From: Clostridia bacterium
GTDB lineage: Bacteria > Bacillota > Clostridia > Christensenellales > CAG-1252
Direction of reading: 5' to 3'
Length of the DNA stretch: 64,000 bases
Assembly (NCBI GenBank): GCA_024685775.1
Contig: JAIKVL010000016.1
Coordinates: forward strand, 40,128 to 104,127
Shown: one piece after another, positions 1-64,000 of the stretch
How positions within the stretch are numbered: position 1 is the first letter of the stretch
Layout: each line of letters opens with the position of its first letter
Made by a program: the position numbers and the translations under genes
The notes under the pieces: model-generated
Databases searched by the model: none
What the model saw: the letters and a program-made list of their open reading frames with translations, nothing else
Told to the model about the DNA's origin: nothing

Positions 1-516
1 CGCCGCAGGCTTGCAGGTGCGAATAGATCGTGATCGCGCCGACGTATTTGAACCCGCGCTTTTTAAGATCCGCGCTGATCCGCTCGGAAAGCCCGTTCGA
101 GACGGGGATCTTCCCGCCCTCTTTTTCGTGTCCTTCGTAAAGGATCGTTTTTTCGCCCGAAAACGCCCAAAGATACGAGCAAAAACTCCCGAACTCTTCG
201 CGGATCTTCAAGAAACATTTCGCGTTCCCGACGATCGCCGCGATTTTTCGGGGCGCTTTGAGCATATTCTCCGTTTGAAGGACGCGCGCCTCGTCTTCTT
301 CGGTAAACCGCGCGATCTTCTCGAAATCGAAATCGCAAAAACAAACGCGAAACACCGCGCGCTTTTTCAGCATCAAGCTCCACGATAACCCGCATTGCAG
401 GCATTCGAGCGAGAGATGCTCGAACATCACTTTATCGTCGAAGACGGGGACGCCCCACTCTTCGTCGTGATAGGTTTTCAAATCGGCGCTTCCGTTCGCC
501 CAATCGCAGTAACCCA
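1..516 (-). CDS. tag: DNA-3-methyladenine glycosylase I (Tag); the C-terminal few residues lie outside the window
   Basis: Absent from the ORF track because it runs off the window edge. Minus-strand translation starts at GTG 516, preceded by AAGGGAGAAA. It reads VGYCDWANGSADLKTYHDEEWGVPVFDDKVMFEHLSLECLQCGLSWSLMLKKRAVFRVCFCDFDFEKIA...YSHLQACG. That is 172 codons with no stop down to position 1. It matches the Tag signature YHDxEWGVP / LxLExxQxGLSW. Confidence 0.8.
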
Positions 517-518
517 CT

Positions 519-1319
519 TTATTTCTCCCTTTCTTTTTCGCCGCCCGATCGAACGCGCTTTCGCGCGACGAGTCCGAACGAAAGATAGAAAAGCGTCGTC
601 AACGCCCAAAAGATCAAAACAAAGAAATTGACCTCTTCTTTCCATTTCAAAAAGACGACCGCGCCCGAAAGAATGAATAACACAAGCGCGTACCCCGGGC
701 GGAAAGAATCGCTTCCCGTTTTCATAAAGTCGCCGAGCATCAGGAAAAAGCAAGGGACGAGCGCAAACACCGCCGCGAACTCGACCGCGAAAAAGACCGA
801 GCGAAGCGGCTCCCGCATAAAGGACAAATAGCAAACGGGGATCGCCATCGCGAAAAGAGTCAAGTAGACGACGGACGCGATCGCGAGAAACCTGTCCTTT
901 CCTTCGAGACAGACCTCGACCGAACGGACGATCATCGAAGCGATCAAAAAACCGTACGCGACGAACTGTACGGGGGCAAGCGTAAATCCCGTGTGCATCA
1001 TTCCGCCGAAAAGAAGCGCCGCGCTCGCGACGAGAAGTCCTTTCGATCTCGTTTCGAACGGGAAAACGACCCCTCGGATCATCGCTCTCCCCGTTTCGAT
1101 CGCGGGCGAAACGAACAGCGCGACGCCGAAGAGAAGGCTCGCCGCCGTAACGGAATAGGCAATATAGTTAAAGACGTTTCCGGACGAGAGCGCATAATCG
1201 CCGCCCGAGCGAACGCTGAGAATGAGCGCCGCGAGCCTTTCGCCGATCAAGATCAAAAAATACAGATAAAAACCGACGATTTCCGCTCGGTTCAAAAACA
1301 GTTTCCTTTTATCGTTCAT
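519..1319 (-). CDS. hypothetical polytopic membrane protein (266 aa)
   Basis: ATG start at 1319. The protein has about 8 hydrophobic segments. Its stop abuts the tag start. I recognise no family motif. Confidence 0.6.
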   Translation of the reverse strand: MNDKRKLFLNRAEIVGFYLYFLILIGERLAALILSVRSGGDYALSSGNVFNYIAYSVTAASLLFGVALFVSPAIETGRAMIRGVVFPFETRSKGLLVASAALLFGGMMHTGFTLAPVQFVAYGFLIASMIVRSVEVCLEGKDRFLAIASVVYLTLFAMAIPVCYLSFMREPLRSVFFAVEFAAVFALVPCFFLMLGDFMKTGSDSFRPGYALVLFILSGAVVFLKWKEEVNFFVLIFWALTTLFYLSFGLVARKRVRSGGEKEREK

Positions 1320-1350
1320 TGCAGCACATCCTTTTTTTCGACAGGCGGCG

Positions 1351-2529
1351 TCACGCCGCGGGATTTTTGGTCTTTTTGTCGAGTTTCGAATATTCCTTAT
1401 CCAAATAAAGTTTATAGTCCGCTCGTTGCATACATTTTTGAATGGAATCGCCGTCTCCCAAGAATTCGTCGTATCCGACGCCGACGGAAAGCTCGTACTT
1501 CGTCTTTCCCTGTTTGGAATTCACGCGAAGTTCTTGACGGATCTTTTCGATCAATTCCACGACTTCTTTTTCCTCTTTCGGATGATAGAGGATCACGAAC
1601 TCGTCGCCGCCGTATCTTGCGAGGAACGATGTCGTCGAGTTTGCGTTGACCACGTTTTTCAGCGAACTCGCAATGATCTTCAATGCTTTATCGCCTTCCG
1701 CGTGACCGAACGTGTCGTTGATCATTTTGAAATTATTTGCGTCGATCATAACGACGAATGTTTTCTTGTTTTCGCGATTGATATTGGAGTCCTGCGCGAC
1801 GTAGCGCATCAACTGCCCCCTGTTATTCAGCCCGGTCAAAGGATCGATCGAGATCTGTTTTTCCATCGACTGGATGTAAAAGATCATCATAATGATCGTG
1901 CTGACGAAACAATATACCGGCGTTCTCGGCAAAAAGAATATTTGAAACAAACCTCCCATAACGATCAAAACGGGAAGAAACCCAATATACAAATGCTTCT
2001 TCCTTTCGAGTTTGTTTCTTTCGCCGATTGCGCAACGCAAAGCATAGAACAAAACGGCGACGATATAGATCCCCGGCACAATCGATAAAAAGATCGTATA
2101 TCCGAACTTAACTTCGTTGGTCGAACTAATCAAAGTCGTCGGCGCGACGAAATAGAGAATAATCATAACGATCGTCGAGATAATAAACGGAAACGCGACT
2201 GCGAATTTATTGATCAGGCGATCTCTGTGAGGCGAGTTCTCGACTGCCATAACGTAGCGAAGCCACATATACACTATGAAGACATTATCAAGGTAAATAA
2301 TAAAGTTCATTATAACGACGGAAACGCGCGTTCGCGGAATCACGCCGTCCACAACAGCCGACCAAATGCAATCGAAAAAGAAATACATCATAAACGCGAT
2401 CAGCGCGTGATCGAATTTTATCTGCTTTTCCTGTCTGTCCACGTTAAACAAGTCGCGAGCGAGCATAATTCCGAACAGAATCATACAAACCACGTTCGAC
2501 TCGATATAATAAATCAAATAGTCCGACAT
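1351..2529 (-). CDS. membrane-anchored diguanylate cyclase (GGDEF domain)
   Basis: I trimmed the track ORF 1351-2688 to ATG 2529, which has GGAGAAA upstream. The removed N-terminal 53 aa are Arg/Lys-rich junk. The N-terminal half has about 6 TM helices. The C-terminal half carries LTGLNNRGQL...MIDANNFKMINDTFGHAEGD...ARYGGDEFVILY. Confidence 0.85.
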   Translation of the reverse strand: MSDYLIYYIESNVVCMILFGIMLARDLFNVDRQEKQIKFDHALIAFMMYFFFDCIWSAVVDGVIPRTRVSVVIMNFIIYLDNVFIVYMWLRYVMAVENSPHRDRLINKFAVAFPFIISTIVMIILYFVAPTTLISSTNEVKFGYTIFLSIVPGIYIVAVLFYALRCAIGERNKLERKKHLYIGFLPVLIVMGGLFQIFFLPRTPVYCFVSTIIMMIFYIQSMEKQISIDPLTGLNNRGQLMRYVAQDSNINRENKKTFVVMIDANNFKMINDTFGHAEGDKALKIIASSLKNVVNANSTTSFLARYGGDEFVILYHPKEEKEVVELIEKIRQELRVNSKQGKTKYELSVGVGYDEFLGDGDSIQKCMQRADYKLYLDKEYSKLDKKTKNPAA

Positions 2530-2885
2530 TCGATTTCTCCTTTTTCTCTTTCGCTTAGGCTTTCTTTTCTCCTCGCTTCTTTTGCGGGGGGTACTTCTTT
2601 CGCCACCGCTTCGATCAGTCGAAGCGTCAGCGCGTCTTCCGCGTCCGCCGCGATCATTTCCTTCGCGCCCTCGTAGGGAAGCTCCCATTGCAGCTCTCTT
2701 CCTTCCTCCGAAAGGATCGCAAGCGCGCCTTTCGCGGGCTTTAACAAAAGCCTGTTATCATAGATCCCGCCGACGACCTTCCCTTGATAATAGAGGACGA
2801 ATTCCCCCATCATCGGCCGATAGGTCACGTCGGACGAACGCAGACTTTCAATTACGAATTCCAAATACTCTTTATCGGACGCCAT
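2514..2885 (-). CDS. TfoX N-terminal domain family protein
   Basis: MASDKEYLEFVIESL...RPMMGEFVLYYQGKVVGGIYDNRLLLK matches the TfoX_N pattern (MFGgyglY.dGk.fa.i.ddrLylK). The start is ATG 2885 with AAAGGAG upstream. The track's TTG at 2891 is less likely. Confidence 0.7.
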   Translation of the reverse strand: MASDKEYLEFVIESLRSSDVTYRPMMGEFVLYYQGKVVGGIYDNRLLLKPAKGALAILSEEGRELQWELPYEGAKEMIAADAEDALTLRLIEAVAKEVPPAKEARRKESLSEREKGEIECRTI

Positions 2886-3414
2886 TTTCAAACCGCTCCT
2901 TTGTCAAATAACAGTAATGCTCCGTCCGGTTTTCACCGAACGGGACGCAGGTCTTATCTTCTTCCGTATGGTGAAAACAAAACCCGCATTTTTCGGCTGC
3001 ACGCCGCGAACGCTCGTTCCCGTCGTAAAACCCGCACCAAACGGCGGTCACGCCGAGATCTTCGAATGCGTGGCGAAGCAGCGCGCGCGTTGCTTCGGGG
3101 ATCAATCCTTTTCCCCAAAAAGGGACGCCGATCCAATATCCGATCTCCCTTTCGGAAGACGCGATCTTCGTATGCGCCGCGGTCGGCGCGATCAAGCCGA
3201 TGCTACCGATCGCCTTTCCCGTCTCTTTCAGACAAACCGCATAGGTTTCTTCGGCGCTGAACACGTTTCGAATGACCCACAAACTGTCCGCGACGCTTTT
3301 GTGCGGTTTCCACCCGGCGATCGGACCGACGGCGGGGTCTTTCGCATATTCGTATAAACTCTCCGCATCCGTTTCTTCCCACGGACGAAGGATCAATCGC
3401 TCGGTTTGCAGCAC
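2872..3414 (-). CDS. GNAT family N-acetyltransferase (RimJ/RimL-like)
   Basis: The N-terminus is LQTERLILRPWEETDAESLYEYAKDP. It also has GYWIGVPFWGKGLIPEATRALLRHAF and NERSRRAAEKCGF. The start is GTG at 3414 with GAGGA upstream. Confidence 0.85.
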   Translation of the reverse strand: MLQTERLILRPWEETDAESLYEYAKDPAVGPIAGWKPHKSVADSLWVIRNVFSAEETYAVCLKETGKAIGSIGLIAPTAAHTKIASSEREIGYWIGVPFWGKGLIPEATRALLRHAFEDLGVTAVWCGFYDGNERSRRAAEKCGFCFHHTEEDKTCVPFGENRTEHYCYLTKERFENGVR

Positions 3415-3552
3415 GGTTTTTCCTCGATAGCAAGTATTTTCGCGACGAAACGCGAATAAATATAATTTATATTATATCACATCTCGCGCAAACGTTTTCA
3501 CCTCTTGACGAAATCGTCGGTTTTATGAGGGATCCGAAAGAGGCGTTTTTCT

Positions 3553-3855
3553 TTACTCCTCCGCTTCGAGAAGGAAGCTGACGGGACGAAACCCGTCGTT
3601 ACAGGAGATCATCGCGGAACGTTTGTTTTTCATCCAACCGTCGTAAAAATCTTCCGCGCCGCAAGCGAGCGCGAAGACGAAAGGCGAGACGGAATCCCAC
3701 GCGCTGTCGCAAAATCCCTCGGGCTTCTTTCCCTCTTCCGAGAGAAAGACCGCGCCTTCCTTCATATCGCAGGCGTGTTCGATCGGGTTTTCATACTGCT
3801 CGATCAGATCCTTATAACACGCGATCCTTTTCACCGTGATCCTGACTTTTTTCAT
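3553..3855 (-). CDS. TIGR04076-like small Cys-containing protein (100 aa)
   Basis: Trimmed to ATG 3855. MKKVRITVKRIACYKDL...PEGFCDSAWDSV...ISCNDGFRPVSFLLE resembles my memory of the TIGR04076 family (KITV..., PEGFC.WAW, C.DG.RPV.F.LE). The upstream 66 aa of the track ORF are Arg/Ser-rich and overlap the neighbouring gene region. Confidence 0.6.
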   Translation of the reverse strand: MKKVRITVKRIACYKDLIEQYENPIEHACDMKEGAVFLSEEGKKPEGFCDSAWDSVSPFVFALACGAEDFYDGWMKNKRSAMISCNDGFRPVSFLLEAEE

Positions 3856-3898
3856 TTTCCCTCTCTTTCGAATCGGTCGCTTGACGCGCCGTTTCCCT

Positions 3899-5284
3899 TT
3901 ATCTGTATCGCCGATGCGTCTCGTAATAGAAGTGCTTATCGGCGAACATCCTTTCATCCGCGAGATGCATCGCCGTCGGAACGTCGATCTTTTCTCCGAC
4001 GATCGCGACGCCGACCGCGAAATGCAGGTGCTCCGCCTTATCGGCTTCCGCATACAATTGCTTTACGCGCGCTTCGGATTCTTCTTTTTTCATTCCCGGC
4101 GCCAAGATCACGAATTCGTCGCCGCCCACGCGGAAAACGCTCGCTTCGGGGAACGTTTTGCAAAGGATCGACGCCGCGGTTTGCAAGAGCCGATCTCCCG
4201 CCTTATGCCCCATCGTGTCGTTGACCCATTTCAAGCCGTTCAGATCAGCGAAGACCACCGAACAGGGTTCGGTCAATTTCGTTTTCCCGGAATCGATGTC
4301 GCTCAATAATTCGTTCATCGAATTGCGGTTTTTTACTCCCGTCAGCATATCCGTCGAACTCATCAATTCCAGCTTTTGCAAAAGCAGGTAATTGGAGATC
4401 TCGGAAGCGATAAAAAACGTCGCAAGTTCGAGCGTTTCTTTGATCATGACGGTGTTTTCGATATTAAAGTTCGTCGCCCAAATATAACCGAGCGTTTCGT
4501 TGTTATAGTCAAGCGGGAACAGGACGATGCTTTTGATCCCCGACGCGACCAAAGACGCGCGCCAGATCGGGTTGACCGATCCGAGCCAGTTCATATCCTG
4601 CCGGTCTTTTACGATGACGCAGGTGCTGTCTCCGATCGTTTCTTTCCAAGTCTTGACCATTTCGAACGTTCTATCGTTCATATAGTGCTTGAAAGAGATT
4701 AACTTGCTCCCCGGTTTTACGGCGTCGTAAAGAAGATCGCATTTTTCGGTCTGCTCGTCGGCAAGTAAGACGCCGCAATCATCCGAATCGCAGATTTTGC
4801 GGATATCTTCGACGACCTCGTAAAACTTGCTCTTATCGTTTCCGGATTCCCTGAGCCTGATGCAGGTTCGCAAGACCGCGGAAGCAGTGTCGGCGGAAAG
4901 GCTCGTCCGTTGCTCGGAATCCTCGTACGGCGTAACCTCGTAAGAATACGCGCAATAGCCGACGTTTTCCACGTCCGATTTCAGCGGAAGCAAGATCATA
5001 TTCAGCCAAAGATTCATTTGCGGAAGCCTGACGTACGAATGCAGGTTTTGCCCTCGGATCGCCGCGCGATAACAGTAATCTTCGAAGTTTTTATTCGTCG
5101 GAAAATAGTTTTCATAGGGCGAATTCGGAAGAAAGGGATGCCCCATCGTAAGGAGCATATCGTCGTAATGCGCCTTATTTCCGTCCACGATGCGGATATT
5201 CCCGTAATCGCCGTTCGGGAAAACTTCCACCGACATAATACACGTCTTGTTTTCGTATGCGGAAAGCACTGCGCTGAAATCCAT
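3899..5284 (-). CDS. cytoplasmic diguanylate cyclase (N-terminal sensor-like region plus GGDEF)
   Basis: The C-terminus reads LTGVKNRNSMNE...FADLNGLKWVNDTMGHKAGD...FRVGGDEFVIL. The track start at 5329 is a TTG. ATG 5284 has a perfect AAGGAG 6 nt upstream. Confidence 0.85.
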   Translation of the reverse strand: MDFSAVLSAYENKTCIMSVEVFPNGDYGNIRIVDGNKAHYDDMLLTMGHPFLPNSPYENYFPTNKNFEDYCYRAAIRGQNLHSYVRLPQMNLWLNMILLPLKSDVENVGYCAYSYEVTPYEDSEQRTSLSADTASAVLRTCIRLRESGNDKSKFYEVVEDIRKICDSDDCGVLLADEQTEKCDLLYDAVKPGSKLISFKHYMNDRTFEMVKTWKETIGDSTCVIVKDRQDMNWLGSVNPIWRASLVASGIKSIVLFPLDYNNETLGYIWATNFNIENTVMIKETLELATFFIASEISNYLLLQKLELMSSTDMLTGVKNRNSMNELLSDIDSGKTKLTEPCSVVFADLNGLKWVNDTMGHKAGDRLLQTAASILCKTFPEASVFRVGGDEFVILAPGMKKEESEARVKQLYAEADKAEHLHFAVGVAIVGEKIDVPTAMHLADERMFADKHFYYETHRRYR

Positions 5285-5329
5285 GTTTTTCTCCTTTTCT
5301 TCGGGTTTCTTATCGAACCGCTTTTCCAA

Positions 5330-8177
5330 ATATATTTTTATTATAAATATTTAGATGTGACAAAACTGTTACAAATCCTCGAAGGGAAGGAAAAAAGTTC
5401 ATTACAATGATAACTCCGTAGATCCTAATTCGCCTCTTTCCGTTATTACGTTCTGCAATCCGCTATTTCAACAAATTTTGCAAAAAAGCAATAATCCTTT
5501 CTTTCTCATTGCTTTCATTTGTTTTCAACCGCAGTAACGGTATTCCCGCTTTTTCCAAAATGCAATCTTTCTTTGCGTCTCTCTCCGTTTGCGCCTTTTG
5601 CTGTTCGTGGAAAGAAACGCCATCGACCTCTATTACGCCCAAAGGCTTCTTGCTCATTTTATTATAAATTAAAAAATCAGCATGACTGTTGGGGTTGTTT
5701 AAGAATCTATTCTCTTCAGCAGATAACACCGAATGATCCAATTTGACAAATTCTTTAAGCGACACATGCATTGCATATCTTAGGTTATTGAAGCCTGAGG
5801 CTATTATTTCCCCGATCAAAACTTTTGTAATGTTTTCCGTGTCATAATCTTTAGAAGGATATTTCTTTTTAAACCGAGCTAACGCTTCTTGGTATTCTTC
5901 ATATAAAAGATCATAGACAGAGCGAACCGTTCCTTCTTCCACATGACCGAAATCTCCATGATAAGATATATAACCGACCAGATCCGAGAGAACTCCGGTT
6001 TTTGATTTTGCAGCTTTATCGGAAGTAACGAGAATAAAGCGATCCGTTGCCCTTGATACTGCGACATTTATTAAGTTTTCATTGTTCACAAAATCATTCG
6101 TATCATTTACAACGCTTGAAAAAATTATCGTCTTCTTTTCTCGCCCTTGGAATTTATGAATCGTACTTGCATCCACCTTGTCTCCCAGTTGCGCTTGAAT
6201 CAATTCTGCCTGATATGCATACGGCGTAATTACGCCGATATCCGATAAATCCGTTTCCTCAACGATCTTTTTTATTTCGTCGATCTCTCTCTGATTATAA
6301 AGCCCTGACCCATAAGGATTCTTTCTGGCAAAATTACCCTGAACGGTTTTTACTACCGTCATAGTCTTTGGATCAGCACTTTTTTCTTTATAAACGATCA
6401 ATTCGTTGTTATAAAACTCTTCGTTACAAAAGTTAATAATATTCGGATCGCATCTATAGTGTTCTTTCAATAATTGTTTGGGAATTCGATTACCATAGAG
6501 CGAAAGGAAACTGCTCATAATGTTATTCCCATAATAGCTATACGCTTGTTTCACATTATATTTCCGAAGCAAATCGCTATTGCGCTCCTTAAAACTCTCG
6601 TCATCAATTTGCGGCAACTGTTTTGTATCTCCGACAACTACAATGTTCTTAGCCATTTGCATAGACAATAAAGCGCTTGCCATATTGACCTGTGAAGACT
6701 CATCGACTATAAGATAATCAAACAAATAACCTTTTTGGCTACATTTTGCCAGCGAATAAGTCGAACTCAAAACCACAGGATAATCGCTTAGGAAATCATT
6801 GAATAACTTTTTGTAGTTATTCTCCTCATAGACCCGGTTTTGCCTTTTCATATAGAGTCTCACTAATTTGTTTGTAAAAAAAACCTGTGATAAGGAAATC
6901 AACTCTTTTACTCTTTCTGAAACAGATTGATTTTCCAGTTTTCTATTTAATACTTTGATACGATTGCTCAATTTATTATTTTTGGATATATAATACAAAT
7001 ATTCAAGAATCTGCAATACGTCCGAAGATTTCGTCACAAGCATTCTTTTTGTTATACCCAACCTGATTGCAACAAGCATTCTTTTCAAAAAGCCTATCTT
7101 CTTCTTTTCTTTCAGTTTTACAATCAAGTCCATTATAAACTCAGGACTTATCGCTTTTTTTCTGTAATACTTTTGAAATTTTGATATATCTTTGTCTTGC
7201 AAAAAATGTTTTAATTCAAGTATTGTAGCGTTTTGTTTTTCTATCTCTTTTTTTATTTCATTTTCTATCTCGCAATACAACGGCAAATCATTGAACAGCT
7301 CTCTTAATCTCCATTCATCCACTTGCTTTTCTTCCAATTTCGGCACATCGCTTTTATATTCACAAAAGAATTTGGTTACGTTTTCAGCATTTCCAAGCGG
7401 CGCCGCAATAAAAGAATACCCGTACTTCTCCAGTTTTTCATATACATTGTTTGTTGCGGAATTATTATTCGATACTACAGCCACACTCTTCCCTCTGATG
7501 ACTGCATTACTGATAATATTTAGTATTGTTTGAGTTTTTCCCGTCCCGGGCGGACCCTCAATAATAGCCATTCTGTTTTCAAACACTCTTTTCAAGGCTT
7601 CCATCTGACTTTCATTTAAGCCAAATGGACAAATCATTGGAATTCTTTCAGTCTGCTCGATTCTCCCCAATGCTCCTTGTAAATACAATGCTAAAACGCT
7701 GTTTTCATTCACATAACTAAGATTTTCGAATTGTGAAACCAAAAAGACATCTTCTTCGCTTTTACAAGTTTCTTTCACGACATCCCGATAATATGAAATT
7801 ATTTTTGATGCAGAAATATCTTTTTTTAGGAAATCCTTAACAACCTCAATTTCCTCTTTCCACGCTATACTTGTAAACCCCGAGCTATAGAATATTTTGT
7901 AAATCTTGTCATTAAATAGAATCAGTTTGGTGACGTTCGTGCATGGCGAATGCTTAAATATAATATTTGCAAATTCAACATTTTTCGGAGAATCAAATAC
8001 CCTCATTTTCCGAAATGAAACATAAACAGGATGATTAGACCCTGAAAAAACAACCCGCCATGCTTTTTCATCCCGCTCATACCAATAAACATTATCCGTA
8101 GCATCAAACCAAGAATCCTTCTTAGTTGAATAAAAATAAATAAGTACTTGATTCGGATTCATACAATCAACTTTAGA
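5330..8177. other. low-GC compositional islet containing a single gene
   Basis: By eye the segment is strongly A+T-rich (for example 5331-5420 and 7141-7260). Both flanks (<5284 and >8178) are G+C-rich with GC-ending codons. The transitions coincide with gene boundaries. Confidence 0.65.
5463..8162 (-). CDS. SF1B (UPF1/DNA2-like, AAA_11/AAA_12-type) helicase with C-terminal DUF2726-type nuclease-fold domain and an unassigned N-terminal domain
   Basis: 899 aa with an ATG at 8162. Helicase motifs: Walker A GPPGTGKT (nt 7533-7556), DESSQV, VVVGDTKQLPQI, KEHYRCDPNIINF, TIHKFQGREKKTIIFS and NVAVSRATDRFILV. A K/E-rich insertion sits between Walker A and motif II. The C-terminus reads HADFLIYNKMSKKPLGVIEVDGVSFHEQQKAQTERDAKKDCILEKAGIPLLRL, which fits the DUF2726 / PD-(D/E)xK-like pattern. 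I recognise nothing in the first ~170 aa. Confidence 0.85.
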   Translation of the reverse strand: MNPNQVLIYFYSTKKDSWFDATDNVYWYERDEKAWRVVFSGSNHPVYVSFRKMRVFDSPKNVEFANIIFKHSPCTNVTKLILFNDKIYKIFYSSGFTSIAWKEEIEVVKDFLKKDISASKIISYYRDVVKETCKSEEDVFLVSQFENLSYVNENSVLALYLQGALGRIEQTERIPMICPFGLNESQMEALKRVFENRMAIIEGPPGTGKTQTILNIISNAVIRGKSVAVVSNNNSATNNVYEKLEKYGYSFIAAPLGNAENVTKFFCEYKSDVPKLEEKQVDEWRLRELFNDLPLYCEIENEIKKEIEKQNATILELKHFLQDKDISKFQKYYRKKAISPEFIMDLIVKLKEKKKIGFLKRMLVAIRLGITKRMLVTKSSDVLQILEYLYYISKNNKLSNRIKVLNRKLENQSVSERVKELISLSQVFFTNKLVRLYMKRQNRVYEENNYKKLFNDFLSDYPVVLSSTYSLAKCSQKGYLFDYLIVDESSQVNMASALLSMQMAKNIVVVGDTKQLPQIDDESFKERNSDLLRKYNVKQAYSYYGNNIMSSFLSLYGNRIPKQLLKEHYRCDPNIINFCNEEFYNNELIVYKEKSADPKTMTVVKTVQGNFARKNPYGSGLYNQREIDEIKKIVEETDLSDIGVITPYAYQAELIQAQLGDKVDASTIHKFQGREKKTIIFSSVVNDTNDFVNNENLINVAVSRATDRFILVTSDKAAKSKTGVLSDLVGYISYHGDFGHVEEGTVRSVYDLLYEEYQEALARFKKKYPSKDYDTENITKVLIGEIIASGFNNLRYAMHVSLKEFVKLDHSVLSAEENRFLNNPNSHADFLIYNKMSKKPLGVIEVDGVSFHEQQKAQTERDAKKDCILEKAGIPLLRLKTNESNEKERIIAFLQNLLK

Positions 8178-9533
8178 TTATTGTTCTTTCACACGAGATA
8201 ATAGTACTACCGTTTCGATATGCGGCGTTTGCGGAAACATATCGAACAATTTGACAGAAGAGAGTTCATAGCCGCCTCGAAGGAGCCGCGCGACGTCGCG
8301 CGTCAGGGTCGCGGGAGAACAAGAGACGTAGACGATGGATTTCGGCGGATTGGAAAGAACGGTTTTGACGACGCTTTCATCCAGCCCCGCTCTCGGAGGA
8401 TCGACGACGAGCGCATAGTCCTCTTTACCCTCGACGACCTCGGGAAGCCGATCCTCGACTTCGCCGCAAAGGTGCTTAACGGTTTCGTCGACGCCGAAGC
8501 GCGCCGCATTGCGCGCGGCGTTCAACGTCGCGTCTTTGATGACTTCGATCCCGACGACTTCTGCCGCTTTCTTCGCGAGAAGCGCGCTCATAATGCCCGT
8601 TCCGGAATACGCGTCCACGACGAACGATCCTTCGGGGATCGCGCGCGCGGCTTCCGAATAGATTTTTTCCGCCAAGGAGAAATTGACCTGCAAAAACGAG
8701 AGCGGCGACACTTCCCATTCTCCGCCGCAAAGGCTTGTCTCGATCTCGGCGGGCCCCGCGATCTTTCGGATGAAAGGCGACAGGATCACGTTATTCCGAG
8801 CGGTGTTTTTGCAGACGAAGACGCTCGTTTTCCCGTCCGTCGCGGCGCAAACGGCGTCGGCGAATTCCCGCTCTTTCGGGAGCTTTTCCCCGTTCAGGAC
8901 GACGGTTACGCTAAACGAAAAACCTTCCGCGGAAGGAAGCCTCCGCGCGACAAGGTGGCGAAGCAAGCCTTTCCCCGTCTTTTCGTCGTAGACCGAAAGA
9001 CCGTTCTTTCTCGCGAAGCCGACGACCGCGGCGATGAGCGGCTCGACCCATGCGCCGTGAAGCGGGCAACGCTCAACCGCGAGGACTTTATGCGTCCCCC
9101 TCTTATAAAACCCGAGAACGGGCTTTCCCGCCTCTTCGCCGAACGGAAGAGCGATCTTATTACGATAAAAAAGAGGTTCGCTTTTCTCGATCGGGAGATC
9201 GGAAAGTTCGACGCCCGCATTCTTTTTGAAGAGATGCAGGACGTTTTGTTTTTTGATTTCGAGTTGCTTTTCGTAAGAAACGTGTTGAAGCGCGCACCCG
9301 CCGCATTTCCCGAAAAGGGGGCAAACGGGAGCGACCCTTTCGGGCGACGCTTCGAGCATTTTGATGATATGCGCGAAGACGACCGTCCCTTTTACGCGAT
9401 CGACCGCCGCTTTGATCTTCTCTTTCGGAAGAGCGAAGGGAACGAAAAAAGTATAGCCGCCCGCGTGAGCGACGCCCTCTCCTTCCATTCCGAAGGATTC
9501 GATTTCAAGTTCGACGACGTCTTTCGCTTTCAT
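8178..9533 (-). CDS. rlmD: 23S rRNA (uracil-5-)-methyltransferase RlmD/RumA family
   Basis: It has an N-terminal TRAM-like region (GMEGEGVAH). The Fe-S cysteines are CPLFGKCGGCALQH. The SAM fold is VVDAYSGTGIMSALLA...DPPRAGL. Confidence 0.85.
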   Translation of the reverse strand: MKAKDVVELEIESFGMEGEGVAHAGGYTFFVPFALPKEKIKAAVDRVKGTVVFAHIIKMLEASPERVAPVCPLFGKCGGCALQHVSYEKQLEIKKQNVLHLFKKNAGVELSDLPIEKSEPLFYRNKIALPFGEEAGKPVLGFYKRGTHKVLAVERCPLHGAWVEPLIAAVVGFARKNGLSVYDEKTGKGLLRHLVARRLPSAEGFSFSVTVVLNGEKLPKEREFADAVCAATDGKTSVFVCKNTARNNVILSPFIRKIAGPAEIETSLCGGEWEVSPLSFLQVNFSLAEKIYSEAARAIPEGSFVVDAYSGTGIMSALLAKKAAEVVGIEVIKDATLNAARNAARFGVDETVKHLCGEVEDRLPEVVEGKEDYALVVDPPRAGLDESVVKTVLSNPPKSIVYVSCSPATLTRDVARLLRGGYELSSVKLFDMFPQTPHIETVVLLSRVKEQ

Positions 9534-9577
9534 CTATAAAAGGGGGCGCGCTGATTCAGCACGCCCGCAAATCTTCG

Positions 9578-10819
9578 TTATTTTACCAAAACTTTTTTCA
9601 AGTGCGCGAATCTCGGAAGCCCGTCTTCGAGCGGAGCCTTGGAATCGCCTTGAATTAAAGGAAGCGCGTAATCGACGTAATCTTGCGTCAAGCCCTTTCC
9701 TGCGGGAAGGATCCAGCTTTCGGGGATCTTCTTCTCAGTGTTCGCCGCGAGAGCGACGTCCATCAATTCGGGGGTGCAAACGTAGTCCTTGCCCGGCTTT
9801 CTGATGAGGCAGACCATCTTATCCGTCACGCCTTCGACCGCGGCTTGAACCGCTTTCGATCCGCAGGCGAACGCTTCTTCGACGTCCACTTTGCTCGCGA
9901 GGTGCGCGGCGCAGCGTTGGAGCAAGCTGAATTCAATCGCGCGGGTCTTTACGCCGAGCTTTTCCTTGACGAGACCGGCGAGCATCGCGCCTACGCCGCC
10001 GAGTTGCGCGTGACCGAAGAGGTCGGTCTTGCTGGCGGTAAATTCGCCGACGTACGTTCCTTCCTTGGTCTTGATGCCTTCGGAAACGACGACCATACAT
10101 TTATTGTCGTTCTTTGCGCAAACGTCTTTGACGCTCGCGATGAACTCGTCGATATCGAACGGAGTTTCGGGGAGATAGATAAGATCCGCGCCGAGACCCT
10201 TATAAGAAGCGAGCTGCGCGGCAGCGGTCAACCAACCGGCGTTTCTGCCCATAACTTCGACGACGCAGACCATACCCGTGTTGTAGACGGTGGAGTCGAG
10301 TTTGAGCTCCATGATCGAGGTCGCGACGTACTTCGCGGCGCTGCCGTAACCCGGGCAGTGATCGGTCCCGAAGAGGTCGTTATCGATCGTCTTGGGGACG
10401 CCCATTACGCGGCACTCGTAACCGCTCTGCTGCATGTACTTGCTGACCTTGTTGCAGGTGTCCATGCTGTCGTTTCCGCCGTTATAAAGGAAATAGCGGA
10501 TATTGTATTTCTTAAAGACTTCAAGGAGTCTCTTATAATCGGTCTCATCCACGTCCGCGCTTTTGAGCTTATAGCGAACGGAACCGAGAGCGGAAGACGG
10601 GGTGTTTTTGAGGAGTTCGAGCTCTTTCATATCTTCTTTCGAGATATCGTAAAATTGCTCGTCCAAAATACCTTTGATTCCGTGCGCCGCGCCGTACACG
10701 TTCGTGATGACGTCGGAATGTTTCAACGCTTCGATGAAAACGCCCGCCGCGCTCGAATTGATGACGGACGAAGGACCGCCCGATTGACCGAAAATAAGTG
10801 CGCCTTTTAATTGTTCCAT
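9578..10819 (-). CDS. pfp: pyrophosphate-dependent 6-phosphofructokinase-type enzyme (long PFK clade)
   Basis: The start is ATG 10819 with GGAGGA upstream; the track start at 10831 is a TTG. The N-terminus is MEQLKGALIFGQSGGPSSVINSS. Motifs are GGNDS and PKTIDNDL. The Lys in PKTIDND is the PPi-type diagnostic position; ATP-type enzymes have Gly there. Confidence 0.75.
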   Translation of the reverse strand: MEQLKGALIFGQSGGPSSVINSSAAGVFIEALKHSDVITNVYGAAHGIKGILDEQFYDISKEDMKELELLKNTPSSALGSVRYKLKSADVDETDYKRLLEVFKKYNIRYFLYNGGNDSMDTCNKVSKYMQQSGYECRVMGVPKTIDNDLFGTDHCPGYGSAAKYVATSIMELKLDSTVYNTGMVCVVEVMGRNAGWLTAAAQLASYKGLGADLIYLPETPFDIDEFIASVKDVCAKNDNKCMVVVSEGIKTKEGTYVGEFTASKTDLFGHAQLGGVGAMLAGLVKEKLGVKTRAIEFSLLQRCAAHLASKVDVEEAFACGSKAVQAAVEGVTDKMVCLIRKPGKDYVCTPELMDVALAANTEKKIPESWILPAGKGLTQDYVDYALPLIQGDSKAPLEDGLPRFAHLKKVLVK

Positions 10820-10875
10820 AATATCCTCCAAATGGTTTGAGGCTCACGCCTCGTTTTATCTTTTCGTAACTCTTT

Positions 10876-11838
10876 TTACAGGCTGAGCATCGTCGCCTGT
10901 TCGTACAGTTTCTCGTCGAAATACGGCTTGATCGCAAGCGCGTCCGCGATCGGCATTTCGATGACCTGACCGCCCTTGACGCCGACGACGAGACCGCCTT
11001 TATTCTCTTTCAAAAGTTCGACCGCGCGAATGCCGAGACGGCTCGCGAGGACGCGATCGGACATCGTCGGAGAACCGCCGCGCTGAATATAGCCGAGGAC
11101 GGTCGAACGGATCGAAAGACCCGTGCGCGCCTTGATCTCTTTCATCGCTTCGTCCAAGGGACAAGCGCCTTCCGCGAGGACGACGATACCGCTCGTCTTC
11201 CCGACCGCGTTGCCGCGGAGAAGGACGGACGCCACTTCGTCGAAATCGACGGGATGCTCGGGAACCAAAATGACTTCCGCGCCGCCCGCGAGACCCGCGT
11301 GAAGCGCGATTTGACCGCTGTGACGACCCATCACCTGGACGATGACAACGCGCTCGTGAGAACTCATCGTGTCGCGAAGGTTATTGATCGCGTTGACGGC
11401 GGTGTTGACCGCGGTGTCAAAACCGATCGTGAAATCGGTGTAGCCGAGGTCGTTATCGATCGTCCCCGGGATGCCGATGGTCTTGATCGAAAAATCGTTA
11501 TAAAGTTCGTTCGCGCCGCGAAGAGAGCCGTCTCCGCCGATGACGACGAGACCGTCCACGTTATGATTGGCGAGCGCGAGCGCCGCTTTCTTTCTTCCGT
11601 CGTAGGTTGCGAATTCTTCCGAACGAGCGGAGCGAAGGATCGTGCCGCCGCGCTGGATCGTATCCGAAACGGTGCGTCTCGAAAGCATATGAAGATCGCC
11701 CTCGATGAGACCGATATATCCTCTTTCGACGCCGTACACTTCGAGATTGTAATAGCTCGCCGCGCGAACGACCGCACGGATCGCCGCGTTCATGCCGGGC
11801 GCGTCTCCGCCCGAAGTCAAAACCGCAATACGTTTCAT
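10876..11838 (-). CDS. pfkA: ATP-dependent 6-phosphofructokinase
   Basis: Motifs are MKRIAVLTSGGDAPGMNAAIRAVVR, IGGDGSLRGA and GIPGTIDNDL. Confidence 0.9.
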   Translation of the reverse strand: MKRIAVLTSGGDAPGMNAAIRAVVRAASYYNLEVYGVERGYIGLIEGDLHMLSRRTVSDTIQRGGTILRSARSEEFATYDGRKKAALALANHNVDGLVVIGGDGSLRGANELYNDFSIKTIGIPGTIDNDLGYTDFTIGFDTAVNTAVNAINNLRDTMSSHERVVIVQVMGRHSGQIALHAGLAGGAEVILVPEHPVDFDEVASVLLRGNAVGKTSGIVVLAEGACPLDEAMKEIKARTGLSIRSTVLGYIQRGGSPTMSDRVLASRLGIRAVELLKENKGGLVVGVKGGQVIEMPIADALAIKPYFDEKLYEQATMLSL

Positions 11839-12068
11839 AAGCTACCTTCCTTTTCAAAAAGATAAAAATATTGTAACACGGCGACGAAAAAAAAGACAAA
11901 TACTTTGCTTTAATTAGCTAAAAAACCGATATAAATAATATACGTTATAAAATGCGACTGCGAGAAAAAACGGCAAAAGACCTGCCGAGCGAACGGGAGA
12001 ACGGATGACTTTCGCGCTCGGCGAACGCAAGCGAAGAAAAACGAAACGGACGCGCGGATTGCCGCTCT

Positions 12069-15000
12069 TTATTTCTTGCGCTCTTTGATCTCCACGTTCT
12101 CCGGGCCGAAGACTCCGTACAGCTCGGCGATCAGGCTGTCGCTGTCCGCGACGGTTCGCTCGAAGAGATAGTACTTGCCCGCAATATTCATATAGAGTTG
12201 CACGCCGCCTTTATAGGCGCTCGTGATGCGGTCGAGTTTTTGATACGCCGCCTGATATTCGTTCGGAAGACGGACGACGAAGACGACGTTTCTCGCGGGC
12301 TTTTCCTGCGCCGCGGGCTGCGCTTCGCTCTTTTCCGCCGCTTGCCACGGGCGAACGGAACGAAGATTCAACGTGTATTTTCCGTCGCGATCTTTCAAGA
12401 CACCGTCCGCAAGGACGATGTTTCCGTTTTTGATGAGGTCTTTGCAACGGGAAAACGTTCCGCCGTAGGCGACCGCTTCGATGATCCCGTCGAGATCCTG
12501 CACTTTCAAGATCGCCATTTCGTTGCCGCTCTTATCGACCTTTTTAACGACGTCGATCAGCATACCCGCCGCCGTCACCTGCTCGCCGTCCAGCGATTTG
12601 ACTTCGACGACGGAGTCTTCGTTTTGCTGCGCTTCGAGGTAAGCCTCCTCGGCTTCGGCGACTTGCGCGGTCGAGAAAGAGATCGACTTATACCCTTCCC
12701 TGTAATCTTCGAGCGGATGCCCGGAGAGATACAAAGAGAAGACTTCGAACTCGTTTTCGAGGATCTGCTTTCTCGGGAGTTCGGGCATCTTTACGAGATC
12801 CGCGTCCACGTTCAGATCCTCGATCTCGTCGAACAGCGAGAACTGCCCGGACATCTTGCGCTTATTGTCCTCGGCGGTCGCGGACATCACTTGCTCGTAA
12901 TTCGCGAGCAAGGTCGCGCGGTTCTCCCCGAGGCAATCGAACGCGCCCGCTTTGATCAGGTTTTCGACCATCGCGCGGTTCGGCATCGAACTTTGACGGC
13001 GGAAGAAATCGGAAAGGCTCTTATATTTCCCGCCCCGTTTTCTCTCTTCGACGACATGGCGCGCCGCGTCCTCGCCGACCGCCTTGACGGCGACCAAGCC
13101 GAAACGGACGGAGGTCCCGTTCGTCGTAAAGAAGACGTCGCCTTCGTTGATATCGGGTTTCAGGACGTCGACGCCCTTGGTGCGAAGATAGGTAACGTAC
13201 TTCGCGACTTCTTTGATATTCGTGATACGGTCGTTGATAACGGCGGTAATGAATTCGGGCGTGTAGTACTTTTTCAAATACGCCGTTTCGTAAGAAAGGA
13301 CGGCGTAAGCCGCAGCGTGCGATTTGTTGAACGCATACTTCGCGAAATCCGCCATATCGTCGAACAGTTTGGTCGCGACTTCTTCCGAAACGCCGCGCTT
13401 CAACGCGCCTTCGACGGCGGTCAACTTCTTTTTTACGTTCTCGGGCGAACCGTGGAAAAAGATCTTCTTCTGCTCGTCCATCAGTTTCGCTTTCTTCTTG
13501 CTCATGATACGGCGCAGAATATCGGCGCGACCGTAACTGTATCCCGCGATCTCGCGCGCGATCTGCATGACCTGCTCTTGATAGACCAAGCAACCGTAGG
13601 TCATTTCGAGGATCGGGCGCAAGCGTTCGTCCAAATAGACGATCTTATCGGGGTTGTTTTTATTTTCGAGGTACTTCGGAATACTGCTCATCGGACCCGG
13701 GCGATAGAGAGAAATCCCTGCGATGATATCTTCGAGCGAGGTCGGGCGAAGCTGAGTCATAAAGCGTTTCATCCCGCCTTGTTCGAGTTGGAACACCGAG
13801 TCGGTGTCGCCCGACGCAATCAGCTTATAAACCTCGGGGTTATCGTAACCGAGTTTATGAAAATCGATGTCCACGCCGTGATTTTCCTTGATGTAGATTT
13901 TGGCTTTATTGACGTCCGTCAGCGTAACGAGACCCAAAAAGTCCATTTTAAGCATTCCGAGTTCTTCGACTTGGTCTTTCGGGTACTGCGTCGTTACGAC
14001 TTCGCCGTTTCTTTGAAGCGGGACGAAATCGCCGACGATCTCTTTACAGATGACGACGCCCGCCGCGTGCATACCCGTGTTTCTCGGCATTCCCTCGACT
14101 TTGAGCGCCATATCGAGGACTTTGCGGATCGTCGGGTCGCTTTCATAGAGTTGGATCACGTCCGGGCTTTTCTGCTCGACGTGTTTTTCATCCCTGCCGA
14201 GAATGCCTTTGATGCTCATTTTGCCATTCGCTTCGGGAAGCATTTTTACGAGTTTATCGACGTCCGCATAGGGCACGCGATAAACGCGCGCGACGTCCTT
14301 AATCGCCTGCTTCGCCGCAAGCGTTCCGAACGTTATGATCCTCGTGACGCGCTCCGCGCCGTACTTTTCGCGGACGTACTGAATGACGTTTTCGCGCCCT
14401 TCCATGCAGAAATCGATATCGAAGTCGGGGTTCGAGACTCTTTCGACGTTCAGGAAACGCTCGAAAATCAAGTTAAAGCGCAAAGGATCGACGTTCGTTA
14501 TTCCGATCGCATAGGCGATGATACTGCCGACGCCGCTTCCGCGCCCCGCTCCGACGGGGATCCCGTGTCGGCGTGCGTAATCGATAAAGTCCCAAACGAT
14601 CAAATAGTACTCCGCGAAGCCCATTTTGATGATGACGGAAAGCTCGTACTCCATTCTCTCTTTGATCTCGTCCGTGATCACGGGATAACGACGAACGATG
14701 CCCTCGTAAGCAAGGCGCCTGAGATATTCCGCGGGGGTCTCGCCCGTCGGGGGGACGTAAGGCGGGAGCAACGGCAAATGGAACTTGATCTCGACGTTAC
14801 ATTTATTCGCGATCTCGATCGTGTTATCAAGCGCTTCGGGAACGTTCGGGAAGAGTTCTTCCATCTCCTCGGCGGTCTTGAAATAATAGTAAGGTCCGTT
14901 CATTCGCATACGGACTTCGTCGTCGATATAGCGCGCCGTTCCGATACAAATCAAAACGTCCTGCATTTCCGCGTCCTCTTTTTCGATATAGTGGACGTCG

Positions 15001-15716
15001 TTCGTCGCGACGACTTTGATCCCGAGCTCTTTGCTCATTTTCAAAAGGTTGACCGTCGCTTTCTTTTCCTCGGGGATTTCGTGATTTTGGATCTCCAAAT
15101 AGAAATCCTCGCCGAACACGTCCTTGAACCACAGCGCGAGTTCGCAGGCTTTGTCGTAGCGATCGTTATTGATCGCGCGGGGAATGATACCCGCCAAGCA
15201 GGCGGACAAACAGATCAAGCCTTCGGAATGCGCTTTGATCGCGTCGAAATCGATGCGGGGATGGGTGTAAAATCCGTCCACCCAAGCGATCGTGTTGAGT
15301 TTGCAAAGGTTATAATACCCCGTCTCGTTTTTCGCGAGAAGGATCAAGTGATACGTCGAGCTCGAACGATCTTTGACGTGCAGATTCTCGCACATATAAA
15401 ATTCGCAACCGATGATCGGTTTGATCCTAAGCTCCTTGTAACGCTCGAAATCATCCGCGGTAACGACGATATCGTCCGGATCGAATTCCTCGCCCGCTTT
15501 GGTCTTTTCCTCGATCAAAGCCTTTTTGACTTGCGCCTCGAAATCCGCTTGCGCCGCGTGGAAAAAATCCACCGCGCCGTACATATTGCCGTGATCGGTG
15601 ATTGCGACGGAGCGCATCCCGAGCGAGCGCGCCTTCTTAAAAAGGCGGTCGATCCTCGCCGCGCCGTCCAGCAAAGAATATTCCGTATGTAGATGCAAAT
15701 GAACAAAATCTCTCAT
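12069..15716 (-). CDS. dnaE: DNA polymerase III alpha subunit (DnaE type)
   Basis: 1215 aa. The N-terminus has a PHP domain (FVHLHLHTEYSLLDGA). A polymerase core and a C-terminal OB-fold region follow. Confidence 0.95.
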   Translation of the reverse strand: MRDFVHLHLHTEYSLLDGAARIDRLFKKARSLGMRSVAITDHGNMYGAVDFFHAAQADFEAQVKKALIEEKTKAGEEFDPDDIVVTADDFERYKELRIKPIIGCEFYMCENLHVKDRSSSTYHLILLAKNETGYYNLCKLNTIAWVDGFYTHPRIDFDAIKAHSEGLICLSACLAGIIPRAINNDRYDKACELALWFKDVFGEDFYLEIQNHEIPEEKKATVNLLKMSKELGIKVVATNDVHYIEKEDAEMQDVLICIGTARYIDDEVRMRMNGPYYYFKTAEEMEELFPNVPEALDNTIEIANKCNVEIKFHLPLLPPYVPPTGETPAEYLRRLAYEGIVRRYPVITDEIKERMEYELSVIIKMGFAEYYLIVWDFIDYARRHGIPVGAGRGSGVGSIIAYAIGITNVDPLRFNLIFERFLNVERVSNPDFDIDFCMEGRENVIQYVREKYGAERVTRIITFGTLAAKQAIKDVARVYRVPYADVDKLVKMLPEANGKMSIKGILGRDEKHVEQKSPDVIQLYESDPTIRKVLDMALKVEGMPRNTGMHAAGVVICKEIVGDFVPLQRNGEVVTTQYPKDQVEELGMLKMDFLGLVTLTDVNKAKIYIKENHGVDIDFHKLGYDNPEVYKLIASGDTDSVFQLEQGGMKRFMTQLRPTSLEDIIAGISLYRPGPMSSIPKYLENKNNPDKIVYLDERLRPILEMTYGCLVYQEQVMQIAREIAGYSYGRADILRRIMSKKKAKLMDEQKKIFFHGSPENVKKKLTAVEGALKRGVSEEVATKLFDDMADFAKYAFNKSHAAAYAVLSYETAYLKKYYTPEFITAVINDRITNIKEVAKYVTYLRTKGVDVLKPDINEGDVFFTTNGTSVRFGLVAVKAVGEDAARHVVEERKRGGKYKSLSDFFRRQSSMPNRAMVENLIKAGAFDCLGENRATLLANYEQVMSATAEDNKRKMSGQFSLFDEIEDLNVDADLVKMPELPRKQILENEFEVFSLYLSGHPLEDYREGYKSISFSTAQVAEAEEAYLEAQQNEDSVVEVKSLDGEQVTAAGMLIDVVKKVDKSGNEMAILKVQDLDGIIEAVAYGGTFSRCKDLIKNGNIVLADGVLKDRDGKYTLNLRSVRPWQAAEKSEAQPAAQEKPARNVVFVVRLPNEYQAAYQKLDRITSAYKGGVQLYMNIAGKYYLFERTVADSDSLIAELYGVFGPENVEIKERKK

Positions 15717-15740
15717 TGTTTCCTCTTTTGACGATCGATT

Positions 15741-15977
15741 TTATAAGATCGCGCGAAGCGCCTCGATGACCGCGGCGGCGTCTTTCCCTTCCGCGTAAAC
15801 GACGAGTTCCGCGCCCTTTTTATACGAAAGAGTCACGATCCCCATCAAGCTTTTCGCATTCGCGCCTTTATCTCCGTACAAAAGGCGGCTTTCCGCTTTG
15901 AAGGAACCCGCGGTTTCCGCGATCTTTTTCGCGGCGGACAGATCGAGATCTTTTTTCGCTTTAACCGTTACTTTCAT
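15741..15977 (-). CDS. HPr-family protein lacking His15 (Crh-like, Ser46-only)
   Basis: 78 aa. GANAKSLMGIVTL keeps the Ser46 context. The His15/Arg17 segment GIHARPA is replaced by DLDLSAA. The gene lies directly downstream of whiA, like crh in Bacillus subtilis. Confidence 0.7.
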   Translation of the reverse strand: MKVTVKAKKDLDLSAAKKIAETAGSFKAESRLLYGDKGANAKSLMGIVTLSYKKGAELVVYAEGKDAAAVIEALRAIL

Positions 15978-16914
15978 CCTCTTCCTCCCGAAGGGCGTTT
16001 ACCATTTCGCCGATCTTTTCAAATCTGTGATATAAGCCGCTCTTGGAGATCTTTTCGGGAAGCCTTTCCCGAAGCTCTTCGAGCGACGCGTCTTTATATT
16101 CGAGCCTTGCCTTCGCGACCGAGGCGAGTTCTTCCGGAACGCCGTAAAACGAAGTGTGTTCCTTTAAGTACAATGCGTCGTTATACTGCTTGACTGCCGC
16201 GCTCATCGCTTTATCCATATTCGCCGCCGAAAGGTTGGACGCGCGCTGGATCTTGGTTTTTACCTCGGTCAGAACGAGCTTGTCCTGAACGGCAAGGACG
16301 GTCTTATTCGCGCCGGCAAGCGCGAAGAAATCGCTGATCGCCTGCGCTCTGCGCGAAGTCAGGCAAAACTTCCCGTCCCTTTCGCTTTTCGAAAGGACGA
16401 TCTCCTCTCCTTCGAGAAAAGAGCGGAACTCGTCGGCATACTCTTCGAGGTCGAAGACGAAAGTCAGCCGCATCGCTCCCGACGCGCGGCTCAGGCTCCC
16501 GCAGGAAAGGAAAACGCCGCGAACGTACGCCGCGGGATCGGAAACGTAAGCGATATTGCTTTTCAAACCGCTGTCCAAAAGCGTGATCGCTCCGCCCGAA
16601 ACGCGGATCTTTTTTAAGTCGGTCAATAACGACAGCGCCGTCCTGCTCCGCACGGACACCGTAAAGTATCTCTTCCTGCGCTTATCTTCGGGCGCGGTGA
16701 TCCCGATCTCCCCGTCGTAGGAATAGGCGCGCTTCAAATAGGACGAGAAAGCGAGCGCAAGGCGATAATCGTGCGTGGAATAAAAGAGGTAATAGCCTCT
16801 TTCGTCCTTGCCGAGCTCGCCGCCGAACGAAAGGATCGCTTGGACGAAATCGTCCCCGAGATCTTCTTCGCAAAGCGCAAACAATTCTTCTTTGACCGAT
16901 TGATCCGTTACCAT
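15961..16914 (-). CDS. whiA: DNA-binding protein WhiA
   Basis: 317 aa. A LAGLIDADG-like middle region is followed by a C-terminal HTH (LEELRERLPEKISKSGLYHRFEKIGEMV). Its start overlaps the murB stop by 7 nt. Confidence 0.9.
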   Translation of the reverse strand: MVTDQSVKEELFALCEEDLGDDFVQAILSFGGELGKDERGYYLFYSTHDYRLALAFSSYLKRAYSYDGEIGITAPEDKRRKRYFTVSVRSRTALSLLTDLKKIRVSGGAITLLDSGLKSNIAYVSDPAAYVRGVFLSCGSLSRASGAMRLTFVFDLEEYADEFRSFLEGEEIVLSKSERDGKFCLTSRRAQAISDFFALAGANKTVLAVQDKLVLTEVKTKIQRASNLSAANMDKAMSAAVKQYNDALYLKEHTSFYGVPEELASVAKARLEYKDASLEELRERLPEKISKSGLYHRFEKIGEMVNALREEEDESNG

Positions 16915-17801
16915 CCGATCTTCTCCACTTCGTATTCGAGGAGGACTCCCTGCTCTTCGGCAACCTTTTTTCGAACGGTCTCTCCGATCTCGAAAAAGTC
17001 TTCCGAAGACGCGCCGCCCTCGTTTACGATAAAATTACAATGCTTTTCGGATAGGCGCGCGCCGCCGATCTTCAAGCCTTTCAGCCCCGTTTTTTCGATA
17101 TAGATCGCGGCGGGGACCGATCCGCATTTCCGAAACACGCTTCCCGCGGATCGCCCCTGCGGTTGCGTTTGCAAACGTTTTTCGCGCATAGATCGGATTC
17201 TTTCCCCAATCTTCTCTCCGTCCCCTTCTTCAAGAGCAAACGCCGCGGAAAGGACGATCGAATCTTTCGGAAGTTTCGCCCGATGATGGGAAAACCCGAG
17301 TTCGGACGGGGAAAGCCTTTCGATTTTATTCCCGACGAGCGCGGTGACGAACGAAAGCCCGTCCGAGATCGCCTGACCGAATGCGGAAGCATTCGTTCGG
17401 ATCGCGCCGCCGACCGTCCCGGGAATTCCCGAAGCGAATTCGACGCCCGAGAGCCGAGCGGCTTTCGCGAAAGCGGAGAGCCGCGGCATTTTTACGCCCG
17501 CGCCGACTTCGAGGACGCGCCCGCAAGCGCGCTCCCCGCGAAACGCGTCGAGTTTTACGATCGCGCCCGCGAATCCCGCCGAGGGAAGAAGGACGTTGCT
17601 TCCGCCGCCCATCACGAGACGCGGGATTCCCCGCAAGATCTCTTCGAGCGCGAGAAGCCTTTTTACGTTCTCGGGATAAACGACGATCGCGACGGGACCG
17701 CCCGAACCGAACGTCGTCAGCGTTTCGCCCGAAACGCCGATCCGATAGGCGTAGTTTTCTTTTTTCAGTCTTTCGATTTCTTCCGAAATAATATCCGACA
17801 T
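16908..17801 (-). CDS. murB: UDP-N-acetylenolpyruvoylglucosamine reductase
   Basis: FAD-binding motifs are TFGSGGPVAIVV and MGGGSNVLL. The C-terminus reads SAGSVFRKC...GGARLSEKHCNFIVN. Confidence 0.9.
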   Translation of the reverse strand: MSDIISEEIERLKKENYAYRIGVSGETLTTFGSGGPVAIVVYPENVKRLLALEEILRGIPRLVMGGGSNVLLPSAGFAGAIVKLDAFRGERACGRVLEVGAGVKMPRLSAFAKAARLSGVEFASGIPGTVGGAIRTNASAFGQAISDGLSFVTALVGNKIERLSPSELGFSHHRAKLPKDSIVLSAAFALEEGDGEKIGERIRSMREKRLQTQPQGRSAGSVFRKCGSVPAAIYIEKTGLKGLKIGGARLSEKHCNFIVNEGGASSEDFFEIGETVRKKVAEEQGVLLEYEVEKIGW

Positions 17802-17831
17802 AGCGGTATATTATATGGAAGTCGGGAAGGA

Positions 17832-18782
17832 TTATTCGCTCCTTTTCAAGCGTTCTTCCAGTTCCTGCGGCGCGCTGTACCCCATTTCTTTCAGGCGAAG
17901 CGCCGCGACCGCCGCCTCGATGACGACGAACAGATTTCTTCCCGCCTTGACGGGAATTTCGAGCTTCGGAATGCTGACGCCGAGGATCTCCTCGCGCAGA
18001 TTTTCCTCACCGATGCGCTCGTAGGTGTTGCCGTCTTCCCACTCGACGAGTTCGAAGACCGCGTCCACAGATTTATTGACGCGGACGGCGACCGAGCCGA
18101 ACAACCGCTCGACGTTAATGATCCCGACGCCGCGGATTTCAAGCATATGACGAATCAGATCGGGCGATCTGCCGATCAGAATATCTCCCTTTCTGCGAAT
18201 GATGACGCTGTCGTCCGCGACAAGCCTATGCCCCCTGTGGACGAGTTCGAGCGCGACTTCGCTCTTTCCGATCCCGCTTTGCCCTTTGAGAAGGACGCCC
18301 ATTCCCGCGACGTCCACCAAGACGCCGTGCAGCGTGATCTCTTCCGCGAGCGCAGAAGAGATAAATTCGCTGATCTTCGCTCCGATCACGCCCGTGATCT
18401 CGGAAGACGCAAACAGCGGGACGCCGTTTTCTTCCGCCGCCTCGATGAGTTCGGGGAGGGGTTTGATCCCTCTCGCGATGACCGCGCAGGGGATCTTCAA
18501 TGCAAACATACGCTTTGCCCGTTCCAGCAAAATATCTTTCGGAAGGCTCATCGCAAAGCTCATTTCCGCGCTTCCGAAGACGACGACGCGACTCGGCGCG
18601 AAGAAAGTCTCGTAGCCGGCGAGGAAAAGCCCCGGGCGGCAAACCGCGGAAGTGGAAAACGTCATTTCGTCTTCCCCTTTCGGGAGATAGACGGGCGTCA
18701 AAGACAGAGCGGAAATAAAGTTCTCCGTTTTTACGGCGCTTTTGGTTTGCTCTTCCTTTTCTTTGTTATACTTTCCGAGCAT
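17832..18782 (-). CDS. hprK: HPr kinase/phosphorylase
   Basis: The core motif is HGVLVDVAGMGVLLKGQSGIGKSEVALELVHRGHRLVADD. AGGAGG lies upstream of ATG 18782. Confidence 0.9.
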   Translation of the reverse strand: MLGKYNKEKEEQTKSAVKTENFISALSLTPVYLPKGEDEMTFSTSAVCRPGLFLAGYETFFAPSRVVVFGSAEMSFAMSLPKDILLERAKRMFALKIPCAVIARGIKPLPELIEAAEENGVPLFASSEITGVIGAKISEFISSALAEEITLHGVLVDVAGMGVLLKGQSGIGKSEVALELVHRGHRLVADDSVIIRRKGDILIGRSPDLIRHMLEIRGVGIINVERLFGSVAVRVNKSVDAVFELVEWEDGNTYERIGEENLREEILGVSIPKLEIPVKAGRNLFVVIEAAVAALRLKEMGYSAPQELEERLKRSE

Positions 18783-18814
18783 AAGCCCCTCCTTTCGGCG
18801 AATCGCCGCGAGAA

Positions 18815-19624
18815 TTACAGTTCGTCTTTAAGGATTCTTTCGATCAAATCGGCGACCCCGTCTTCCGTTATGGGCGGGAGGACGACGTCCGCTTCCGTTT
18901 TAAGACCTTCCACCGCGTTTCCGACCGCCGCGCCGACCGCCGCCGCGCGGATCATCGAGAGATCGTTCAGATTATCGCCTACGGCGACCGTCTTTTCGCG
19001 CGGGATGCCGAGGTAATCGGCAAGCGCGAGCACGCAATTTCCTTTCCCCGCTTTCGCGCTCGTGATTTCAAGAAAGATCGGGGAACTTTTCGAGACTTCG
19101 ACCGCCTCGCCGAGGAGCGCGCGGACTTCTTTTATGCAATCGTCGATCACGCCTTCGGGGACAATGCCCATGATCTTATTCGGGCAAAACGAGGAAGGAA
19201 GCGCAAGGGACAAAGGCGCGTGGACGAAGGTCGGTTCGACCGCGCAATATTCGGAATACGCCTTGGAAAGAGGGTTCTCTTCTTTTACGAAAAACTCTTT
19301 ATCCGAATAAGCGTGAAAGACGTAATTCCTTTCTTCGAAATAGCGAAACGCCTTCATTGCGAGATCATTCGGAAGGGGAAAACTGCGGATGGGTTCACCC
19401 GAATCCACGCGATAAAACGCCGCGCCCTGACAGGCGACGCAATAGTCGTCCGCGCCGACCGAAGCGATAAGCTTTCGGATCGATGGATAGATGCGCCCCG
19501 TCGCGATGACGAAGGTCCCGCCCGCTTCGCGATACGCCGCGATCGCCTTCTTTACTTTGGGGCTGACCTCTTTTCCGTTATAGATCGTCCCGTCAAAATC
19601 ACTTGCAATCAAAGAGTATTTCAT
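18815..19624 (-). CDS. Cof-type HAD-IIB family hydrolase
   Basis: Motifs are LIASDFDGT, ATGR and GDNLNDLSM. Confidence 0.85.
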   Translation of the reverse strand: MKYSLIASDFDGTIYNGKEVSPKVKKAIAAYREAGGTFVIATGRIYPSIRKLIASVGADDYCVACQGAAFYRVDSGEPIRSFPLPNDLAMKAFRYFEERNYVFHAYSDKEFFVKEENPLSKAYSEYCAVEPTFVHAPLSLALPSSFCPNKIMGIVPEGVIDDCIKEVRALLGEAVEVSKSSPIFLEITSAKAGKGNCVLALADYLGIPREKTVAVGDNLNDLSMIRAAAVGAAVGNAVEGLKTEADVVLPPITEDGVADLIERILKDEL

Positions 19625-19771
19625 AAGTCCGTTTCCGTGTTTTATATTATAACTTATAGCGAGTACTTTATCAACAGGAAAAAAAGAGTTTTTCGCGAGG
19701 GTCGGGTCGAACGACCGAAAAAAGGCGCGTCGAAACGCCCTTCCGCAAATCTTTATAAAAAAGAAAAATAC

Positions 19772-21592
19772 TTATTTTTTATCCGCAAAAAACGCCGCGA
19801 TCTTTTCCGCCGCGGGACGCGTGACTCCCTTGACTGCGGCGATCTCGTCCGCCGAAGCGGAGCGAAGCTCGTCGAGCGATCCGAACGCCTTGTGTAAAGT
19901 CTTGACCGTCTTTTCGCCGACGCCTTCGATTTCGAGAAGCATACTTTTTACGCTGCGTTTCGCGCGAAGTTTTCGGTGAAACGTGATCGCGAAACGGTGC
20001 GCCTCGTCGCGAATGCGGATCAAAAGCCGAAGCGCGAACGCAGATTTCGGCAGGCGGATCTCTTCGCCCGTCGGAAGGACGATGATCTCTTCTCTTTCCG
20101 CAAGCCCGATCATCGGGATCTCCTCGCCCGCTTCTTTCATCGCTTCCATCGCGTAATGCACCTGCCCGATGCCGCCGTCTATGACGAGGAGATCGGGGCG
20201 AACGGAAAAGGAGGAATCTTTTCCCTCTTTCAGTCGCTCGAATCGGCGAGACAGCGTCTCTTTCATACAAGCGAAGTCATTATTCCCTTCGACGGTCTTG
20301 ATCCGAAAGGTGCGATACATTTTCGCGTCCTTTTCCCCTTTCGTAAAGACGACCATAGAGCTGACTTTATCCGTCCCGCTGATATGACTGATATCGAAAC
20401 ACTCGATCCGATCGAGCGAAGAATCCAGCCCCAAAAGATCGGCGAGGTTTTTCGAGGCGCCCGTCGTCAAGCGGTCTTTTCGAGAGAGTTCGGCGGTCGA
20501 ACGCGAAAGATATTCGACGGCGTTTTTCGAAGCGATCTCCGCGAGTTGCGCGCGGACGCCCCCTCTCGGGGAAGAGACGGTAACCTTTTCTCCTTTCTTT
20601 TCGGACAGAAGCGAAGAAAGCGCTTCCTCGTCCGGCAGAGGGACGGAAGTGACGACGCCCTCCGCGACGATCCCGCCGTCATAATAACGATTGATGAAAC
20701 TCGAAAGCGTTCCCGCGAGGTCGATGCTCGCGTCGCGAACCGCGAATTTTTCGCCGCCGACGATCTTTCCGCCGCGAACGATCAAAGTCGCGACCGCCAT
20801 TCCGTCGCCGCCCGACGCGATCGCGAAAACGTCGAGATTGAAATCGTTCGGGAGCGCGGCGATCTGCCTGCGGATCATTTTTTCGAGGGTCTCGATCCGA
20901 TCGCGATAAAAGATCGCCTGCTCGTACTGCATATTCTCGGAAGCCTCGCGCATTTTCCGCTCTAAGTTATCGCGGATCGTGTCGTCGTTCCCGTTCAAAA
21001 AAGCGATGACGTCGTTCAGGACCGCGCGGTATTCCTCTTTCGTAACCTTCCCGGAGCAAGGCGCGAGACATCGCCCGATATGCGCGTTCAGGCAAGGACG
21101 GTGACTTTTCGGAATCTTTTCCATATTCAAAGCGCACTCGCGGACGGGGAACGCCGAATGGATCAGCCGCAGCATTTCCGTAGCCGATATCCCGACCATA
21201 TACGGTCCGAAATAGCGCGCTTTATCCGCTTTCAATCGGCGAATGATCTCGACCCGAGGAAAGGGTTTCGACAGGTCGATCCGCAAAAAGGGATAGAGTT
21301 TATCGTCTTTCAAAAGAATATTGTAAAAAGGCTTATGGAATTTGATCAGATTGTTTTCGAGGACAAGGGCTTCCTCTTCGGTGCGCGTGATGATATAGTC
21401 GAAATCGCAAACCTTTTCGACCATCGCAAGGACCTTTTCCGCTTTGGGGGACGCATTGAAATAGGAACGGACGCGGTTTTTGAGATTCTTCGCCTTCCCG
21501 ACGTACAGGATCTCCCCTTTTTCGTCCATCATTTTATAAACGCCGCTATCCTCCGGCAGTTCTTTGAGTTTTACCCGAATTCCTTCGTTCAT
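19772..21592 (-). CDS. uvrC: excinuclease ABC subunit C
   Basis: The GIY-YIG domain reads GVYKMMDEKGEILYVGKAKNLKNRV. A UVR domain, an endonuclease domain and a C-terminal HhH follow. I chose ATG 21592 (MNEGIRVKLKELP) over the track's GTG at 21631. Confidence 0.9.
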   Translation of the reverse strand: MNEGIRVKLKELPEDSGVYKMMDEKGEILYVGKAKNLKNRVRSYFNASPKAEKVLAMVEKVCDFDYIITRTEEEALVLENNLIKFHKPFYNILLKDDKLYPFLRIDLSKPFPRVEIIRRLKADKARYFGPYMVGISATEMLRLIHSAFPVRECALNMEKIPKSHRPCLNAHIGRCLAPCSGKVTKEEYRAVLNDVIAFLNGNDDTIRDNLERKMREASENMQYEQAIFYRDRIETLEKMIRRQIAALPNDFNLDVFAIASGGDGMAVATLIVRGGKIVGGEKFAVRDASIDLAGTLSSFINRYYDGGIVAEGVVTSVPLPDEEALSSLLSEKKGEKVTVSSPRGGVRAQLAEIASKNAVEYLSRSTAELSRKDRLTTGASKNLADLLGLDSSLDRIECFDISHISGTDKVSSMVVFTKGEKDAKMYRTFRIKTVEGNNDFACMKETLSRRFERLKEGKDSSFSVRPDLLVIDGGIGQVHYAMEAMKEAGEEIPMIGLAEREEIIVLPTGEEIRLPKSAFALRLLIRIRDEAHRFAITFHRKLRAKRSVKSMLLEIEGVGEKTVKTLHKAFGSLDELRSASADEIAAVKGVTRPAAEKIAAFFADKK

Positions 21593-21685
21593 AATTCTAT
21601 TATACAACGCTTTCGAAAAAAACAAAAGCACCTTCCGAAAGCAGAAAATCGGCGCAGCCTTTCGGTTGCGCCGAACTCCGTTTTC

Positions 21686-23809
21686 TTACGAAAGAGAAAT
21701 CCTCATCGCGGGAAGGATGCCGCGGGACAGGACGTAAACGTCGTAATGCGATATAGCTCCGCTCGGATCCACGCATCTCGCGCGATGCGCGATTTCGTTA
21801 TTCGGAGAGCGAAGCCACCAATCACCGTTCCCCTGATCGTTTGCGTTCAAGCCATTTTTAATCGCGTAATCGGTCGCGGCGATCTTGCGATCGTCATTCG
21901 ATGAAAACCCGAGCGAAGAGTTCGTCGCTTCCGCATAACTCAAAAGGAAAAACAGGTCTTCCGTGTCGTCGCAAGCGTTCGGATTGCTTGCGTAGCCGGT
22001 GGAAGCCACGCCGTTATCCACCGTCGTTGACTCGATATATTCGAGTTGCGCCGCGGTAAACACTCGGTTTTTGAAATCCGAATTCAAATATTCACGAATG
22101 TCGCTATCTTTATAACCATTGGATCCGACGTCATACTTCCGCGCGTCCAAAACGCATTCGCTGATGAGGAAGAAGATTCCGCTTTGGTTCCTCGCAATAC
22201 GCCACTTGATCGGCTCGTACTTATAAACCGAAGTCTCGCCGTTCCTATAAATCGCGCGATAATTCGCGCCGTCGTAAAATACGTCGACGAAATAATAATT
22301 CTTATTCTCGGACAAGCGCCAAGAGAAAGCGTCATCCTCCGTCGGCAACAGACCTGCGCGGGCAGATACTTCTTCCGCCAAACTCGCGTCGGTCACTTTG
22401 GATTGAAGATACGTCCCGAAAAGCACGTACTGCCCGTTCGCAGCAGGTTCGCCCGCCGCGTTCACCCTTTGGATCATTTGATCGCCGCAACGGGTGCAAA
22501 CGCCGTCCGAATAATCGTGCGCGATCGCGCCGCAGTAGGAGCAAAAGCACCCGACGGACTTTTCATGCGAACACACGGAAAAAGACGCCGTATAGGTGAC
22601 GTTTTTTCTTCCCATATCGAAAGAATACGTCTTTTCCTTCGTCAATAGTTCTTCGCCGTCATACCAGCCGTTCCACAAATATCCCGCGTACGATCTCGCG
22701 GACAAAGTAACGTTTTCGCCCTCTCTTTTCTTTCTTTCGGTGATCTTGGTATACGTTCCCGCGTCTTCGAGATCGGTATTCGTCGAAACGGTATAGGCGA
22801 TAAAGCGCGCTTCCAAAGACGCCTCGCGCATCGGCATCGTAAACACGAATTCACCCTCTTGCGAGACCAAAGCATCGCCCTCATACCATCCGACGAAAGT
22901 ATATCCGTCATTCGGCGAAGTCCTGAGTTCGACTCGCGTTCCGGTCTTAACGAGGATATCGACGTACTTCGTAAAGAACCCGCCCGCCGTATCGTTCGTA
23001 GAAGTCGAGAAACGCCAACCGTCTTTCTTATCGAATATCGCCGTGTAAGACAAGTCCTTCGCAGGCATCTCGAACGTGTACGTCGGATCCGCGGAAACGC
23101 GGGACTCGCCGTCATACCAACCGATAAAGATATATTCTTCGCTCGGCTCCGCCGCCAACGTTACTTGATCCAAATAGGCGTACTCTTTATCCTTACAGCT
23201 CGTATAGGTTCCGCCCGCCTCATCGTTCACTTCCGTATTCAAGGTAAAGATTTGATTCGCGTATTTCGCGGTATAGGTCGAATCCTTCGCGGGCATATTG
23301 AACGTGTATTCGAGTTCGGCGGAAAGTCGCTTCGTCCCGTCGTACCAACCGACGAAATCGTAGCCCGTTTTAACGGTCGCGGTCAACGTTACGCTCTCGT
23401 CGAAGAGTTTTTCTTCTTTATCGAGCGCCGTGTATTCTCCCGCGTCGGGATTGCTGATCTGCGTCGAAAGTTTATAGCGCATTCTTTCGAATCTCGCCGT
23501 ATAGGTGACGCTTTTCGCAGGCATTTCGAACGTATAATTCAAATCCGAAGAAAGCAGGTCTTCCCCGTCGAACCAACCTGCGAAAGAATACCCCGTATTC
23601 GATAAAGCGGTCAAAGTCACGCTTTCGCCCGGCTTCTTAACTTCCGCGGAAAATTGCGTAAACGTTCCCGCATTCTCCGCATTGCTTTCGGTCGTTATCG
23701 TGTAGACTTTTTTCTTCCCCGACGAGCCGCCCTTACACGCGGTAAAAGTAACTCCGATCGCGAGAACGAGCAGCAGGCAAACCAAACAGAATACGAGCGT
23801 TTTTTTCAT
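21686..23809 (-). CDS. secreted lipoprotein with about 6 InlB-B/List-Bact-type repeats, a Cys cluster and a C-terminal DUF6273-like domain
   Basis: The signal peptide and lipobox are MKKTLVFCLVCLLLVLAIGVTFTAC. GGAGGAAGG lies upstream of ATG 23809. A ~70-aa unit recurs, of the form GY.F.GWYDG...S....YTFxMPAK..TYTA.F. A CSHEKSVGCFCSYCG...CTRCG cluster follows. The C-terminus reads EPIKWRI...WWLRSP. Confidence 0.75.
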   Translation of the reverse strand: MKKTLVFCLVCLLLVLAIGVTFTACKGGSSGKKKVYTITTESNAENAGTFTQFSAEVKKPGESVTLTALSNTGYSFAGWFDGEDLLSSDLNYTFEMPAKSVTYTARFERMRYKLSTQISNPDAGEYTALDKEEKLFDESVTLTATVKTGYDFVGWYDGTKRLSAELEYTFNMPAKDSTYTAKYANQIFTLNTEVNDEAGGTYTSCKDKEYAYLDQVTLAAEPSEEYIFIGWYDGESRVSADPTYTFEMPAKDLSYTAIFDKKDGWRFSTSTNDTAGGFFTKYVDILVKTGTRVELRTSPNDGYTFVGWYEGDALVSQEGEFVFTMPMREASLEARFIAYTVSTNTDLEDAGTYTKITERKKREGENVTLSARSYAGYLWNGWYDGEELLTKEKTYSFDMGRKNVTYTASFSVCSHEKSVGCFCSYCGAIAHDYSDGVCTRCGDQMIQRVNAAGEPAANGQYVLFGTYLQSKVTDASLAEEVSARAGLLPTEDDAFSWRLSENKNYYFVDVFYDGANYRAIYRNGETSVYKYEPIKWRIARNQSGIFFLISECVLDARKYDVGSNGYKDSDIREYLNSDFKNRVFTAAQLEYIESTTVDNGVASTGYASNPNACDDTEDLFFLLSYAEATNSSLGFSSNDDRKIAATDYAIKNGLNANDQGNGDWWLRSPNNEIAHRARCVDPSGAISHYDVYVLSRGILPAMRISLS

Positions 23810-23895
23810 CCTTCCTCCCAAAGAGCAAAACTCCCTTTATGCGGTTTTCTCTTAAAACGTCCTTTCTCGGCGAACGCCGAATCAAAACTTCTTTT

Positions 23896-23924
23896 ATTAT
23901 AGTATAAAACTATTTACAAATCAA
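23896..23924 (-). promoter_or_regulatory. sigma-70-type promoter candidate for the lipoprotein gene
   Basis: The minus strand reads TTGATT, a 17-nt spacer, then TATAAT. It lies about 90 nt upstream of ATG 23809. Confidence 0.45.
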
Positions 23925-23990
23925 GAGGAAAGATTTGACGGTTTCGAGCGCGAAAACCCGAAACGCCCTTCATAAGATCGCGCGGCGAAT

Positions 23991-24344
23991 TCAAAATCCG
24001 AGAAAAGAGACGCCCGCGTCGAAAACCGAAAGAATCTTTTTATTCCCGATCGAATAATAGACGATCTTCCCCTTTCTGCGGGTCTTTACGAATCTTAGGG
24101 AGCGAAGGAAGGCAAGTTGATGGGAAACCGTGCTTTGATTTTGCCCGAGCATCAGGCAAAGATCGGTCACGCACATTTCGGTAATGCAAAGGGAAGACAG
24201 GATACGGACGCGGGTCGCGTCGGAGAAGACCGAAAAAAGATCGGCGAGATCGGCGGCGACCTCGTTTTTCGGTAAATAGTATCGGACGACGTTCTGGTCG
24301 TGCGGGGAAAGGATCAGAGGTTTTCTCTCGTCAAGGGCGTTCAC
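23991..24344 (-). CDS. ArsR/SmtB family metalloregulator
   Basis: ATRVRILSSLCITEMCVTDLCLMLGQNQSTVSHQLAFLR is a wHTH with three Cys in the alpha3 region. The start is GTG at 24344. Confidence 0.85.
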   Translation of the reverse strand: MNALDERKPLILSPHDQNVVRYYLPKNEVAADLADLFSVFSDATRVRILSSLCITEMCVTDLCLMLGQNQSTVSHQLAFLRSLRFVKTRRKGKIVYYSIGNKKILSVFDAGVSFLGF

Positions 24345-24439
24345 AACTTTATCCTAATCGGCATATACCACATTGTCAACGCGAAAAAAAGGCGAAATCA
24401 CTCGCATAACGGGCGGTTTTGGCAGAAAGGGAGGATTTT

Positions 24440-24607
24440 ATGCAAAACGGTGGGATGCTTTTGATCTTACTGCTTTTATTGATCTACACGTTCGGCGGCG
24501 ACGGAAGCCTTACGAGCGAAAATCTGACGCTCATCGTCCTCGCCCTATCCTTCCTCGTTTCGGGCGCGCACAGCGGTTGCGGGTGCGGCGACTTGGCGGG
24601 CGTCTAA
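24440..24607 (+). CDS. small hydrophobic Cys-tailed peptide (55 aa), hypothetical
   Basis: ATG 24440 lies 5 nt after AAAGGGAGG. The sequence is MQNGGMLLILLLLLIYTFGG...LTLIVLALSFLVSGAHSGCGCGDLAGV, with two hydrophobic segments and a C-terminal CGCG. It is transcribed divergently from the ArsR gene. I recognise no homology, so the coding status is tentative. Confidence 0.4.
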   Translation: MQNGGMLLILLLLLIYTFGGDGSLTSENLTLIVLALSFLVSGAHSGCGCGDLAGV

Positions 24608-25140
24608 CGGCGGCTCGCGAGAGCGTTCCCGAAACGGCGTTCCAACATCCGATACAGCCCCGCATAGGCAAAATCGAACAGGATGAAGACGAGCGTCAGC
24701 CCGAACGCGAGGACAAGATACTTTCCGTAATTCGGGAGCGCGTCGAGGATCGGGAAATCTTCGAGCGTCAAGCTCATCAAAAAGAAACAACCGAAAAAAG
24801 AAGCGTTCGCAAAGACGACTTCAATCGGCAGACAGAGAATCGATTTTTTCAGATATTTCCGAAGATAATAAAACAAAATCGGATAAGGTCCGAACATCAG
24901 CGCGAACGGCAAAAAAGAAAGATAGCCGACGAATAAAAAAGAAAGCGCCGCCGAAGCGACGTAGGACAGGATCGCGCCCCTGCCGCTCCCCGCGATCAGG
25001 GGAAGCGATAAAGCGACCGACGAAAGCGCGTAAAAGGCGACGGTCGCAGGCTCGACGAAATGCGCGAGAACGACCGCAATCACGGCGAGAGCCGCCGTAA
25101 CGCCCGAGATCGCAACTTCTTTCGCCGAGATTTTTTTCAT
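24604..25140 (-). CDS. hypothetical polytopic membrane protein (178 aa)
   Basis: Trimmed to ATG 25140 (MKKISAKEVAISGV...), which overlaps the upstream stop as TAATG. The protein has about 5 TM segments. The removed 109-aa extension is Arg-rich and overlaps the upstream gene. Confidence 0.6.
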   Translation of the reverse strand: MKKISAKEVAISGVTAALAVIAVVLAHFVEPATVAFYALSSVALSLPLIAGSGRGAILSYVASAALSFLFVGYLSFLPFALMFGPYPILFYYLRKYLKKSILCLPIEVVFANASFFGCFFLMSLTLEDFPILDALPNYGKYLVLAFGLTLVFILFDFAYAGLYRMLERRFGNALASRR

Positions 25141-25769
25141 TAACAGCAGCGGATCAGATCGCCGCCCATACATTCGCAGCAACAGTCGGCGCAAAGAAGA
25201 CTCATACAGCAATCGCTTCCGTCCACGCGCGGACGGGAACGCCCCATTTCCTCGTAGATATCGTAGCCCGCGCGACCGGCGTTCGCCCCGGAAGCCGCTC
25301 CGCCCGAAGTCTCTCCGTAAGAAGAAGCGTCGTGTTGCTTCATCCTCTCCATCGTCTCTTTGTACTTCTCGTTTTGAGGATCCATATTGATCGCCATATC
25401 GAGCTGAGCTTTTGCCTCGTAGTACCAGCCTTTCGCGTGATAGACGGCGGATTGATAATAGTGCCAATCCGCGTCGCGCTCGGAGATCTTATCCAGCGCG
25501 GCTTGCGCTTCGCCGATCTTTTTCGCTTTCAAAAGAGCAACGACGTGCTCGTAGATCCCTTTGACTTCCGCGCCGGAAGAAAGCCTCTCCATAACTTCGC
25601 GATAGGCGTCTTCGAGCTCGGAAAGTTTTTTCGCCGCGCGTTTTCCGCCGTCTCCCTCGACGTGGATCTCTTGGCGATATTCGTTTTTCAGGCGTTCGTA
25701 AGCCTCTTGAACTTCGGCTTGCGTTGCGTTCTCGTCAACGCCCAAAATTACAAACGGATTTTTGAACAT
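25140..25769 (-). CDS. J-domain-like (no HPD) / TPR-like protein with poly-Cys C-terminal tail
   Basis: ATG 25769 has GGAG upstream. The N-terminus NPFVILGVDENATQAEVQEAYERLKNEY is J-domain-like, but the HPD position reads QEI. The middle is TPR-like (WHYYQSAVYHAKGWYYEAKAQLDMAINMDPQN). The C-terminus is DCCMSLLCADCCCECMGGDLIRCC. Confidence 0.65.
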   Translation of the reverse strand: MFKNPFVILGVDENATQAEVQEAYERLKNEYRQEIHVEGDGGKRAAKKLSELEDAYREVMERLSSGAEVKGIYEHVVALLKAKKIGEAQAALDKISERDADWHYYQSAVYHAKGWYYEAKAQLDMAINMDPQNEKYKETMERMKQHDASSYGETSGGAASGANAGRAGYDIYEEMGRSRPRVDGSDCCMSLLCADCCCECMGGDLIRCC

Positions 25770-26608
25770 TTTCCATTCTCCTTCTTTGAAATCGCGTCGA
25801 ACCGACTGCGAAGCCCGTACCACAAGACGTTCGTGACGATCCCTTCGCTTTCCGAAAGCTTGATCTCCCGATAAGCGATTTCGATCGCGCGAATGATTTC
25901 TTCCATTAAAAACCGAACGTCCTCGCCGTGGTTTTTCATCAGGTCGCTCGCGGATTTTTCCCCGAACGTCCGATAAAAAGCGTTAAACCTTTTCTTCTTT
26001 ACGTCTTGATCGTAATCGTCCAGCGCGTCCATATAACAGACGTATTTTCCGAGGTGATATCCGAGCCTTTCGATGGAATCGGAGTTTTTTTCTCCCGCGA
26101 GAAAACCGAACGTCTTTTTCATCATATCCGAAAAAGGTTCCGCCGCCGCGTCAAGCCCGCCTCCCGCTTTCTCTTCTTCTCTTTGACGAAGGAAGCATTC
26201 GTCCGCAAATGCCGCGATCTCTGGCGATTTCGCCCTCGCCTTCCGAACGTTTCGAGAAAAAAGAATGCGCCTGAAAAGATTCGTCTCGCCGTCTTCACGA
26301 TCGTCTTTGAGTTTCAATCCGAGCAAGATCAAATTGAGTCTCGCGACTTCGAGCGAAGTCTCTGAGACGTCCGCGACCGCGCGTTTTTTCGGATTCAAAA
26401 TACATCGCTTTTGAACGATCTTCGGCTTTTCGCCGCGGATATCGGCGAAGAAAAGATTGATAAACGCCGCGTCGTAATTCACGGACAATCGAGCCGTCTG
26501 CCCCGCGCTTTTTTTCATCGCGTGGCACAGCCCACAGTAATAGGCGCGAAACAAAGCGTAATCGCGCATATAAAGATTGGGTTTATCGGGAAGGACGTAT
26601 CCGAACAT
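25748..26608 (-). CDS. DUF5685-like protein
   Basis: MFGYVLPDKPNLYMRDYALFRAYYCGLCHAMKK...LSVNYDAAFINLF matches my recollection of the DUF5685 N-terminal signature. Its ATG overlaps the trpS stop as TGATG. Confidence 0.65.
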   Translation of the reverse strand: MFGYVLPDKPNLYMRDYALFRAYYCGLCHAMKKSAGQTARLSVNYDAAFINLFFADIRGEKPKIVQKRCILNPKKRAVADVSETSLEVARLNLILLGLKLKDDREDGETNLFRRILFSRNVRKARAKSPEIAAFADECFLRQREEEKAGGGLDAAAEPFSDMMKKTFGFLAGEKNSDSIERLGYHLGKYVCYMDALDDYDQDVKKKRFNAFYRTFGEKSASDLMKNHGEDVRFLMEEIIRAIEIAYREIKLSESEGIVTNVLWYGLRSRFDAISKKENGKCSKIRL

Positions 26609-27591
26609 CAGTCAGCGACGAATCCGATCTTCTTTTTGACCTTGCGAAGCGTTCGGAATGCGATGCGGGAAGCCTTCTCGGCGCCTTCTTTCATAATGCG
26701 TTCGAGCTCCGCTTTATCCGCCATAAAGGTCGCGTACTTTTCCTGCACGGGACGAAGCGCGTCCGCGACCGCCTCTCCGACCGCGATCTTGAAATCGCCG
26801 TAGCCTTTTCCTTCGAAGCGGTTTTCCGCGCTTTCGATCGACTCTCCGCTGAACGCCGAATAGATCGAAAGAAGGTTCGAGATGCCGGGTTTATCTTCGG
26901 AAAAGACGATCCTGTTATCGCTGTCCGTCACCGCGCGCTTGAATTTCTTCATGATAAGATCGGGCGGATCGATAATGGATACCGTAGCGTTCTGATCCTT
27001 ATCGGATTTGCTCATTTTTTCGAGCGGGTTTTGCAGGCTCGTAATCTTCGCGCCCTGCTTGGGAATAAAGGGCTCGGGGACGACGAAAGTTTCGCCGTAA
27101 CGATTATTGAACCGAATCGCAAGATCGCGCGCGAGTTCGAGATGCTGCTTTTGATCCTTTCCGACGGGGACGAGATCGGTCGCGAATAAAAGAATGTCCG
27201 CCGCCATAAGGACGGGATAGGTCAAAAGACCCGCGTTAATATTATCCTCGTTTTTACGGGATTTATCCTTGAACTGCGTCATCCTTTCGAGTTCGCCGAT
27301 ATAAGTCAGGCAGGAAAGGATCCAGCAAAGTTCGGAATGCTGCGGAACGTTGGACTGAACGTACAAAATGCTCTTTTCTGGGTCGAGACCGCAAGCCAAA
27401 AACTGCGCGAAGAAAGAATACGTCCTCTCGCGAAGCTCTTGGGGGATCTGTTTGACCGTCATCGCGTGTTGATTCGCGACGGCGAACAGGCATTCGTTTT
27501 CTTTTTGCAATTCAAGCCAATTTTTGACCGCGCCGATGTAGTTTCCGATCGTAATGCAACCGGTGGGCTGGATGCCGCTGTAAATTCTCAT
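26608..27591 (-). CDS. trpS: tryptophan--tRNA ligase
   Basis: The N-terminus is MRIYSGIQPTGCITIGNYIGAVKNW. The KMSKS motif is present as EKMSKSD. It overlaps the thrC stop as ATGA. Confidence 0.95.
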   Translation of the reverse strand: MRIYSGIQPTGCITIGNYIGAVKNWLELQKENECLFAVANQHAMTVKQIPQELRERTYSFFAQFLACGLDPEKSILYVQSNVPQHSELCWILSCLTYIGELERMTQFKDKSRKNEDNINAGLLTYPVLMAADILLFATDLVPVGKDQKQHLELARDLAIRFNNRYGETFVVPEPFIPKQGAKITSLQNPLEKMSKSDKDQNATVSIIDPPDLIMKKFKRAVTDSDNRIVFSEDKPGISNLLSIYSAFSGESIESAENRFEGKGYGDFKIAVGEAVADALRPVQEKYATFMADKAELERIMKEGAEKASRIAFRTLRKVKKKIGFVAD

Positions 27592-29075
27592 TGTCTATCC
27601 ACTCTCTCCATTACTTTTTGCTTGATCTCGCTTTTTTTCAAAACGTCGCGGAAACGAACTTCGTAGGTTTCGAGCGCCGCGATCCCTTCGGGGATCTCCA
27701 TTCCGCTCAGGGAATGCAATTTCTTCACCGCTTTGAACGGATCTTCCACGCGGCTTTCGCCGATCGCTTCGTAGACGTCCTGCGCGAATTTATACGGGCT
27801 CGCCGTGGACAAGACGACGACGGGCGTCTGATCGTTCGTGATCATCATATAATTATCGTAGACCGAAAGCGCGACGGCAGTATGCGGATCGACGACGTAA
27901 CCGTACTCGTCGAAAGCGTTGCTCATCGACTCCATCGTCTCTTCTTCGTCCGCGAAGCCGCCGTAAAAGACGCCGAAAGCGCGGCGGATCACCGACAGAG
28001 GAACGGAATACTTGCCCGTTTCTTTGAGTTCCGCCATCAATTCTTTGACCTTTTCTCCGTCGCGATCCGTCATTTCGAAGACGAGTCTTTCGAGGTTGGA
28101 GGAGATCAAAATATCCATCGACGGCGAGATCGTCTTGTGAAAATCGCGCGTCGCGTCGTACTCACCCGAATTGAAGAAATCGGTCAAGACGTTATTGATA
28201 TTGGACGCGCACAACAGTTTATTGACGGGAAGCCCCATCTTAAACGCATAATATCCCGCGAGGATATCGCCGAAGTTTCCGGTCGGAACACAGAAATTGA
28301 CTTTTTCGCCTTCTTTGATCTCTCCCGAGGAAAGCATATCGGCGTACGCCGAGAAATAATAAGTGATCTGCGGGAGCAATCTTCCCCAGTTGATGCTGTT
28401 CGCGGAAGACATAACATAGCCTTTTTCTTTCAGCTCTTCCGCGACCGCCTTATCGGTAAAGATCGTCTTAACGGCGGTTTGCGCGTCGTCGAAATTGCCG
28501 CGGATCCCCGCGACGTAAGTATTCTCCCCGCCCGTCGTCACCATTTGAAGTTTTTGCATATCGGAAACGCCTTCATCCGGATAGAAGACCATGATCTCCG
28601 TTCCCGCGACGTCCTTGAACCCTTCGAGCGCGGCTTTTCCCGTGTCGCCGCTGGTCGCGACGAGGACGAGCGTCTTCATCTTCTCCCCTCTCTTTTCGCG
28701 GCAAGCGGAAATCAATTGGGGAAGGACGGTGAGCGCGACGTCCTTAAAGGCGAACGTCGGGCCGTGCCAAAGTTCGAGGATGAACGCGCCCTCGTCGATC
28801 TTGGTCAAGGGGCAAGCGTCCTCGTCGTCGAAACGGGAGTAAGCGCGATTCGCGATCGCGAGAAGCTCTTCTTCGGAAAACTCATCCAAATAAAGCCCCA
28901 TCACGAACGCCGCGCGCTCCGCGTAGGTCATTTCTTCCATATTCCTGATGTCTTGCATCGTGACTTGCGGAAAACTTTCCGGGACGAAAAGACCTCCGTC
29001 CGGGCTTATCCCCGTCAAAATCGCTTCCGTGCCACTCACGGAATGACGTGCGTTCCTCGTGCTGATATATTTCAT
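27588..29075 (-). CDS. thrC: threonine synthase
   Basis: 495 aa. The N-terminus is MKYISTRN. The PLP-lysine context is GPTFAFKDVAL, and SGDTGKAA is also present. Confidence 0.9.
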   Translation of the reverse strand: MKYISTRNARHSVSGTEAILTGISPDGGLFVPESFPQVTMQDIRNMEEMTYAERAAFVMGLYLDEFSEEELLAIANRAYSRFDDEDACPLTKIDEGAFILELWHGPTFAFKDVALTVLPQLISACREKRGEKMKTLVLVATSGDTGKAALEGFKDVAGTEIMVFYPDEGVSDMQKLQMVTTGGENTYVAGIRGNFDDAQTAVKTIFTDKAVAEELKEKGYVMSSANSINWGRLLPQITYYFSAYADMLSSGEIKEGEKVNFCVPTGNFGDILAGYYAFKMGLPVNKLLCASNINNVLTDFFNSGEYDATRDFHKTISPSMDILISSNLERLVFEMTDRDGEKVKELMAELKETGKYSVPLSVIRRAFGVFYGGFADEEETMESMSNAFDEYGYVVDPHTAVALSVYDNYMMITNDQTPVVVLSTASPYKFAQDVYEAIGESRVEDPFKAVKKLHSLSGMEIPEGIAALETYEVRFRDVLKKSEIKQKVMERVDRQ

Positions 29076-29080
29076 TTTTT

Positions 29081-29497
29081 TTATTTTACCTTTTCGGAAT
29101 CGTAAGAAGAAAGAAAGGAGGGAAGGACGTCGGAGCTGACGCTGAGGACGATCTCCATCGCGCTGTTTTTGCTCGCTTTCGCGATCTCGTCATAGAAGAA
29201 TTGCATATCTTCGGGTTTCTTACCGGTGACGCGATGCGCGCCGTCGACGTACAGCATATCGATATCCGAGTTGGAAGCCAAAACGCCTTTGACGAAACCC
29301 GCGAATTGTTCTTCGCTTCCGACGGCGAAGTTTTCGACGTTGATGAGCCTGATATTGTAGTTAAGCTCGAACTTATAGCGATCGGTATACGTCAGAAAGA
29401 CGATGCTCCCCGAGCTCTTCTCGACCATTTCGTTCGCTTCCGCGATGATCTTTTGCGTTTTGCCGCTTCCTTTCGCGCCGTAAATAATTCTTAACAT
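29081..29497 (-). CDS. minimal P-loop NTPase, hypothetical (138 aa)
   Basis: Walker A is GAKGSGKT. A Walker-B-like segment is IDMLYVDGAH. AAAGGAGG lies upstream of ATG 29497. Confidence 0.6.
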   Translation of the reverse strand: MLRIIYGAKGSGKTQKIIAEANEMVEKSSGSIVFLTYTDRYKFELNYNIRLINVENFAVGSEEQFAGFVKGVLASNSDIDMLYVDGAHRVTGKKPEDMQFFYDEIAKASKNSAMEIVLSVSSDVLPSFLSSYDSEKVK

Positions 29498-29583
29498 ATC
29501 AAGTCCTCCTTTAAGTAGTTTTCTTTATTATACAACAAGTAAAAGGGAAATTTTACGCGCAAGTTAAAATTTCCCCTTTTTTC

Positions 29584-30981
29584 TTACTTTTCTCCGCCGA
29601 GCTTAACGAATTTCTCGTACAGCACCGGATCCGCTTCTCGGACGAGCGCGTCGAGTTCTCCGTCGCTCATCGCGGGGACGCGGCCGCTTGCGTAAAGCTC
29701 GTCCACCTTTTGCTTGACCGCGGCGATAATCGGGTCGGTCTTTTTGACTTTCTCCTCCTCGGGAAGGGAGAAATTATTGTTGATCCAGTAGGCGATTCCC
29801 GCGAGACCCGAGTTATTGTCGACGCAAACCGTCGGGGGACGATTCAAGATCTTCGCGGTGTTGAAGATATTGTAGATCTCCTCGTCTTTCATCAACCCGT
29901 CGACGTGGACGCCGGCGCGCGTTACGTTGAAATCTCTTCCGACGAAGGGGGTACGCGGCGGGATCTTGTAGCCGATGTCGCGCTTAAAGTATTCCGCGAT
30001 CTCGGTGATGACCGAAAGGTCCATACCGTCCGTCGTCCCTTTCAGGGAAGCGTACTCCACCGCCATCGCTTCAAGAGGGCAGTTACCGGTGCGTTCGCCG
30101 ATACCGAGGAGCGCGCAGTTGACGGCGGAACAGCCGTACAGCCAAGCCGTGGCGGCGTTCGTTACGACCTTGTAGAAATCGTTATGCCCGTGCCATTCCA
30201 TTTGCTCGGAAGGAACTTCGCCGTAACGCCATAAGCCGTAAATCGTCCTCGGGACGCTTCTCGGAAGAGAAGAGCCCGGGTAAGTAACTCCGTAACCGAG
30301 CGTGTCGCACGCGCGGACTTTGATCGGGATTCCGCTCTCTTTGGAGAGTTTCATCAATTCGCGGACGAAAGGAACGACGTAACCGTAGGAGTCCGCCCTC
30401 GTGATATCTTCGAGGTGGGCGCGGGGAACGATCCCTCTGTCGAGCGCTTTTTTGATAATGGACAAATATTTATCCATCGCTTGCGCGCGCGTCAAATGTA
30501 ATTTATTGAAAATGTGGTAGTCCGAACAGCTGACGAGGACGCCCGTCTCTTTGATTCCCATTTCTTTGACGAGCTCGAAATCGGAATCGGTGGCGCGGAT
30601 CCAGCTCGTGATCTCCGGGAACTCGTAGCCGAGCTCTTGGCAAGCGCGAACCGCCGCTCTGTCTTTCTCGCTGTAAAGGAAGAATTCGCTTTGTTTGACG
30701 ACGCCTTTTTTACCGCCGAGGCGATGCAGCATTTTGTAAAGCTCGACGATCTGCTCCACGGTAAAGGGCTGCATGGATTGCTGACCGTCGCGGAAGGTCG
30801 TGTCGGTGATCCAGAGGTTTTCCGGAGTGTTCATCGGCACGGTGAAAAAGTCAAACGCCGTGCGGGGAACGTTTTCATAGTCGAAAAACTCGCGGAAAAG
30901 ATTGGGTTCCGCCACGTCTTGCAAACTATAAGAATACGTCTGCTCCTGCAACAAATGCTTATGCGAGTTGTAAAAAATCAT
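29584..30981 (-). CDS. HMGL-like (DRE-TIM) aldolase family enzyme; homocitrate/isopropylmalate-synthase relative, possibly Re-citrate synthase
   Basis: Motifs are ITDTTFRDGQQS and WHGHNDFYKVVTNA (the HxH metal site). It is 465 aa with no LeuA-type C-terminal regulatory domain. The Re-citrate synthase assignment is an inference from size and the clostridial context. Confidence 0.65.
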   Translation of the reverse strand: MIFYNSHKHLLQEQTYSYSLQDVAEPNLFREFFDYENVPRTAFDFFTVPMNTPENLWITDTTFRDGQQSMQPFTVEQIVELYKMLHRLGGKKGVVKQSEFFLYSEKDRAAVRACQELGYEFPEITSWIRATDSDFELVKEMGIKETGVLVSCSDYHIFNKLHLTRAQAMDKYLSIIKKALDRGIVPRAHLEDITRADSYGYVVPFVRELMKLSKESGIPIKVRACDTLGYGVTYPGSSLPRSVPRTIYGLWRYGEVPSEQMEWHGHNDFYKVVTNAATAWLYGCSAVNCALLGIGERTGNCPLEAMAVEYASLKGTTDGMDLSVITEIAEYFKRDIGYKIPPRTPFVGRDFNVTRAGVHVDGLMKDEEIYNIFNTAKILNRPPTVCVDNNSGLAGIAYWINNNFSLPEEEKVKKTDPIIAAVKQKVDELYASGRVPAMSDGELDALVREADPVLYEKFVKLGGEK

Positions 30982-30993
30982 ATCTGCCTCCTC

Positions 30994-32067
30994 TTACGAT
31001 CGGTCGCTGTTTTTCAAAAGCTCGTTCTGCTCGTTCAAAGCGAGCGCTTCGATCATTTCAAGCATATCGCCGTCCAAAAACTGTTCCAAACTGTAAAGCG
31101 TCATTCCGATGCGGTGATCGGTCACGCGCCCTTGGGGATAATTGTAGGTGCGGATGCGCTCCGACCTGTCGCCGCTTCCGACCTGCGCCTTTCTCTTCTC
31201 CGCGTACTCCTTATCCGCTTGCGAGCGATAATAGTCGTACAGCTTCGATTTCAAAACCTTCATCGCTTTCTCTTTATTCTTGATCTGCGATTTTTCGTCC
31301 TGACAGGTGACGACGAGTCCCGTCGGGATATGGGTGATGCGGATCGCGCTTTCGGTCTTGTTGACGTACTGCCCGCCCGCGCCGCCCGCGCGATAGGTGT
31401 CGATTTTCAGATCGGCGGGATTGAAAGAAGCGTCCACGTCTTCCGCTTCGGGAAGGACGGCGACCGTCGCGGCGGAAGTGTGGATCCTGCCCTGCGACTC
31501 GGTCGCGGGAACGCGCTGCACGCGGTGCGCGCCGCTCTCGTATTTGAGTTTGCTGTACGCGCCTTTACCCGACACCAGAAACACCGCTTCTTTTACGCCG
31601 CCGAGATCGGTCATATTGATATCGACCTCTTCGGTCTTCCAACGCATCCGCTCGGCGAAACGCATATACATCCGCATCAAAACCGCGCCGAAAAGGCTCG
31701 CTTCTTCGCCGCCCGTTCCCGCGCGGATCTCGATGACGACGTTTTTATCGTCGTTGGGATCCTTGGGAAGGAGCTGGATTTTCAACGTCTCTTTGAGCTT
31801 CTCCATCTTCTCTTTCGCTTCCTGCCTTTCTTCTTCGACAAGCGCCAAAAGATCGGGATCTTTTTCTTCTTTCAGCATGCGCTCGCAATCGGCTTCGTCC
31901 TTTTCGGCGCGAAGGTAGGCGTCGTAGTTCACCATGATCTCCGAAAGAGCCGCGTGCTCCTTCGCAACCTTCTGCCACTCGTCCTGCCGAGCGATTATTT
32001 GCGGATCGGCGAGCTTTTCATTCAGCTCGTCGAAACGGATTTTCATCTTTTTCAGTTTCTCGATCAT
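30994..32067 (-). CDS. prfA: peptide chain release factor 1
   Basis: The PAT tripeptide sits in [13 protein letters not shown]. The GGQ loop is [23 protein letters not shown]. It overlaps the upstream stop as ATGA. Confidence 0.95.
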
Positions 32068-33848
32068 TCTATCTCCACGGTCACCACTCTGTCGTGCGAT
32101 TCAAGGTCTTTGGTCACCGTCACTTTCCCCATCGTCTCAAAGAGCGCGCGAACCGCTTCTCCCTGATCCGCTCCGATCTCCATAATGAGCGCGCCGCCCG
32201 CATTCAAATGCGCGCCGACGCTTTCGCGGATCGCCCTGTAACAGTCGAGTCCGTCTTCGCCGCCGCAAAGCGCGAGAAAAGGCTCTTTGCGAACGTTCGC
32301 GTCCAATTTCTCGATCTCGGCGCGGGGGATGTAGGGAGGATTCGCCGTTATCAAATCGAACGAACCTTCGATCGAAGCGAAAAGATCGCTTTGGATAAAG
32401 GTCACGTTCGCGCCCAAGGCTTCTTTATTTTCCCGCGCGAGAGACAATGCTTCTTCGCTGACGTCCGACGCGAAGACTTCGGCTTTCGTCTTTAACGCGA
32501 GAACGAGAGCGATCGCGCCCGTCCCCGTGCAAATATCCAAAACGCGCTTTCCTTCCGAAAGGTCGCGCTTCAAGGCTTCTTCGACCAAAAACTCCGTGTC
32601 ACCGCGCGGGATCAATGCGCGCGCGTCCGTCTTGATCGTCACGCCGTAAAAGGAAGTCTCGCCGAGGACGTACTGCAAAGGTTCGCCCGCTCCGACTCTT
32701 TTCGCGGCTTCTTTGATCGAGTTCGTGGCGGATTCGTCGATGAGTTCCGTCGTCGCGAGTTCGCTTCTCTCGACTTTGAGATAAAAAGCGGAGATCCAAT
32801 CGACGAGCGTTTCCGCTTCGTCAGACTCCGTTATGTACGACAACGCTTCGCGGCGAACGAGGCGATAGTCTTTGCGAACGTTGAATTTTTTGGTGGGGAT
32901 GGTCTCGTCCGCGTCCATTTCCATAACGGTCTTAAAGGACGTAAGCGAGACTTCGAGCATCGAATCGTCCGGCTCGCGGGTCGTTAAAAGCTGAAACCAA
33001 AGACCCGGCTTTTTCAAAATGCGGACGAAGGGATTATCGAACTTCGCAAGCCCTTTCAAAACCTCGTAAGAAACGCCGGCGACGACGGGAAGCAAAGCAA
33101 GCCTCGTCACGAAACGAAGCAAGAAGGAAAGCATCCTGTTTCCGACGTTATCAAACGCGGGAAGAAACGCGCTTGCGAGGACGCTGACGAAAACGGTGAT
33201 CACGAGGAAGCTCGTCCCGCAACGATCGTGCAGACGGCTCATTTTGCGCGCGTTCTCGACGGTCAGTTCTTCGCCCTGCTCGAAACAAGTGATGACCTTA
33301 TGCTCCGCACCGTGATACATAAACACGCGTTTGATATCGGGAACGAGAGAGACGGCGAAAAGATAGCCCAAAAGGATGATCAGGCGAACGCCGCTTACGA
33401 CGAGATTTCTCCAAACGTAATGGACGCCCTTGAATCCGGGAATATACTCGAAAAGCGTGACGACCCCGACGGGAAGCGCGACGAAAAGCCCGATCGCGAA
33501 GACGACGCCGAGAAGGACGCCGATAAAGATCGCGATATCCATGACGCTTTTTTTGCTCCGCTCCGCGAGCCAAAGCTCGAATTTGGAAGGCTCGCCCATA
33601 TCTTCGCCGTAAAGTTCGGCGGAACGAGTCAAAACTTTCGACCCGACGATCATCATAGCGAAAAAGTTGAGAAAACCGCGGAGGACGGGAACTTTTTTCC
33701 ACCACTTCGTTTCTTGGGGAATACGCTCCGTTTCCACCTCGATCCTTCCGTCGGACGTGCGGACGGCTGTGGCGACGCTTTTCTCGCCGCGCATCATGAC
33801 GCCTTCCAGTACTGCCTGACCTCCGATCTTGGACACGAATTTTCTCAT
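32064..33848 (-). CDS. prmC: fusion protein: DUF1385 membrane domain (aa ~1-310) plus release-factor glutamine N5-methyltransferase PrmC (aa ~320-594)
   Basis: The N-terminal part reads [14 protein letters not shown]...YHGAEHKVI...DRCGTSF, interleaved with TM helices. The C-terminal part reads [13 protein letters not shown]...LIPRGDTE...[13 protein letters not shown]...ITANPPYI. It is one uninterrupted 594-codon ORF. Confidence 0.85.
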
Positions 33849-33968
33849 TGACTACCCACCTTTTCGCCGCATCTCGGGACACTTTGCAAAGGAATGAAGG
33901 AAGAGCCCCTCGCTTTGCAAAACATAAAAAAATGCGTTGCTGTCTTCAACAACGCACTTTGGTTTGGA

Positions 33969-34178
33969 TTATTTGTTTCTGTTATAGCGGTTGTTGAACT
34001 TTTCGACCCTGCCGCCGGTATCCACAAGCTTTTGCTTACCGGTAAAGAAAGGGTGACATTTGTTACAAATATCGACGGAGATAACGTCCGCCTTTTTCGT
34101 AGTGCCCGTTTCGAAAGTGTTGCCGCAAGCGCAAACCACTTTTGCTTTTCTGTATTCGGGATGGATGGATTCTTTCAT
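33969..34178 (-). CDS. rpmE: 50S ribosomal protein L31
   Basis: The sequence is [27 protein letters not shown]...[17 protein letters not shown] lies upstream. Confidence 0.95.
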
Positions 34179-34214
34179 TTTGTTTCACCTCGTAAAGATT
34201 ACTTATGTATTGTT

Positions 34215-34243
34215 ATTATACTTTCGCAAAAAATACAAGTCAA
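34215..34243 (-). promoter_or_regulatory. sigma-70-type promoter candidate for rpmE operon
   Basis: The minus strand reads TTGACT (34243-34238), a 17-nt spacer, then TATAAT (34220-34215). It lies about 37 nt upstream of the rpmE ATG. Confidence 0.55.
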
Positions 34244-34337
34244 CGATTTTAGAGGCAATTGCGCAAATTATTTATATATTTTAATTTTTAGAGCGAAACT
34301 TCGCCGCAGGATCGGACGTCCCGCGCGTTTTCGATCG

Positions 34338-36671
34338 TCAGTACAAAAGGGAGAAATACAAACCGAAATATTTCAGCATATTCTGCACGACGAACAGAAG
34401 CGCGACGGAGAAGACTGCGCCGAGCGCCGCCGAAGAGAGGACGACGATCGCGTTTTCGATTAAAAGGATCTTTGCCGTGTCTCCTTTTCCCGCGCCCACG
34501 GCGGACAGAATTCGAAATTCCCTCTTCCGATCGCGCAAAGACGCGAGAAGCGCGTTCGCGTAACCGATCGCCGCGAAGACGATCACGAGGACGTTGAAGA
34601 GTTTGAAGATCTTCAAATAGGAGCGAGCGAGCGACGTGACGTAGGAAAAGACGTCCTTGATCCTCGTCACCGCGCCAACGAGCGAATACTTTTCGGACAA
34701 ACGGTCGAACGTTTCCGCATTTTCCGTCGCCGCGAGGCAAGCGTTCGGCATCACGCCGAGACCGGAAAGATCGGAGAAGACGACCGTGATCGGCGTATCG
34801 GTCAACGCGGACACCGTAAAGGGGACGTACTCCCCGTTCAAACGGACGGCGAACCCGTCGCCGATCTTCAAGCCGCGTTTCATCGCGAATCCTCGGCTGA
34901 CGGCGGCTTTTCGAGCGCCCGCGACGGCGTCGAACCGAAACCCGAACGCCTTCGTTTCGAGAACGCGATCCGCTTCCTGCGCGCGAACGGCGACGAAGGT
35001 CACCGTCCCATCTCCCCCCTCGACGGCGCATTTCGTTTCGAGATAGGCGAGATACGCCCCGCTTACCCCTTCTTCCGCGCGAAGGGATTCGAGGATTTCG
35101 GGCGCGGCGTCCTCGGAGCAGGTCACCGAAACGTCCGTCTTAAACAGTCGATCGAAAGACGCGAGCTGCCCTTCCGCTTCCCCGCAAAGCGAAGCGACCG
35201 CGACGACCGCCGCAAGAGAAACGGCGAAGATGCGCGCGCCCGCATAAGCGTGCTTTTGCTTGTGCGTAGCGGAAGAAGCGACGTAAAGCGCGCCCGCCTT
35301 TCCCTTTTCCGACAGTTTCATCACGATTTCGCCCACGCCTTTGACCGCAAGCGGCGCAAGGAAAAGGAGAAGCGCGAAGACGGAAAGAAACGCAAACACG
35401 CCGAGAACGAGCGAGAAACGAACGCCCGAAAGCGCGAGCGCGACCGAAAACGCGACGAAAAGCACCGCCGAAACGAGCGCGGGAAGATAGCGATCCTTGG
35501 CGATGGGCGTCGCGTAATGAAGCGCGTCGTACAAACTCGTTCGGGAAAGTTTCAAAACGGGCAAGAGCGCGGAGAAAAATGCGAGCGCCACACCGAACAA
35601 AATTCCCATCAAACACAAAACGGGAGAGATCGAGATCACGCCCGCGGAGAACGAACCGACCAAGGCAAACAGCGCGGAAACGCCGAAAGAAAGTCCGATA
35701 CCCGCCGCGGAACCGAACAGCGCGTAAAGCAAAATCTCGGCGCAGAGATAGGCGAAAAGCCTTCCGTGCGTCGCGCCCGCGCTCATAAACAAAGCGCAAA
35801 GCGAAATTCGGTTTTTCATAACGAGGGAGACCGCCGTAAAGATCAAGACGGCGCCGATCGCGGCGACCAACGCGGCGATCACGGCGAGAAGTGCGCTTTG
35901 ATAGGACAGCGTCGCTTTCACGTTTTCATCGTTTACGGGAGAGCCGATCGAAAACGTCGGAGCTTCCGAAGAAAGCAATGCTTTCGCTTCTTTTTCGCCA
36001 AGCCCGAGCGCTTTCAGCTTTTGCTCGGAAAAATCGATGAAAAAGCGATTATAAACGCGAACGCCGTCCCCGAGAGAGACGAGACGCGACGAAACCGCTT
36101 CCGAGACGAGGACGTCGGAAGATAAAAAGACACCCCCTTCTTCCGCAAAAGCGATCGCGGTCAAGACGACCGTTTGACTCCCGCCGTAACGGGAAAGGGC
36201 GAATTCTCCGCCGAGCGAAACGCCGATCTTTTTCGCGAAAGAACGCGACAGGATCGCGCCCGTCCTCGAAGGCTCGATCTTCCCCGCGTAAACGGAGATC
36301 GGATTATAGGAAGAAAGTTCGGAAACGTCCGTCGAATAGACGCGCGCGAACGAATCCGCTTTCGCCGCCGCGGACGCGTAAAAAGAGTATCCGGAATACA
36401 GCGCGCCGACCTTTTCCGCCGCCGCGCCGAGTTCTTCGAGCTCTTCCGATCCGCCCGTCAGATAAAACGCGGGAGTTTCTCCCGCATAGACGGCTTCCGC
36501 CGCCGCCCGCCCCGAAAGCGAGCGATAGGAACGGATCGCTTCTTTTTCGATCGAGTCGCGGAGCGCGAGCGCGGAAAGAAAGGTCGCGACCGCAAGCGCA
36601 ACGGTCAAAAAGATCAAAATAGGTTCGCCTATTTTGCGTTTGAAATTCAAAAACAGACTTTTCAGAAACAT
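34338..36671 (-). CDS. ABC transporter permease, FtsX/MacB-like (two FtsX modules)
   Basis: 777 aa. Two blocks of 4 TM helices are each preceded by a large extracytoplasmic region. It overlaps the upstream ATPase gene by 10 nt. Confidence 0.8.
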   Translation of the reverse strand: MFLKSLFLNFKRKIGEPILIFLTVALAVATFLSALALRDSIEKEAIRSYRSLSGRAAAEAVYAGETPAFYLTGGSEELEELGAAAEKVGALYSGYSFYASAAAKADSFARVYSTDVSELSSYNPISVYAGKIEPSRTGAILSRSFAKKIGVSLGGEFALSRYGGSQTVVLTAIAFAEEGGVFLSSDVLVSEAVSSRLVSLGDGVRVYNRFFIDFSEQKLKALGLGEKEAKALLSSEAPTFSIGSPVNDENVKATLSYQSALLAVIAALVAAIGAVLIFTAVSLVMKNRISLCALFMSAGATHGRLFAYLCAEILLYALFGSAAGIGLSFGVSALFALVGSFSAGVISISPVLCLMGILFGVALAFFSALLPVLKLSRTSLYDALHYATPIAKDRYLPALVSAVLFVAFSVALALSGVRFSLVLGVFAFLSVFALLLFLAPLAVKGVGEIVMKLSEKGKAGALYVASSATHKQKHAYAGARIFAVSLAAVVAVASLCGEAEGQLASFDRLFKTDVSVTCSEDAAPEILESLRAEEGVSGAYLAYLETKCAVEGGDGTVTFVAVRAQEADRVLETKAFGFRFDAVAGARKAAVSRGFAMKRGLKIGDGFAVRLNGEYVPFTVSALTDTPITVVFSDLSGLGVMPNACLAATENAETFDRLSEKYSLVGAVTRIKDVFSYVTSLARSYLKIFKLFNVLVIVFAAIGYANALLASLRDRKREFRILSAVGAGKGDTAKILLIENAIVVLSSAALGAVFSVALLFVVQNMLKYFGLYFSLLY

Positions 36672-37327
36672 GATTCGATCGCGCCGTCTTTCACTCGGAT
36701 CCGACTGTTCCCGTAGGACGCGCCCTGCTCGCTGTGGGTGACCTGAACGACGGTCACGCCGAAAGTCTTATTGAGATCGGACAAAAGTTCCATAACCGCG
36801 CGCGCGTTCGCGCTGTCGAGGTTTCCGGTCGGTTCGTCCAGAAAGATGACGTCGGGATCGTGGATCAACGCGCGAAGGATCGCCGCGCGCTGCTGCTCGC
36901 CGCCCGATAAGACGTCCGGATAGGAAGAGAGTACGGAAGAAAGGCGGGTAAATTCCGCAAGTCGCCCGAACTTTTCTTCATAGTCCGCCGCCCGTTTTCC
37001 GGACAAGCGCAAGGGAAGCAGAATATTATCGCGAACGGTCATCGTCGGGACGAGATTGAAAAACTGATAGACGAACCCGATCTTCGTTCGCCGCAACAGA
37101 GCAAGCTCTTTTTCGGGAATCGAAGAGATCTCGCTTTCGCCGATTTTTACGGAGCCGCCGTCCGGGCGAAGGACGCCGCCCATGATCGAAAGGAGCGTAC
37201 TTTTTCCGCTGCCGCTCTCACCCGTGATCGAAAGGAAATCCCCCGATTTCACCGTAAAAGAAACGGAGTGCAGGATCTCCCTGCCGCTGAAACTCTTTTG
37301 AATATCTGAAACGATTATATCCGCCAT
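36662..37327 (-). CDS. ABC transporter ATP-binding protein (MacB/LolD-type)
   Basis: Motifs are GESGSGKSTLL, LSGGEQQRAAILRAL and IFLDEPTGNLD. Confidence 0.9.
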   Translation of the reverse strand: MADIIVSDIQKSFSGREILHSVSFTVKSGDFLSITGESGSGKSTLLSIMGGVLRPDGGSVKIGESEISSIPEKELALLRRTKIGFVYQFFNLVPTMTVRDNILLPLRLSGKRAADYEEKFGRLAEFTRLSSVLSSYPDVLSGGEQQRAAILRALIHDPDVIFLDEPTGNLDSANARAVMELLSDLNKTFGVTVVQVTHSEQGASYGNSRIRVKDGAIESCF

Positions 37328-37337
37328 ATCCGCCGCC

Positions 37338-37802
37338 TTATAAAATCAAATCTTTAAACGTCGCGCCCGTAGCCGCTTCGAACGAGGACGGCGCCGCCTT
37401 CAAAAAGACGCCGAGTTTTCCCGCGCTCGTATAAATCTCGTCAAATAGAATCGCCGTCTCGTCAAACACCGTTTGAAACTGCTTTTTCATTCCGATCGGG
37501 CTGCATCCGCCGTGGACGTACCCCGTCAGCGGGAAAAGCTTTTTTTGCGGAAGCATCGCGACGCTTTTTACGCCGACCGCTTTCGCCGCCTTTTTGAGAT
37601 CGAGCGTCTCCCCGACGGGGATCACGAAGACGTAATGCGAAAAATCGGATCCTTCGGTGACGAGCGTTTTGAAAACGCGCTCCTTCTCCTCTCCGAGCAT
37701 GGAAGCGGCTTCGACCCCGTCTTTCGGGACGGAAGGAAGCCATTTTCCCTCGTACGGCTTTCCCATTTGCTCCAAGATGCGCATCGTGTTCGTTTTTTCC
37801 AT
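37338..37802 (-). CDS. ybaK: Cys-tRNA(Pro)/Cys-tRNA(Cys) deacylase YbaK family
   Basis: 154 aa. It shows the TNTMRILEQ...KTLV...GYVHGGCSPIGMKK pattern typical of YbaK/EbsC. Confidence 0.8.
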   Translation of the reverse strand: MEKTNTMRILEQMGKPYEGKWLPSVPKDGVEAASMLGEEKERVFKTLVTEGSDFSHYVFVIPVGETLDLKKAAKAVGVKSVAMLPQKKLFPLTGYVHGGCSPIGMKKQFQTVFDETAILFDEIYTSAGKLGVFLKAAPSSFEAATGATFKDLIL

Positions 37803-37913
37803 AAAAGAATTATAATATCTGCGCGATTTTTTGTCAATAACGCGCGAGGCGAAGAGCGTGACGAGAGAGGAAATCGTTTGACAATTCGGGCGACTTTTCT
37901 TACTCTATATAGT

Positions 37914-38888
37914 ATGGAACGCAAACTGAACAAAACCAAATTCGTTCGATACGGAATGCTGCTCGTCGCGGCGTTTTTTTGGGGAATGGCGTTCGTCGTT
38001 CAGGCGACGGACAAGATCCCGCCTTTTACCTTTACCGCCGTGCGTTCTTTGATCGGCGCCGCCGTCCTTTTCCCCGTGGCGATCTTGATGGACAAAGGAA
38101 AAGTCAGACGCGGCGAAAAAGCGATCCTGCCCGCGGACGAAAAGAAAAAAGCGTTTCGGACGCTTTTGATCGGCGGGCTTTGTTGCGGCGCGGTTTTGAC
38201 TTGCGCCACGAATCTCCAGCAATTCGGAATGAGTCTGAACCTCGAAGCGGGAAAGGCGGGCTTCATCACCGCGATGTACATCGTCTTGGTTCCCTTCCTC
38301 GGACTTCTCACGGGGAAAAAGAGCGGGATCGTTATGTGGATCTCCGTTTTGATCGCAGTTGCGGGGCTGTACTTCATTTGCGTAAAAGGCGCGTTTCGGA
38401 TCAATAAGGGTGATATCTGCCTGATCGCCTGCGCGTTTGCTTTCGCGGGGCATATCACGGTCGTCGATCACTTTACGAACGTTACGGACGGTGTAAAACT
38501 CAGCGCGATGCAATTCGTCTTCTGCGGGCTGTTTTCCCTCGCCGCCTCGCTGATCTTCGAATTCGGAAAGATCTCTTTTTCCGAGCTTCTCGCTTTCTAT
38601 CCGTCCTTCCTTTATATGGGCATTTGTTCCTGCGGCATCGCATACACCTTCCAGATCCTCGGGCAAAAAGGAACCAATCCGACCGCCGCTTCTTTGATTA
38701 TGAGCTTCGAATCTTGTTTTTCTCTGCTCGGCGGCGTCCTCTTCCTCGGCGAGCGGCTTACCCCGCGCGAATGGATCGGGTTCGCCCTGATGGTCGTCGC
38801 GATCGTCTTGACCGAGACCAAAGAGCTTTTCGAAAAAGCGCCGACGCCCGAATTCAAACCCGTTTCGTCCGAAAACAAACCCGTTTGA
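37914..38888 (+). CDS. DMT superfamily (EamA) transporter
   Basis: Trimmed to ATG 37914 (MERKLNKTKFVRYGMLLVAAFFWGMAFVVQ). It has 10 TM helices arranged as two EamA repeats. The upstream part of the track ORF overlaps ybaK on the opposite strand. Confidence 0.85.
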   Translation: MERKLNKTKFVRYGMLLVAAFFWGMAFVVQATDKIPPFTFTAVRSLIGAAVLFPVAILMDKGKVRRGEKAILPADEKKKAFRTLLIGGLCCGAVLTCATNLQQFGMSLNLEAGKAGFITAMYIVLVPFLGLLTGKKSGIVMWISVLIAVAGLYFICVKGAFRINKGDICLIACAFAFAGHITVVDHFTNVTDGVKLSAMQFVFCGLFSLAASLIFEFGKISFSELLAFYPSFLYMGICSCGIAYTFQILGQKGTNPTAASLIMSFESCFSLLGGVLFLGERLTPREWIGFALMVVAIVLTETKELFEKAPTPEFKPVSSENKPV

Positions 38889-39002
38889 TCCTTTCCGAGA
38901 TCCGATAAGCGCGCGAAAAGAAAAAAAAGCGGCGGCGAAAATCAAAGGATGCGACCCGCTCCTATTGACCGATTTTTCGATTTTGTGATATACTTTATAA
39001 AT

Positions 39003-40340
39003 ATGAAACGTTTTCTCGGCGCGATCCTTATTTTATCGCTTACGCTCGCTCTCGCGACGGGACTTTTTTCTTGTAAACCCGAAAAAACGCCCGAGGAATC
39101 GACCGATCTGAACGCGCTTGCGCTCGAAGTCGCGGAAGAAGCGATCCCGGACGGCGAACTCAATGCGGCGATCGCGGAAAAACTGCTTTCCGCTCTGACG
39201 GAAGCCGAGTTCGAAAAAGCGGAGATCGTCGCGTCGCTGCGCGCTCTCAAAGAAAAAGGCGCGGACGTGATGCCCGCTTTGATCGCGCTTTACGAAAGCA
39301 ACTTCGCGAAGGAACACGCAAAAGCCTCTTACGTCGCGCTCGGCGCGATCGCGAAAGCGGTCAGCCCGGAAGCCGCGGGCGAACTCTTTTACTCCGTCGT
39401 CTGCTCTTTGGGCGAATCGCCCGCCTATTCCAAAGAGGACTGCCGCAAGATCGGTTCTCTTGTCTTCGGATTGAACGTCGATATCGACGAATCCTTCCTT
39501 TCAAGCGTCCTCAGCGAAGGGCTTTCTTCGATCGGTGCAAAAGAGATCAACACGATCTTCCGAGCCGTTTCCGCTTCTCTGAATCAAGCGAAGACGATCT
39601 CCCTGCACGCGAAGGTCTTTTTATACAACCTCTTAAACGAAACCATCGACAATTTCGCCGCGCCCGAAGAATTTACCGAAGAACAGATCAAAACTCTGAT
39701 CTCCTTCAAAAACTATCTGAAAGAACTCGCGAAGACCCTTCTCGATCATTTCGAGATCGCGCTCACCTATCTTTCCGCATATTTCGGAAACGCTTCCTCC
39801 CGCCTGACCCTCGGCGGCGCCTACGCCAAGACGGACGAGACCTTATATTACGGCTATACCTACGACGACTGGAAATCCACCCAACTTACGAAAGAAGAAT
39901 ACGACGCCCGCTCGGGCGATTACGACGATTACTTCGCGCTCGAAGGAACGGCTTACGGCTATTACGACGGCGATCGCTTCGTAAAAATCTCGGAAAGCGA
40001 CGTCGCGCTCGGCGAAAAGGTCTACGTATTGCAGGTTCTTTTCCGCGCGTACTCCGCGCTTTCGGACGCGCAAAAAGAAGAATTCCGAACCTTCCTGCAA
40101 AAGTCTCTTTCCATCCTCGCGAAGGACGAAGGCTCCGTTATGACGATCTTTAAGCTTACGCCGCACGAAGCCGACGAAAACGCTCGAATCGCATCGCTCA
40201 ACGACCTTCTTTCCGCCCTTTCCACTGTCTCCTCGTTTGAATCCACGGACGGCGTGACCGATCACGAACGCGCCGCGGCGAACGCCGCGATCGACGTTTA
40301 CGACGCGTTCCTGCGCGGCTACTTCCCGCATTTATTCTGA
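39003..40340 (+). CDS. hypothetical lipoprotein (445 aa)
   Basis: ATG 39003. The signal peptide and lipobox are MKRFLGAILILSLTLALATGLFSC. I recognise no family. Confidence 0.6.
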   Translation: MKRFLGAILILSLTLALATGLFSCKPEKTPEESTDLNALALEVAEEAIPDGELNAAIAEKLLSALTEAEFEKAEIVASLRALKEKGADVMPALIALYESNFAKEHAKASYVALGAIAKAVSPEAAGELFYSVVCSLGESPAYSKEDCRKIGSLVFGLNVDIDESFLSSVLSEGLSSIGAKEINTIFRAVSASLNQAKTISLHAKVFLYNLLNETIDNFAAPEEFTEEQIKTLISFKNYLKELAKTLLDHFEIALTYLSAYFGNASSRLTLGGAYAKTDETLYYGYTYDDWKSTQLTKEEYDARSGDYDDYFALEGTAYGYYDGDRFVKISESDVALGEKVYVLQVLFRAYSALSDAQKEEFRTFLQKSLSILAKDEGSVMTIFKLTPHEADENARIASLNDLLSALSTVSSFESTDGVTDHERAAANAAIDVYDAFLRGYFPHLF

Positions 40341-40356
40341 TTTTTTTCGGACAAAA

Positions 40357-40392
40357 CGAAAAACGCGGCGTGGGATCACGCCGCGTTTTTTC
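40357..40392. terminator. bidirectional intrinsic terminator between convergent genes
   Basis: The stem CGCGGCGTG (40364-40372) pairs with CACGCCGCG (40377-40385) across the loop GGAT. An A-run lies upstream and T6 lies downstream. Confidence 0.65.
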
Positions 40393-40410
40393 TTTTGATA
40401 ATCGTTTCGC

Positions 40411-41385
40411 TTAACACTTGATCAAAGTCTTCAAATAATTGTTATCCTCGTCCATCGCTTCGGTAAAGGCGACGGGAGCGGCGAGAAAATCCACCGTCTT
40501 TTCGACGAGGTTATCCACCTTGACGACTTCGTTCGCGAGAAGGTTAATCGCGGCGTTCATATCCGACGAACCGTTATTGATCCCGACGACGGAGAGCTGG
40601 CGCCCCATGATCGCGGAAATATCCGCGCTGAGTTTACCGACGAAGGTATCGTAACCGACGATGCCGACCTTTCCCCCTTCCGCAGTCAACGAAAAGGCAA
40701 GTTGCGGCTGCTGAGAAGAGCGGCATTCGAAAACGGTGCAATCCGCCATTCTGCCGCAAGTAATCTGACGAATGCGCTTCGCCGCGTCCTGCTTGGAAGA
40801 ATTCACTCTGTAATAGATGCCGTACTCGGCGGCTTCTTCAAGCTTTTTATCCGACTTGTCGATAATGATCGGAATCGCCTGATAATAGATCGCGAGCTGC
40901 GCGAAGATCAAACCGAGCGCGTTCGCGCCGAGAATGGCGACGTACTGCTCGTGCTTCAAATCGAGCTTATCGGTCAAAGCCGCGGCGATCGAAATATATT
41001 CGGCGAAAACGCCCATATCTTCCGTTATGCTTTCGGGAAGAGAATAGACGCACTCTTCGGGGACGACGACGTAATCCGCGAGATACCCGTCCTCATCCGA
41101 TCCGCGAACTCTCAGCCTGCCTTTCTGATCTTTCGAATAGGGAGAGAGAAGGACTCTTTCGCCCTTGCGGAAGCGGCTTCCGGGGTTGGCTTCGCTGATG
41201 ACCCCCGTCGCGATGCGACCGGGGACGATCGGGAGAGCGACGGGCGCGGTCCCTTCGTATACCGAAATATCCGCGCTCGACAATCCGAGCTTCGCAACTT
41301 TGACTTTGACGTAATCCGGGCGGAGATCCCCCGTTTCTTCTTCCATAGAGAGCGATTTTACGCCCACGATTCTCCAAACTTTCAT
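40411..41385 (-). CDS. medium-chain dehydrogenase/reductase (alcohol dehydrogenase-like) family protein
   Basis: Trimmed to ATG 41385 (MKVWRIVGVKSL...). It has a GroES-like fold followed by a Rossmann fold (VAILGANALGLIFAQLA). The usual catalytic-Zn GxCGSD motif reads LSSAD, so it may not bind Zn. Confidence 0.7.
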   Translation of the reverse strand: MKVWRIVGVKSLSMEEETGDLRPDYVKVKVAKLGLSSADISVYEGTAPVALPIVPGRIATGVISEANPGSRFRKGERVLLSPYSKDQKGRLRVRGSDEDGYLADYVVVPEECVYSLPESITEDMGVFAEYISIAAALTDKLDLKHEQYVAILGANALGLIFAQLAIYYQAIPIIIDKSDKKLEEAAEYGIYYRVNSSKQDAAKRIRQITCGRMADCTVFECRSSQQPQLAFSLTAEGGKVGIVGYDTFVGKLSADISAIMGRQLSVVGINNGSSDMNAAINLLANEVVKVDNLVEKTVDFLAAPVAFTEAMDEDNNYLKTLIKC

Positions 41386-41729
41386 AGTGATCCTTCGCCT
41401 TTCGGCAAGCATTATTATAGCACGCCTCACGGGAAAAGTAAAGCCCGCGCGCGGCGCATTTATCAAGATTGCGTCTCCTTGAAAAAAATCCAAACGAAAC
41501 CCCGATCCGATCCCTCGGTTCAGCGTCGGTCTTTTCAAATAAAGTACCCTTTGATTTCCGCTCCGATCTCTTCTTTATACTATTTTCAGAATTGCGCGCC
41601 CGATTATCTTTTTTAATAATATATTTATTAGGAAGCGCGCATAGCTTCTCCGCGGCGGCCGAACCGCCCGCATAAAAAGAAGGATCCGACCGCTCCTTCA
41701 TTTTATTATTCCGTCTTTCCGCAGCGCGA

Positions 41730-42686
41730 TTACGCTCTTACGCCGTGGATCGCCAAAGCCAACGCGCCGAGAAGTCCCGCGTCGTTTTTGAGTTCCGCCG
41801 CTTTTACGACGACTTTTCCGTTTTTCCCCGCGCCGTAAACGAGCGAATTCACCTTTCTCGAAACCTTCTTGATGAAATAATCGCCTTGATTACTGATGCC
41901 GCCGCCGATCAAAAAGACGTCGGGGCGGAAAATATTCGCCAAGGAAGCGACGCCTTGCGCGACGTAAGAAACGTAATTACGAATAACCTTTTTCCCCGCA
42001 GGGTCGTCCGCTTTCGCGGCGTCGAACGGGACGATACCGCTCTCGCCCTTCTCTTTCCAAAGCTTCGCGAGAAGGCTATCCGGACGGCGCTCGACTTCCT
42101 TCGCGGTCTGGCGCAATAAAGCGGTCGCCGAAGCGTACGCCTCGAAGCAACCTCTGTTTCCGCAGGTGCATTTTTCGCCGCCCATTTTGATGACCATATG
42201 ACCGCCTTCCGCGCCTGCGCCGCCTTTACCGGTGATCATCTGCCCGTTCGCGATGATCCCCGCGCCGACGCCCGTTCCGAGCGTGATCAAGACGACGTCC
42301 GAAAGACCTTTCGCCGCGCCGAATTCCGCTTCGCCGAGGGCAGCCGCGTTCGCGTCGTTCTCGACGAAAACGGGAAGATCCAAATGTTTTTTGACTTCCG
42401 CCACGATCGGCGCGTTTTCGAGCACGATATTATTGGAGTACACGATCACGCCCCTTTTGCCGTCCACCGTTCCGGGCGTTCCGATTCCGACGGCGGCGAT
42501 ATCGCTTTCGTTCACGCCGATCTTCGCCGCAAGTCCTTTCAGAAAAGACGCGATCTGCTCGCCCATTTCGGCGCAAGTAATCCCTTTCTGCGTCTTAAAA
42601 CTGTCTTTGACCAATATTTCGCCGCTCTCTTTCGCGAGACAGCATTTGATGCTCATTCCTCCGACGTCCACGCCTGCATAAATCAT
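41730..42686 (-). CDS. ROK family sugar kinase (glucokinase-like)
   Basis: Motifs are MIYAGVDVGGMSIK, ENDANAAALGE and the ROK zinc motif KCTCGNRGCFEAY. Confidence 0.85.
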   Translation of the reverse strand: MIYAGVDVGGMSIKCCLAKESGEILVKDSFKTQKGITCAEMGEQIASFLKGLAAKIGVNESDIAAVGIGTPGTVDGKRGVIVYSNNIVLENAPIVAEVKKHLDLPVFVENDANAAALGEAEFGAAKGLSDVVLITLGTGVGAGIIANGQMITGKGGAGAEGGHMVIKMGGEKCTCGNRGCFEAYASATALLRQTAKEVERRPDSLLAKLWKEKGESGIVPFDAAKADDPAGKKVIRNYVSYVAQGVASLANIFRPDVFLIGGGISNQGDYFIKKVSRKVNSLVYGAGKNGKVVVKAAELKNDAGLLGALALAIHGVRA

Positions 42687-42718
42687 ACCATCTCTCTCCT
42701 TTCTTTTTCCGACTGTCG

Positions 42719-44032
42719 TCAGTTAATAAATTCTTCGTAGATCGCGTTGATCGCTTTCTCGTAATCGTCGCCCTTGACCGCGACGATGATATTCAGCTCG
42801 CTCGAACCTTGATCGATCATCTTGATATTGACGCCGACGCGCGAAAGCGCGGTGAAAAGGCGCGACGCCGTTCCGGGCTTATACGCCATTCCGTGTCCGA
42901 CGGTCGCGATCAATGCGAGATCGCTTTGGATCTCCAAACGGTCGGGGCTGACCGCTTCGCGAATTCCGCCGACAAGCTCTTGCATTTTGTTTCCGATCTC
43001 GGTGTCCGCGATGATCAAGGTCATCGTGTCGATTCCGCTCGGGAGATGCTCGAAGCTGATGTTCAGATTTTCGAGAACGGAGAGAAGTTTTCTCGTAAAG
43101 CCGATCTCGTTATTCATCATCGATTTCTCGATCAAAATACTGACGAACCCTTTCTTACCCGCGATACCCGTGATCAGGCGATCGTGTTGCAAGACGCCCG
43201 GAAGGATCATCGTCCCTTTGTTTTCCGGCTCGAAGGTATTGCGGATATTGATGGGGATATTCGCCTTACGAACGGGGAAAATGCTTTCGGGATGGAGGAC
43301 GTTCGCGCCCATATAAGAAAGCTCGCGCAACTCGCGATACGAAAGCTCGGGAATGGGCTTCGGATTCTCCACGATGCGGGGATCCGCGGTCAAAAAGCCG
43401 TTTACGTCCGTCCAGTTTTCATAGATATCCGCTTTGACGGCGCGCGCGATGATCGCGCCCGAAACGTCGCTTCCGCCTCTCGAAAAGGTAACGATCCTTC
43501 CGGTGGAAGTGCTTCCGTAAAAGCCGGGGACGACGACGCCGGAATCGAGCGGCAAAAGGGTCTTTTGCGCGACGTCGTTCGTGTACTCCGCGTTGAAGAC
43601 GCCGTTATCCGAAAAGCGAATGATCTCTCTCGCGTCCACGAAAGTGAAATCGAGGTACGCCGCGAGAAGCATCGCGGAAAGTCTCTCGCCTTGCGACGCC
43701 GCGAAATCGGGCGAAGAAGAGAGCTTGATTCCTTCCTCGATCGAAGCGAAAATCGACGGAAGATCGAGCTTTTGATCCACGCCGAGTCCCGAAGCGATCT
43801 CGGTAAAACGATCGCGGATCGGAGCGAATAACTCCGAAACGCGCTTTCCTTTTTTGCTTTCCGCATAGCAATTCAGCAAGCTGTCGGTTATCTTGATATC
43901 TTTGGAAAACCTTTTACCGGGCGCGGAAACGACGATATATTTCCGATCCCCGTCCGATTTGATGATCTCCGCGACGCGCTTGATCGTGTCGCTCGAAGCC
44001 ATACTGCTTCCGCCGAATTTACAAACTTTCAT
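42719..44032 (-). CDS. aspartate kinase
   Basis: The N-terminus is MKVCKFGGSSMAS. SRGGSDVSGAIIA is present and C-terminal ACT repeats follow. AGGAGG lies upstream. Confidence 0.9.
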   Translation of the reverse strand: MKVCKFGGSSMASSDTIKRVAEIIKSDGDRKYIVVSAPGKRFSKDIKITDSLLNCYAESKKGKRVSELFAPIRDRFTEIASGLGVDQKLDLPSIFASIEEGIKLSSSPDFAASQGERLSAMLLAAYLDFTFVDAREIIRFSDNGVFNAEYTNDVAQKTLLPLDSGVVVPGFYGSTSTGRIVTFSRGGSDVSGAIIARAVKADIYENWTDVNGFLTADPRIVENPKPIPELSYRELRELSYMGANVLHPESIFPVRKANIPINIRNTFEPENKGTMILPGVLQHDRLITGIAGKKGFVSILIEKSMMNNEIGFTRKLLSVLENLNISFEHLPSGIDTMTLIIADTEIGNKMQELVGGIREAVSPDRLEIQSDLALIATVGHGMAYKPGTASRLFTALSRVGVNIKMIDQGSSELNIIVAVKGDDYEKAINAIYEEFIN

Positions 44033-44051
44033 AGTCCAATCCTCCTGTCTC

Positions 44052-45275
44052 TTATTTAATCCTTCTGCTTTCGAGATAGTAGCGTTTTTCTTCCGCTTCG
44101 CCCATCGAGAAGGTCTTTCTCGGAAGCGAACCGTGCTTTACGACGTAGGGGAACAGCTCTTCCTTTTGAAGGACGGGCATATAGATCGCGACGCCGTCGC
44201 GCGAAGCGGCGACCTTGGCGACGTTCTCGTCCCCGTGGATATAGTCGACCGCCGCGCCTTCGTGTGCGGAAAGATATTCGTCGATGAATTCCTGAATCGC
44301 TTTGACCGCTTCGGGCGCTCCGCTCGGAACGGAAACGGAGAACATCTCGTCACGGTAGACGACGGTAACGTGACCGTCGCCCGAAAGCGAAGACTGCATC
44401 GCTTTGATGAACTCGCCGTTCACGCCGAACACGACGCGATGGATCGCCTCGAACGAGAGATCTTCCTCATACAGGTTATTGACTTCCGCGAGGAAATAGC
44501 GCGCGGGATGGTTTCCCCAATCCTTTTCGGGAATCGTCTTCTTGATCTCTTCCCAAAGGACTTTCGCGGTCGCGACGGAATGGTTTCCGTCTCCTACGGC
44601 GAACAAAAACGGAAGATCCGTCCCGTAAAGCTCTTTGCTGCGTTCTTTCGACCCGAGAGCCTCGATCGCGCGGACGGCGTTCGCCCCGTCTTTGACCAAA
44701 TAGCCGCGAATCGATCCGCCCGACATATTGAGCTCGGTATCGTAAAGCTTATCCGCTTCGGTGACCTTTTCGAGAAGAGGCTCGATCACGGTCTTATCCT
44801 TGTCGTCGATCAAAAGGAGGACGTGCGGGAGTTCGAGCGGCGCGTTGCGGCGGATCCGAATGCGAACGGGAAGCCTTTCTTTGACCGTCGCTTCGGTCGC
44901 ACGGATCGGGAGAGAACCCGTCGTAAAATCGTACTGTTCGAGATCGATCGTAACGATGAGTCCGGTGCGGCGCCTGCCGTAGCTCGTCTCACGGACGGTC
45001 AAAATCAATCCGTCCACCTCACGGAAAACGCCTTCGCTGATATACTTGCGCATATAGGAGTTGATCCGATCGATGCGAGCGTCCATATCGCCCTTATCGA
45101 GATAGTACTCGGGGAAAATGACGTTCAAGGCGGAAACCTCGCCGCATTCGTCTTTCAGCTTTTGCCAGTACTCGCCCTGCGAGGTAAATTGGTCGCAGGC
45201 GATGACCGCCCATTTTTTCAGATTCACGCACTCTTTCGGTAAGAGGACGCGGGGTACTTTAACGATCGCGCTCAT
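44052..45275 (-). CDS. DUF1015 family protein
   Basis: 407 aa. WAVIACDQFTSQ and DGNHSVATAK are motifs I associate with DUF1015. Confidence 0.75.
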   Translation of the reverse strand: MSAIVKVPRVLLPKECVNLKKWAVIACDQFTSQGEYWQKLKDECGEVSALNVIFPEYYLDKGDMDARIDRINSYMRKYISEGVFREVDGLILTVRETSYGRRRTGLIVTIDLEQYDFTTGSLPIRATEATVKERLPVRIRIRRNAPLELPHVLLLIDDKDKTVIEPLLEKVTEADKLYDTELNMSGGSIRGYLVKDGANAVRAIEALGSKERSKELYGTDLPFLFAVGDGNHSVATAKVLWEEIKKTIPEKDWGNHPARYFLAEVNNLYEEDLSFEAIHRVVFGVNGEFIKAMQSSLSGDGHVTVVYRDEMFSVSVPSGAPEAVKAIQEFIDEYLSAHEGAAVDYIHGDENVAKVAASRDGVAIYMPVLQKEELFPYVVKHGSLPRKTFSMGEAEEKRYYLESRRIK

Positions 45276-45276
45276 G

Positions 45277-46131
45277 TTATCTCCTTCCGCCGACTCCGAA
45301 ATTTCTCGTCTTTCTACGGCTGATATCCGTTATGCCGAACGCTTCGTCCAAAGCGTCCATCAGTTTTTCGCCCGTCATATAGCGTTTGATATCGCCGTTT
45401 TGGACGAGAGAAATGATACCCGTTTCCTCACTGACGACGATGGTCAAAACGTCGCTCTCCTCCGTGATGCCGACCGCCGCGCGGTGACGCGTCCCGAGGT
45501 CCTTGCTGATCGCGGGGTTTTGGGAAAGGGGCAAGAAGCAACCCGCCGCGAGGATCATATTGTTTTTAATGATCGCGGCGCCGTCGTGCAGAGGCGCGTG
45601 GGGGTTGAAGATGCTTTCGATGAGCGGCGCGGACAAAACGGCGTTCAGGCGAATACCCGTGTCCAACATATTCGAAGAGATGATCGTCGGACAAACGACG
45701 ATCAACGCGCCGATGTTATTCTTCGCGAGGTTTTGGCAAGCCTTGACGATCTCGCCCGAAGCGTAACGAAGATCGTCCTCGTTGCGGGAGTTATGGAGTT
45801 TCGCGTAGACGTTCTCCTCCGTCTGCCCGCCGAACTTCGCGAACAGCAGTTTGAGGTCGGACTGATAGACGACCGCGCTCGCCGCGATAAAGATGATCGC
45901 GAGGAATCGGAAGATCTCTCTCGTAAAGTACAAGGCTTTCAAGTCGAACAGGGAGACGCAGACGTCCATCCCAGCGAAAAGGATGGAGAACAGGACGAAG
46001 AAAAGCCCCACGCGATAATTCTTTTTGCGGAAGAAAAACACCGTTACCATAACGAGAAAAATCACGAGGACGACCGCGTCGATCAGCGAGATCCAACTCA
46101 AATTCTTAAAATATTCCGTAAGTCCTTGCAT
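45277..46131 (-). CDS. cdaA: diadenylate cyclase CdaA
   Basis: There are 3 N-terminal TM helices. The DAC domain reads GALIVV...PLHDGAAIIKNN...GTRHRAAVGITEESD. The start is ATG 46131; the track start is GTG 46143. Confidence 0.85.
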   Translation of the reverse strand: MQGLTEYFKNLSWISLIDAVVLVIFLVMVTVFFFRKKNYRVGLFFVLFSILFAGMDVCVSLFDLKALYFTREIFRFLAIIFIAASAVVYQSDLKLLFAKFGGQTEENVYAKLHNSRNEDDLRYASGEIVKACQNLAKNNIGALIVVCPTIISSNMLDTGIRLNAVLSAPLIESIFNPHAPLHDGAAIIKNNMILAAGCFLPLSQNPAISKDLGTRHRAAVGITEESDVLTIVVSEETGIISLVQNGDIKRYMTGEKLMDALDEAFGITDISRRKTRNFGVGGRR

Positions 46132-46210
46132 ACGCGCCCTCACTTATAAACGAAATCGCTTAAAGTATAATATATTGCGCGCAAAAAATAAAGCGAATTG
46201 AAGGGCTAAA

Positions 46211-47452
46211 TTAAAATCGGAAGACGTCGTCGTCCCCGTCGCCCGTTTTCTCCTCGCGGGAATCGAGATCGGAGAACGGATCTTCGGAAGATCCTTGCGG
46301 TTTTTCAAAGGAATCCCGCCAAACGGTTTCCTTGCGATCTTTTCCCTGCTTAAAGAAGAAGACGAGGAAGAACGCGATCGCCGCCGCGCCGCCGATCAAG
46401 GTAACGAGGGCGTAGACGAGTTCGCTATCGAGATCCTTTCCCGAAATCTCCTTTTCCGCGGAAGTCAAGGCGCTTTTCAAGCCTTCTCCCGAGACCGCGC
46501 GAGCAACCGTGTTCGCGACGCCCGACAAACGCGCGGCGGTTCTTTCTTTCCCGCCGTTTCGCAGGTCGATCTCTTTAAACGTGTCGAGCGGGGTGCCGGA
46601 GATCTCCGTCTTTCCCTTATAGCGATACAAACCGCAACCGCTTTCCCAATCGCCGCCGACGAAAGTCGCGCAAGGAATATTCCTTTCCATAAAATCGCGG
46701 TTGACGCCGACGAGACCGAGATGGACGTAATCGAGCGAGCCCTGCGTCGAATACAAAGAAACCGGACGCTTGAACAGCGGCGCGGAAGCGATCTCCGCGC
46801 GAACGGAAGACGCGACCGAGCGGAAGTACTTTTCGTGAGACCGCGGAACTTCGTCGCAATAAAGATAATCGCGTTCTCCCGCCGCCACGCCGTCCAAACC
46901 GACGTACAAAGCGATTTTTTCGATGGGAATCCCGCAATTATCTTCGCGGAAATCCGAAAGCGACGCGCCGCCCCAAAACGCAATCGCGAGGTTATAATCC
47001 AAAGAAGTGTCTTTGAGCTTTTCCGCAATCGACAAAAGCGCGCCGACCGAAGCGGCGATCTCCGCGCCTTCTCCCGTCCCGGAAGAGCCTTGCGCCGCGA
47101 ATCCTCCGTAATATCCGCCGATCACGACGGTCTTTTCTTTTCCGAGGTCACGCGTCCCGACGACGTGATAATAGGTGCAGCTTCTGCCGCTCTGCGCGCC
47201 GTCTTCGAAAGCCGTGTCGACGTACTTATATTCCGGCGTCGTAACGGTATAACCGAGCGCGAGCAGATTGTCTTTCAAAAACGGAACGGACGCGGCTTCC
47301 TTCCCGCTCATCGCGTCGCGCGTGGGATGCGCCGCCGCGAAAGCGCGCGCGTAGTCGTAGGCGGGGTCCGAGACTTCCGCCGAAGCGAACGGGATCGCCG
47401 ACAGAGAGAAGACGATTGCGAAGACGAAGAGGAAGAGCAAAACCTTTTTCAT
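46211..47452 (-). CDS. secreted protein with C-terminal TM anchor; weak M28-peptidase-like resemblance
   Basis: The signal peptide is MKKVLLFLFVFAIVFSLSAIPFASA. The C-terminal TM segment is LVYALVTLIGGAAAIAFFLVFFF. The region HVVGTRD...TVVIGGYYGG resembles the M28 n.ia...vvvgAHyDS block, but the His/Asp positions are not conserved. The family call is weak. Confidence 0.4.
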   Translation of the reverse strand: MKKVLLFLFVFAIVFSLSAIPFASAEVSDPAYDYARAFAAAHPTRDAMSGKEAASVPFLKDNLLALGYTVTTPEYKYVDTAFEDGAQSGRSCTYYHVVGTRDLGKEKTVVIGGYYGGFAAQGSSGTGEGAEIAASVGALLSIAEKLKDTSLDYNLAIAFWGGASLSDFREDNCGIPIEKIALYVGLDGVAAGERDYLYCDEVPRSHEKYFRSVASSVRAEIASAPLFKRPVSLYSTQGSLDYVHLGLVGVNRDFMERNIPCATFVGGDWESGCGLYRYKGKTEISGTPLDTFKEIDLRNGGKERTAARLSGVANTVARAVSGEGLKSALTSAEKEISGKDLDSELVYALVTLIGGAAAIAFFLVFFFKQGKDRKETVWRDSFEKPQGSSEDPFSDLDSREEKTGDGDDDVFRF

Positions 47453-48003
47453 CGCGCCACCTCCACGATCGTCAAAATCAAAGAAAGCGCGATCAGAACG
47501 ATGGGGATCACGGACAGCGAAAACGCCAGCGTTCGCCTGTCGTAATCATGCGCGTTTCTTCTGACGAAAAAGAACGCGGCAAGCGCGAACGTCGCCCATA
47601 AAACGACGTTTCGAACCGCCGATTCGATCAAAGACAAGGTCGGGAAAAAGAGGACGGGGATCCCCGTGATCCCGCAAACGAGAAAGCACGGGATCGCGAA
47701 CGCGAGAACGGTCTTTCCGTAGTCGCCGTAGGCGATCGGGAACGGATAAAGCATTCCGCTCTTCCTCGTAAAGATTGCGCCTGTGATCCGATACGAGACG
47801 TAGATCAAAAATTTCGCCACGAGCGCGGAAAGCCCGACCGTCATAAGCGAAACGGAGACGACGAGCGCCGCATACGAAGTCCCGGTCAAATACGCCGCCG
47901 ACGCGATTAGTTGCAGCGAAAGCGCAAGTTCGGAAAAATAAAACGCAAGTCCCGTCAAGAGGAATAACGCCCAATTCGGCGCTTTTTTCAATAAATCGAT
48001 CAT
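47449..48003 (-). CDS. hypothetical membrane protein (184 aa)
   Basis: About 5 TM segments. It has ATGA overlaps with both neighbours. Confidence 0.55.
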   Translation of the reverse strand: MIDLLKKAPNWALFLLTGLAFYFSELALSLQLIASAAYLTGTSYAALVVSVSLMTVGLSALVAKFLIYVSYRITGAIFTRKSGMLYPFPIAYGDYGKTVLAFAIPCFLVCGITGIPVLFFPTLSLIESAVRNVVLWATFALAAFFFVRRNAHDYDRRTLAFSLSVIPIVLIALSLILTIVEVAR

Positions 48004-48935
48004 CGTTTCCTCGCTTCGATCGCCTCGGCGATCGCAAGATCCATCGCGTTCGTAACGCCGATTTCACCCGTCTTGAAGCCCTCTTCAAGCTCGTAAAGTT
48101 TCATTAAAATCGTAAGGAGTTGGCGGGAAGTATATGCCGCCGCCGCTTTTTTCGCCTTTTGCAAAGGATAGGGAGAAACGCCCATCTTCTTCGCGAGTTC
48201 GGCGTCGGGCTCGTTTTTGGCGAGTTTGACGTGAAGCATCAAGCGAATATAATCGATGAGCCTCGTAAAAAAGGGCGAATACTCGTAAGCGTTGCCCGCG
48301 AGCGCGGACAGAACTTCATACGCGCCCGTATAGCTTCCTCTTGCGATCGCGTCCGTAAAATCGAACACTCGATAGGAATAGGAAGGCTCGACGTACTTTT
48401 CGACGAGATCCTCGTTGATCTCTCCGATCGGAACAAGTTTGATGAGTTCGTTTTTGACGCGCGTCATCGAGAATTCGACGAAGCGAACGAGTTTTCGCGC
48501 CGCGTTTTCGGTAATCGCTCCGCCCATTTCGGTCGCAAGGCGGACGACGTACGGGACGAGCTCCCCTTCCGGGACGACGCCGAAATCGTACTCCTTTGCG
48601 CCCGAGACCGCTCCTTCGCAATTATAAAGAATCAAAATTCCCGTCGGAGCGGGATCTTTCAAGTACGTCTCGATCTGCTTGATCTCCGCGTCTTTGAGTT
48701 TGCGGTCGCGGACGACGGCGATTTTTCTGTCCGACATCATCGGGAAACTGCCCACGCCGAAGATCGCGTCGTCGATCGGGCGATCGTCGGACAAGACCTC
48801 GATATCGATCTCGGAAGACAGCGCGAGAAGATCGGCATACGCCGATTCGACCCAGTACTTATCTTCGCCCGACAATTTATATACGGGAGCGATCTCGCCT
48901 CGCGCGAGGGCCGCCTTGAACTCGTAATACAGCAT
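48000..48935 (-). CDS. holA: DNA polymerase III delta subunit
   Basis: 311 aa. The N-terminal motif is APVYKLSGEDKYWVESAY. The size and helical C-terminal domain fit HolA. Confidence 0.75.
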   Translation of the reverse strand: MLYYEFKAALARGEIAPVYKLSGEDKYWVESAYADLLALSSEIDIEVLSDDRPIDDAIFGVGSFPMMSDRKIAVVRDRKLKDAEIKQIETYLKDPAPTGILILYNCEGAVSGAKEYDFGVVPEGELVPYVVRLATEMGGAITENAARKLVRFVEFSMTRVKNELIKLVPIGEINEDLVEKYVEPSYSYRVFDFTDAIARGSYTGAYEVLSALAGNAYEYSPFFTRLIDYIRLMLHVKLAKNEPDAELAKKMGVSPYPLQKAKKAAAAYTSRQLLTILMKLYELEEGFKTGEIGVTNAMDLAIAEAIEARKR

Positions 48936-49282
48936 TATTTTTCCTCGAAATCCGCGGTCGCGACGAACGGAACGCCGCTTCCCGCGACGTCCTCCATCGC
49001 GATATCTCCCGCCGAAAGGCTTTTTTCAAGGCGGAAGGACGCCGCCTCTTTGAGCGCGGCGGGAACGAGCGCTTTGGGGATCGGTTCTTTCGTCTTCACG
49101 CTGACGACGCCGCCCTTCTTCCCTTTGAGCAAGGTCGTTACGACTCGTTTCGGGCAGGTGAATTCGCTGACTCCGTACTTTTCGCCGCGCATACAGCCGT
49201 TTCCGCTGACGACGATCTTACCCCCTTCTTCCCGAACGGAAAGCGCGCATCCGATCGGACACATGATACAAGTCGTGTTCAT
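48935..49282 (-). CDS. DUF1667 domain protein (small subunit of a GlpA-like oxidoreductase trio)
   Basis: The sequence is MNTTCIMCPIGCALSVREEGGKIVVSGNGCMRGEKYG. Confidence 0.8.
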   Translation of the reverse strand: MNTTCIMCPIGCALSVREEGGKIVVSGNGCMRGEKYGVSEFTCPKRVVTTLLKGKKGGVVSVKTKEPIPKALVPAALKEAASFRLEKSLSAGDIAMEDVAGSGVPFVATADFEEK

Positions 49283-50517
49283 TGTTCCTCCAAATAGATC
49301 GAGACGTCCCCTTTCAACAAGGACTTGTCGATCTCAACGTTTTGCATTTCGCCCGGCGCCATGACCGCCGTCTTTTTCCGCTTGACGACCTCGCCCGCGG
49401 AAGCGACCGCGACGGCGCGCCCCTTATATACTTTATCGACGCGGAAATAGATTTTAACCTTCCCTTCTCCCGCCGTTACGATTTGCGGAAGCGCGTAACG
49501 GACGCCGCCCGACGGTTCGACCTTGAATTTTTCCCCGCTCGGCAGTTCCCCAAGCGCGAACGCAGCCGCGGAGTCGCCCGCGATCAAGGCTTCCTCGCTG
49601 ACGTTATCCACGAGATCGTGGACGTGAAGGACGTTGCCCGCCGAGAAGACGCCGAGGAGCGAAGTCTGACGAAATTCGTCCACAACCGCGCCTTTGGTGA
49701 TCGGGCTGATTTTGACGGACGTTCCCTTCAAAAGATCGTTTTCCGGAATCAATCCGACGGAGAGGAGCAAGGTATCGCACGGGATGAATTCCTCTTTCGA
49801 GAGATCGGGGCGAAGCCTTTCGTCCACGGGAGCGATATAGACGCCCGTCAAACGCGCCTTCCCTTCGACCCTCGTTACGGTCGTCGAGTAACGCAAAGGA
49901 ATGTCGAAATCGTTCAGGCATTGAACGATATTTCGCTTTAAGCCGCTCGAAAAAGGCATAATCTCCATAACGAGCTTGACTTTCGCGCCCTCCGCGGTCA
50001 TACGGCGCGCCATAATAAGCCCGATATCGCCGCTGCCGAGGATGACGACCTCTTTTCCGACGAGGCAACCCGCGACGTTTGACAAACGCTGCGCCGCGCC
50101 CGCGGTATAGATCCCCGCGGGTCTGGTTCCCGCAAGGGCGATCGCGCCCGCGCTCCGCTCTCTGCACCCCATCGCGAGGACGATGGCTTTCGCTTTGATC
50201 TCCATATATCCTTCGGTCGGAGAGATCGCGCGAACGACCTTGTCTTCCGAAAGAGATAAGACCATCGCTTCGAGGAAGACTTTGATCCCCTCGTCCGCGA
50301 GGACTTGCTTTTTGAAACGAGCCGCATATTCGGGTCCCGTCAATTCTTCGCCGAAATAGTGAAGCCCGAAGCCGTTATGAATGCATTGATTCAAAATGCC
50401 GCCGAGCCGATTGTCGCGCTCCAAGATCGCGACAGAAACGCCTTTTTTTCTCGCGCCGATCGCCGCCGCCATTCCCGCGGGACCGCCGCCTATGATCACC
50501 ACGTCAAATTCCGTCAT
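49279..50517 (-). CDS. NAD(P)/FAD-dependent pyridine nucleotide-disulfide oxidoreductase family protein
   Basis: It has two dinucleotide folds, FDVVIIGGGPAGMAAA and VVILGSGDIGLIMA. Confidence 0.8.
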   Translation of the reverse strand: MTEFDVVIIGGGPAGMAAAIGARKKGVSVAILERDNRLGGILNQCIHNGFGLHYFGEELTGPEYAARFKKQVLADEGIKVFLEAMVLSLSEDKVVRAISPTEGYMEIKAKAIVLAMGCRERSAGAIALAGTRPAGIYTAGAAQRLSNVAGCLVGKEVVILGSGDIGLIMARRMTAEGAKVKLVMEIMPFSSGLKRNIVQCLNDFDIPLRYSTTVTRVEGKARLTGVYIAPVDERLRPDLSKEEFIPCDTLLLSVGLIPENDLLKGTSVKISPITKGAVVDEFRQTSLLGVFSAGNVLHVHDLVDNVSEEALIAGDSAAAFALGELPSGEKFKVEPSGGVRYALPQIVTAGEGKVKIYFRVDKVYKGRAVAVASAGEVVKRKKTAVMAPGEMQNVEIDKSLLKGDVSIYLEEQ

Positions 50518-51949
50518 ATCCGTCTTTCACCTCATAGGGCGCGATCTCGCTGCCCTCGTCCCCTTTTCGGATCGCCGTCAAAGGGAGATTGAATTCGCTT
50601 GCCAAAATCTCCATTACGCGGGGCATACAGAAGCCGCCCTGACAGCGCCCCATCCCCGCGCGAACGCGGCGTTTTACGGCGTCCACCGTGCGCGCCGGAA
50701 CGGGCGAACGGATCGCGCCGAGGATCTCGCCTTCCGTAACCTTTTCGCAGCGGCAGACGATCCTTCCGAACGCGGGATCTTCCTTCGCCTTTTTCGCGAT
50801 CTCTTCGGGAGAAGCGGTCGCCAAGCGGAATTTTACGGGGAGAGAAAGGAGTTTTTCTTTCTTTTTGAGATCGAGCTTTTTCGCCGCCCACGCCGCGACG
50901 TGTTCTCCGATCGCGGGAGCGGAAGTCAGCCCGGGCGAGCAAATGCCCGCGAGAATAAAGTAGCCGGGGAAACGCTCGGATTCCTCGACGATAAAATCCG
51001 ATCCGACCGACGTGCGCGTTCCCGCGTACACGCGGATGGTCTCTCCGATCCTGACGTTTTGCATCAGTCGATTCACGCCCTCGCGAACGAGCGCGAGCCC
51101 CTCCGCCGTTACGGCGTTCTCTTCCGCCTTATCCGAGGGAAGGCGGCGCGAAGTCGGCCCCAAAATGACGTTTCCGTCCGCGGTCGGCGCGACGAGGATT
51201 CCCTTTCCTTTTTCGTCCGGAAGAGGGAAAACGACGGTGTTTACGACGCCCGCCTGCGCGCTGTCCAAGATATAATAGTCGCCGGCGGCGTAAACTTGTT
51301 CGTAGGTCTTTTCGCCGAGGAGCGCGTTGACGTCGCTTGCGCCCGCGCCCGCCGCGTTGACGACGGTCTTTCCGAAGTACTCGCCTTTATTCGTCCGAAC
51401 GACGAAGCCGCCGTCCGATTTTTCCAAAGAAACGACCTTCTCTTCGAGGCGAACGGTCGCCCCGTTCAGCGCCGCGAAATCGCCCTGCGCGATGGTCAGT
51501 TTGTACGGCGAGACGACGCCCGCGTCGGGCGCGTACAAAGCGTAAGTGATCTCGGGGGAGATATTCGGTTCGAGCTTGCGGATCTCGTCCTTCGAAAGGA
51601 TCCGCGCGTTTACGCCGTTCTTTTTCGCGCGCTCTTCGAGGACGCGAAGCCCTTCGAGCCCGCCCTCTCTCGCCGCGACCAAAGAACCCGTCCTTTTATA
51701 AGGGACGTGCAGTTCTTCCGCGACGGATGGCATCATCGCCGCGCCGAGGACGTTGAAGTACGCCTTTTTCGTCCCGGGTTCCGCGTCGTAGCCCGCGTGC
51801 GCGATGCCGCTGTTCGCGCGACTCGACCCGTTTGAAAGATCGGATGCCTTTTCGAGAAGAAGGGTCTTCGCTTCAAAGGAAGCAAGGCTCTTCAAAACGG
51901 CGGTGCCGATCACGCCGCCGCCGATAACGATAACGTCAAAAGAATTCAT
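50504..51949 (-). CDS. FAD-dependent glycerol-3-phosphate dehydrogenase-like oxidoreductase with BFD-like [2Fe-2S] domain
   Basis: Trimmed to ATG 51949 (MNSFDVIVIGGGVIGTAV), because the track start would overlap ppa. The C-terminus reads CRCEKVTEGEILGAI...RAGMGRCQGGFC. Confidence 0.8.
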   Translation of the reverse strand: MNSFDVIVIGGGVIGTAVLKSLASFEAKTLLLEKASDLSNGSSRANSGIAHAGYDAEPGTKKAYFNVLGAAMMPSVAEELHVPYKRTGSLVAAREGGLEGLRVLEERAKKNGVNARILSKDEIRKLEPNISPEITYALYAPDAGVVSPYKLTIAQGDFAALNGATVRLEEKVVSLEKSDGGFVVRTNKGEYFGKTVVNAAGAGASDVNALLGEKTYEQVYAAGDYYILDSAQAGVVNTVVFPLPDEKGKGILVAPTADGNVILGPTSRRLPSDKAEENAVTAEGLALVREGVNRLMQNVRIGETIRVYAGTRTSVGSDFIVEESERFPGYFILAGICSPGLTSAPAIGEHVAAWAAKKLDLKKKEKLLSLPVKFRLATASPEEIAKKAKEDPAFGRIVCRCEKVTEGEILGAIRSPVPARTVDAVKRRVRAGMGRCQGGFCMPRVMEILASEFNLPLTAIRKGDEGSEIAPYEVKDGYDGI

Positions 51950-51963
51950 AACTGCCTGCCGAT

Positions 51964-52509
51964 TTAATCCTGAAAAGTATTTTGCGGGAATTTTTTCCAA
52001 TAAAGGTCGATCGCCTCTTTGATGATTTCAATCGCGCGATCTCTGCCGAGGATCTCCATGACCGTCGTTTCTTTATGTTCGAGCTGCTTATACACGTTAA
52101 AGAAGTGGGCGATCTCCTGAACGATATGCGGAGGAAGCTCGCCGACTTCGTGATAGGTGTTATAGGTCGGATCGTGGAAGGGGACTGCGATGATCTTATA
52201 ATCGAACGCGCCGCCGTCTATCATCGCCATAACGCCGATCGGATAGCACTCCACGAGCGCGAGAGGCGCGATCTGCTCGCTGCAAAGGACCAAGACGTCC
52301 AAGGGGTCTTTATCATCCGCATAGGTCAGAGGAATAAAGCCGTAATTCGCGGGATAGTGCGTGGACGTATAAAGGACTCTGTCCAAAATAAGCGCGCCGG
52401 ATTCTTTATCCAGTTCGTACTTATTTTTGCTTCCTTTGCTGATCTCGATGACCGCGAGGAAGTCGTGCGGGCTGATGCGGTTCGGATTGATATCACGCCA
52501 TAGATTCAT
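51964..52509 (-). CDS. ppa: inorganic pyrophosphatase (family I)
   Basis: The motifs are EISKGSKNKYELD and YPANYGFIPLTYADDKDPLDVLVL. GGAGG lies upstream. Confidence 0.9.
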   Translation of the reverse strand: MNLWRDINPNRISPHDFLAVIEISKGSKNKYELDKESGALILDRVLYTSTHYPANYGFIPLTYADDKDPLDVLVLCSEQIAPLALVECYPIGVMAMIDGGAFDYKIIAVPFHDPTYNTYHEVGELPPHIVQEIAHFFNVYKQLEHKETTVMEILGRDRAIEIIKEAIDLYWKKFPQNTFQD

Positions 52510-52618
52510 CGGAAAACCTCCAAAAAGCTATAATTATATATTCTATCACTCTATAACCCCTTTTTCAAGGGGAAAAGAAAAATCCGATCGCACTTTTTCG
52601 ATCGGATCTTTCGGAAAT

Positions 52619-53407
52619 TTACGCGCTTTTCTTTTTGCCGCATTTTTTGCGGACGAGAACCCAAACGAGATAAAACGCCGCGACGTACAAAAGAAACAAA
52701 ACGACGACTTCCAACGGGTATAAAACGCGATTCCCCTTGACGAGATTATAAAAGATATCGTAAGGCGTTCCGTCGCCGCGCATCAGAAACATATAGTTAT
52801 ACGGAATCAAAATATCGGCGACGTAGGCGATCGCGCAGCACCCGACGAGGATCAGGAAGGTGATCCAAATATTTCTCTTTTGCATGCTCGCCATCCCCGC
52901 GATCGCGATATAGAGCCCCGCGAACCCGCCGAGCGAATGCGTGATCGCGGAAAAGACGTTGTCATAGGAAAGAACGGGATACGAGGAGAAATTCTGCCCC
53001 GCGGCGTAGACGCCCATCGCCGCGCCGAGCGTCCCGAAGATCAAGACGAAGTCCAAAGCGGCTTCCCTCACCCGCCCCTTCGAAAAAGCGGCGATCGGAA
53101 GCGCGAAAAACTGCAAATCACACATAAAGAGCGGGAGTTTCAAAAGCATCGGTTTCGCGTCGTGCGCGCGGAGAGCGCAGAAAGCGATGTCGCCGAGTTT
53201 CAGCAGGACGAACGCGATCGCGCAGACGACGACCACGCGATTTTTCTCGCGCTCGGGTTTCCCTTTTTCCTTTCGTCCGACGAGGATCGCAAGCGCGATC
53301 ATCGCGATCATAAACGCCGTCGCAAAGACGATATGCTGCCAAGACATATACCCTTCCGGCGTTCTTCGATATTCACCGATCCCGAAAAACTCTTTCAATC
53401 CGCTCAT
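52619..53407 (-). CDS. hypothetical polytopic membrane protein (possibly YwaF/TIGR02206-like)
   Basis: 262 aa with about 7 TM segments. The family suggestion is weak and from memory only. Confidence 0.5.
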   Translation of the reverse strand: MSGLKEFFGIGEYRRTPEGYMSWQHIVFATAFMIAMIALAILVGRKEKGKPEREKNRVVVVCAIAFVLLKLGDIAFCALRAHDAKPMLLKLPLFMCDLQFFALPIAAFSKGRVREAALDFVLIFGTLGAAMGVYAAGQNFSSYPVLSYDNVFSAITHSLGGFAGLYIAIAGMASMQKRNIWITFLILVGCCAIAYVADILIPYNYMFLMRGDGTPYDIFYNLVKGNRVLYPLEVVVLFLLYVAAFYLVWVLVRKKCGKKKSA

Positions 53408-53755
53408 CTTCGCCCCATCCTTTTTTGTTCGGATATTTTTATGCTACAACTTTTTCGGGGAAATTGCAAGACGGGAAAAAGCAGGCTCCTTTCCCCGAAA
53501 CGAAGAACGCACCGCTCTTTCGAGCGGTGCGAGAAAGAAAATCAAGCCGACGTCGGCGCTTGTCACCGGTATTCGAATTCTTGCGAATTTTATCTTTCGT
53601 ACACTTTATCCTATGCGGGCGTGCGCCGTCGGGTGCGCGTTTACGCGTTCAATAAAATTTCAAAAGCGCAAACGTTCCCTTTTTCAAACGAAGAAAGCGC
53701 GCTTCTTCCCGAAAAAACAAACCCCGAAAAGCCGTTCTCCTTTTGAAAAAAACGC

Positions 53756-53784
53756 TTGCAATTCCTTTTTCCCTGTGTTATAGT
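53756..53784 (+). promoter_or_regulatory. sigma-70-type promoter candidate for tRNA-Leu
   Basis: TTGCAA (53756-53761), a 17-nt spacer, then TATAGT (53779-53784). It ends 10 nt before the tRNA 5' end. Confidence 0.55.
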
Positions 53785-53794
53785 AATGTAGCAA

Positions 53795-53880
53795 GCCGAA
53801 GTGGTGGAATGGCAGACGCGATGGACTCAAAATCCATTGTTGGCGACAACGTGTGGGTTCAAGTCCCACCTTCGGCACCA
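53795..53880 (+). tRNA. tRNA-Leu (anticodon CAA), type II, CCA encoded
   Basis: Manual cloverleaf. The acceptor stem is GCCGAAG/CTTCGGC. The D stem is GTG/CGC. The anticodon stem ATGGA/TCCAT carries the loop CTCAAAA. The long variable arm is GTTG-GCGA-CAAC. The T arm is GTGGG-TTCAAGT-CCCAC. The 3' end is A-CCA. Confidence 0.9.
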
Positions 53881-53883
53881 GTG

Positions 53884-53910
53884 GCACTCGTTAAAGCGAG
53901 TGCTTTTTCT
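53884..53910 (+). terminator. intrinsic terminator after tRNA-Leu
   Basis: The stem GCACTCG (53884-53890) pairs with CGAGTGC (53897-53903). A T5 run follows. Confidence 0.6.
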
Positions 53911-54037
53911 TTATCTGCGTGGGACTTGAACGGGCGAAGTGCGTAGCAAGGAAGACACAGTGCGTCTTCCGCCTGAGCCCCGGCGTGTCGGCGAGCGATA
54001 GCGAGAGTGCGAGCAAGTCCCACCTTCGGCACCACAT

Positions 54038-54064
54038 GCATCCGCAAACGCGGATGCTTTTTCT
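54038..54064 (+). terminator. second terminator-like hairpin (after X2)
   Basis: The stem GCATCCGC (54038-54045) pairs with GCGGATGC (54050-54057). A T5 run follows. Its stem sequence differs from hairpin 1, but it occupies the same position relative to X and Y. Confidence 0.5.
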
Positions 54065-54264
54065 TTATCTGCGTGGGACTTGATCCGTGGGAAGCGCCGA
54101 CTTACAAACTTTGCTTTGCAGATAAGGCGGCGCCAAACGCGACGGAGCGTTTGCCACCCCGGCGAGAGATAGAAGTCCCACCTTCGGCACCGGTATAATT
54201 CAAATGCGATCCCACAAACCCTTGACTTTTTTTTCGAGAAGAGTTACGATATTTCCGAAAGGAC

Positions 54265-54302
54265 AAAGATGTCTTGGGGGTTACCCGAGGCGTCTTTTTT
54301 TT
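54265..54302 (+). terminator. intrinsic terminator/attenuator immediately upstream of purF
   Basis: GATGTCTTGGG (54268-54278) pairs with CCCGAGGCGTC (54284-54294). That is 11 bp including 3 G.U pairs, with the loop GGTTA. AAA lies upstream and T8 (54295-54302) lies downstream. The purF RBS GGAGGA is at 54309-54314. Confidence 0.6.
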
Positions 54303-54317
54303 GTTTTGGAGGAGAAT

Positions 54318-55745
54318 ATGAGCCAACTACATGAAGAATGTGGAGTTTTCGGGATTTTCAGCAAACGCAAAACCGATCTACCGACGCTCTCCTATTACGC
54401 ACTGTACGCATTGCAGCATCGAGGACAGGAAAGCGCGGGGATTGCGCTGAATGACGACGGCGTGTTTCGATACGTTAAAGGAGAAGGGCTCGTAGGCGAT
54501 ACGCTCGGCGGCGACAAACTCCGCGCGCTCGGAGAAGGAAAGATCGCCGTCGGACACGTCCGCTATGCGACGACGGGCGGAAAACTCATGCAAAACATTC
54601 AGCCTTTGATCGTAAACCATTGCAAAGGAAGTTTGGCGCTCTGCCATAACGGCAATCTCTCGAACTCGTATGAACTTCGATTGCGGCTTGAAAAACAAGG
54701 AGCGATCTTTCATACGACCACAGATTCCGAAGTCATCTCTTATATGATTGTGCAAGAACGATTGAAAACCGATTCGATCGAAAACGCGATTCGCGCGACG
54801 ATGGACGTGATCGAAGGCGCTTATTCTCTCGTGATCAGTTCTCCGCGAAAATTGATCGCCGTCCGCGATCCTCACGGTTTCAGACCGCTCTGTTACGGCG
54901 AAACGGAAGACGGGAGCATCGTTTTCGCTTCCGAATCCTGCGCGCTCGACGCGATCGGAGCAAAACTCATCAGAGATCTTCGCCCGGGCGAAATGGCGGT
55001 CGTCGACCAAAACGGGATACGCTTCGACGATTCGAAATGCGGCGATTGTCCGAAACGGTTCTGCGTGTTCGAATATATCTATTTCGCACGCCCCGATTCC
55101 GTGATCGACGGAGCATCCGTCAGCCTTTGCAGACAAAAGGCAGGTAGTTTTCTCGCAAAAGAGCACCCCGTTGACGCGGATATCGTGATCGGCGTTCCTG
55201 ACTCCGGACTCGAAGCGGCGATCGGGTATTCGCACGGATCCGGCATTCCCTACGCTATCGGATTTACGAAAAACAAATATATCGCGCGCACCTTCATCGC
55301 GCCTGAGCAAACTTCCCGCGAAAAAGGCGTCGGAATTAAGCTCAACCCGATCCGCGAAGTAGTTAAAGGCAAACGGATCGTTTTGATCGATGATTCCATT
55401 GTTCGCGGAACGACCAGCCGAAGGATCATAGGGCTGCTTCGACAAGCGGGCGCAAAAGAAATCCACATGCGCGTAAGCGCGCCGCCTTTCACAAATCCAT
55501 GCTTCTACGGAACGGATATCGATAACGCCGATGCATTGATCGCAAACCGCCTTCGCATCGAAGAAATCGCCCGAGAAATCGGTGCCGACTCGCTCGGATA
55601 CCTAAGCATCGAAAACGTTCGCCTTCTTGCCGGAAAAGACACGGGCTTTTGCACGGCGTGTTTCGGCGGCGAATACCCGACCGCGATCCCCGACAAAACA
55701 TCGAAAAACCGCTTCGAAACGAAGATCGGAGAGAAACTCGAATAA
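54318..55745 (+). CDS. purF: amidophosphoribosyltransferase
   Basis: Trimmed to ATG 54318. The N-terminus MSQLHEECGVFGIF carries the N-terminal nucleophile Cys. The PRPP loop is IVLIDDSIVRGTTS. The Fe-S cysteines are CFYGTD and CTACFGGEYP. Confidence 0.95.
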   Translation: MSQLHEECGVFGIFSKRKTDLPTLSYYALYALQHRGQESAGIALNDDGVFRYVKGEGLVGDTLGGDKLRALGEGKIAVGHVRYATTGGKLMQNIQPLIVNHCKGSLALCHNGNLSNSYELRLRLEKQGAIFHTTTDSEVISYMIVQERLKTDSIENAIRATMDVIEGAYSLVISSPRKLIAVRDPHGFRPLCYGETEDGSIVFASESCALDAIGAKLIRDLRPGEMAVVDQNGIRFDDSKCGDCPKRFCVFEYIYFARPDSVIDGASVSLCRQKAGSFLAKEHPVDADIVIGVPDSGLEAAIGYSHGSGIPYAIGFTKNKYIARTFIAPEQTSREKGVGIKLNPIREVVKGKRIVLIDDSIVRGTTSRRIIGLLRQAGAKEIHMRVSAPPFTNPCFYGTDIDNADALIANRLRIEEIAREIGADSLGYLSIENVRLLAGKDTGFCTACFGGEYPTAIPDKTSKNRFETKIGEKLE

Positions 55746-55901
55746 GCGAATAAAAATATTAACACTTATTTAAAATGAACCGTCAGCCCATTGACGCGTT
55801 TGTTTTTGTTTGCCTCGTCATTTTTCATGCAGGAAATACTGGACATTCGCAACCGATCGCACTATAATGTAAGAAAAGTAAGAAAGGTAGGTCGATTGAT
55901 T

Positions 55902-56126
55902 ATGAAAAGAGCCAAAGAAGAAAATCGGTTTATCGTCAGCGTAAAGGTCGGACCGAAGGGGCAGATCACCATCCCCGTCGAAGCGCGAAAGATGTTTGAC
56001 ATCGAAATCGGCGACACGCTGATGATCTTGGGCGATAAAAAAAGAGGTCTCGCAATTATGAAAGACGATGCGTTTTATGCTTTAATGGGAGGAATGGATT
56101 CGAATGGACGCGATCAAAATCAATAA
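55902..56126 (+). CDS. AbrB/MazE/SpoVT-family DNA-binding domain protein (74 aa)
   Basis: The sequence VKVGPKGQITIPVEARKMFDIEIGDTLMILGD fits the SpoVT-AbrB fold. Upstream are TGGACA, a 17-nt spacer and TATAAT (55864-55869). Confidence 0.8.
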   Translation: MKRAKEENRFIVSVKVGPKGQITIPVEARKMFDIEIGDTLMILGDKKRGLAIMKDDAFYALMGGMDSNGRDQNQ

Positions 56127-56838
56127 TTTAACGAAACGATACAAAGACGTAGTCGCCGTGGATGGACTGGATCTTTCGATCTCGGAGGGAGAGCTTTTTT
56201 CCCTGCTCGGCGTAAACGGCGCGGGCAAGACGACGACGATCAAGATGCTCTCGGGGCTCGTAAAGCCGACCTCGGGCGACGCTTTTCTTTTCGGTCACTC
56301 GATCACGAAAGACGAAGAAAAGATCAAAGGTATGGTGGATATTTCGATGCAGGAGACCTCGGTCGCGAGAAAGCTGACCGTTCGGGAAAACGTCCGCTTT
56401 TACGCGAGCCTCGCGGGGCAAAGCAAAGCGGAGATCGAAGAGAGCGAGCGCTACGTCTTCGATATTTTCTCCCTCGCGGAAGTCGCGGACAAGCAAGCCG
56501 ACAAACTTTCGGGCGGTTGGCAGAGAAAGCTCTCGATCGCCCTCGCCTTGGTCACGAAGCCCAAGATCCTCTTTTTGGACGAGCCGACGCTCGGGCTGGA
56601 CGTCCTCGCGCGGAGAGAGCTTTGGGCGGCGATCCAAGGTCTCAAAGGGAAAATGACGATCATTTTGACGACGCACTATATGGAAGAAGCCGAAGCCCTT
56701 TCCGACCGCATCGGAATTATGAAAAGCGGGAAACTTCTCTTTATGGGAACGAAAGAGGAGCTTTTCGATCAAACGAATCAAACGAGCGTCGAGGACGCCT
56801 TCGTCCTGCTCGCGACGGGAGGAAACGAAAATGCGTAA
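56104..56838 (+). CDS. ABC transporter ATP-binding protein (ABC-2/DrrA-like)
   Basis: Motifs are GVNGAGKTTT, LSGGWQRKLSIALAL and LFLDEPTLGLD. It overlaps the AbrB-like gene by 23 nt. Confidence 0.9.
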   Translation: MDAIKINNLTKRYKDVVAVDGLDLSISEGELFSLLGVNGAGKTTTIKMLSGLVKPTSGDAFLFGHSITKDEEKIKGMVDISMQETSVARKLTVRENVRFYASLAGQSKAEIEESERYVFDIFSLAEVADKQADKLSGGWQRKLSIALALVTKPKILFLDEPTLGLDVLARRELWAAIQGLKGKMTIILTTHYMEEAEALSDRIGIMKSGKLLFMGTKEELFDQTNQTSVEDAFVLLATGGNENA

Positions 56839-57583
56839 ATCCTTAAAAAGAATCGGAGCTTTGACCTGCCGCAACCTGAAAGAGATCGCGCGCGATCCCC
56901 TTTCCCTCGCCCTGACCTTTGCGATGCCGCTCGCGATGGAGATCCTCTTTTATCTCGCGTTTCACAGCGCAGCTCCGCACTTTCAAATGAAATATCTCGC
57001 GCCGGGCATCGTCGTCTTCTCGCAAGCGTTTTTGACCCTCTTTATGGGGCTTTTGATCGCGCTCGACCGAAGCTCGGCGTTCCTGACGAGGCTGTTCGTT
57101 TCCAAAGCAAGATCTTACGAATTCATCCTATCCTACGCTCTTTCCGCCATGCCGATTGCCTTCGTGCAATTCATTCTGTTTCTTCTCGTCGGCGGGATCA
57201 TCGATCCGAGCATTTTCTCGCCGGGAATGCTGTTCGCTTTGCTTTTGAGCATTTTGACGGCGATGACCTTCGTCGGACTCGGCGTCCTGTTCGGTTGCGT
57301 ATGTAGCGAAAAGTCCGTCGGCGGCGTCTCTTCCATCGTCATCGCGGGGCAATCCGTCTTATCCGGAATGTGGTTCCCCCTGGAAGGGCTTCCCAAAGGC
57401 TTCGTAACCTTTATGGACGTCCTGCCCTTCCGCAACGCGACGATGCTCGTCTCGAACGCTTCGAGCGGCGCGCCTCTTACGTTCGCGAATTACGGGCAGC
57501 CCGCTTTGATCGTGGCAGCCTATACGCTCGTCCTTTTCGTCGCGGCGATCCTCGCTTTCAAAAGCAAAATGAAGGCGAAATAA
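56831..57583 (+). CDS. ABC-2 type transporter permease
   Basis: 250 aa with 6 TM helices. It overlaps the ATPase gene by 8 nt. Confidence 0.8.
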   Translation: MRKSLKRIGALTCRNLKEIARDPLSLALTFAMPLAMEILFYLAFHSAAPHFQMKYLAPGIVVFSQAFLTLFMGLLIALDRSSAFLTRLFVSKARSYEFILSYALSAMPIAFVQFILFLLVGGIIDPSIFSPGMLFALLLSILTAMTFVGLGVLFGCVCSEKSVGGVSSIVIAGQSVLSGMWFPLEGLPKGFVTFMDVLPFRNATMLVSNASSGAPLTFANYGQPALIVAAYTLVLFVAAILAFKSKMKAK

Positions 57584-57588
57584 CGACC

Positions 57589-58188
57589 GTGAAAAACCGT
57601 TTGATCTATCTTCACGGGAAAGGCGGCAGCCCCGACGAAGCGGAGCACTACAAACCGCTCTTCCCCGATTTCGAAGTCATCGGATTAAACTACCGCGCCG
57701 AAACCCCTTGGGACGCGAAAGCCGAGATCGGCGAAGCGATCCGCGCGGCGAAAAAAGGATGCGACCGCTTGATCCTCGTGGCGAACAGCATCGGCGCGTT
57801 TTACGCGATGAGCGCCGAGGTCGATGCTTTTACGGAAAAAGCCTTTTTCATTTCTCCGATCGTCGATATGGAAAGGCTGATCCTCGACATTTTGGCGTGG
57901 TCGGGGTTGACGGAAAAAGAACTCGAAGAGAAAGGCAAACTCGCGACGGCGTTCGGCGAAGACCTTTATTGGGAGTATCTGACCTACGTTCGCAGTCATC
58001 CCCTTTCTTGGCGCGCGCCGACCGAGATCTTATACGGTTCCGCGGACGAACTCACTCGGCTCGAAACGGTCGAAACCTTCGCGAAAAAGATCGGCGCGAA
58101 GCTGACCGTAATGCCGGGCGGCGAACATTGGTTCCATACCGCGGAACAAATGGAGTTCCTCGACTCTTGGATCCGAAACGCTTTATAA
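57589..58188 (+). CDS. alpha/beta hydrolase fold protein (199 aa)
   Basis: The start is GTG 57589, because there is no in-frame ATG after the upstream stop. The N-terminus is IYLHGKGGSPDEA. The nucleophile elbow is LVANSIGAFYA. The C-terminus has GGEHWFH. Confidence 0.7.
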   Translation: MKNRLIYLHGKGGSPDEAEHYKPLFPDFEVIGLNYRAETPWDAKAEIGEAIRAAKKGCDRLILVANSIGAFYAMSAEVDAFTEKAFFISPIVDMERLILDILAWSGLTEKELEEKGKLATAFGEDLYWEYLTYVRSHPLSWRAPTEILYGSADELTRLETVETFAKKIGAKLTVMPGGEHWFHTAEQMEFLDSWIRNAL

Positions 58189-58198
58189 TTCACCCTCG

Positions 58199-58282
58199 GG
58201 TCGCGCGATTTCGCGACCTTTTTATAAAAAAAAGAGGCGCGAAACCTCTTTTATGCAAATATGCGCATAGGCGCATATTTTG
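58199..58282. terminator. cluster of three hairpins between convergent genes
   Basis: Hairpin 1 is GGTCGCG/CGCGACC followed by T5 (58199-58223, plus strand). Hairpin 2 is AGAGG/CCTCT, flanked by A8 and T4 (58226-58252). Hairpin 3 is ATATGCGC/GCGCATAT (58259-58278). Confidence 0.55.
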
Positions 58283-58363
58283 ATATCGGAATAAATCGCC
58301 CGCTCCGATTTTATCGGAAAACCGTTCGCGTTATCGCCTTTTCCCTGTCGGCGTTTCCCGCCG

Positions 58364-59110
58364 TTAAGCGTTCGCTTCCCGATCCCAAGCGTCGACGTCT
58401 GGGAGCGTTACGGACGCGCCGCCGTAAACGAACGTCCAAGTAAAGTCGCTGACGGTTTCGCCTTCGGCGTCGGTTATAACGACGCGAAGGGTTTGCACGA
58501 ATCCCTTATCGGCAGTCGCGGTCATGCTGAAAGTACGCTGTTCTGTGGCACAAGTAAATTCCAATGAACCGCGGGAAACGTTGTTTTCCCATTCGATCGT
58601 GGCGCGGCAATGGAAATTATCGCCGATTTCCGGAATCTCATCGGCGACGCTCGCGCCGCTATCCTTATTCATAAACGAGCAGTAATTGCGATTATAAAGA
58701 TCCGCCATCGTGCCGTTTTCGCCATCCTCGCGATATCCCCTTTTGCTACTGTCCGAGCAAAGGTAGGAACGTTGCGATCGATTCACTGTCGCCACGTAAA
58801 AATGCGATCCGTTTTTGAAAGCGTAGACTTCCGAGCCGTCCTTATTCAGGGTGTAACTGCTCGCGCCTTTTACGGTTTCCACGTACTGCACTTCGCCGTC
58901 CTTATCTTTGCAGGTAACGACGAAATCGGGATCTTCCAAGGTGTCTTTGAAAAAGTCGCTTTTCAGCTGCAAGGAGTATTCTTTTTCCGAAGAATCCAAA
59001 TACTCGGTTCCGTCCATATGTCCCCATTCGCCTCCGCAAGCGGAAAACGCAAAGAGACTTGCGAAACAAACGAGCCAAACGATCGAAAAGAATACTCTCG
59101 ATTTTTTCAT
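58364..59110 (-). CDS. hypothetical lipoprotein (248 aa)
   Basis: The signal peptide and lipobox are MKKSRVFFSIVWLVCFASLFAFSAC. I recognise no family. Confidence 0.6.
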   Translation of the reverse strand: MKKSRVFFSIVWLVCFASLFAFSACGGEWGHMDGTEYLDSSEKEYSLQLKSDFFKDTLEDPDFVVTCKDKDGEVQYVETVKGASSYTLNKDGSEVYAFKNGSHFYVATVNRSQRSYLCSDSSKRGYREDGENGTMADLYNRNYCSFMNKDSGASVADEIPEIGDNFHCRATIEWENNVSRGSLEFTCATEQRTFSMTATADKGFVQTLRVVITDAEGETVSDFTWTFVYGGASVTLPDVDAWDREANA

Positions 59111-59125
59111 AGGGAAACCCGCCTT

Positions 59126-60226
59126 TTAATTCATTTCTTTTTCCGCAAGACGAAGCGCGGATTCGAGAACGTCGTCCATATCGTAATACTTATATTCGCC
59201 GAGCCGCCCGCCGAAAATAACGTCCGTTTCCTTTTCGGCTTTCTTTTTGTACTTCTCGTACAAGGCTTGGTTTTTCTCGTTATTCACGGGATAATAGGCT
59301 TCTTTCCCGAGCGTCCAAGTCTCCGGGAATTCGTAGCTGATAATCGTCTTTTCCCCTTCGCCGAACTCGAATTTTTTATGCTCAATGATGCGGGTATACG
59401 GGACGGAAGCTTCCGTGTAGTTGACGACGGCGGTCTCCTGAAAACTTTTTTCGTTCAGAGTCTTCGTCTCGAAGCGCAGACTCCTGTATTCGAGGGGACC
59501 GAATTCGTAGGAATAGAATTCGTCGATCGCGCCGGTGTAGACCGTCCGTTTCGCGATCCCCGGATGCCCTTTTACGAAGTCTTTGTAATCCGCGCCGAGC
59601 AAAACTTCGATCCCGTCCAGCATTTTCGCGACCATTTCGGTATAGCCGCCGATCGGGATCCCTTGATAAACGTCGTTGAAATAATTGTTATCGAAGGTAA
59701 AGCGGAGCGGAAGCCTTTTGATGATCGAAGCCGGAAGCTCCTTGCACGGACGGCCCCACTGCTTTTCGGTGTAGCCCTTGACGAGCTTCTCGAAAACGTC
59801 CCGCCCGACGAGGCGAAGCGCTTGCTCTTCGAGGTTTTTCGGCTCGGTTTTCGGAAGCTCCGCGATCTGCTTTTCGATGATCGCTTTCGCTTCTTCCGCC
59901 GTTTCCACGCCCCACATTTCGCGGAACGTGTTCATATTAAAGGGCAAATGATAGAGTTTGCCTTTATAGTTTGCGAGCGGCGAATTGATAAAATCGTTAA
60001 ACGCCGCGAAACGGTTCGCGAACGCCCAAACTTCCTCGTTCGAAGTATGGAAAATATGCGCGCCGTAACGATGGACGTCGATCCCGTCCACGCGCTCGGT
60101 ATAGACGTTTCCCGCGATATGCGGGCGGCGATCGATGACGAGGACTTTCTTCCCCGCGTCCGTCATTTGGCGAGCGAACGCCGCGCCGAAGAGCCCCGCG
60201 CCGACGACGAGATAATCGTAGGTCAT
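59126..60226 (-). CDS. glf: UDP-galactopyranose mutase
   Basis: Trimmed to ATG 60226, which overlaps the upstream stop as ATGA. The N-terminus is MTYDYLVVGAGLFGAAFARQ...IDRRPHIGGNVYT-like. The size is 366 aa. Confidence 0.9.
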   Translation of the reverse strand: MTYDYLVVGAGLFGAAFARQMTDAGKKVLVIDRRPHIAGNVYTERVDGIDVHRYGAHIFHTSNEEVWAFANRFAAFNDFINSPLANYKGKLYHLPFNMNTFREMWGVETAEEAKAIIEKQIAELPKTEPKNLEEQALRLVGRDVFEKLVKGYTEKQWGRPCKELPASIIKRLPLRFTFDNNYFNDVYQGIPIGGYTEMVAKMLDGIEVLLGADYKDFVKGHPGIAKRTVYTGAIDEFYSYEFGPLEYRSLRFETKTLNEKSFQETAVVNYTEASVPYTRIIEHKKFEFGEGEKTIISYEFPETWTLGKEAYYPVNNEKNQALYEKYKKKAEKETDVIFGGRLGEYKYYDMDDVLESALRLAEKEMN

Positions 60227-61620
60227 GCTTTCGCCTCCGTGATCTTTCTCGCGAGATAGACGCCCATAACGGACGCCATCATCAAACCGCGCGTCCAACC
60301 CGTGCTGTCGCCGAGGCAATGCAGGTGACCGATCGAGGTCGAGAGGTTCTCGTCCATCTTGATCTTATTCGAATAGAATTTGAGTTCGGGCGAATAAAGA
60401 AGGGTCTCGTCCGACGCGAACCCGGGAACGATAACGTCCACGCTCTTGATGAAATTGATGATGGAAAGCATCGCACGGTACGGCATCGCGGCGGTGATAT
60501 CGCCCGCGACCGCGTCTTTCAGGGTCGGGCGGACGTTGGAATGTTCGAGTTCGTTCGGCCAAGTGCGTTTTCCGTCCAGAATATCGCCGTAGCGTTGGAC
60601 GAGCATTTTCCCGTTTCCGAGCATATTCGTCAGTTCGCCGACCTTTTTCGCGTATTCGATCGGCTGATTGAACGGCTGGGTAAAGTTATGCGAGCAAAGA
60701 ATCGCGAGGTTCGTGTTTTCGGATTTGAGTTCTTTATAAGAATGCCCGTTGACGACCGCGAGGTTCTCGTCGTAATTCTCTTGGCTGACGAAGCCGCCGG
60801 GGTTTTGGCAGAAAGTCCTGACCTTGTTTTTGAAAGGCTTCGGATGCCCGATGAGTTTCGCTTCGTACAGGACGCGGTTGATCTCTTCCATCACCTCGTT
60901 TCGGACCTCGACGCGGACGCCGATATCCACCGTCCCGGGTTGGTGCAAAATCCCGTGTTTCGCACACATAACTTCGAGCCACGACGCGCCGCGACGCCCG
61001 GTGCAGACGATGACCTCTTTCGCTTCGACGGCTTCGACTTTGTCGCCGAAACGGACGAGCGCGCCTTTACACTCCTCGTTCTCGATGATGAGATCGGTGC
61101 ATTCGGTGTTGAAGAACATTTCCACCCCTTCGCCGAGAAGATACTTTTCGATATCGTAATAGATCTGCTGGGCTTTCTCCGTCCCCATATGGCGGATCGG
61201 GCAATCGACGAGCTTCAAGCCCGCTTGGATCGCCTTTTTGCGGATCTCTTTGATCTCTTCTTTATGGTCCACGCCCTCGATCTTTTTATCCGCGCCGAAC
61301 GCGAGATAGATCGAATCTGCGTAATGGATCAGATCCTGAACGGTGTCGTATCCGATCAGATCGGGGAGATCGCCGCCGACGTCCGCCGAGAGGGAAAGTT
61401 TCCCGTCCGAAAACGCGCCCGCGCCCGAAAATCCCGTCGTGATCGCGCAGTTCTTGCAATTCACGCATTTCCCGGTCTTCGCCTTCGGGCAAGCGCGCTT
61501 TTCGATCGCCGCGCCTTTTTCGATGAAGGTGATCTTCTCTTTGCAGCCGCGCTTCAAAAGCTCGATGGCGGTAAATATGCCGGCGGGTCCGGCGCCTATG
61601 ATCAAATAATCGGTTTTCAT
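60223..61620 (-). CDS. FAD-dependent oxidoreductase (COG2509-like, function unknown)
   Basis: Trimmed to ATG 61620. The N-terminus is MKTDYLIIGAGPAGIFTAIEL. The C-terminus has GDSTGWTRGLMMA. Confidence 0.75.
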   Translation of the reverse strand: MKTDYLIIGAGPAGIFTAIELLKRGCKEKITFIEKGAAIEKRACPKAKTGKCVNCKNCAITTGFSGAGAFSDGKLSLSADVGGDLPDLIGYDTVQDLIHYADSIYLAFGADKKIEGVDHKEEIKEIRKKAIQAGLKLVDCPIRHMGTEKAQQIYYDIEKYLLGEGVEMFFNTECTDLIIENEECKGALVRFGDKVEAVEAKEVIVCTGRRGASWLEVMCAKHGILHQPGTVDIGVRVEVRNEVMEEINRVLYEAKLIGHPKPFKNKVRTFCQNPGGFVSQENYDENLAVVNGHSYKELKSENTNLAILCSHNFTQPFNQPIEYAKKVGELTNMLGNGKMLVQRYGDILDGKRTWPNELEHSNVRPTLKDAVAGDITAAMPYRAMLSIINFIKSVDVIVPGFASDETLLYSPELKFYSNKIKMDENLSTSIGHLHCLGDSTGWTRGLMMASVMGVYLARKITEAKA

Positions 61621-61781
61621 TTTTCGCTCCTTTCGATCTCTATGCGCGTGCGCCGAAGCGCACGCCGCTATACATAATACAACAAGGAAACCGAAAAAAC
61701 AACCTATTTCCTTTTTTTCGGAGAATTCTCGGGAAGAAGATTCCAAAGCAACTTACGAAAAACCGCCGCATATAGTAATGT

Positions 61782-62474
61782 ATGACGATCGGGGTAATGG
61801 ACAGCGGAATCGGAGGTCTCGGCGTTCTCGCCGAGCTCGTAAAAAGAAAATGCGCGGAAAACTACGTCTATTTCTCGGACGGGGAAAACCTACCCTATGG
61901 GAACAAGACCAAAAACGAACTTCGCGAGATCGCGCTCCGCGGGGTAAAGATCTTGCGGGAAAGAGGGGCGAACGTCCTCGTTTTCGGATGCAATACCCTC
62001 TCTTCCGCCGCGCTCGACGCCGCGCGGAACGCTTTCGTCGGTCCGACGTTCGGGCTTCTTCCCCGACCCGAATTCTGCCTCGGCAAATCCCTCCTTTTAA
62101 CGACGCCGACGACCGCGCTCTTTCTTCCGAAACTTTCCGAGAATCTTTCCCTTTTAACGCCGCCCGACCTCGCCGCGTTGATCGACGGGGACTATCCCGA
62201 TCTCACGAATGTCGAAGCCTATCTTTCGCCTCTCCTCGCGCCCTATGCGGACGCGGAAAGCGTCTATCTCGGTTGCTCCCATTACGTCTTTGCGCGATCG
62301 GTCTTTCGAAAAGCGCTCCCGAAGGCGAAGATCCTTTCCGGTATAAACGCGCTCGCCGACCTCGCAAAAGCAGTGTTGCCCGCGGCGAACGTCAAGAGTC
62401 AAAACGTCGATTTTCTTTTCAGCGGCAAGAGTCAAACCGACCGATACGCCGCGATCCTTTCCTCTCTTCTTTGA
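61782..62474 (+). CDS. murI: glutamate racemase
   Basis: Motifs are IGVMDSGIGGLGVL, FGCNTLS and LGCSHYVF. It is short, at 230 aa. Confidence 0.85.
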   Translation: MTIGVMDSGIGGLGVLAELVKRKCAENYVYFSDGENLPYGNKTKNELREIALRGVKILRERGANVLVFGCNTLSSAALDAARNAFVGPTFGLLPRPEFCLGKSLLLTTPTTALFLPKLSENLSLLTPPDLAALIDGDYPDLTNVEAYLSPLLAPYADAESVYLGCSHYVFARSVFRKALPKAKILSGINALADLAKAVLPAANVKSQNVDFLFSGKSQTDRYAAILSSLL

Positions 62475-62475
62475 T

Positions 62476-63228
62476 TCAAACAAACGCTTTTTCGATCCCT
62501 TTCGCAAGCGCGGAAGCAAACGCCGCGACGAAAAGGTCGATCTCTTTCGGGGTCACGACCAAAGAGGACGGAAGCGGCTCCACGAAACGCGCGTGACACA
62601 ATAGCGGAACGCCGACGGACAGGACGGGGACGCCGACGGTTTCTTCGGTCAATCCGATCCTTTCGTTTCCGACGCCCCCGCCCGGGGAAATCCCCGCGTC
62701 CGTGAGCTGAACGGCGCGACAAAGCCTTTCGACCTTCCGCGTGGCGAGGGTGTCCACCGCGAGGACGAGGTCGGGGCGGATTTCTCTTGCGACGCCGCGC
62801 GCGACCTCGGCGCTTTCGATCCCCGTCAGCCCGAAAACGGACGGCGAAAGGATGAAAAACCTCGCTTTTCCCTTTCTCGCGGGATCGAGTCTCTTCACCG
62901 TTTCGCTCCCGAGAGCGTCCGCGACAGCGAAAGGATTCCCGAGTCCGACGGCGAGAATCCTTTCGATTTTCCCTTTCGCGAGCCTTCTCGCGCTCTCCGC
63001 GACGGCACGCGAAATTTCCTCGGAAAGTTCGGATAATTCCAAAATATTTCCGTTTATCAGGATCGTCTGATATTCCCCTTTCCCGCGGATCGAAGAAAAG
63101 GACGCGAACGGCTCTTTTGCTTGAAAGGTCAATCTCGACAGTCGTTCTCCGATCCTTTCTTCCTCCGTTTTTATGCCCGTTTCCGAGGTTTCGGCGGCTT
63201 CCGAAGCGAGTTCTTCATATTGTTCCAT
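62476..63228 (-). CDS. gpr: GPR (germination protease) endopeptidase family
   Basis: Motifs are LAVGLGNPFAVADALG, FGLTGIESAEVARGVAREIRPDLVLAVDTLATR, and LTDAGISPGGGVGNER...GVPVLSVGVP. The start is uncertain: ATG 63228 is chosen, and the track's TTG is at 63276. It sits next to rpsT, as in Bacillus. Confidence 0.7.
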   Translation of the reverse strand: MEQYEELASEAAETSETGIKTEEERIGERLSRLTFQAKEPFASFSSIRGKGEYQTILINGNILELSELSEEISRAVAESARRLAKGKIERILAVGLGNPFAVADALGSETVKRLDPARKGKARFFILSPSVFGLTGIESAEVARGVAREIRPDLVLAVDTLATRKVERLCRAVQLTDAGISPGGGVGNERIGLTEETVGVPVLSVGVPLLCHARFVEPLPSSLVVTPKEIDLFVAAFASALAKGIEKAFV

Positions 63229-63359
63229 AGTTTTAGACTGCGAGAAATGAAAAATATTATCAAAAAATAATTGCAAAGCAAAGGGCGGCTATGCTAAAAT
63301 ACATATTACGTTAAAAACATAAATAAAAGGCGCGAACCGCGCCGAAAGGAGAAATTTTA

Positions 63360-63626
63360 ATGCCTAACATCAAATCCCAAAAGAAACGCGTGCTTATCAC
63401 CAAAGAAGAGTATCTTCGCAATAAGTCCATCCGTTCGGAAGTCAAGACCGCGATCAAGAAGTTCAACGCCGCGATCGCCGCGGGCGACGTAGCCCAAGCC
63501 GAAGCGCTTCTTCCCGTCACCGTTTCCGTTATCAATAAAGCCAAGAGCGACGGCGTCTATCATATCAACACCGCGTCCCGCAAAATCGCTTCTCTGAACA
63601 AGTCACTCAATTCCATCAAGGCGTAA
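63360..63626 (+). CDS. rpsT: 30S ribosomal protein S20
   Basis: The N-terminus is MPNIKSQKKRVLITKEEYLRNKSIRSEVKTAIKKF. AAAGGAG lies upstream. Confidence 0.95.
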   Translation: MPNIKSQKKRVLITKEEYLRNKSIRSEVKTAIKKFNAAIAAGDVAQAEALLPVTVSVINKAKSDGVYHINTASRKIASLNKSLNSIKA

Positions 63627-63629
63627 TCT

Positions 63630-64000
63630 ATGCCCGGTGTGAAAATCAACACGAAAGAAGACGCGTTTCGCCTTTTCGACGAAGCCGTAAAAGCGTTGAT
63701 CAACAGCAATTTCATCATAACGCAGAAGCCGATCACCGACCTTTTGAGATGCTTGATTTTCAGCGACAAACTTAACGCGTTCGTTTCGGACTGCGTTAAA
63801 GGGGTCAATTACGAAGAAGAATTCGAAAAAGCCGTCTCGGAAACCGAGTACGGCTCTTCGTTTACTCTTCCCCAAAGCAACAAACGGATCATCGCGCTCG
63901 TCACGGGGCTTCTCTCCGATTTCGACAACGGAAAGCGCTCGCTCACCGGTTTTTTGCGCGAGTTTTATCCCTCGAACGATAACAATCGAAAATACAAAAT
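63630..64000 (+). CDS. hypothetical protein, 3' end outside window
   Basis: Absent from the ORF track because it runs off the edge. ATG 63630 lies 3 nt after the rpsT stop. The frame stays open for 123 codons to the window end (MPGVKINTKEDAFRLFDEAVKALINSNF...). Codon usage looks like the neighbouring genes. I recognise no family. Confidence 0.5.
   Translation, partial: MPGVKINTKEDAFRLFDEAVKALINSNFIITQKPITDLLRCLIFSDKLNAFVSDCVKGVNYEEEFEKAVSETEYGSSFTLPQSNKRIIALVTGLLSDFDNGKRSLTGFLREFYPSNDNNRKYK

Follow-up and report, generated by a model that had tools for sequence, protein, structure and literature searches.

The three genes downstream of trpS in the window (the whole stretch of 64,000 nucleotides of Clostridia bacterium DNA that was analysed) are one copy of a widespread, uncharacterised bacterial module. 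Gene A encodes a DUF5685 protein, gene B a protein with a J-like domain, a TPR-like middle and a poly-Cys tail, and gene C an integral membrane protein (Table 1). The same arrangement recurs in at least 84 loci, mostly from species-representative genomes, and is therefore not due to chance: gene B lies directly downstream of DUF5685 at all 84 loci with room for it, and gene C comes next after B at 79 of 81. A sequence-only reading of this DNA had proposed that the three proteins work together and had named gene-neighbourhood statistics for DUF5685 as a check. The counts speak for this proposal, and so does the conservation of the order A-B-C across several unrelated genomic contexts (addAB with V-ATPase genes, cdaA with yicC, or a tRNA methyltransferase gene).

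In the window the trio is part of a tightly packed run of genes on one strand, in the order prmC-fusion, prfA, HMGL-like gene, a 138-aa ORF, thrC, trpS, A, B and C. Genes A and B overlap by 22 nt and genes B and C by 1 nt (TAATG); a coordinate check bore out these junctions, as well as the 1-nt TGATG at the start of gene A, just as they had first been described. The MFGYV start and the YYCGLCH stretch reported for the first protein are likewise both present in gene A. We found neither a T-box nor any other Rfam family between 20 and 36 kb of the window, and promoter-like and terminator-like sites were not more frequent than in shuffled sequence.

Table 1. Genes and protein features of the locus, with positions in the window
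Feature	Position	Strand	Basis or remark
thrC	27588..29075	(-)	4-nt overlap with trpS (ATGA)
trpS	26608..27591	(-)	1-nt overlap with gene A (TGATG)
Gene A, DUF5685 protein, 286 aa	25748..26608	(-)	Pfam PF18937, E = 4.5e-62
A, region with three invariant Cys: C25, C28 (YCGLC), C69	26402..26536	(-)	alignment conservation
A, first Asp-rich motif, D102-D-R-E-D106 (DDxxD)	26291..26305	(-)	C-terminal end of helix 83-105
A, second Asp-rich motif, D194-ALDDYDQ-D202	26003..26029	(-)	C-terminal end of helix 177-197
Gene B, J-like / TPR-like / poly-Cys-tail protein, 209 aa	25140..25769	(-)	homologue family and synteny
B, J-like domain, residues 1-62	25584..25769	(-)	sub-cut-off Pfam DnaJ; profile against solved J domains
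B, R32-Q33-E34 in the HPD columns	25668-25676	(-)	alignment with HPD-bearing homologues
B, TPR-like helical region, residues 72-145	25335..25556	(-)	sub-threshold TPR_19 and TPR_2 matches
B, poly-Cys tail, DCCMSLLCADCCCECMGGDLIRCC	25143..25214	(-)	9 Cys in 24 residues
Gene C, integral membrane protein, 178 aa	24604..25140	(-)	AF2 model, Foldseek, synteny

Since the trio is embedded in a long series of unrelated housekeeping genes, it could in principle consist of co-transcribed neighbours that have no function in common. We find this hardly credible: the synteny, the recurrence of the trio in different contexts and the fusion of the tail to A in another phylum (see below) effectively refute it. 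The coupling to thrC and trpS that had been described at first is indeed common, with trpS immediately upstream of DUF5685 at 67 of 78 loci and thrC upstream at 42 of 69, but it is not a fixed part of the module, as the trio is also found without trpS. A link to tRNA, or tRNA prenylation by way of trpS, was considered and rejected; nothing speaks in its favour, and the trio occurs without trpS. An ArsR-family regulator follows the trio in the clade of the window, and at 9 of 73 loci overall.

At least 584 species-representative genomes contain DUF5685. Clostridia of the human and animal gut commonly have it, such as Christensenellales and Oscillospiraceae (e.g. Subdoligranulum and Pusillibacter), and it occurs in soil Actinobacteria too. 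That the module is found in Actinobacteria lends no support to the earlier suggestion of a link to sporulation. The gene B family comprises 1504 homologues (1013 representatives at 50% identity). A mobile-element origin was also rejected: matches came from no more than 2 phage and 4 plasmid records, of which the former are unverified scaffolds with bacterial housekeeping genes and the latter mostly secondary chromosomes. The sole mention of DUF5685 in the literature we searched is a passing one in an in-silico listing. Neither its function nor the module is the subject of any study that we found, in line with the sequence-only reading, which knew of no described function either.

Gene A matches the Pfam DUF5685 profile along almost its entire length (210.4 bits against a cut-off of 26.7, profile positions 1-271 of 272). 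Its AF2 model is of high quality (pLDDT 92, pTM 0.90), and when we compared it with the PDB using Foldseek, the best 50 matches were all proteins with the isoprenoid-synthase fold (TM about 0.54-0.60, probability 1.0, with an E of only ~1e-2). DUF5685 is thus predicted to have a class-I isoprenoid-synthase (trans-IDS-like), all-alpha helical fold. The residues D102 and D106 of the first Asp-rich motif and D194, D197, D198 and D202 of the second are each invariant in 84/84 proteins, the first pair being conserved in Actinobacteria as well. Three helices separate the two helices that carry the motifs; in helix order, rather than by superposition, these presumably correspond to helices D and H of the prenyl synthases. 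The three cysteines C25, C28 and C69 are each found in 84/84 proteins and are invariant across Firmicutes and Actinobacteria. In addition, about half of the clostridial A proteins have one to three extra Cys in their own C-terminal tail, which is basic and conserved, and disordered in the model (residues 278-286 have a pLDDT below 50).

We were not able to find the same relationship at the level of sequence. A search of 67 DUF5685 members against Pfam at E values up to 10 returned DUF5685 alone, and no polyprenyl_synt, terpene synthase or SQS_PSY. The protein from the window gave nothing meaningful against NCBIfam and PHROGs, a PDB profile search with A returned designed helical repeats only, which is a compositional artefact, and hhalign of A against E. 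coli IspB was not significant (probability 0.3%). The one stretch that hhalign paired was the second Asp-rich motif of A with the region of the second Asp-rich motif of IspB, a weak hint. We also considered Zn(Cys3)-activated thiol alkylation with the three cysteines of A as the catalytic site; going by helix order, the Cys site is apparently apart from the diphosphate site, and we advance no claim on it.

The sequence-only reading had described the N-terminus of gene B as J-like. The window protein itself stays under the Pfam DnaJ cut-off (PF00226, 21 bits against 27.8), while a profile built only from B homologues that lack the HPD matches solved DnaJ J domains with E = 8e-6, in keeping with the description. 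It had placed QEI at the HPD position; in our alignment R32-Q33-E34 stands there instead, and the first 80 residues contain no HPD at all, not even a shifted one. A shifted but functional HPD, which had been named as a finding that would overturn the claim, is thus not seen in window B. The HPD tripeptide between helices II and III is needed to stimulate the ATPase of Hsp70 (10.1101/2022.02.28.482344), and classical Hsp70 stimulation by window B is unlikely on the basis of its sequence. For the copy in the window, then, the earlier conclusion that the J-like protein probably does not act as a classical co-chaperone seems sound, but it does not extend to the family: 27 of the 129 B-family representatives keep a true HPD J domain (Pfam DnaJ E 1e-15 to 1e-18, 58-65 bits). 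These homologues sit in the same A-B-C trio, which suggests that the ancestral B was probably a real co-chaperone.

The middle of gene B matches TPR proteins in the PDB with E values from 7e-5 to 1e-2, while Pfam TPR matches remain sub-threshold; W102, L92, A126, P131 and Y136 are conserved in this region. TPR-like domains commonly bind the tails of their partners. Potentially, B could be a non-covalent adaptor or chaperone whose TPR-like domain binds A, and perhaps C, and helps in folding, assembly or membrane targeting. The Cys tail would then merely bind membranes or mediate oligomerisation, and no chemistry would take place on it or through it. The HPD-bearing members, being bona fide J proteins, agree with such a role, as do the basic, disordered tail of A and the variation of the membrane partner among lineages. 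We nevertheless rate it as quite unlikely for two reasons. The actinobacterial form keeps DUF5685 and the tail and dispenses with J and TPR, which makes the tail indispensable rather than the chaperone body, and the strict conservation of tail residues other than Cys points to a specific site and speaks against a generic anchor.

All cysteines of window B lie in the tail DCCMSLLCADCCCECMGGDLIRCC; there are nine of them and not ten, as had been counted. The pattern DCCCECMGGDLI.CC is invariant in 16 homologues of B, and its non-Cys residues are strictly conserved among clades that otherwise share only about 30-35% identity. In 116 of the 129 representatives at least 6 Cys are found in the last 30 residues, and in 113 there is a Cys within the last three. 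The composition (Cys plus Asp/Glu/Gly, with Cys at the end) is typical of metal-thiolate sequences. On the other hand, tails of a hydrophobic type are found at 65 of the 84 clostridial loci (e.g. WCSQCFSFCYTFLCVNCLFNLCCNCR), and Leu, Phe, Met, Tyr and Trp abound in many of the clostridial tails. The endings -CC and -CXC resemble Rab prenylation motifs. The window tail contains no Trp, i.e. no acceptor of the ComX type. Four alignment columns of A, including C281, set the loci with canonical tails apart from the rest. We rejected this co-variation of A with tail type as a phylogenetic effect, because C281 is missing from L085, a distant locus with a canonical tail, and present at several loci whose tails are of other types.

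In Actinobacteria, a Cys/Asp/Gly-rich tail is found on DUF5685 itself, in 4/4 copies from genomes or plasmids and in 70 of 74 complete metagenomic copies. Among the last 40 residues of these fused proteins the median number of Cys is 15 (range 10-20), and Asp, Glu and Gly accompany them in what is a strongly acidic tail. Within 2.5 kb of the metagenomic copies we found neither B nor C, and the one clean actinobacterial locus has no informative neighbours. Since the fusion occurs where there is no J-like gene nearby, we take DUF5685 plus the tail to be the core unit of the module.

What could an enzyme of this predicted fold do with a Cys-rich tail? One answer is S-prenylation: following the logic of ComQ and ComX, a trans-IDS-like DUF5685 would attach prenyl groups, taken from a prenyl diphosphate, to tail cysteines. 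The outcome would be a lipid-anchored J/TPR adaptor at the membrane next to C, comparable in bacteria to farnesylated Ydj1 or to the palmitoylated cysteine-string protein. This would fit the fold of A with both of its Asp-rich motifs invariant, the position of A upstream of and overlapping B, whose conserved element is the extreme C-terminus, the terminal placement of Cys, the hydrophobic, Cys-rich character of many clostridial tails, which recalls a cysteine string, and the membrane protein that is almost always encoded alongside. The genes comQ and comX are adjacent on one strand (PMC4008528), which is the one footing of the comparison with the A-B order. Against it, the characterised trans-IDS-like peptide prenyltransferases all modify Trp and not Cys (PMC13290415), and DUF5685 has no sequence-level link to ComQ or to the polyprenyl synthases. 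Moreover, in Actinobacteria the strongly acidic tail, with as many as 20 Cys among 40 residues, is part of the enzyme, which would there prenylate only itself and have no obvious payload. Overall we consider S-prenylation, the chief rival of the reading favoured below, possible but unlikely, and would likewise be somewhat surprised if DUF5685 were the first bacterial protein-cysteine prenyltransferase, acting on the tail of its partner J protein or, in Actinobacteria, on its own.

An enzyme gene that overlaps a downstream gene with an unusual conserved C-terminus, followed by a membrane protein gene, also brings to mind RiPP-like systems. Here, B would be a precursor with a Cys-rich core peptide that is modified by A and released or exported via C. 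This is very improbable. The leader would be about 185 residues long and folded into J and TPR parts, none of the contexts examined had a protease, an ABC exporter or any further RiPP enzyme, and the genes travel with the housekeeping genes prfA, thrC and trpS. The actinobacterial fusion of the tail to the enzyme is a poor fit as well.

The third protein had been credited with about 5 TM helices; the AF2 model of gene C (pLDDT 85.5) shows about 6. In a Foldseek comparison with the PDB, TM values above 0.4 were obtained solely for ECF S components (best for TmRibU, 0.59/0.61, E 0.42), which the model of C thus resembles. The window protein has no match in Pfam and NCBIfam, whereas two homologues weakly match DUF2232. 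No ecfA or ecfT genes are present in any neighbourhood examined, and conserved polar pocket residues are not apparent in C. The membrane partner differs by lineage and may be C, an RseC-like protein or a zinc-ribbon membrane protein. In Pusillibacter, for example, an RseC_MucC membrane protein takes the place of C beside A and B; we take this to be a Cys-rich family associated with Fe-S and redox functions.

We tentatively favour the reading in which the tail serves DUF5685 as a metal-thiolate arm, and give it clearly less than an even chance. The arm, of a Zn, Fe or Fe-S type, would dock on, load or complete the three-Cys site of A, where the number of exactly three invariant cysteines suggests that one ligand position is left open or is shared. 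The Asp-rich motifs of A would bind Mg2+ and a diphosphate at the membrane, most plausibly a prenyl or polyprenyl diphosphate. The J/TPR body of B would be the carrier and adaptor for the Cys arm. Ancestral B may have coupled the arm to DnaK in the way in which HscB couples IscU to HscA, while window B, having lost the HPD, would act without stimulating Hsp70; given that the HPD is lost in most lineages, coupling to DnaK cannot be essential to the core function. Gene C, or the RseC-like or zinc-ribbon membrane protein of other lineages, would be the membrane dock. What favours a metal-thiolate arm is the A-B-C synteny, the fused tails, the tail composition of Cys with Asp/Glu/Gly, the fold and motifs of A and the redox and membrane context (the RseC_MucC partner and the ArsR-family regulator). 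It is weakened by the 65 of 84 tails that are hydrophobic, nearer to a membrane-associating cysteine string than to a metallothionein, and by the fact that the fold match of A is structural and finds no echo in sequence methods. We also know of no isoprenoid-fold enzyme that requires a thiolate metal site, which counts against it.

New here are the predicted isoprenoid-synthase-like fold of DUF5685 with its two Asp-rich motifs and three Cys, the resemblance of the membrane partner C to the S-component fold, and the fusion argument that places DUF5685 and the poly-Cys tail at the functional core. Should the tail prove to be an arm for a metal or an Fe-S cluster, the module would represent a new kind of metallochaperone-enzyme pair, and its enzyme would be the first of the isoprenoid fold to have a thiolate metal site. 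If it is a prenyl acceptor, we would be looking at the first bacterial protein S-prenylation system and the first trans-IDS-like prenyltransferase that targets Cys, and thus at a bacterial lipid-anchored J-protein system analogous to the prenylated or palmitoylated co-chaperones of eukaryotes. Both readings are directly testable in cultured hosts.

Among known systems, ComQ-ComX (also PalQ and the P domain of ChrPC) shares with the trio an isoprenoid-synthase-fold enzyme with Asp-rich motifs, encoded upstream of a gene whose product carries a C-terminal element, and a membrane protein gene next in line (comP there, gene C here). However, DUF5685 has no detectable sequence similarity to ComQ (family IPR033965) and has three invariant Cys in addition, its partner is a 200-aa J/TPR protein and not a secreted pre-peptide, there is no kinase or response regulator at the trio, and prenyl transfer is putative here. 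The best structural matches of A, IspB (3wjk) and MoeN5 (6j8w), have a DDxxD and a second Asp-rich motif at the ends of helices as A does. Between A and these proteins (trans-prenyl diphosphate synthases and MoeN5) identity is 10-15%, and neither Pfam nor HMM comparison connects them; the second motif of A reads DAxDDxDxD, and its N-terminal MFGY...YCGLC...C region, which includes a beta-hairpin and three Cys, has no counterpart in these enzymes. Gene C recalls the ECF S components (RibU, FolT, ThiT) and DUF2232 in its 6-helix, S-component-like model of about 175 aa, a likeness that is not significant by Foldseek (E 0.4 or higher) and is not accompanied by adjacent ecfA/ecfT.

The tail has its own parallels. 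It recalls metallothioneins and the Cys/His-rich tails with which the metallochaperones SlyD, HypB and UreE bind metal, in that the tails of the module are low-complexity sequences with very many Cys, attached to a protein that might use or deliver metal; the likeness is one of composition only, and the abundance of Leu, Phe, Met, Tyr and Trp in many clostridial tails would be unusual for metallothioneins. DNAJC5 and Ydj1 have a J domain, a linker and then a dense Cys run or C-terminal Cys motif that tethers them to membranes, and the B profile weakly matches the J domain of DNAJC5 (E = 3e-3). These proteins are eukaryotic, and palmitoylation of the Cys string is the work of DHHC enzymes, which bacteria are not known to possess. 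Window B, by comparison, has no HPD and has a TPR-like middle, the canonical bacterial tail is acidic with conserved non-Cys residues, and the likeness of DNAJC5 to window B is limited to domain order. Finally, HscB-IscU-HscA also couples a specialised J protein to a Cys-based carrier of metal clusters that serves a client. There is no relationship to HscB beyond the J domain, and most B lineages have lost the HPD; in the trio, the J protein itself bears the Cys element, as a disordered tail, and the client would be DUF5685.

The three genes lie at the end of a tightly packed run of nine head-to-tail genes on the minus strand of the window (see table): gene A encodes a DUF5685 protein, gene B a J-like/TPR-like protein with a Cys-dense C-terminal tail and gene C a small membrane protein. 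The junctions are those read from the sequence alone, that is, a 1-nt overlap (TGATG) of trpS and A, 22 nt for A and B and 1 nt (TAATG) for B and C; thrC and trpS overlap by 4 nt. An Rfam search of the window between 20 and 36 kb found no families, and the frequency of promoter-like and terminator-like sites was not above that in shuffled sequence. In a DUF5685 profile search, the nearest relatives were Christensenella-like MAGs, and a sequence identical to protein C is on record in a 'Clostridia bacterium' MAG.

Positions of the genes discussed, in the window and at homologous loci (L-numbers)
Feature	Location	Strand	Remark
DUF1385-PrmC fusion	32064-33848	-	first of nine-gene run
prfA	30994-32067	-	second of run
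HMGL-like gene	29584-30981	-	third of run
138-aa ORF	29081-29497	-	fourth of run
thrC	27588-29075	-	fifth of run
trpS	26608-27591	-	sixth of run
gene A, DUF5685, 286 aa	25748-26608	-	seventh of run
gene B, J-like/TPR-like/poly-Cys, 209 aa	25140-25769	-	eighth of run
gene C, membrane protein, 178 aa	24604-25140	-	last of run
membrane ORF, ~60 aa	24419-24607	+	divergent partner of ArsR-family gene
ArsR-family regulator	23991-24344	-	just 3' of gene C
711-aa protein	21686-23821	-	
137-aa ORF, Christensenella-like	L001:2159-2572		directly upstream of thrC
ArsR-family/membrane ORF pair	L001:8129-8458 and 8551-8730		equivalent to window pair
ispD + ispF, Pusillibacter faecalis	L094:1-849		same strand as DUF5685
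RseC_MucC protein, Pusillibacter faecalis	L094:4586-4996		upstream of A-B
double-CxxC membrane proteins	L097:5571-5984, L098:350-793		precede A-B
four actinobacterial DUF5685 fusion genes	L093:5001-6008, L095:5001-6179, L101:2914-4077, L102:3001-4002		

With the DUF5685 profile, relatives turn up in 584 species-representative genomes or more, and the closest 80 were fetched; the locus counts given here refer to these 80 nearest relatives and to the loci reached from B homologues. B is found directly downstream of A in all 84 loci with room for it, and C follows B in 79 of 81. The same trio is met in other, unrelated surroundings (flanked by addAB and a V-ATPase operon, beside ribosomal protein L33, or ahead of a tRNA methyltransferase gene) and in the cultured species Subdoligranulum variabile. 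The sequence-only reading had named a lack of co-occurrence in other genomes as its refutation; this clearly fails, because the trio is conserved in the counted loci and recurs in unrelated contexts. By the same counts and contexts the trio is a conserved module and a chance neighbourhood is rejected; that its members are merely coincidental neighbours is hardly credible.

Several features of the surroundings are worth recording. Immediately upstream of A we see trpS in 67/78 loci, and thrC lies upstream in 42/69. The trpS-DUF5685 adjacency, often overlapping, spans several divergent clades (including L090 and L091), with no apparent functional reason. The 138-aa ORF between the HMGL-like gene and thrC is without a Pfam match; an ORF of like size and position in Christensenella-like loci has weak AAA_22 and SLFN-helicase matches. 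An ArsR-family gene is downstream of the trio in 9/73 loci. In the window its helix reads EMCVTDLC and the divergent membrane ORF has a CxC motif at its end (CGCG), while the corresponding ORF of L001 ends CFC. The 711-aa protein starts with a signal-anchor-like segment and contains five InlB B-repeat (Flg_new_2) domains of divergent sequence, with DUF6273 at its C-terminus.

Protein A scores 210 bits against DUF5685 and is without doubt a member of that family. Its AF2 model, built from 67 sequences, has a pLDDT of 92 and a pTM of 0.90, and in a Foldseek comparison with the PDB all of the best 50 matches belong to the isoprenoid-synthase fold class, albeit with E-values of only ~1e-2. Among them are MoeN5 (TM 0.56/0.60), geranylgeranyl, hexaprenyl and octaprenyl diphosphate synthases, as well as terpene cyclases, a CrtM-like enzyme and UbiA. 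In the model, a first Asp-rich motif (D102-D-x-x-D106) ends helix 83-105 and a second one (D194-A-x-D-D-x-D-x-D202) ends helix 177-197, with three helices between the two motifs. Their layout is that of the two Asp-rich motifs which trans-prenyl synthases have on helices D (first) and H (second), a correspondence of helix order, not of superposition. Given the uniform match list and the Asp-rich motifs, DUF5685 is predicted to have an isoprenoid-synthase fold. We were not able to detect this relation with sequence methods (Pfam scan, PDB profile search), and an hhalign comparison of A with E. coli IspB was not significant, the sole aligned stretch pairing the second motif of A with IspB FQLIDDLLDYNAD. 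The motif aspartates, E146, N209, N260, C25, C28 and C69 are each invariant in 84/84 proteins and R40 is found in 83/84; most of the invariant residues are also conserved in Actinobacteria. Pusillibacter faecalis has the MEP-pathway genes ispD and ispF some 4 kb 5' of its DUF5685 gene, which could be coincidental housekeeping clustering.

The N-terminus of protein B is J-like, as had been proposed. The Pfam DnaJ score of the window protein is under threshold, and a profile made from HPD-less relatives only matches solved DnaJ J domains (E = 8e-6). The window protein has R32-Q33-E34 in the HPD columns, where QEI had been read. A TPR-like middle, seen from sub-threshold matches alone, is followed by a low-complexity linker and the tail DCCMSLLCADCCCECMGGDLIRCC, which has nine Cys, every Cys of the protein, where ten had been counted. 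The family comprises 1504 homologues in 90% clusters and 1013 representatives at 50% identity, and we examined the tail and HPD in 129 full-length representatives. HPD is kept in 27 of these, with intermediates such as SAD, QED and NPD elsewhere in the family. The HPD-bearing members have genuine J domains (Pfam DnaJ E = 1e-15 to 1e-18) and occur within the same A-B-C gene order, which argues that the window protein derives from a real J protein by degeneration. As HPD is required for Hsp70 stimulation (10.1101/2022.02.28.482344), B of the window is not expected to work as a classical co-chaperone, in line with the first prediction. A purely non-covalent adaptor or chaperone role for B is, in our opinion, improbable.

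As for the tail, 116/129 representatives have at least six Cys within the last 30 residues and 113/129 have a Cys in the final three. The canonical form (C.DCCCECMGGDLI.CC) is shared by 23 HPD-bearing and 29 HPD-less members, and other clades have hydrophobic Cys-rich tails, e.g. QMGG..C..C...C....C..C....CC.CR. To read such a protein as a RiPP-like precursor seems very far-fetched.

Some B homologues (P0056, P0300, P0306 and P0369 among them) have an altered domain make-up. Some retain the TPR-like region and tail behind a different N-terminus, which is DUF4250, a membrane fragment of DUF2079 or a region of unknown kind; in one, an ABC ATPase is joined to a J-like N-terminus. Several of these proteins, taken from short contigs, may be assembly or gene-calling artefacts. 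Note also that the '90% identity' cluster 1 of the 215-aa P0273 includes many 174-aa proteins, the adjacent C-family products, which looks like a cluster-table oddity and not biology.

In Actinobacteria the tail is found on DUF5685 itself. Cys/Asp/Gly-rich C-terminal tails are present in 4/4 proteins, from Nocardia sp. PE-7, Nonomuraea gerenzanensis, Tsukamurella tyrosinosolvens and Nocardia farcinica, one example ending ...WCDGGDCGDCCCGDGCCDCS. A metagenome scan with the alignment of these four gave 80 loci (L103-L182) with 74 complete genes, 70 of which have at least six Cys in the last 40 residues (median 15); a Cys in the final three residues is likewise seen in 70/74. No B-like or C-like gene was found within 2.5 kb of them. 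This complementary distribution, a tail protein of its own in Clostridia as against a tailed DUF5685 in Actinobacteria, is classic fusion evidence. It points to DUF5685 plus poly-Cys tail as the functional core of the system, to which single lineages appear to have added the J/TPR body and the membrane protein.

Protein C had no family matches in Pfam or NCBIfam. It is a membrane protein, as first described, with ~6 helices in the AF2 model (pLDDT 85.5) where ~5 had been claimed. The only PDB matches of the model with TM > 0.4 are ECF-transporter S components (best TmRibU, 0.59/0.61), with E-values that are not significant. Two C homologues match DUF2232 weakly, and those of distant trios share 25-31% identity and a common F-G-x-Y motif. 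The membrane partner of A-B varies by lineage: in Pusillibacter faecalis an RseC_MucC membrane protein is upstream and C is absent downstream, and in two Lachnospiraceae-like faecal scaffolds the pair is preceded by a membrane protein bearing a double-CxxC zinc ribbon. These scaffolds, L097 (MT835652.1) and L098 (MT835850.1), are labelled 'UNVERIFIED: Bacteriophage sp.'; besides the DUF5685-J pair they hold genes that by eye resemble bacterial housekeeping genes (folC-like, EF-P, rpiB-like) and are probably bacterial fragments, not phages.

The analysis shows a module with predicted folds, invariant residues and, in Actinobacteria, a fusion; the mechanism that follows is inferred. Our best guess overall, a tentative one, is that the tail is a metal-thiolate arm serving DUF5685. 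The arm would dock on, or load, the three-Cys site of DUF5685. At the membrane, the Asp-rich motifs of DUF5685 may bind Mg2+ together with a diphosphate, plausibly prenyl diphosphate; the arm would be carried by the J/TPR protein, which may ancestrally have linked it to DnaK. The acidic, very Cys-rich composition, above all of the fused versions, and the exactly three invariant Cys of A speak in favour, and the RseC-like neighbour is in keeping with a redox role. On the other hand, we know of no isoprenoid-fold enzyme with such a thiolate site, and many clostridial tails are hydrophobic. The latter would rather suit the main rival, that DUF5685 prenylates the tail Cys in a ComQ/ComX-like gene logic and anchors the J/TPR protein in the membrane, as would the predicted fold of A, the A/B gene overlap, the Cys at the extreme C-terminus and the fact that a membrane partner is always present. 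However, a self-prenylating actinobacterial enzyme with 15-20 acceptor Cys makes little sense, and every characterised trans-IDS-like peptide prenyltransferase targets Trp (PMC13290415); we regard prenylation as rather unlikely.

In summary, the first observation holds with three small corrections and its reading is partly supported. In full-text literature searches DUF5685 came up once, in passing, in an in-silico survey of hypothetical proteins of C. difficile, and nothing was found on bacterial J proteins with poly-Cys tails, so the earlier statement that no function has been described stands. The module is very widespread and unstudied; the structural hypotheses are now concrete and testable, and cultured carriers exist in which this could be done. 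Taken singly, the components can all be placed in known superfamilies by sequence or by predicted fold (J domain, TPR-like, isoprenoid-synthase fold, S-component-like), the TPR-like and S-component-like assignments being weak. Their combination is without match among described systems: compared with ComQ/ComX, with cysteine-string proteins and with ECF transporters, the trio could be assigned to none of these, and S-prenylation, if true, would be categorically new.

Follow-up and report, generated by a model that had tools for sequence, protein, structure and literature searches.

Tandem copies of a tRNA-Leu 3' end in Clostridia bound modules that look like an undescribed structured RNA family

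Results

A tRNA-Leu gene is followed by an array of copies of its own 3' end

The window analysed here is a 64-kb stretch of a contig from a Clostridia bacterium. On its + strand a tRNA-Leu(CAA) gene with encoded CCA was called at 53795-53880 (ARAGORN; Rfam tRNA model, 57.2 bits), and the gene upstream of it encodes a TMEM164-like membrane protein (Pfam). A promoter scan predicted a tRNA promoter on the same strand at 53756-53784 (TTGCAA, 17 nt, TATAGT, with TG ahead of the -10), and a TTGCAA...TATAGT/TATGAT layout also lies upstream of the tRNA in relatives. In the window this was the sole promoter-like site upstream of the modules described below, and none passed the scan between the tRNA terminator and either module.

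The final 21 nt of the tRNA gene, X1 (53860-53880, + strand), open an array. The original prediction had described three copies of this end, X1 and X2 of 21 nt and X3 of 19 nt, and exact matches were indeed found at 53861, 54015 and 54173. The 19-mer concerned, AAGTCCCACCTTCGGCACC, occurs exactly three times in the 64 kb even with 3 mismatches allowed, against a mean of 0.02 matches in shuffled sequence, and no further X copy was found in the window. The full 21 nt are common to X1 and X2, and X3 terminates in ...CACCg. As had also been claimed, a hairpin and T5 follow both X1 and X2. Both are predicted intrinsic terminators on the + strand: hairpin 1, GGCACTCGT-TAAA-GCGAGTGCT, has its stem-loop at 53883-53904 and with its T-run spans 53883-53909, and hairpin 2, GCATCCGC-AAAC-GCGGATGC, has its stem-loop at 54038-54057 and spans 54038-54062.

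Each terminator tail runs into an exact 29-nt repeat, Y, made up of terminator tail and linker and then a Y core, GTGGGACTTGA. Y1 lies at 53901-53929 (core 53919-53929) and Y2 at 54055-54083 (core 54073-54083), both on the + strand; these are the only two occurrences in the window, and shuffled sequences gave 0. The complementarity of Y to X that had been reported was recovered, with an inverted repeat of 13 nt at 100% between X1 and Y1 (53857-69 with 53919-31, running past the core to 53931) and one of 10 nt between Y1 and X2; X2 and Y2 match over 13 nt at 92%. The direct repeat reaches 77 nt at 83% identity (53853-53929 versus 54007-54083). Tandem Repeats Finder found nothing in the array because the spacers differ.

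The repeating unit is Y, a structured spacer and X

The repeating unit is the Y core followed by a structured spacer and X, rather than X, hairpin and Y with a junk spacer. Here our analysis departs from the original prediction, which had placed the conserved part in X-hairpin-Y: conservation lies instead in the spacer and in the Y and X ends, and the hairpin is a predicted terminator with drifting sequence. The Y core consists of the T-stem 5' strand and then the reverse complement of the T-loop, and X repeats the tRNA-Leu end over 18-21 nt, from the T-stem 3' strand through the acceptor 3' strand to ACCA. Spacers are branched, with many hairpins, and measure 50-170 nt across the family, giving modules of 85-195 nt. 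Every module is preceded by a predicted intrinsic-terminator hairpin: across 26 loci a hairpin of 8-17 pairs, in many different sequences, occupies 37 of 37 X-to-Y intervals, and a U-run follows it in 35 of the 37, both window hairpins included, so that termination is predicted there. From X to Y most intervals measure 39 nt, and so does that of an unrelated hairpin in locus L018 (such handles denote individual loci).

Two module types occur in the window. Module type A (53919-54034, + strand) comprises the Y core, spacer S1 (53930-54013) and X2 (54014-54034), and has orthologues in relatives. S1 contains a long-range helix GGGCG.AG/CTG.GCCC, a hairpin GGAAGAC/GTCTTCC and a purine-rich 3' segment. 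Module type B (54073-54191, + strand) comprises the Y core, spacer S2 and X3 (54173-54191, ending CACCg), and is matched by covariance model R1 at 123.5 bits (E = 2e-26). Its helices GTGG/CCAC, GCGCCG/CGGCGC and AAACGC/GCGTTT are followed by a conserved unpaired segment, CGGCGAGAGATAGA. S1 and S2 could not be aligned with each other, in agreement with the earlier description of mostly unrelated spacers, whose hairpins also sit where claimed; they represent two types, each conserved in other species. The window units measure 154-158 bp and hold no ORF. A 20-codon GTG...TAG frame in spacer A of the window was rejected, its stop being CAG in L011 and L002 and its substitutions stem-compensatory.

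Modules are confined to the 3' flank of tRNA-Leu in related genomes

An X-to-Y pattern search among related gut Clostridia recovered 15 species-representative genomes, 9 metagenome contigs and 1 host flank of a prophage. The pattern demanded X and the Y core at every locus, so the invariance of these words and the apparent lack of empty sites are partly built in. Modules (types A, B and others) lie 3' of tRNA-Leu in 25 of 25 loci outside the window, without exception on the same strand as the tRNA; per locus there is one tRNA-Leu, with one to three same-strand modules behind it. Across the 64-kb window and about 250 kb of loci, no module copy was found away from tRNA-Leu. A ppa-anchored homology search with contig look-ups returned loci without any tRNA-Leu, and an exact-protein look-up with purF, seeking strain polymorphism, gave no match.

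Orthologues of type A were found in L002, L010, L011, L017 and L025, and type B is present in ten additional copies in nine other loci (L002-L025). In the window, L002, L010, L011 and L025 alike, A comes before B, and in the four relatives a different, longer linker precedes module A. The 100% identity of Y1 and Y2 stressed by the original prediction is exact but, with this difference in linker, reads as local homogenisation. Only truncated or decayed modules were seen in L004, L007, L017, L019, L020, L021 and L023, and terminal X copies are often degenerate. As several loci lack an intact module, many lineages can do without the element.

Y tracks the T-loop of its neighbour: L018 has a tRNA-Leu(CAG) with a different T-loop, TTCAAAT, and carries a matching Y (GTGGGATTTGA), with X2 being CAAATCCCAC... 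and the hairpin lacking a U-run. In L006 and L016, X2 is intact though the following hairpin is unrelated to hairpin 1. The repeat in L022, L014, L005 and L008 takes in the host's own terminator and linker (~68 nt identical). MAG assemblies are in general unreliable over repeats, L010 with its NN gap being an example. Between loci X differs in its left edge (CAAGT.., GTCCC.. or TCCC..). In some loci with type C modules, TATAAT-like words lie just 5' of Y; they have no -35 and are too close to Y.

Spacers are conserved, selected and structured

Between the window and its relatives, identity at four-fold degenerate sites was 44-70%. Spacer identity, with tRNA-derived ends excluded, was 86-94% for type A and 73-81% for type B. 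The spacers are thus more conserved than four-fold sites and under purifying selection; recent horizontal spread could be an alternative source of high spacer identity across genomes this saturated.

Covariation was assessed on the spacer modules in small alignments of 6-10 sequences, and compensatory pairs were present in types A, B and C. Type C paired in 98.7% of cells versus 87.4% in shuffles, and 12 of its 33 pairs were compensatory (reached by 0/500 shuffles). Slid controls gave ~40%. In 10 of 10 copies the first type C hairpin carries a GNRA loop, either GGGA or GAGA, on a stem that covaries. Type B has 4 compensatory pairs, a number that 7 of 500 shuffles reach, and type A has 3, with numerous G-U pairs. 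Tallied over three alignments, G-U versus A-C cells stood at about 18:4 on the tRNA strand, and terminators and covariance model hits were all on that strand. Of four marks of a structured non-coding RNA, the fourth being a transcript, the modules show three: conservation above neutral, compensatory changes and strand-specific tolerance of G-U.

Y and X are near-invariant within each type, and covariation is silent, for or against, on a helix between them. The minimum-energy fold of 53795-54200 paired X1 with Y1 and X2 with Y2 around the terminators instead of forming the cloverleaf or pairing Y with the following X (z = -4.9). Model R1 also fits the tRNA's own 28-nt T-arm and 3' end to both module ends, with the interior deleted (16 bits).

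Searches for known RNA families and mobile elements gave no match to the modules

Rfam searches with types A-D at E up to 10 gave no match except the tRNA (window, L008 and L009), no other family coming near its gathering score. A check that the spacers are not degenerate tRNAs had been proposed; ARAGORN and the Rfam tRNA model (E up to 10) called no tRNA in them, only the one tRNA-Leu per locus. A type C word, AGGGUGGAGCCGCG, resembles the T-box consensus, and the Rfam T-box model gave no match.

Searches for mobile DNA were likewise negative. Distant-setting blastn against phage and plasmid collections gave no match, and the sole IMG/VR match was host flank beyond a prophage attR; in L001 a prophage uses this same tRNA-Leu. 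The original prediction saw neither integrase nor phage genes in the whole window, and this holds for the 10 genes within ~6 kb of the array, the scope of our Pfam search, which contained housekeeping and transport families only. A test for an element bounded by X copies in relatives had also been proposed. No distant X was found in ~2-6 kb of DNA downstream of the truncated-module ends in L003, L004, L007, L015, L021 and L024, and isolated spacer halves, as expected of spacers split around cargo, were found in none of the loci.

Two further classes of element were considered. Y and X form an inverted repeat as in a MITE, but the flanks are unduplicated and the copies are not dispersed, all those in the window and in about 250 kb of loci lying behind tRNA-Leu. 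As for an inverton, spacer motifs were tRNA-oriented in 21 of 21 loci with detection, a small sample in which a flipped X1-Y would escape the pattern. A literature search on duplicated 3' ends of tRNAs, inverted repeats involving the T-loop and mimicry of tRNA returned classical att-site reports only.

Discussion

The modules look like an undescribed structured RNA family and not like phage-integration scars. On balance we favour the view that they form a lineage-wide structured non-coding family of trailer RNAs, made by read-through and mimicking tRNA-Leu in its 3' quarter, and that their arrays evolve by unequal recombination. This view builds on their conservation, selection, structure, strand bias and exclusive linkage to tRNA-Leu. 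It agrees with the original prediction in doubting decayed serial integration, given elements that are vertically conserved, selected and structured and to which phages and plasmids show no likeness; of the alternatives raised there, a structured RNA or tRNA trailer is the better one.

We infer that + strand module RNA would be made from the tRNA promoter by read-through of the tRNA terminator, each module having its own terminator. With no promoter-like site before either window module, any expression would have to come from read-through of terminators that look good. Y would pair with the start of the following X, giving a T-stem look-alike helix that closes the folded spacer and leaves the last 11 nt, CUUCGGC-ACCA, single-stranded. 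The resulting RNA would be a mimic of the tRNA-Leu 3' quarter with a structured insert in place of the T-loop. It could offer the tRNA-Leu 3' end to its readers, or pair with the tRNA 5' acceptor strand. The arrays themselves may grow, shrink and homogenise through unequal recombination and gene conversion between X-terminator-Y repeats.

A T-stem look-alike helix followed by a free acceptor 3' strand and ACCA would have the geometry of an external guide sequence. It is conceivable, though improbable, that the modules are trans-acting 'quarter-tRNA' RNAs which pair with GCCGAAG-containing RNAs and so bring in RNase P or the CCA/aminoacylation machinery, or serve as a split tRNA complementing damaged tRNA-Leu. 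Candidate partners of the GCCGAAG type are the tRNA-Leu 5' acceptor strand or other transcripts. The predicted T-stem-like helix with acceptor 3' strand and ACCA is shared with the tRNA-like domain of tmRNA, viral tRNA-like structures, acceptor/T-arm minihelices and RNase P external guide sequences. The long tmRNA has 5' and 3' ends that base-pair around a large structured insert, as is predicted for the module ends. By contrast with tRNA-like domains, the modules have no cis 5' acceptor strand, so that in the proposed fold the acceptor 3' strand is unpaired; they also lack a T-loop, match neither the tRNA nor the tmRNA model of Rfam, and adjoin and copy their parent tRNA. The E. coli sRNA sponge 3'ETS-leuZ is a non-coding RNA that derives from the DNA flanking a tRNA-Leu gene on its 3' side and is made from the tRNA promoter, as is proposed from sequence for the modules. 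That trailer is short, precedes the terminator and shows no tRNA mimicry, whereas the modules lie beyond the terminator, are 85-195 nt long, branched and repeated, and carry a copied tRNA 3' end as their last segment.

The repeats invite a reading as integration sites. One form of it, which we consider distinctly unlikely, takes the modules for miniature gene-less integrative elements (CIME-like), in which [terminator-Y-S] is a cargo-less attP that a tyrosine integrase acting in trans has put into the T-loop-to-CCA segment of tRNA-Leu, tandem accretion builds the array and X is the att identity block. Like tyrosine-integrase att repeats, the modules place T-loop-to-CCA copies in tandem 3' of an intact tRNA gene; X starts in or beside the T-loop and stops exactly at CCA, as classic identity blocks do, and X1, X2 and X3 match exactly over 19-21 nt. 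ICEMh1 and ICEPmu1 integrate in tRNA-Leu, tRNA-Leu(UUG) being a documented target (PMC6861422), and tandem accretion of ssrA islands flanked by tRNA-like 3'-end direct repeats is known in Dehalococcoides (PMC3146451). The locus is also a hotspot of variable DNA: a prophage sits at this very tRNA in L001, the DNA 3' of the arrays is variable, often AT-rich and with accessory genes, the last X in L010 is truncated at the border of a low-GC gene, and copy number differs between loci. Yet the units are only 150-190 bp and gene-less, excision circles would be 154 bp, and no integrase is present among the ten genes nearest the window array. The DNA between the repeats is not foreign; it is orthologous, in the same order across species, selected and structured, and compensatory stems with a conserved GNRA loop are unexpected of integrase arm regions. 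A second, distal X was found neither in the window nor in the downstream DNA of six truncated-module loci, spacer halves are never seen apart, and phage and plasmid collections gave no match. Nor is the left edge of X fixed, and inclusion of the host's terminator and linker in the repeat (L022, L014, L005, L008) points to in-situ duplication or conversion rather than a foreign attP. The attC sites of integrons are inverted repeats with conserved ends and a centre variable in sequence and conserved in structure, arrayed at one fixed site. That the modules are such folded single-stranded DNA recombination sites, with X-terminator-Y as an imperfect inverted repeat and the spacers as ORF-less cassettes anchored at the tRNA, strikes us as extremely improbable. 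The conserved ends do flank a hairpin kept despite varying sequence, ~77 nt is within the attC size range, and successive 'cassettes' are unrelated short units between sites anchored at one place. Against this, no IntI-type integrase adjoins the tRNA, the ends (GTTCAAGTCCCAC / GTGGGACTTGAAC) depart from the R''/R' consensus RYYYAAC...GTTRRRY, the centre is by prediction an ordinary transcription terminator with U-run, and conservation, selection and structure reside in the 'cassettes', whose order is kept across species, the opposite of integron cassettes.

Another account keeps the RNA and makes it act in cis. Y would pair back with the T-loop and T-stem over 13 bp, enclose the terminator and unfold the tRNA, and the next X would compete; such a relay could serve quality control or processing of read-through pre-tRNA-Leu, the spacer being only a timer or scaffold. 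We regard this as unlikely while taking it seriously; thermodynamically, the alternating X/anti-X pairing is feasible. The minimum-energy fold prefers X1:Y1 and X2:Y2 to the cloverleaf, Y keeps the anti-T-loop CTTGA(AC) even in types B and C whose next X offers only GTCCCAC, and the spacing from X to Y holds at 39 nt even across the unrelated L018 hairpin, where read-through is expected for want of a U-run. The relay nevertheless leaves strong selection on the spacers and their elaborate structure unexplained, and gives no reason why internal modules whose upstream X has no TCAAG retain the same Y. In addition, tRNA folding and processing are fast, minimum-energy folds ignore co-transcriptional order, and the search pattern, by ascertainment, contributes to the invariance of Y. 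The modules might finally be a non-functional by-product, either neutrally drifting sequence, left by partial tandem duplication of the terminator and tRNA 3' end or by decayed tRNA pseudogenes, or, in a second version, the multi-terminator purF leader offered by the original prediction. Variable copy number, truncated distal units and degenerate terminal X copies would suit the first version, and near-identical repeats within a genome indicate ongoing duplication or conversion. We hold this very improbable, and it is already largely refuted: the spacers stand far above four-fold-site conservation and carry compensatory changes, the tRNA callers see no tRNA in them, and purF adjoins the array only in the window, ppa or other genes following in relatives, and is provided with a promoter-like site and leader hairpin of its own.

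If they are RNAs, as the tail-mimic reading holds, the modules would constitute a new tRNA-linked structured RNA family of Christensenellales-like gut Clostridia, with ends copied from and tracking the neighbouring tRNA-Leu and interiors that evolve as several distinct folds. Their architecture is unlike that of known tRNA trailers, tRNA-like structures and att scars, and suggests a function connected with the tRNA 3' end or T-arm. Should the quarter-tRNA proposal be true, genomes would naturally encode a system that mimics a tRNA end and has a structured, fast-evolving effector domain of its own. It is routine to take repeated tRNA 3' ends for island boundaries, and here that practice would mis-annotate a conserved host element.

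A triplicated tRNA-Leu 3' end in the window

ARAGORN and Rfam both place a single tRNA-Leu(CAA) gene on the forward strand at 53795-53880, and a promoter scan found a promoter-like site upstream of it (53756-53784). The 19-mer AAGTCCCACCTTCGGCACC, from the 3' end of this tRNA, occurs exactly at 53861, 54015 and 54173 and, even with three mismatches allowed, nowhere else in the 64-kb window, confirming the triplication described in the original prediction. The first of these copies lies within the tRNA (X1, 53860-53880); the others are X2 (54014-54034) and X3 (54173-54191). The 29-nt repeat Y was likewise found in two exact copies, at 53901 and 54055, and the predicted terminator-like hairpins, which differ in sequence and are each followed by T5, were seen after both X1 and X2. 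The proposed complementarity between X and Y was recovered by a repeat finder as inverted repeats of 13 nt (X1/Y1), 10 nt (Y1/X2) and 13 nt at 92% (X2/Y2). No alignment was found between the two spacers, S1 and S2, which the original prediction described as mostly unrelated. Tandem Repeats Finder gave no report on the array.

The array recurs behind tRNA-Leu in other genomes

Public collections were scanned with the pattern GTCCCACCTTCGGCACC, a gap of 25-55 nt and GTGGGACTTGA, slightly relaxed for metagenomes. Matches came from 15 species-representative genomes, nine metagenome contigs and one IMG/VR contig (loci L001-L025). All 15 genomes are MAGs, labelled Clostridia, Clostridiales, 'Christensenella sp.' or Candidatus Scatosoma. 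Each locus has one tRNA-Leu, wherever the tRNA is complete, and the layout is constant: tRNA, terminator hairpin, short linker, Y core (the 3' part of Y), spacer, X and another hairpin. Spacers are ~50-170 nt long and X is the last 18-21 nt of the tRNA at all loci, the search pattern itself fixing X and Y in every locus recovered. Loci carry one to three units, copy numbers in MAGs being untrustworthy; L010 has an NN gap within its array.

In the IMG/VR contig (L001), phage DNA is followed by the 3' half of a tRNA-Leu beginning in the anticodon loop, then by a hairpin, Y, a 51-nt spacer, X and a terminator. The tRNA half at the phage end is a classical attR and the module is host flank, not part of the phage. 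This prophage end shows tRNA-Leu in use as an attB for phage, with the anticodon loop as the sublocation and no involvement of the modules. The variable arm of this tRNA half (14397-14453) is unlike that of the window tRNA.

Spacers are conserved and folded

Spacers of type A occur in the window (S1, in the module at 53919-54034), L002, L010, L011, L017 and L025. Type B is found in the window (S2, module 54073-54191), L002, L010, L011, L015, L016, L020, L024 and L025, and type C in L005, L006, L008, L012, L013, L014 and L022, with truncated copies in L004 and L007. Other forms occupy L001, L003, L009 and L018. The order A then B is common to the window and four other loci.

As a neutral yardstick we used four-fold degenerate sites of neighbouring genes, at which the window is 58-70% identical to its closest relative, L010, and 44-50% identical to L015, L016, L021 and L025. 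Once the tRNA-derived ends are left out, identity to these genomes is 86-94% for spacer A and 73-81% for spacer B, and the flanks outside the array are unalignable. This excess argues for purifying selection on the spacers, or else very recent spread.

The alignments for each type are small. For type C, the proposed closing helix and four hairpins gave standard pairs in 98.7% of cells, against 87.4% in column shuffles and ~40% in slid controls; double changes affected 12 of 33 pairs, a count reached by none of 500 shuffles. Type B had four compensatory pairs (reached by 7/500 shuffles) with 97.7% of cells paired, and type A three, as in GGAAGAC/GTCTTCC, GGAAGGC/GCCTTCC and AAAAGGC/GCCTTTT. The loop of the first type C hairpin is GGGA or GAGA in each of the ten copies, complete or truncated, even though the stem varies; the GNRA loop is an RNA feature. 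Our tally over the three alignments gave ~18 G-U and 4 A-C cells on the tRNA strand, a ratio that would be reversed on the opposite strand. On this comparative evidence the spacers are folded, and on the tRNA strand.

A covariance model of type B scored every type B copy at 112-142 bits and other types at 17-30 bits, via shared ends. All its matches but one lie behind tRNA-Leu on the same strand; the exception is a weak antisense hit (12.6 bits, E = 3.4) within module B. The rest of the window and seven control loci gave none. Rfam returned no family for any spacer type. Near its 5' end type C has the word AGGGUGGAGCCGCG (at 1925-1940 in L012, and in other type C modules), which differs from the T-box consensus AGGGUGGNACCGCG by a single base. 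As Rfam's T-box model had no match there, the likeness was treated as coincidence.

Module ends follow the tRNA

The Y core opens with GTGGG, the T-stem 5' strand, and goes on to ACTTGA(A), the T-loop's reverse complement; X combines the 3' strands of T-stem and acceptor with ACCA. A module may thus be viewed as the 3' quarter of tRNA-Leu in which a structured insert takes the place of the T-loop. Supporting this reading, the 28 nt of T-arm and 3' end from the tRNA itself align to the two ends of the covariance model with the interior deleted (16 bits). L018 has a tRNA-Leu(CAG) with the T-loop TTCAAAT, and its Y (GTGGGATTTGA) and the start of its X2 (CAAATCCCAC) match this different loop, so both ends track the tRNA of that locus.

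When sequences are folded singly, a helix of 7-10 bp forms between Y and the beginning of the next X, and the final 11 nt stay free. The full-length fold of 53795-54200 favours the backward pairings X1:Y1 and X2:Y2, enclosing the terminators. Either register may form; the closing helix is near-invariant within a type, so covariation neither supports nor refutes Y:X pairing. For the relay of alternating pairings originally proposed, the predicted folds thus supply the pairings, and the mechanism itself stays putative.

Array evolution and gene order

A hairpin of 8-17 pairs is present in each of the 37 X-to-Y intervals; the hairpins are diverse in sequence, and 35 intervals have a U-run, pointing to ordinary terminators probably selected for function rather than sequence. 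The original prediction had held such divergent but structure-preserving stems against an att origin; the divergence is real, but for terminators it is nothing special. Within a genome the repeat often spans X, terminator and linker (~68 nt; the copies are identical in L022 and differ little in L014, L005 and L008). L006 and L016 have an intact X2 with an unrelated second hairpin. Both window units have the same 29-nt Y repeat, and L002, L010, L011 and L025 have a different, longer linker before module A. These patterns suggest that local gene conversion and unequal crossing-over recur, which would also explain the partial distal units (L003, L008, L015, L024) and the decaying terminal X (window X3, L002, L010, L011, L017, L020, L025).

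L016 also carries a run of short, variable-sequence hairpins (1900-2140) separated by a constant 7-8-nt word, ATATAAC/TTATATT. Similar runs with the word GAAATCC/ATTTCAC lie just past the arrays of L002 and L011. The L016 run ends in GGCGGCACCA and the terminator hairpin of the tRNA, repeated there exactly, so that a ~38-nt repeat brackets ~430 nt.

Window 50504-53407 was compared with L010, L015, L016, L021, L023 and L025. In most relatives the array is followed, on the tRNA strand, by the ppa and FAD-oxidoreductase genes. In the window and L023 these genes instead precede it and are on the other strand. This switch indicates, at the level of gene order, at least one inversion of the tRNA-plus-array segment relative to its neighbours.

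The suggested leader reading into purF was rejected, since purF adjoins the array only in the window and has a promoter-like site of its own (54222-54250). Directly before the purF ribosome-binding site there is a hairpin of 14 pairs followed by a long T-run (54265-54297), and 54222-54317 is a possible attenuator-type leader. Rfam gave no family for this hairpin region (best SAM-III, 15.6 bits, E = 3.2).

Miniature element or trailer RNA

Could the modules derive from a miniature integrative element? X sits where an integrase identity block would be expected, tRNA-Leu(UUG) is a known integration target (PMC6861422), and accreted islands at ssrA are flanked by tandem repeats of its tRNA-like 3' end (PMC3146451). 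Yet no recombinase occurs among the ten genes around the array, which Pfam assigns as holA, a DUF1667 gene, two FAD oxidoreductases, a TMEM164-like membrane protein, purF, ABC-transporter genes, a weak alpha/beta-hydrolase-like ORF and one ORF with no Pfam match; ppa, which adjoins the array, was identified separately. For these ten genes, the original statement that the window has no integrase gene holds. DNA beyond the arrays is variable, and in L010 a cut X abuts a low-GC helicase-like gene, as an element might leave. However, the 64-kb window has no further X, and ~2-6 kb of downstream DNA in six loci with truncated distal modules (L003, L004, L007, L015, L021, L024) has no distal X or spacer 3' half. 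Phage and plasmid collections gave no match either, and we consider such an element unlikely.

The L010 ORF (~4330-7050, reverse strand) directly follows the tRNA-Leu array, whose last X is cut at it (GTCCCACCTTCG, then ttt). By eye its N-terminus resembles that of an 899-aa ORF in a low-GC stretch of the window (5463-8162, reverse strand; 34.6% versus ~53%). The sequence of the window ORF suggests, again by eye, a superfamily-1 helicase whose C-terminus forms a nuclease-like tail. This looks like a mobile accessory or defence-type gene.

The modules were placed in no curated RNA family, and no counterpart was found in the literature searched. Taken together, our comparisons identify a family of modules linked to tRNA-Leu that is conserved, structured and apparently selected. 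Any action as mimic, guide or relay is inferred. The likeliest reading, held with moderate confidence, is that the modules are trailer RNAs predicted to mimic the 3' quarter of the tRNA.
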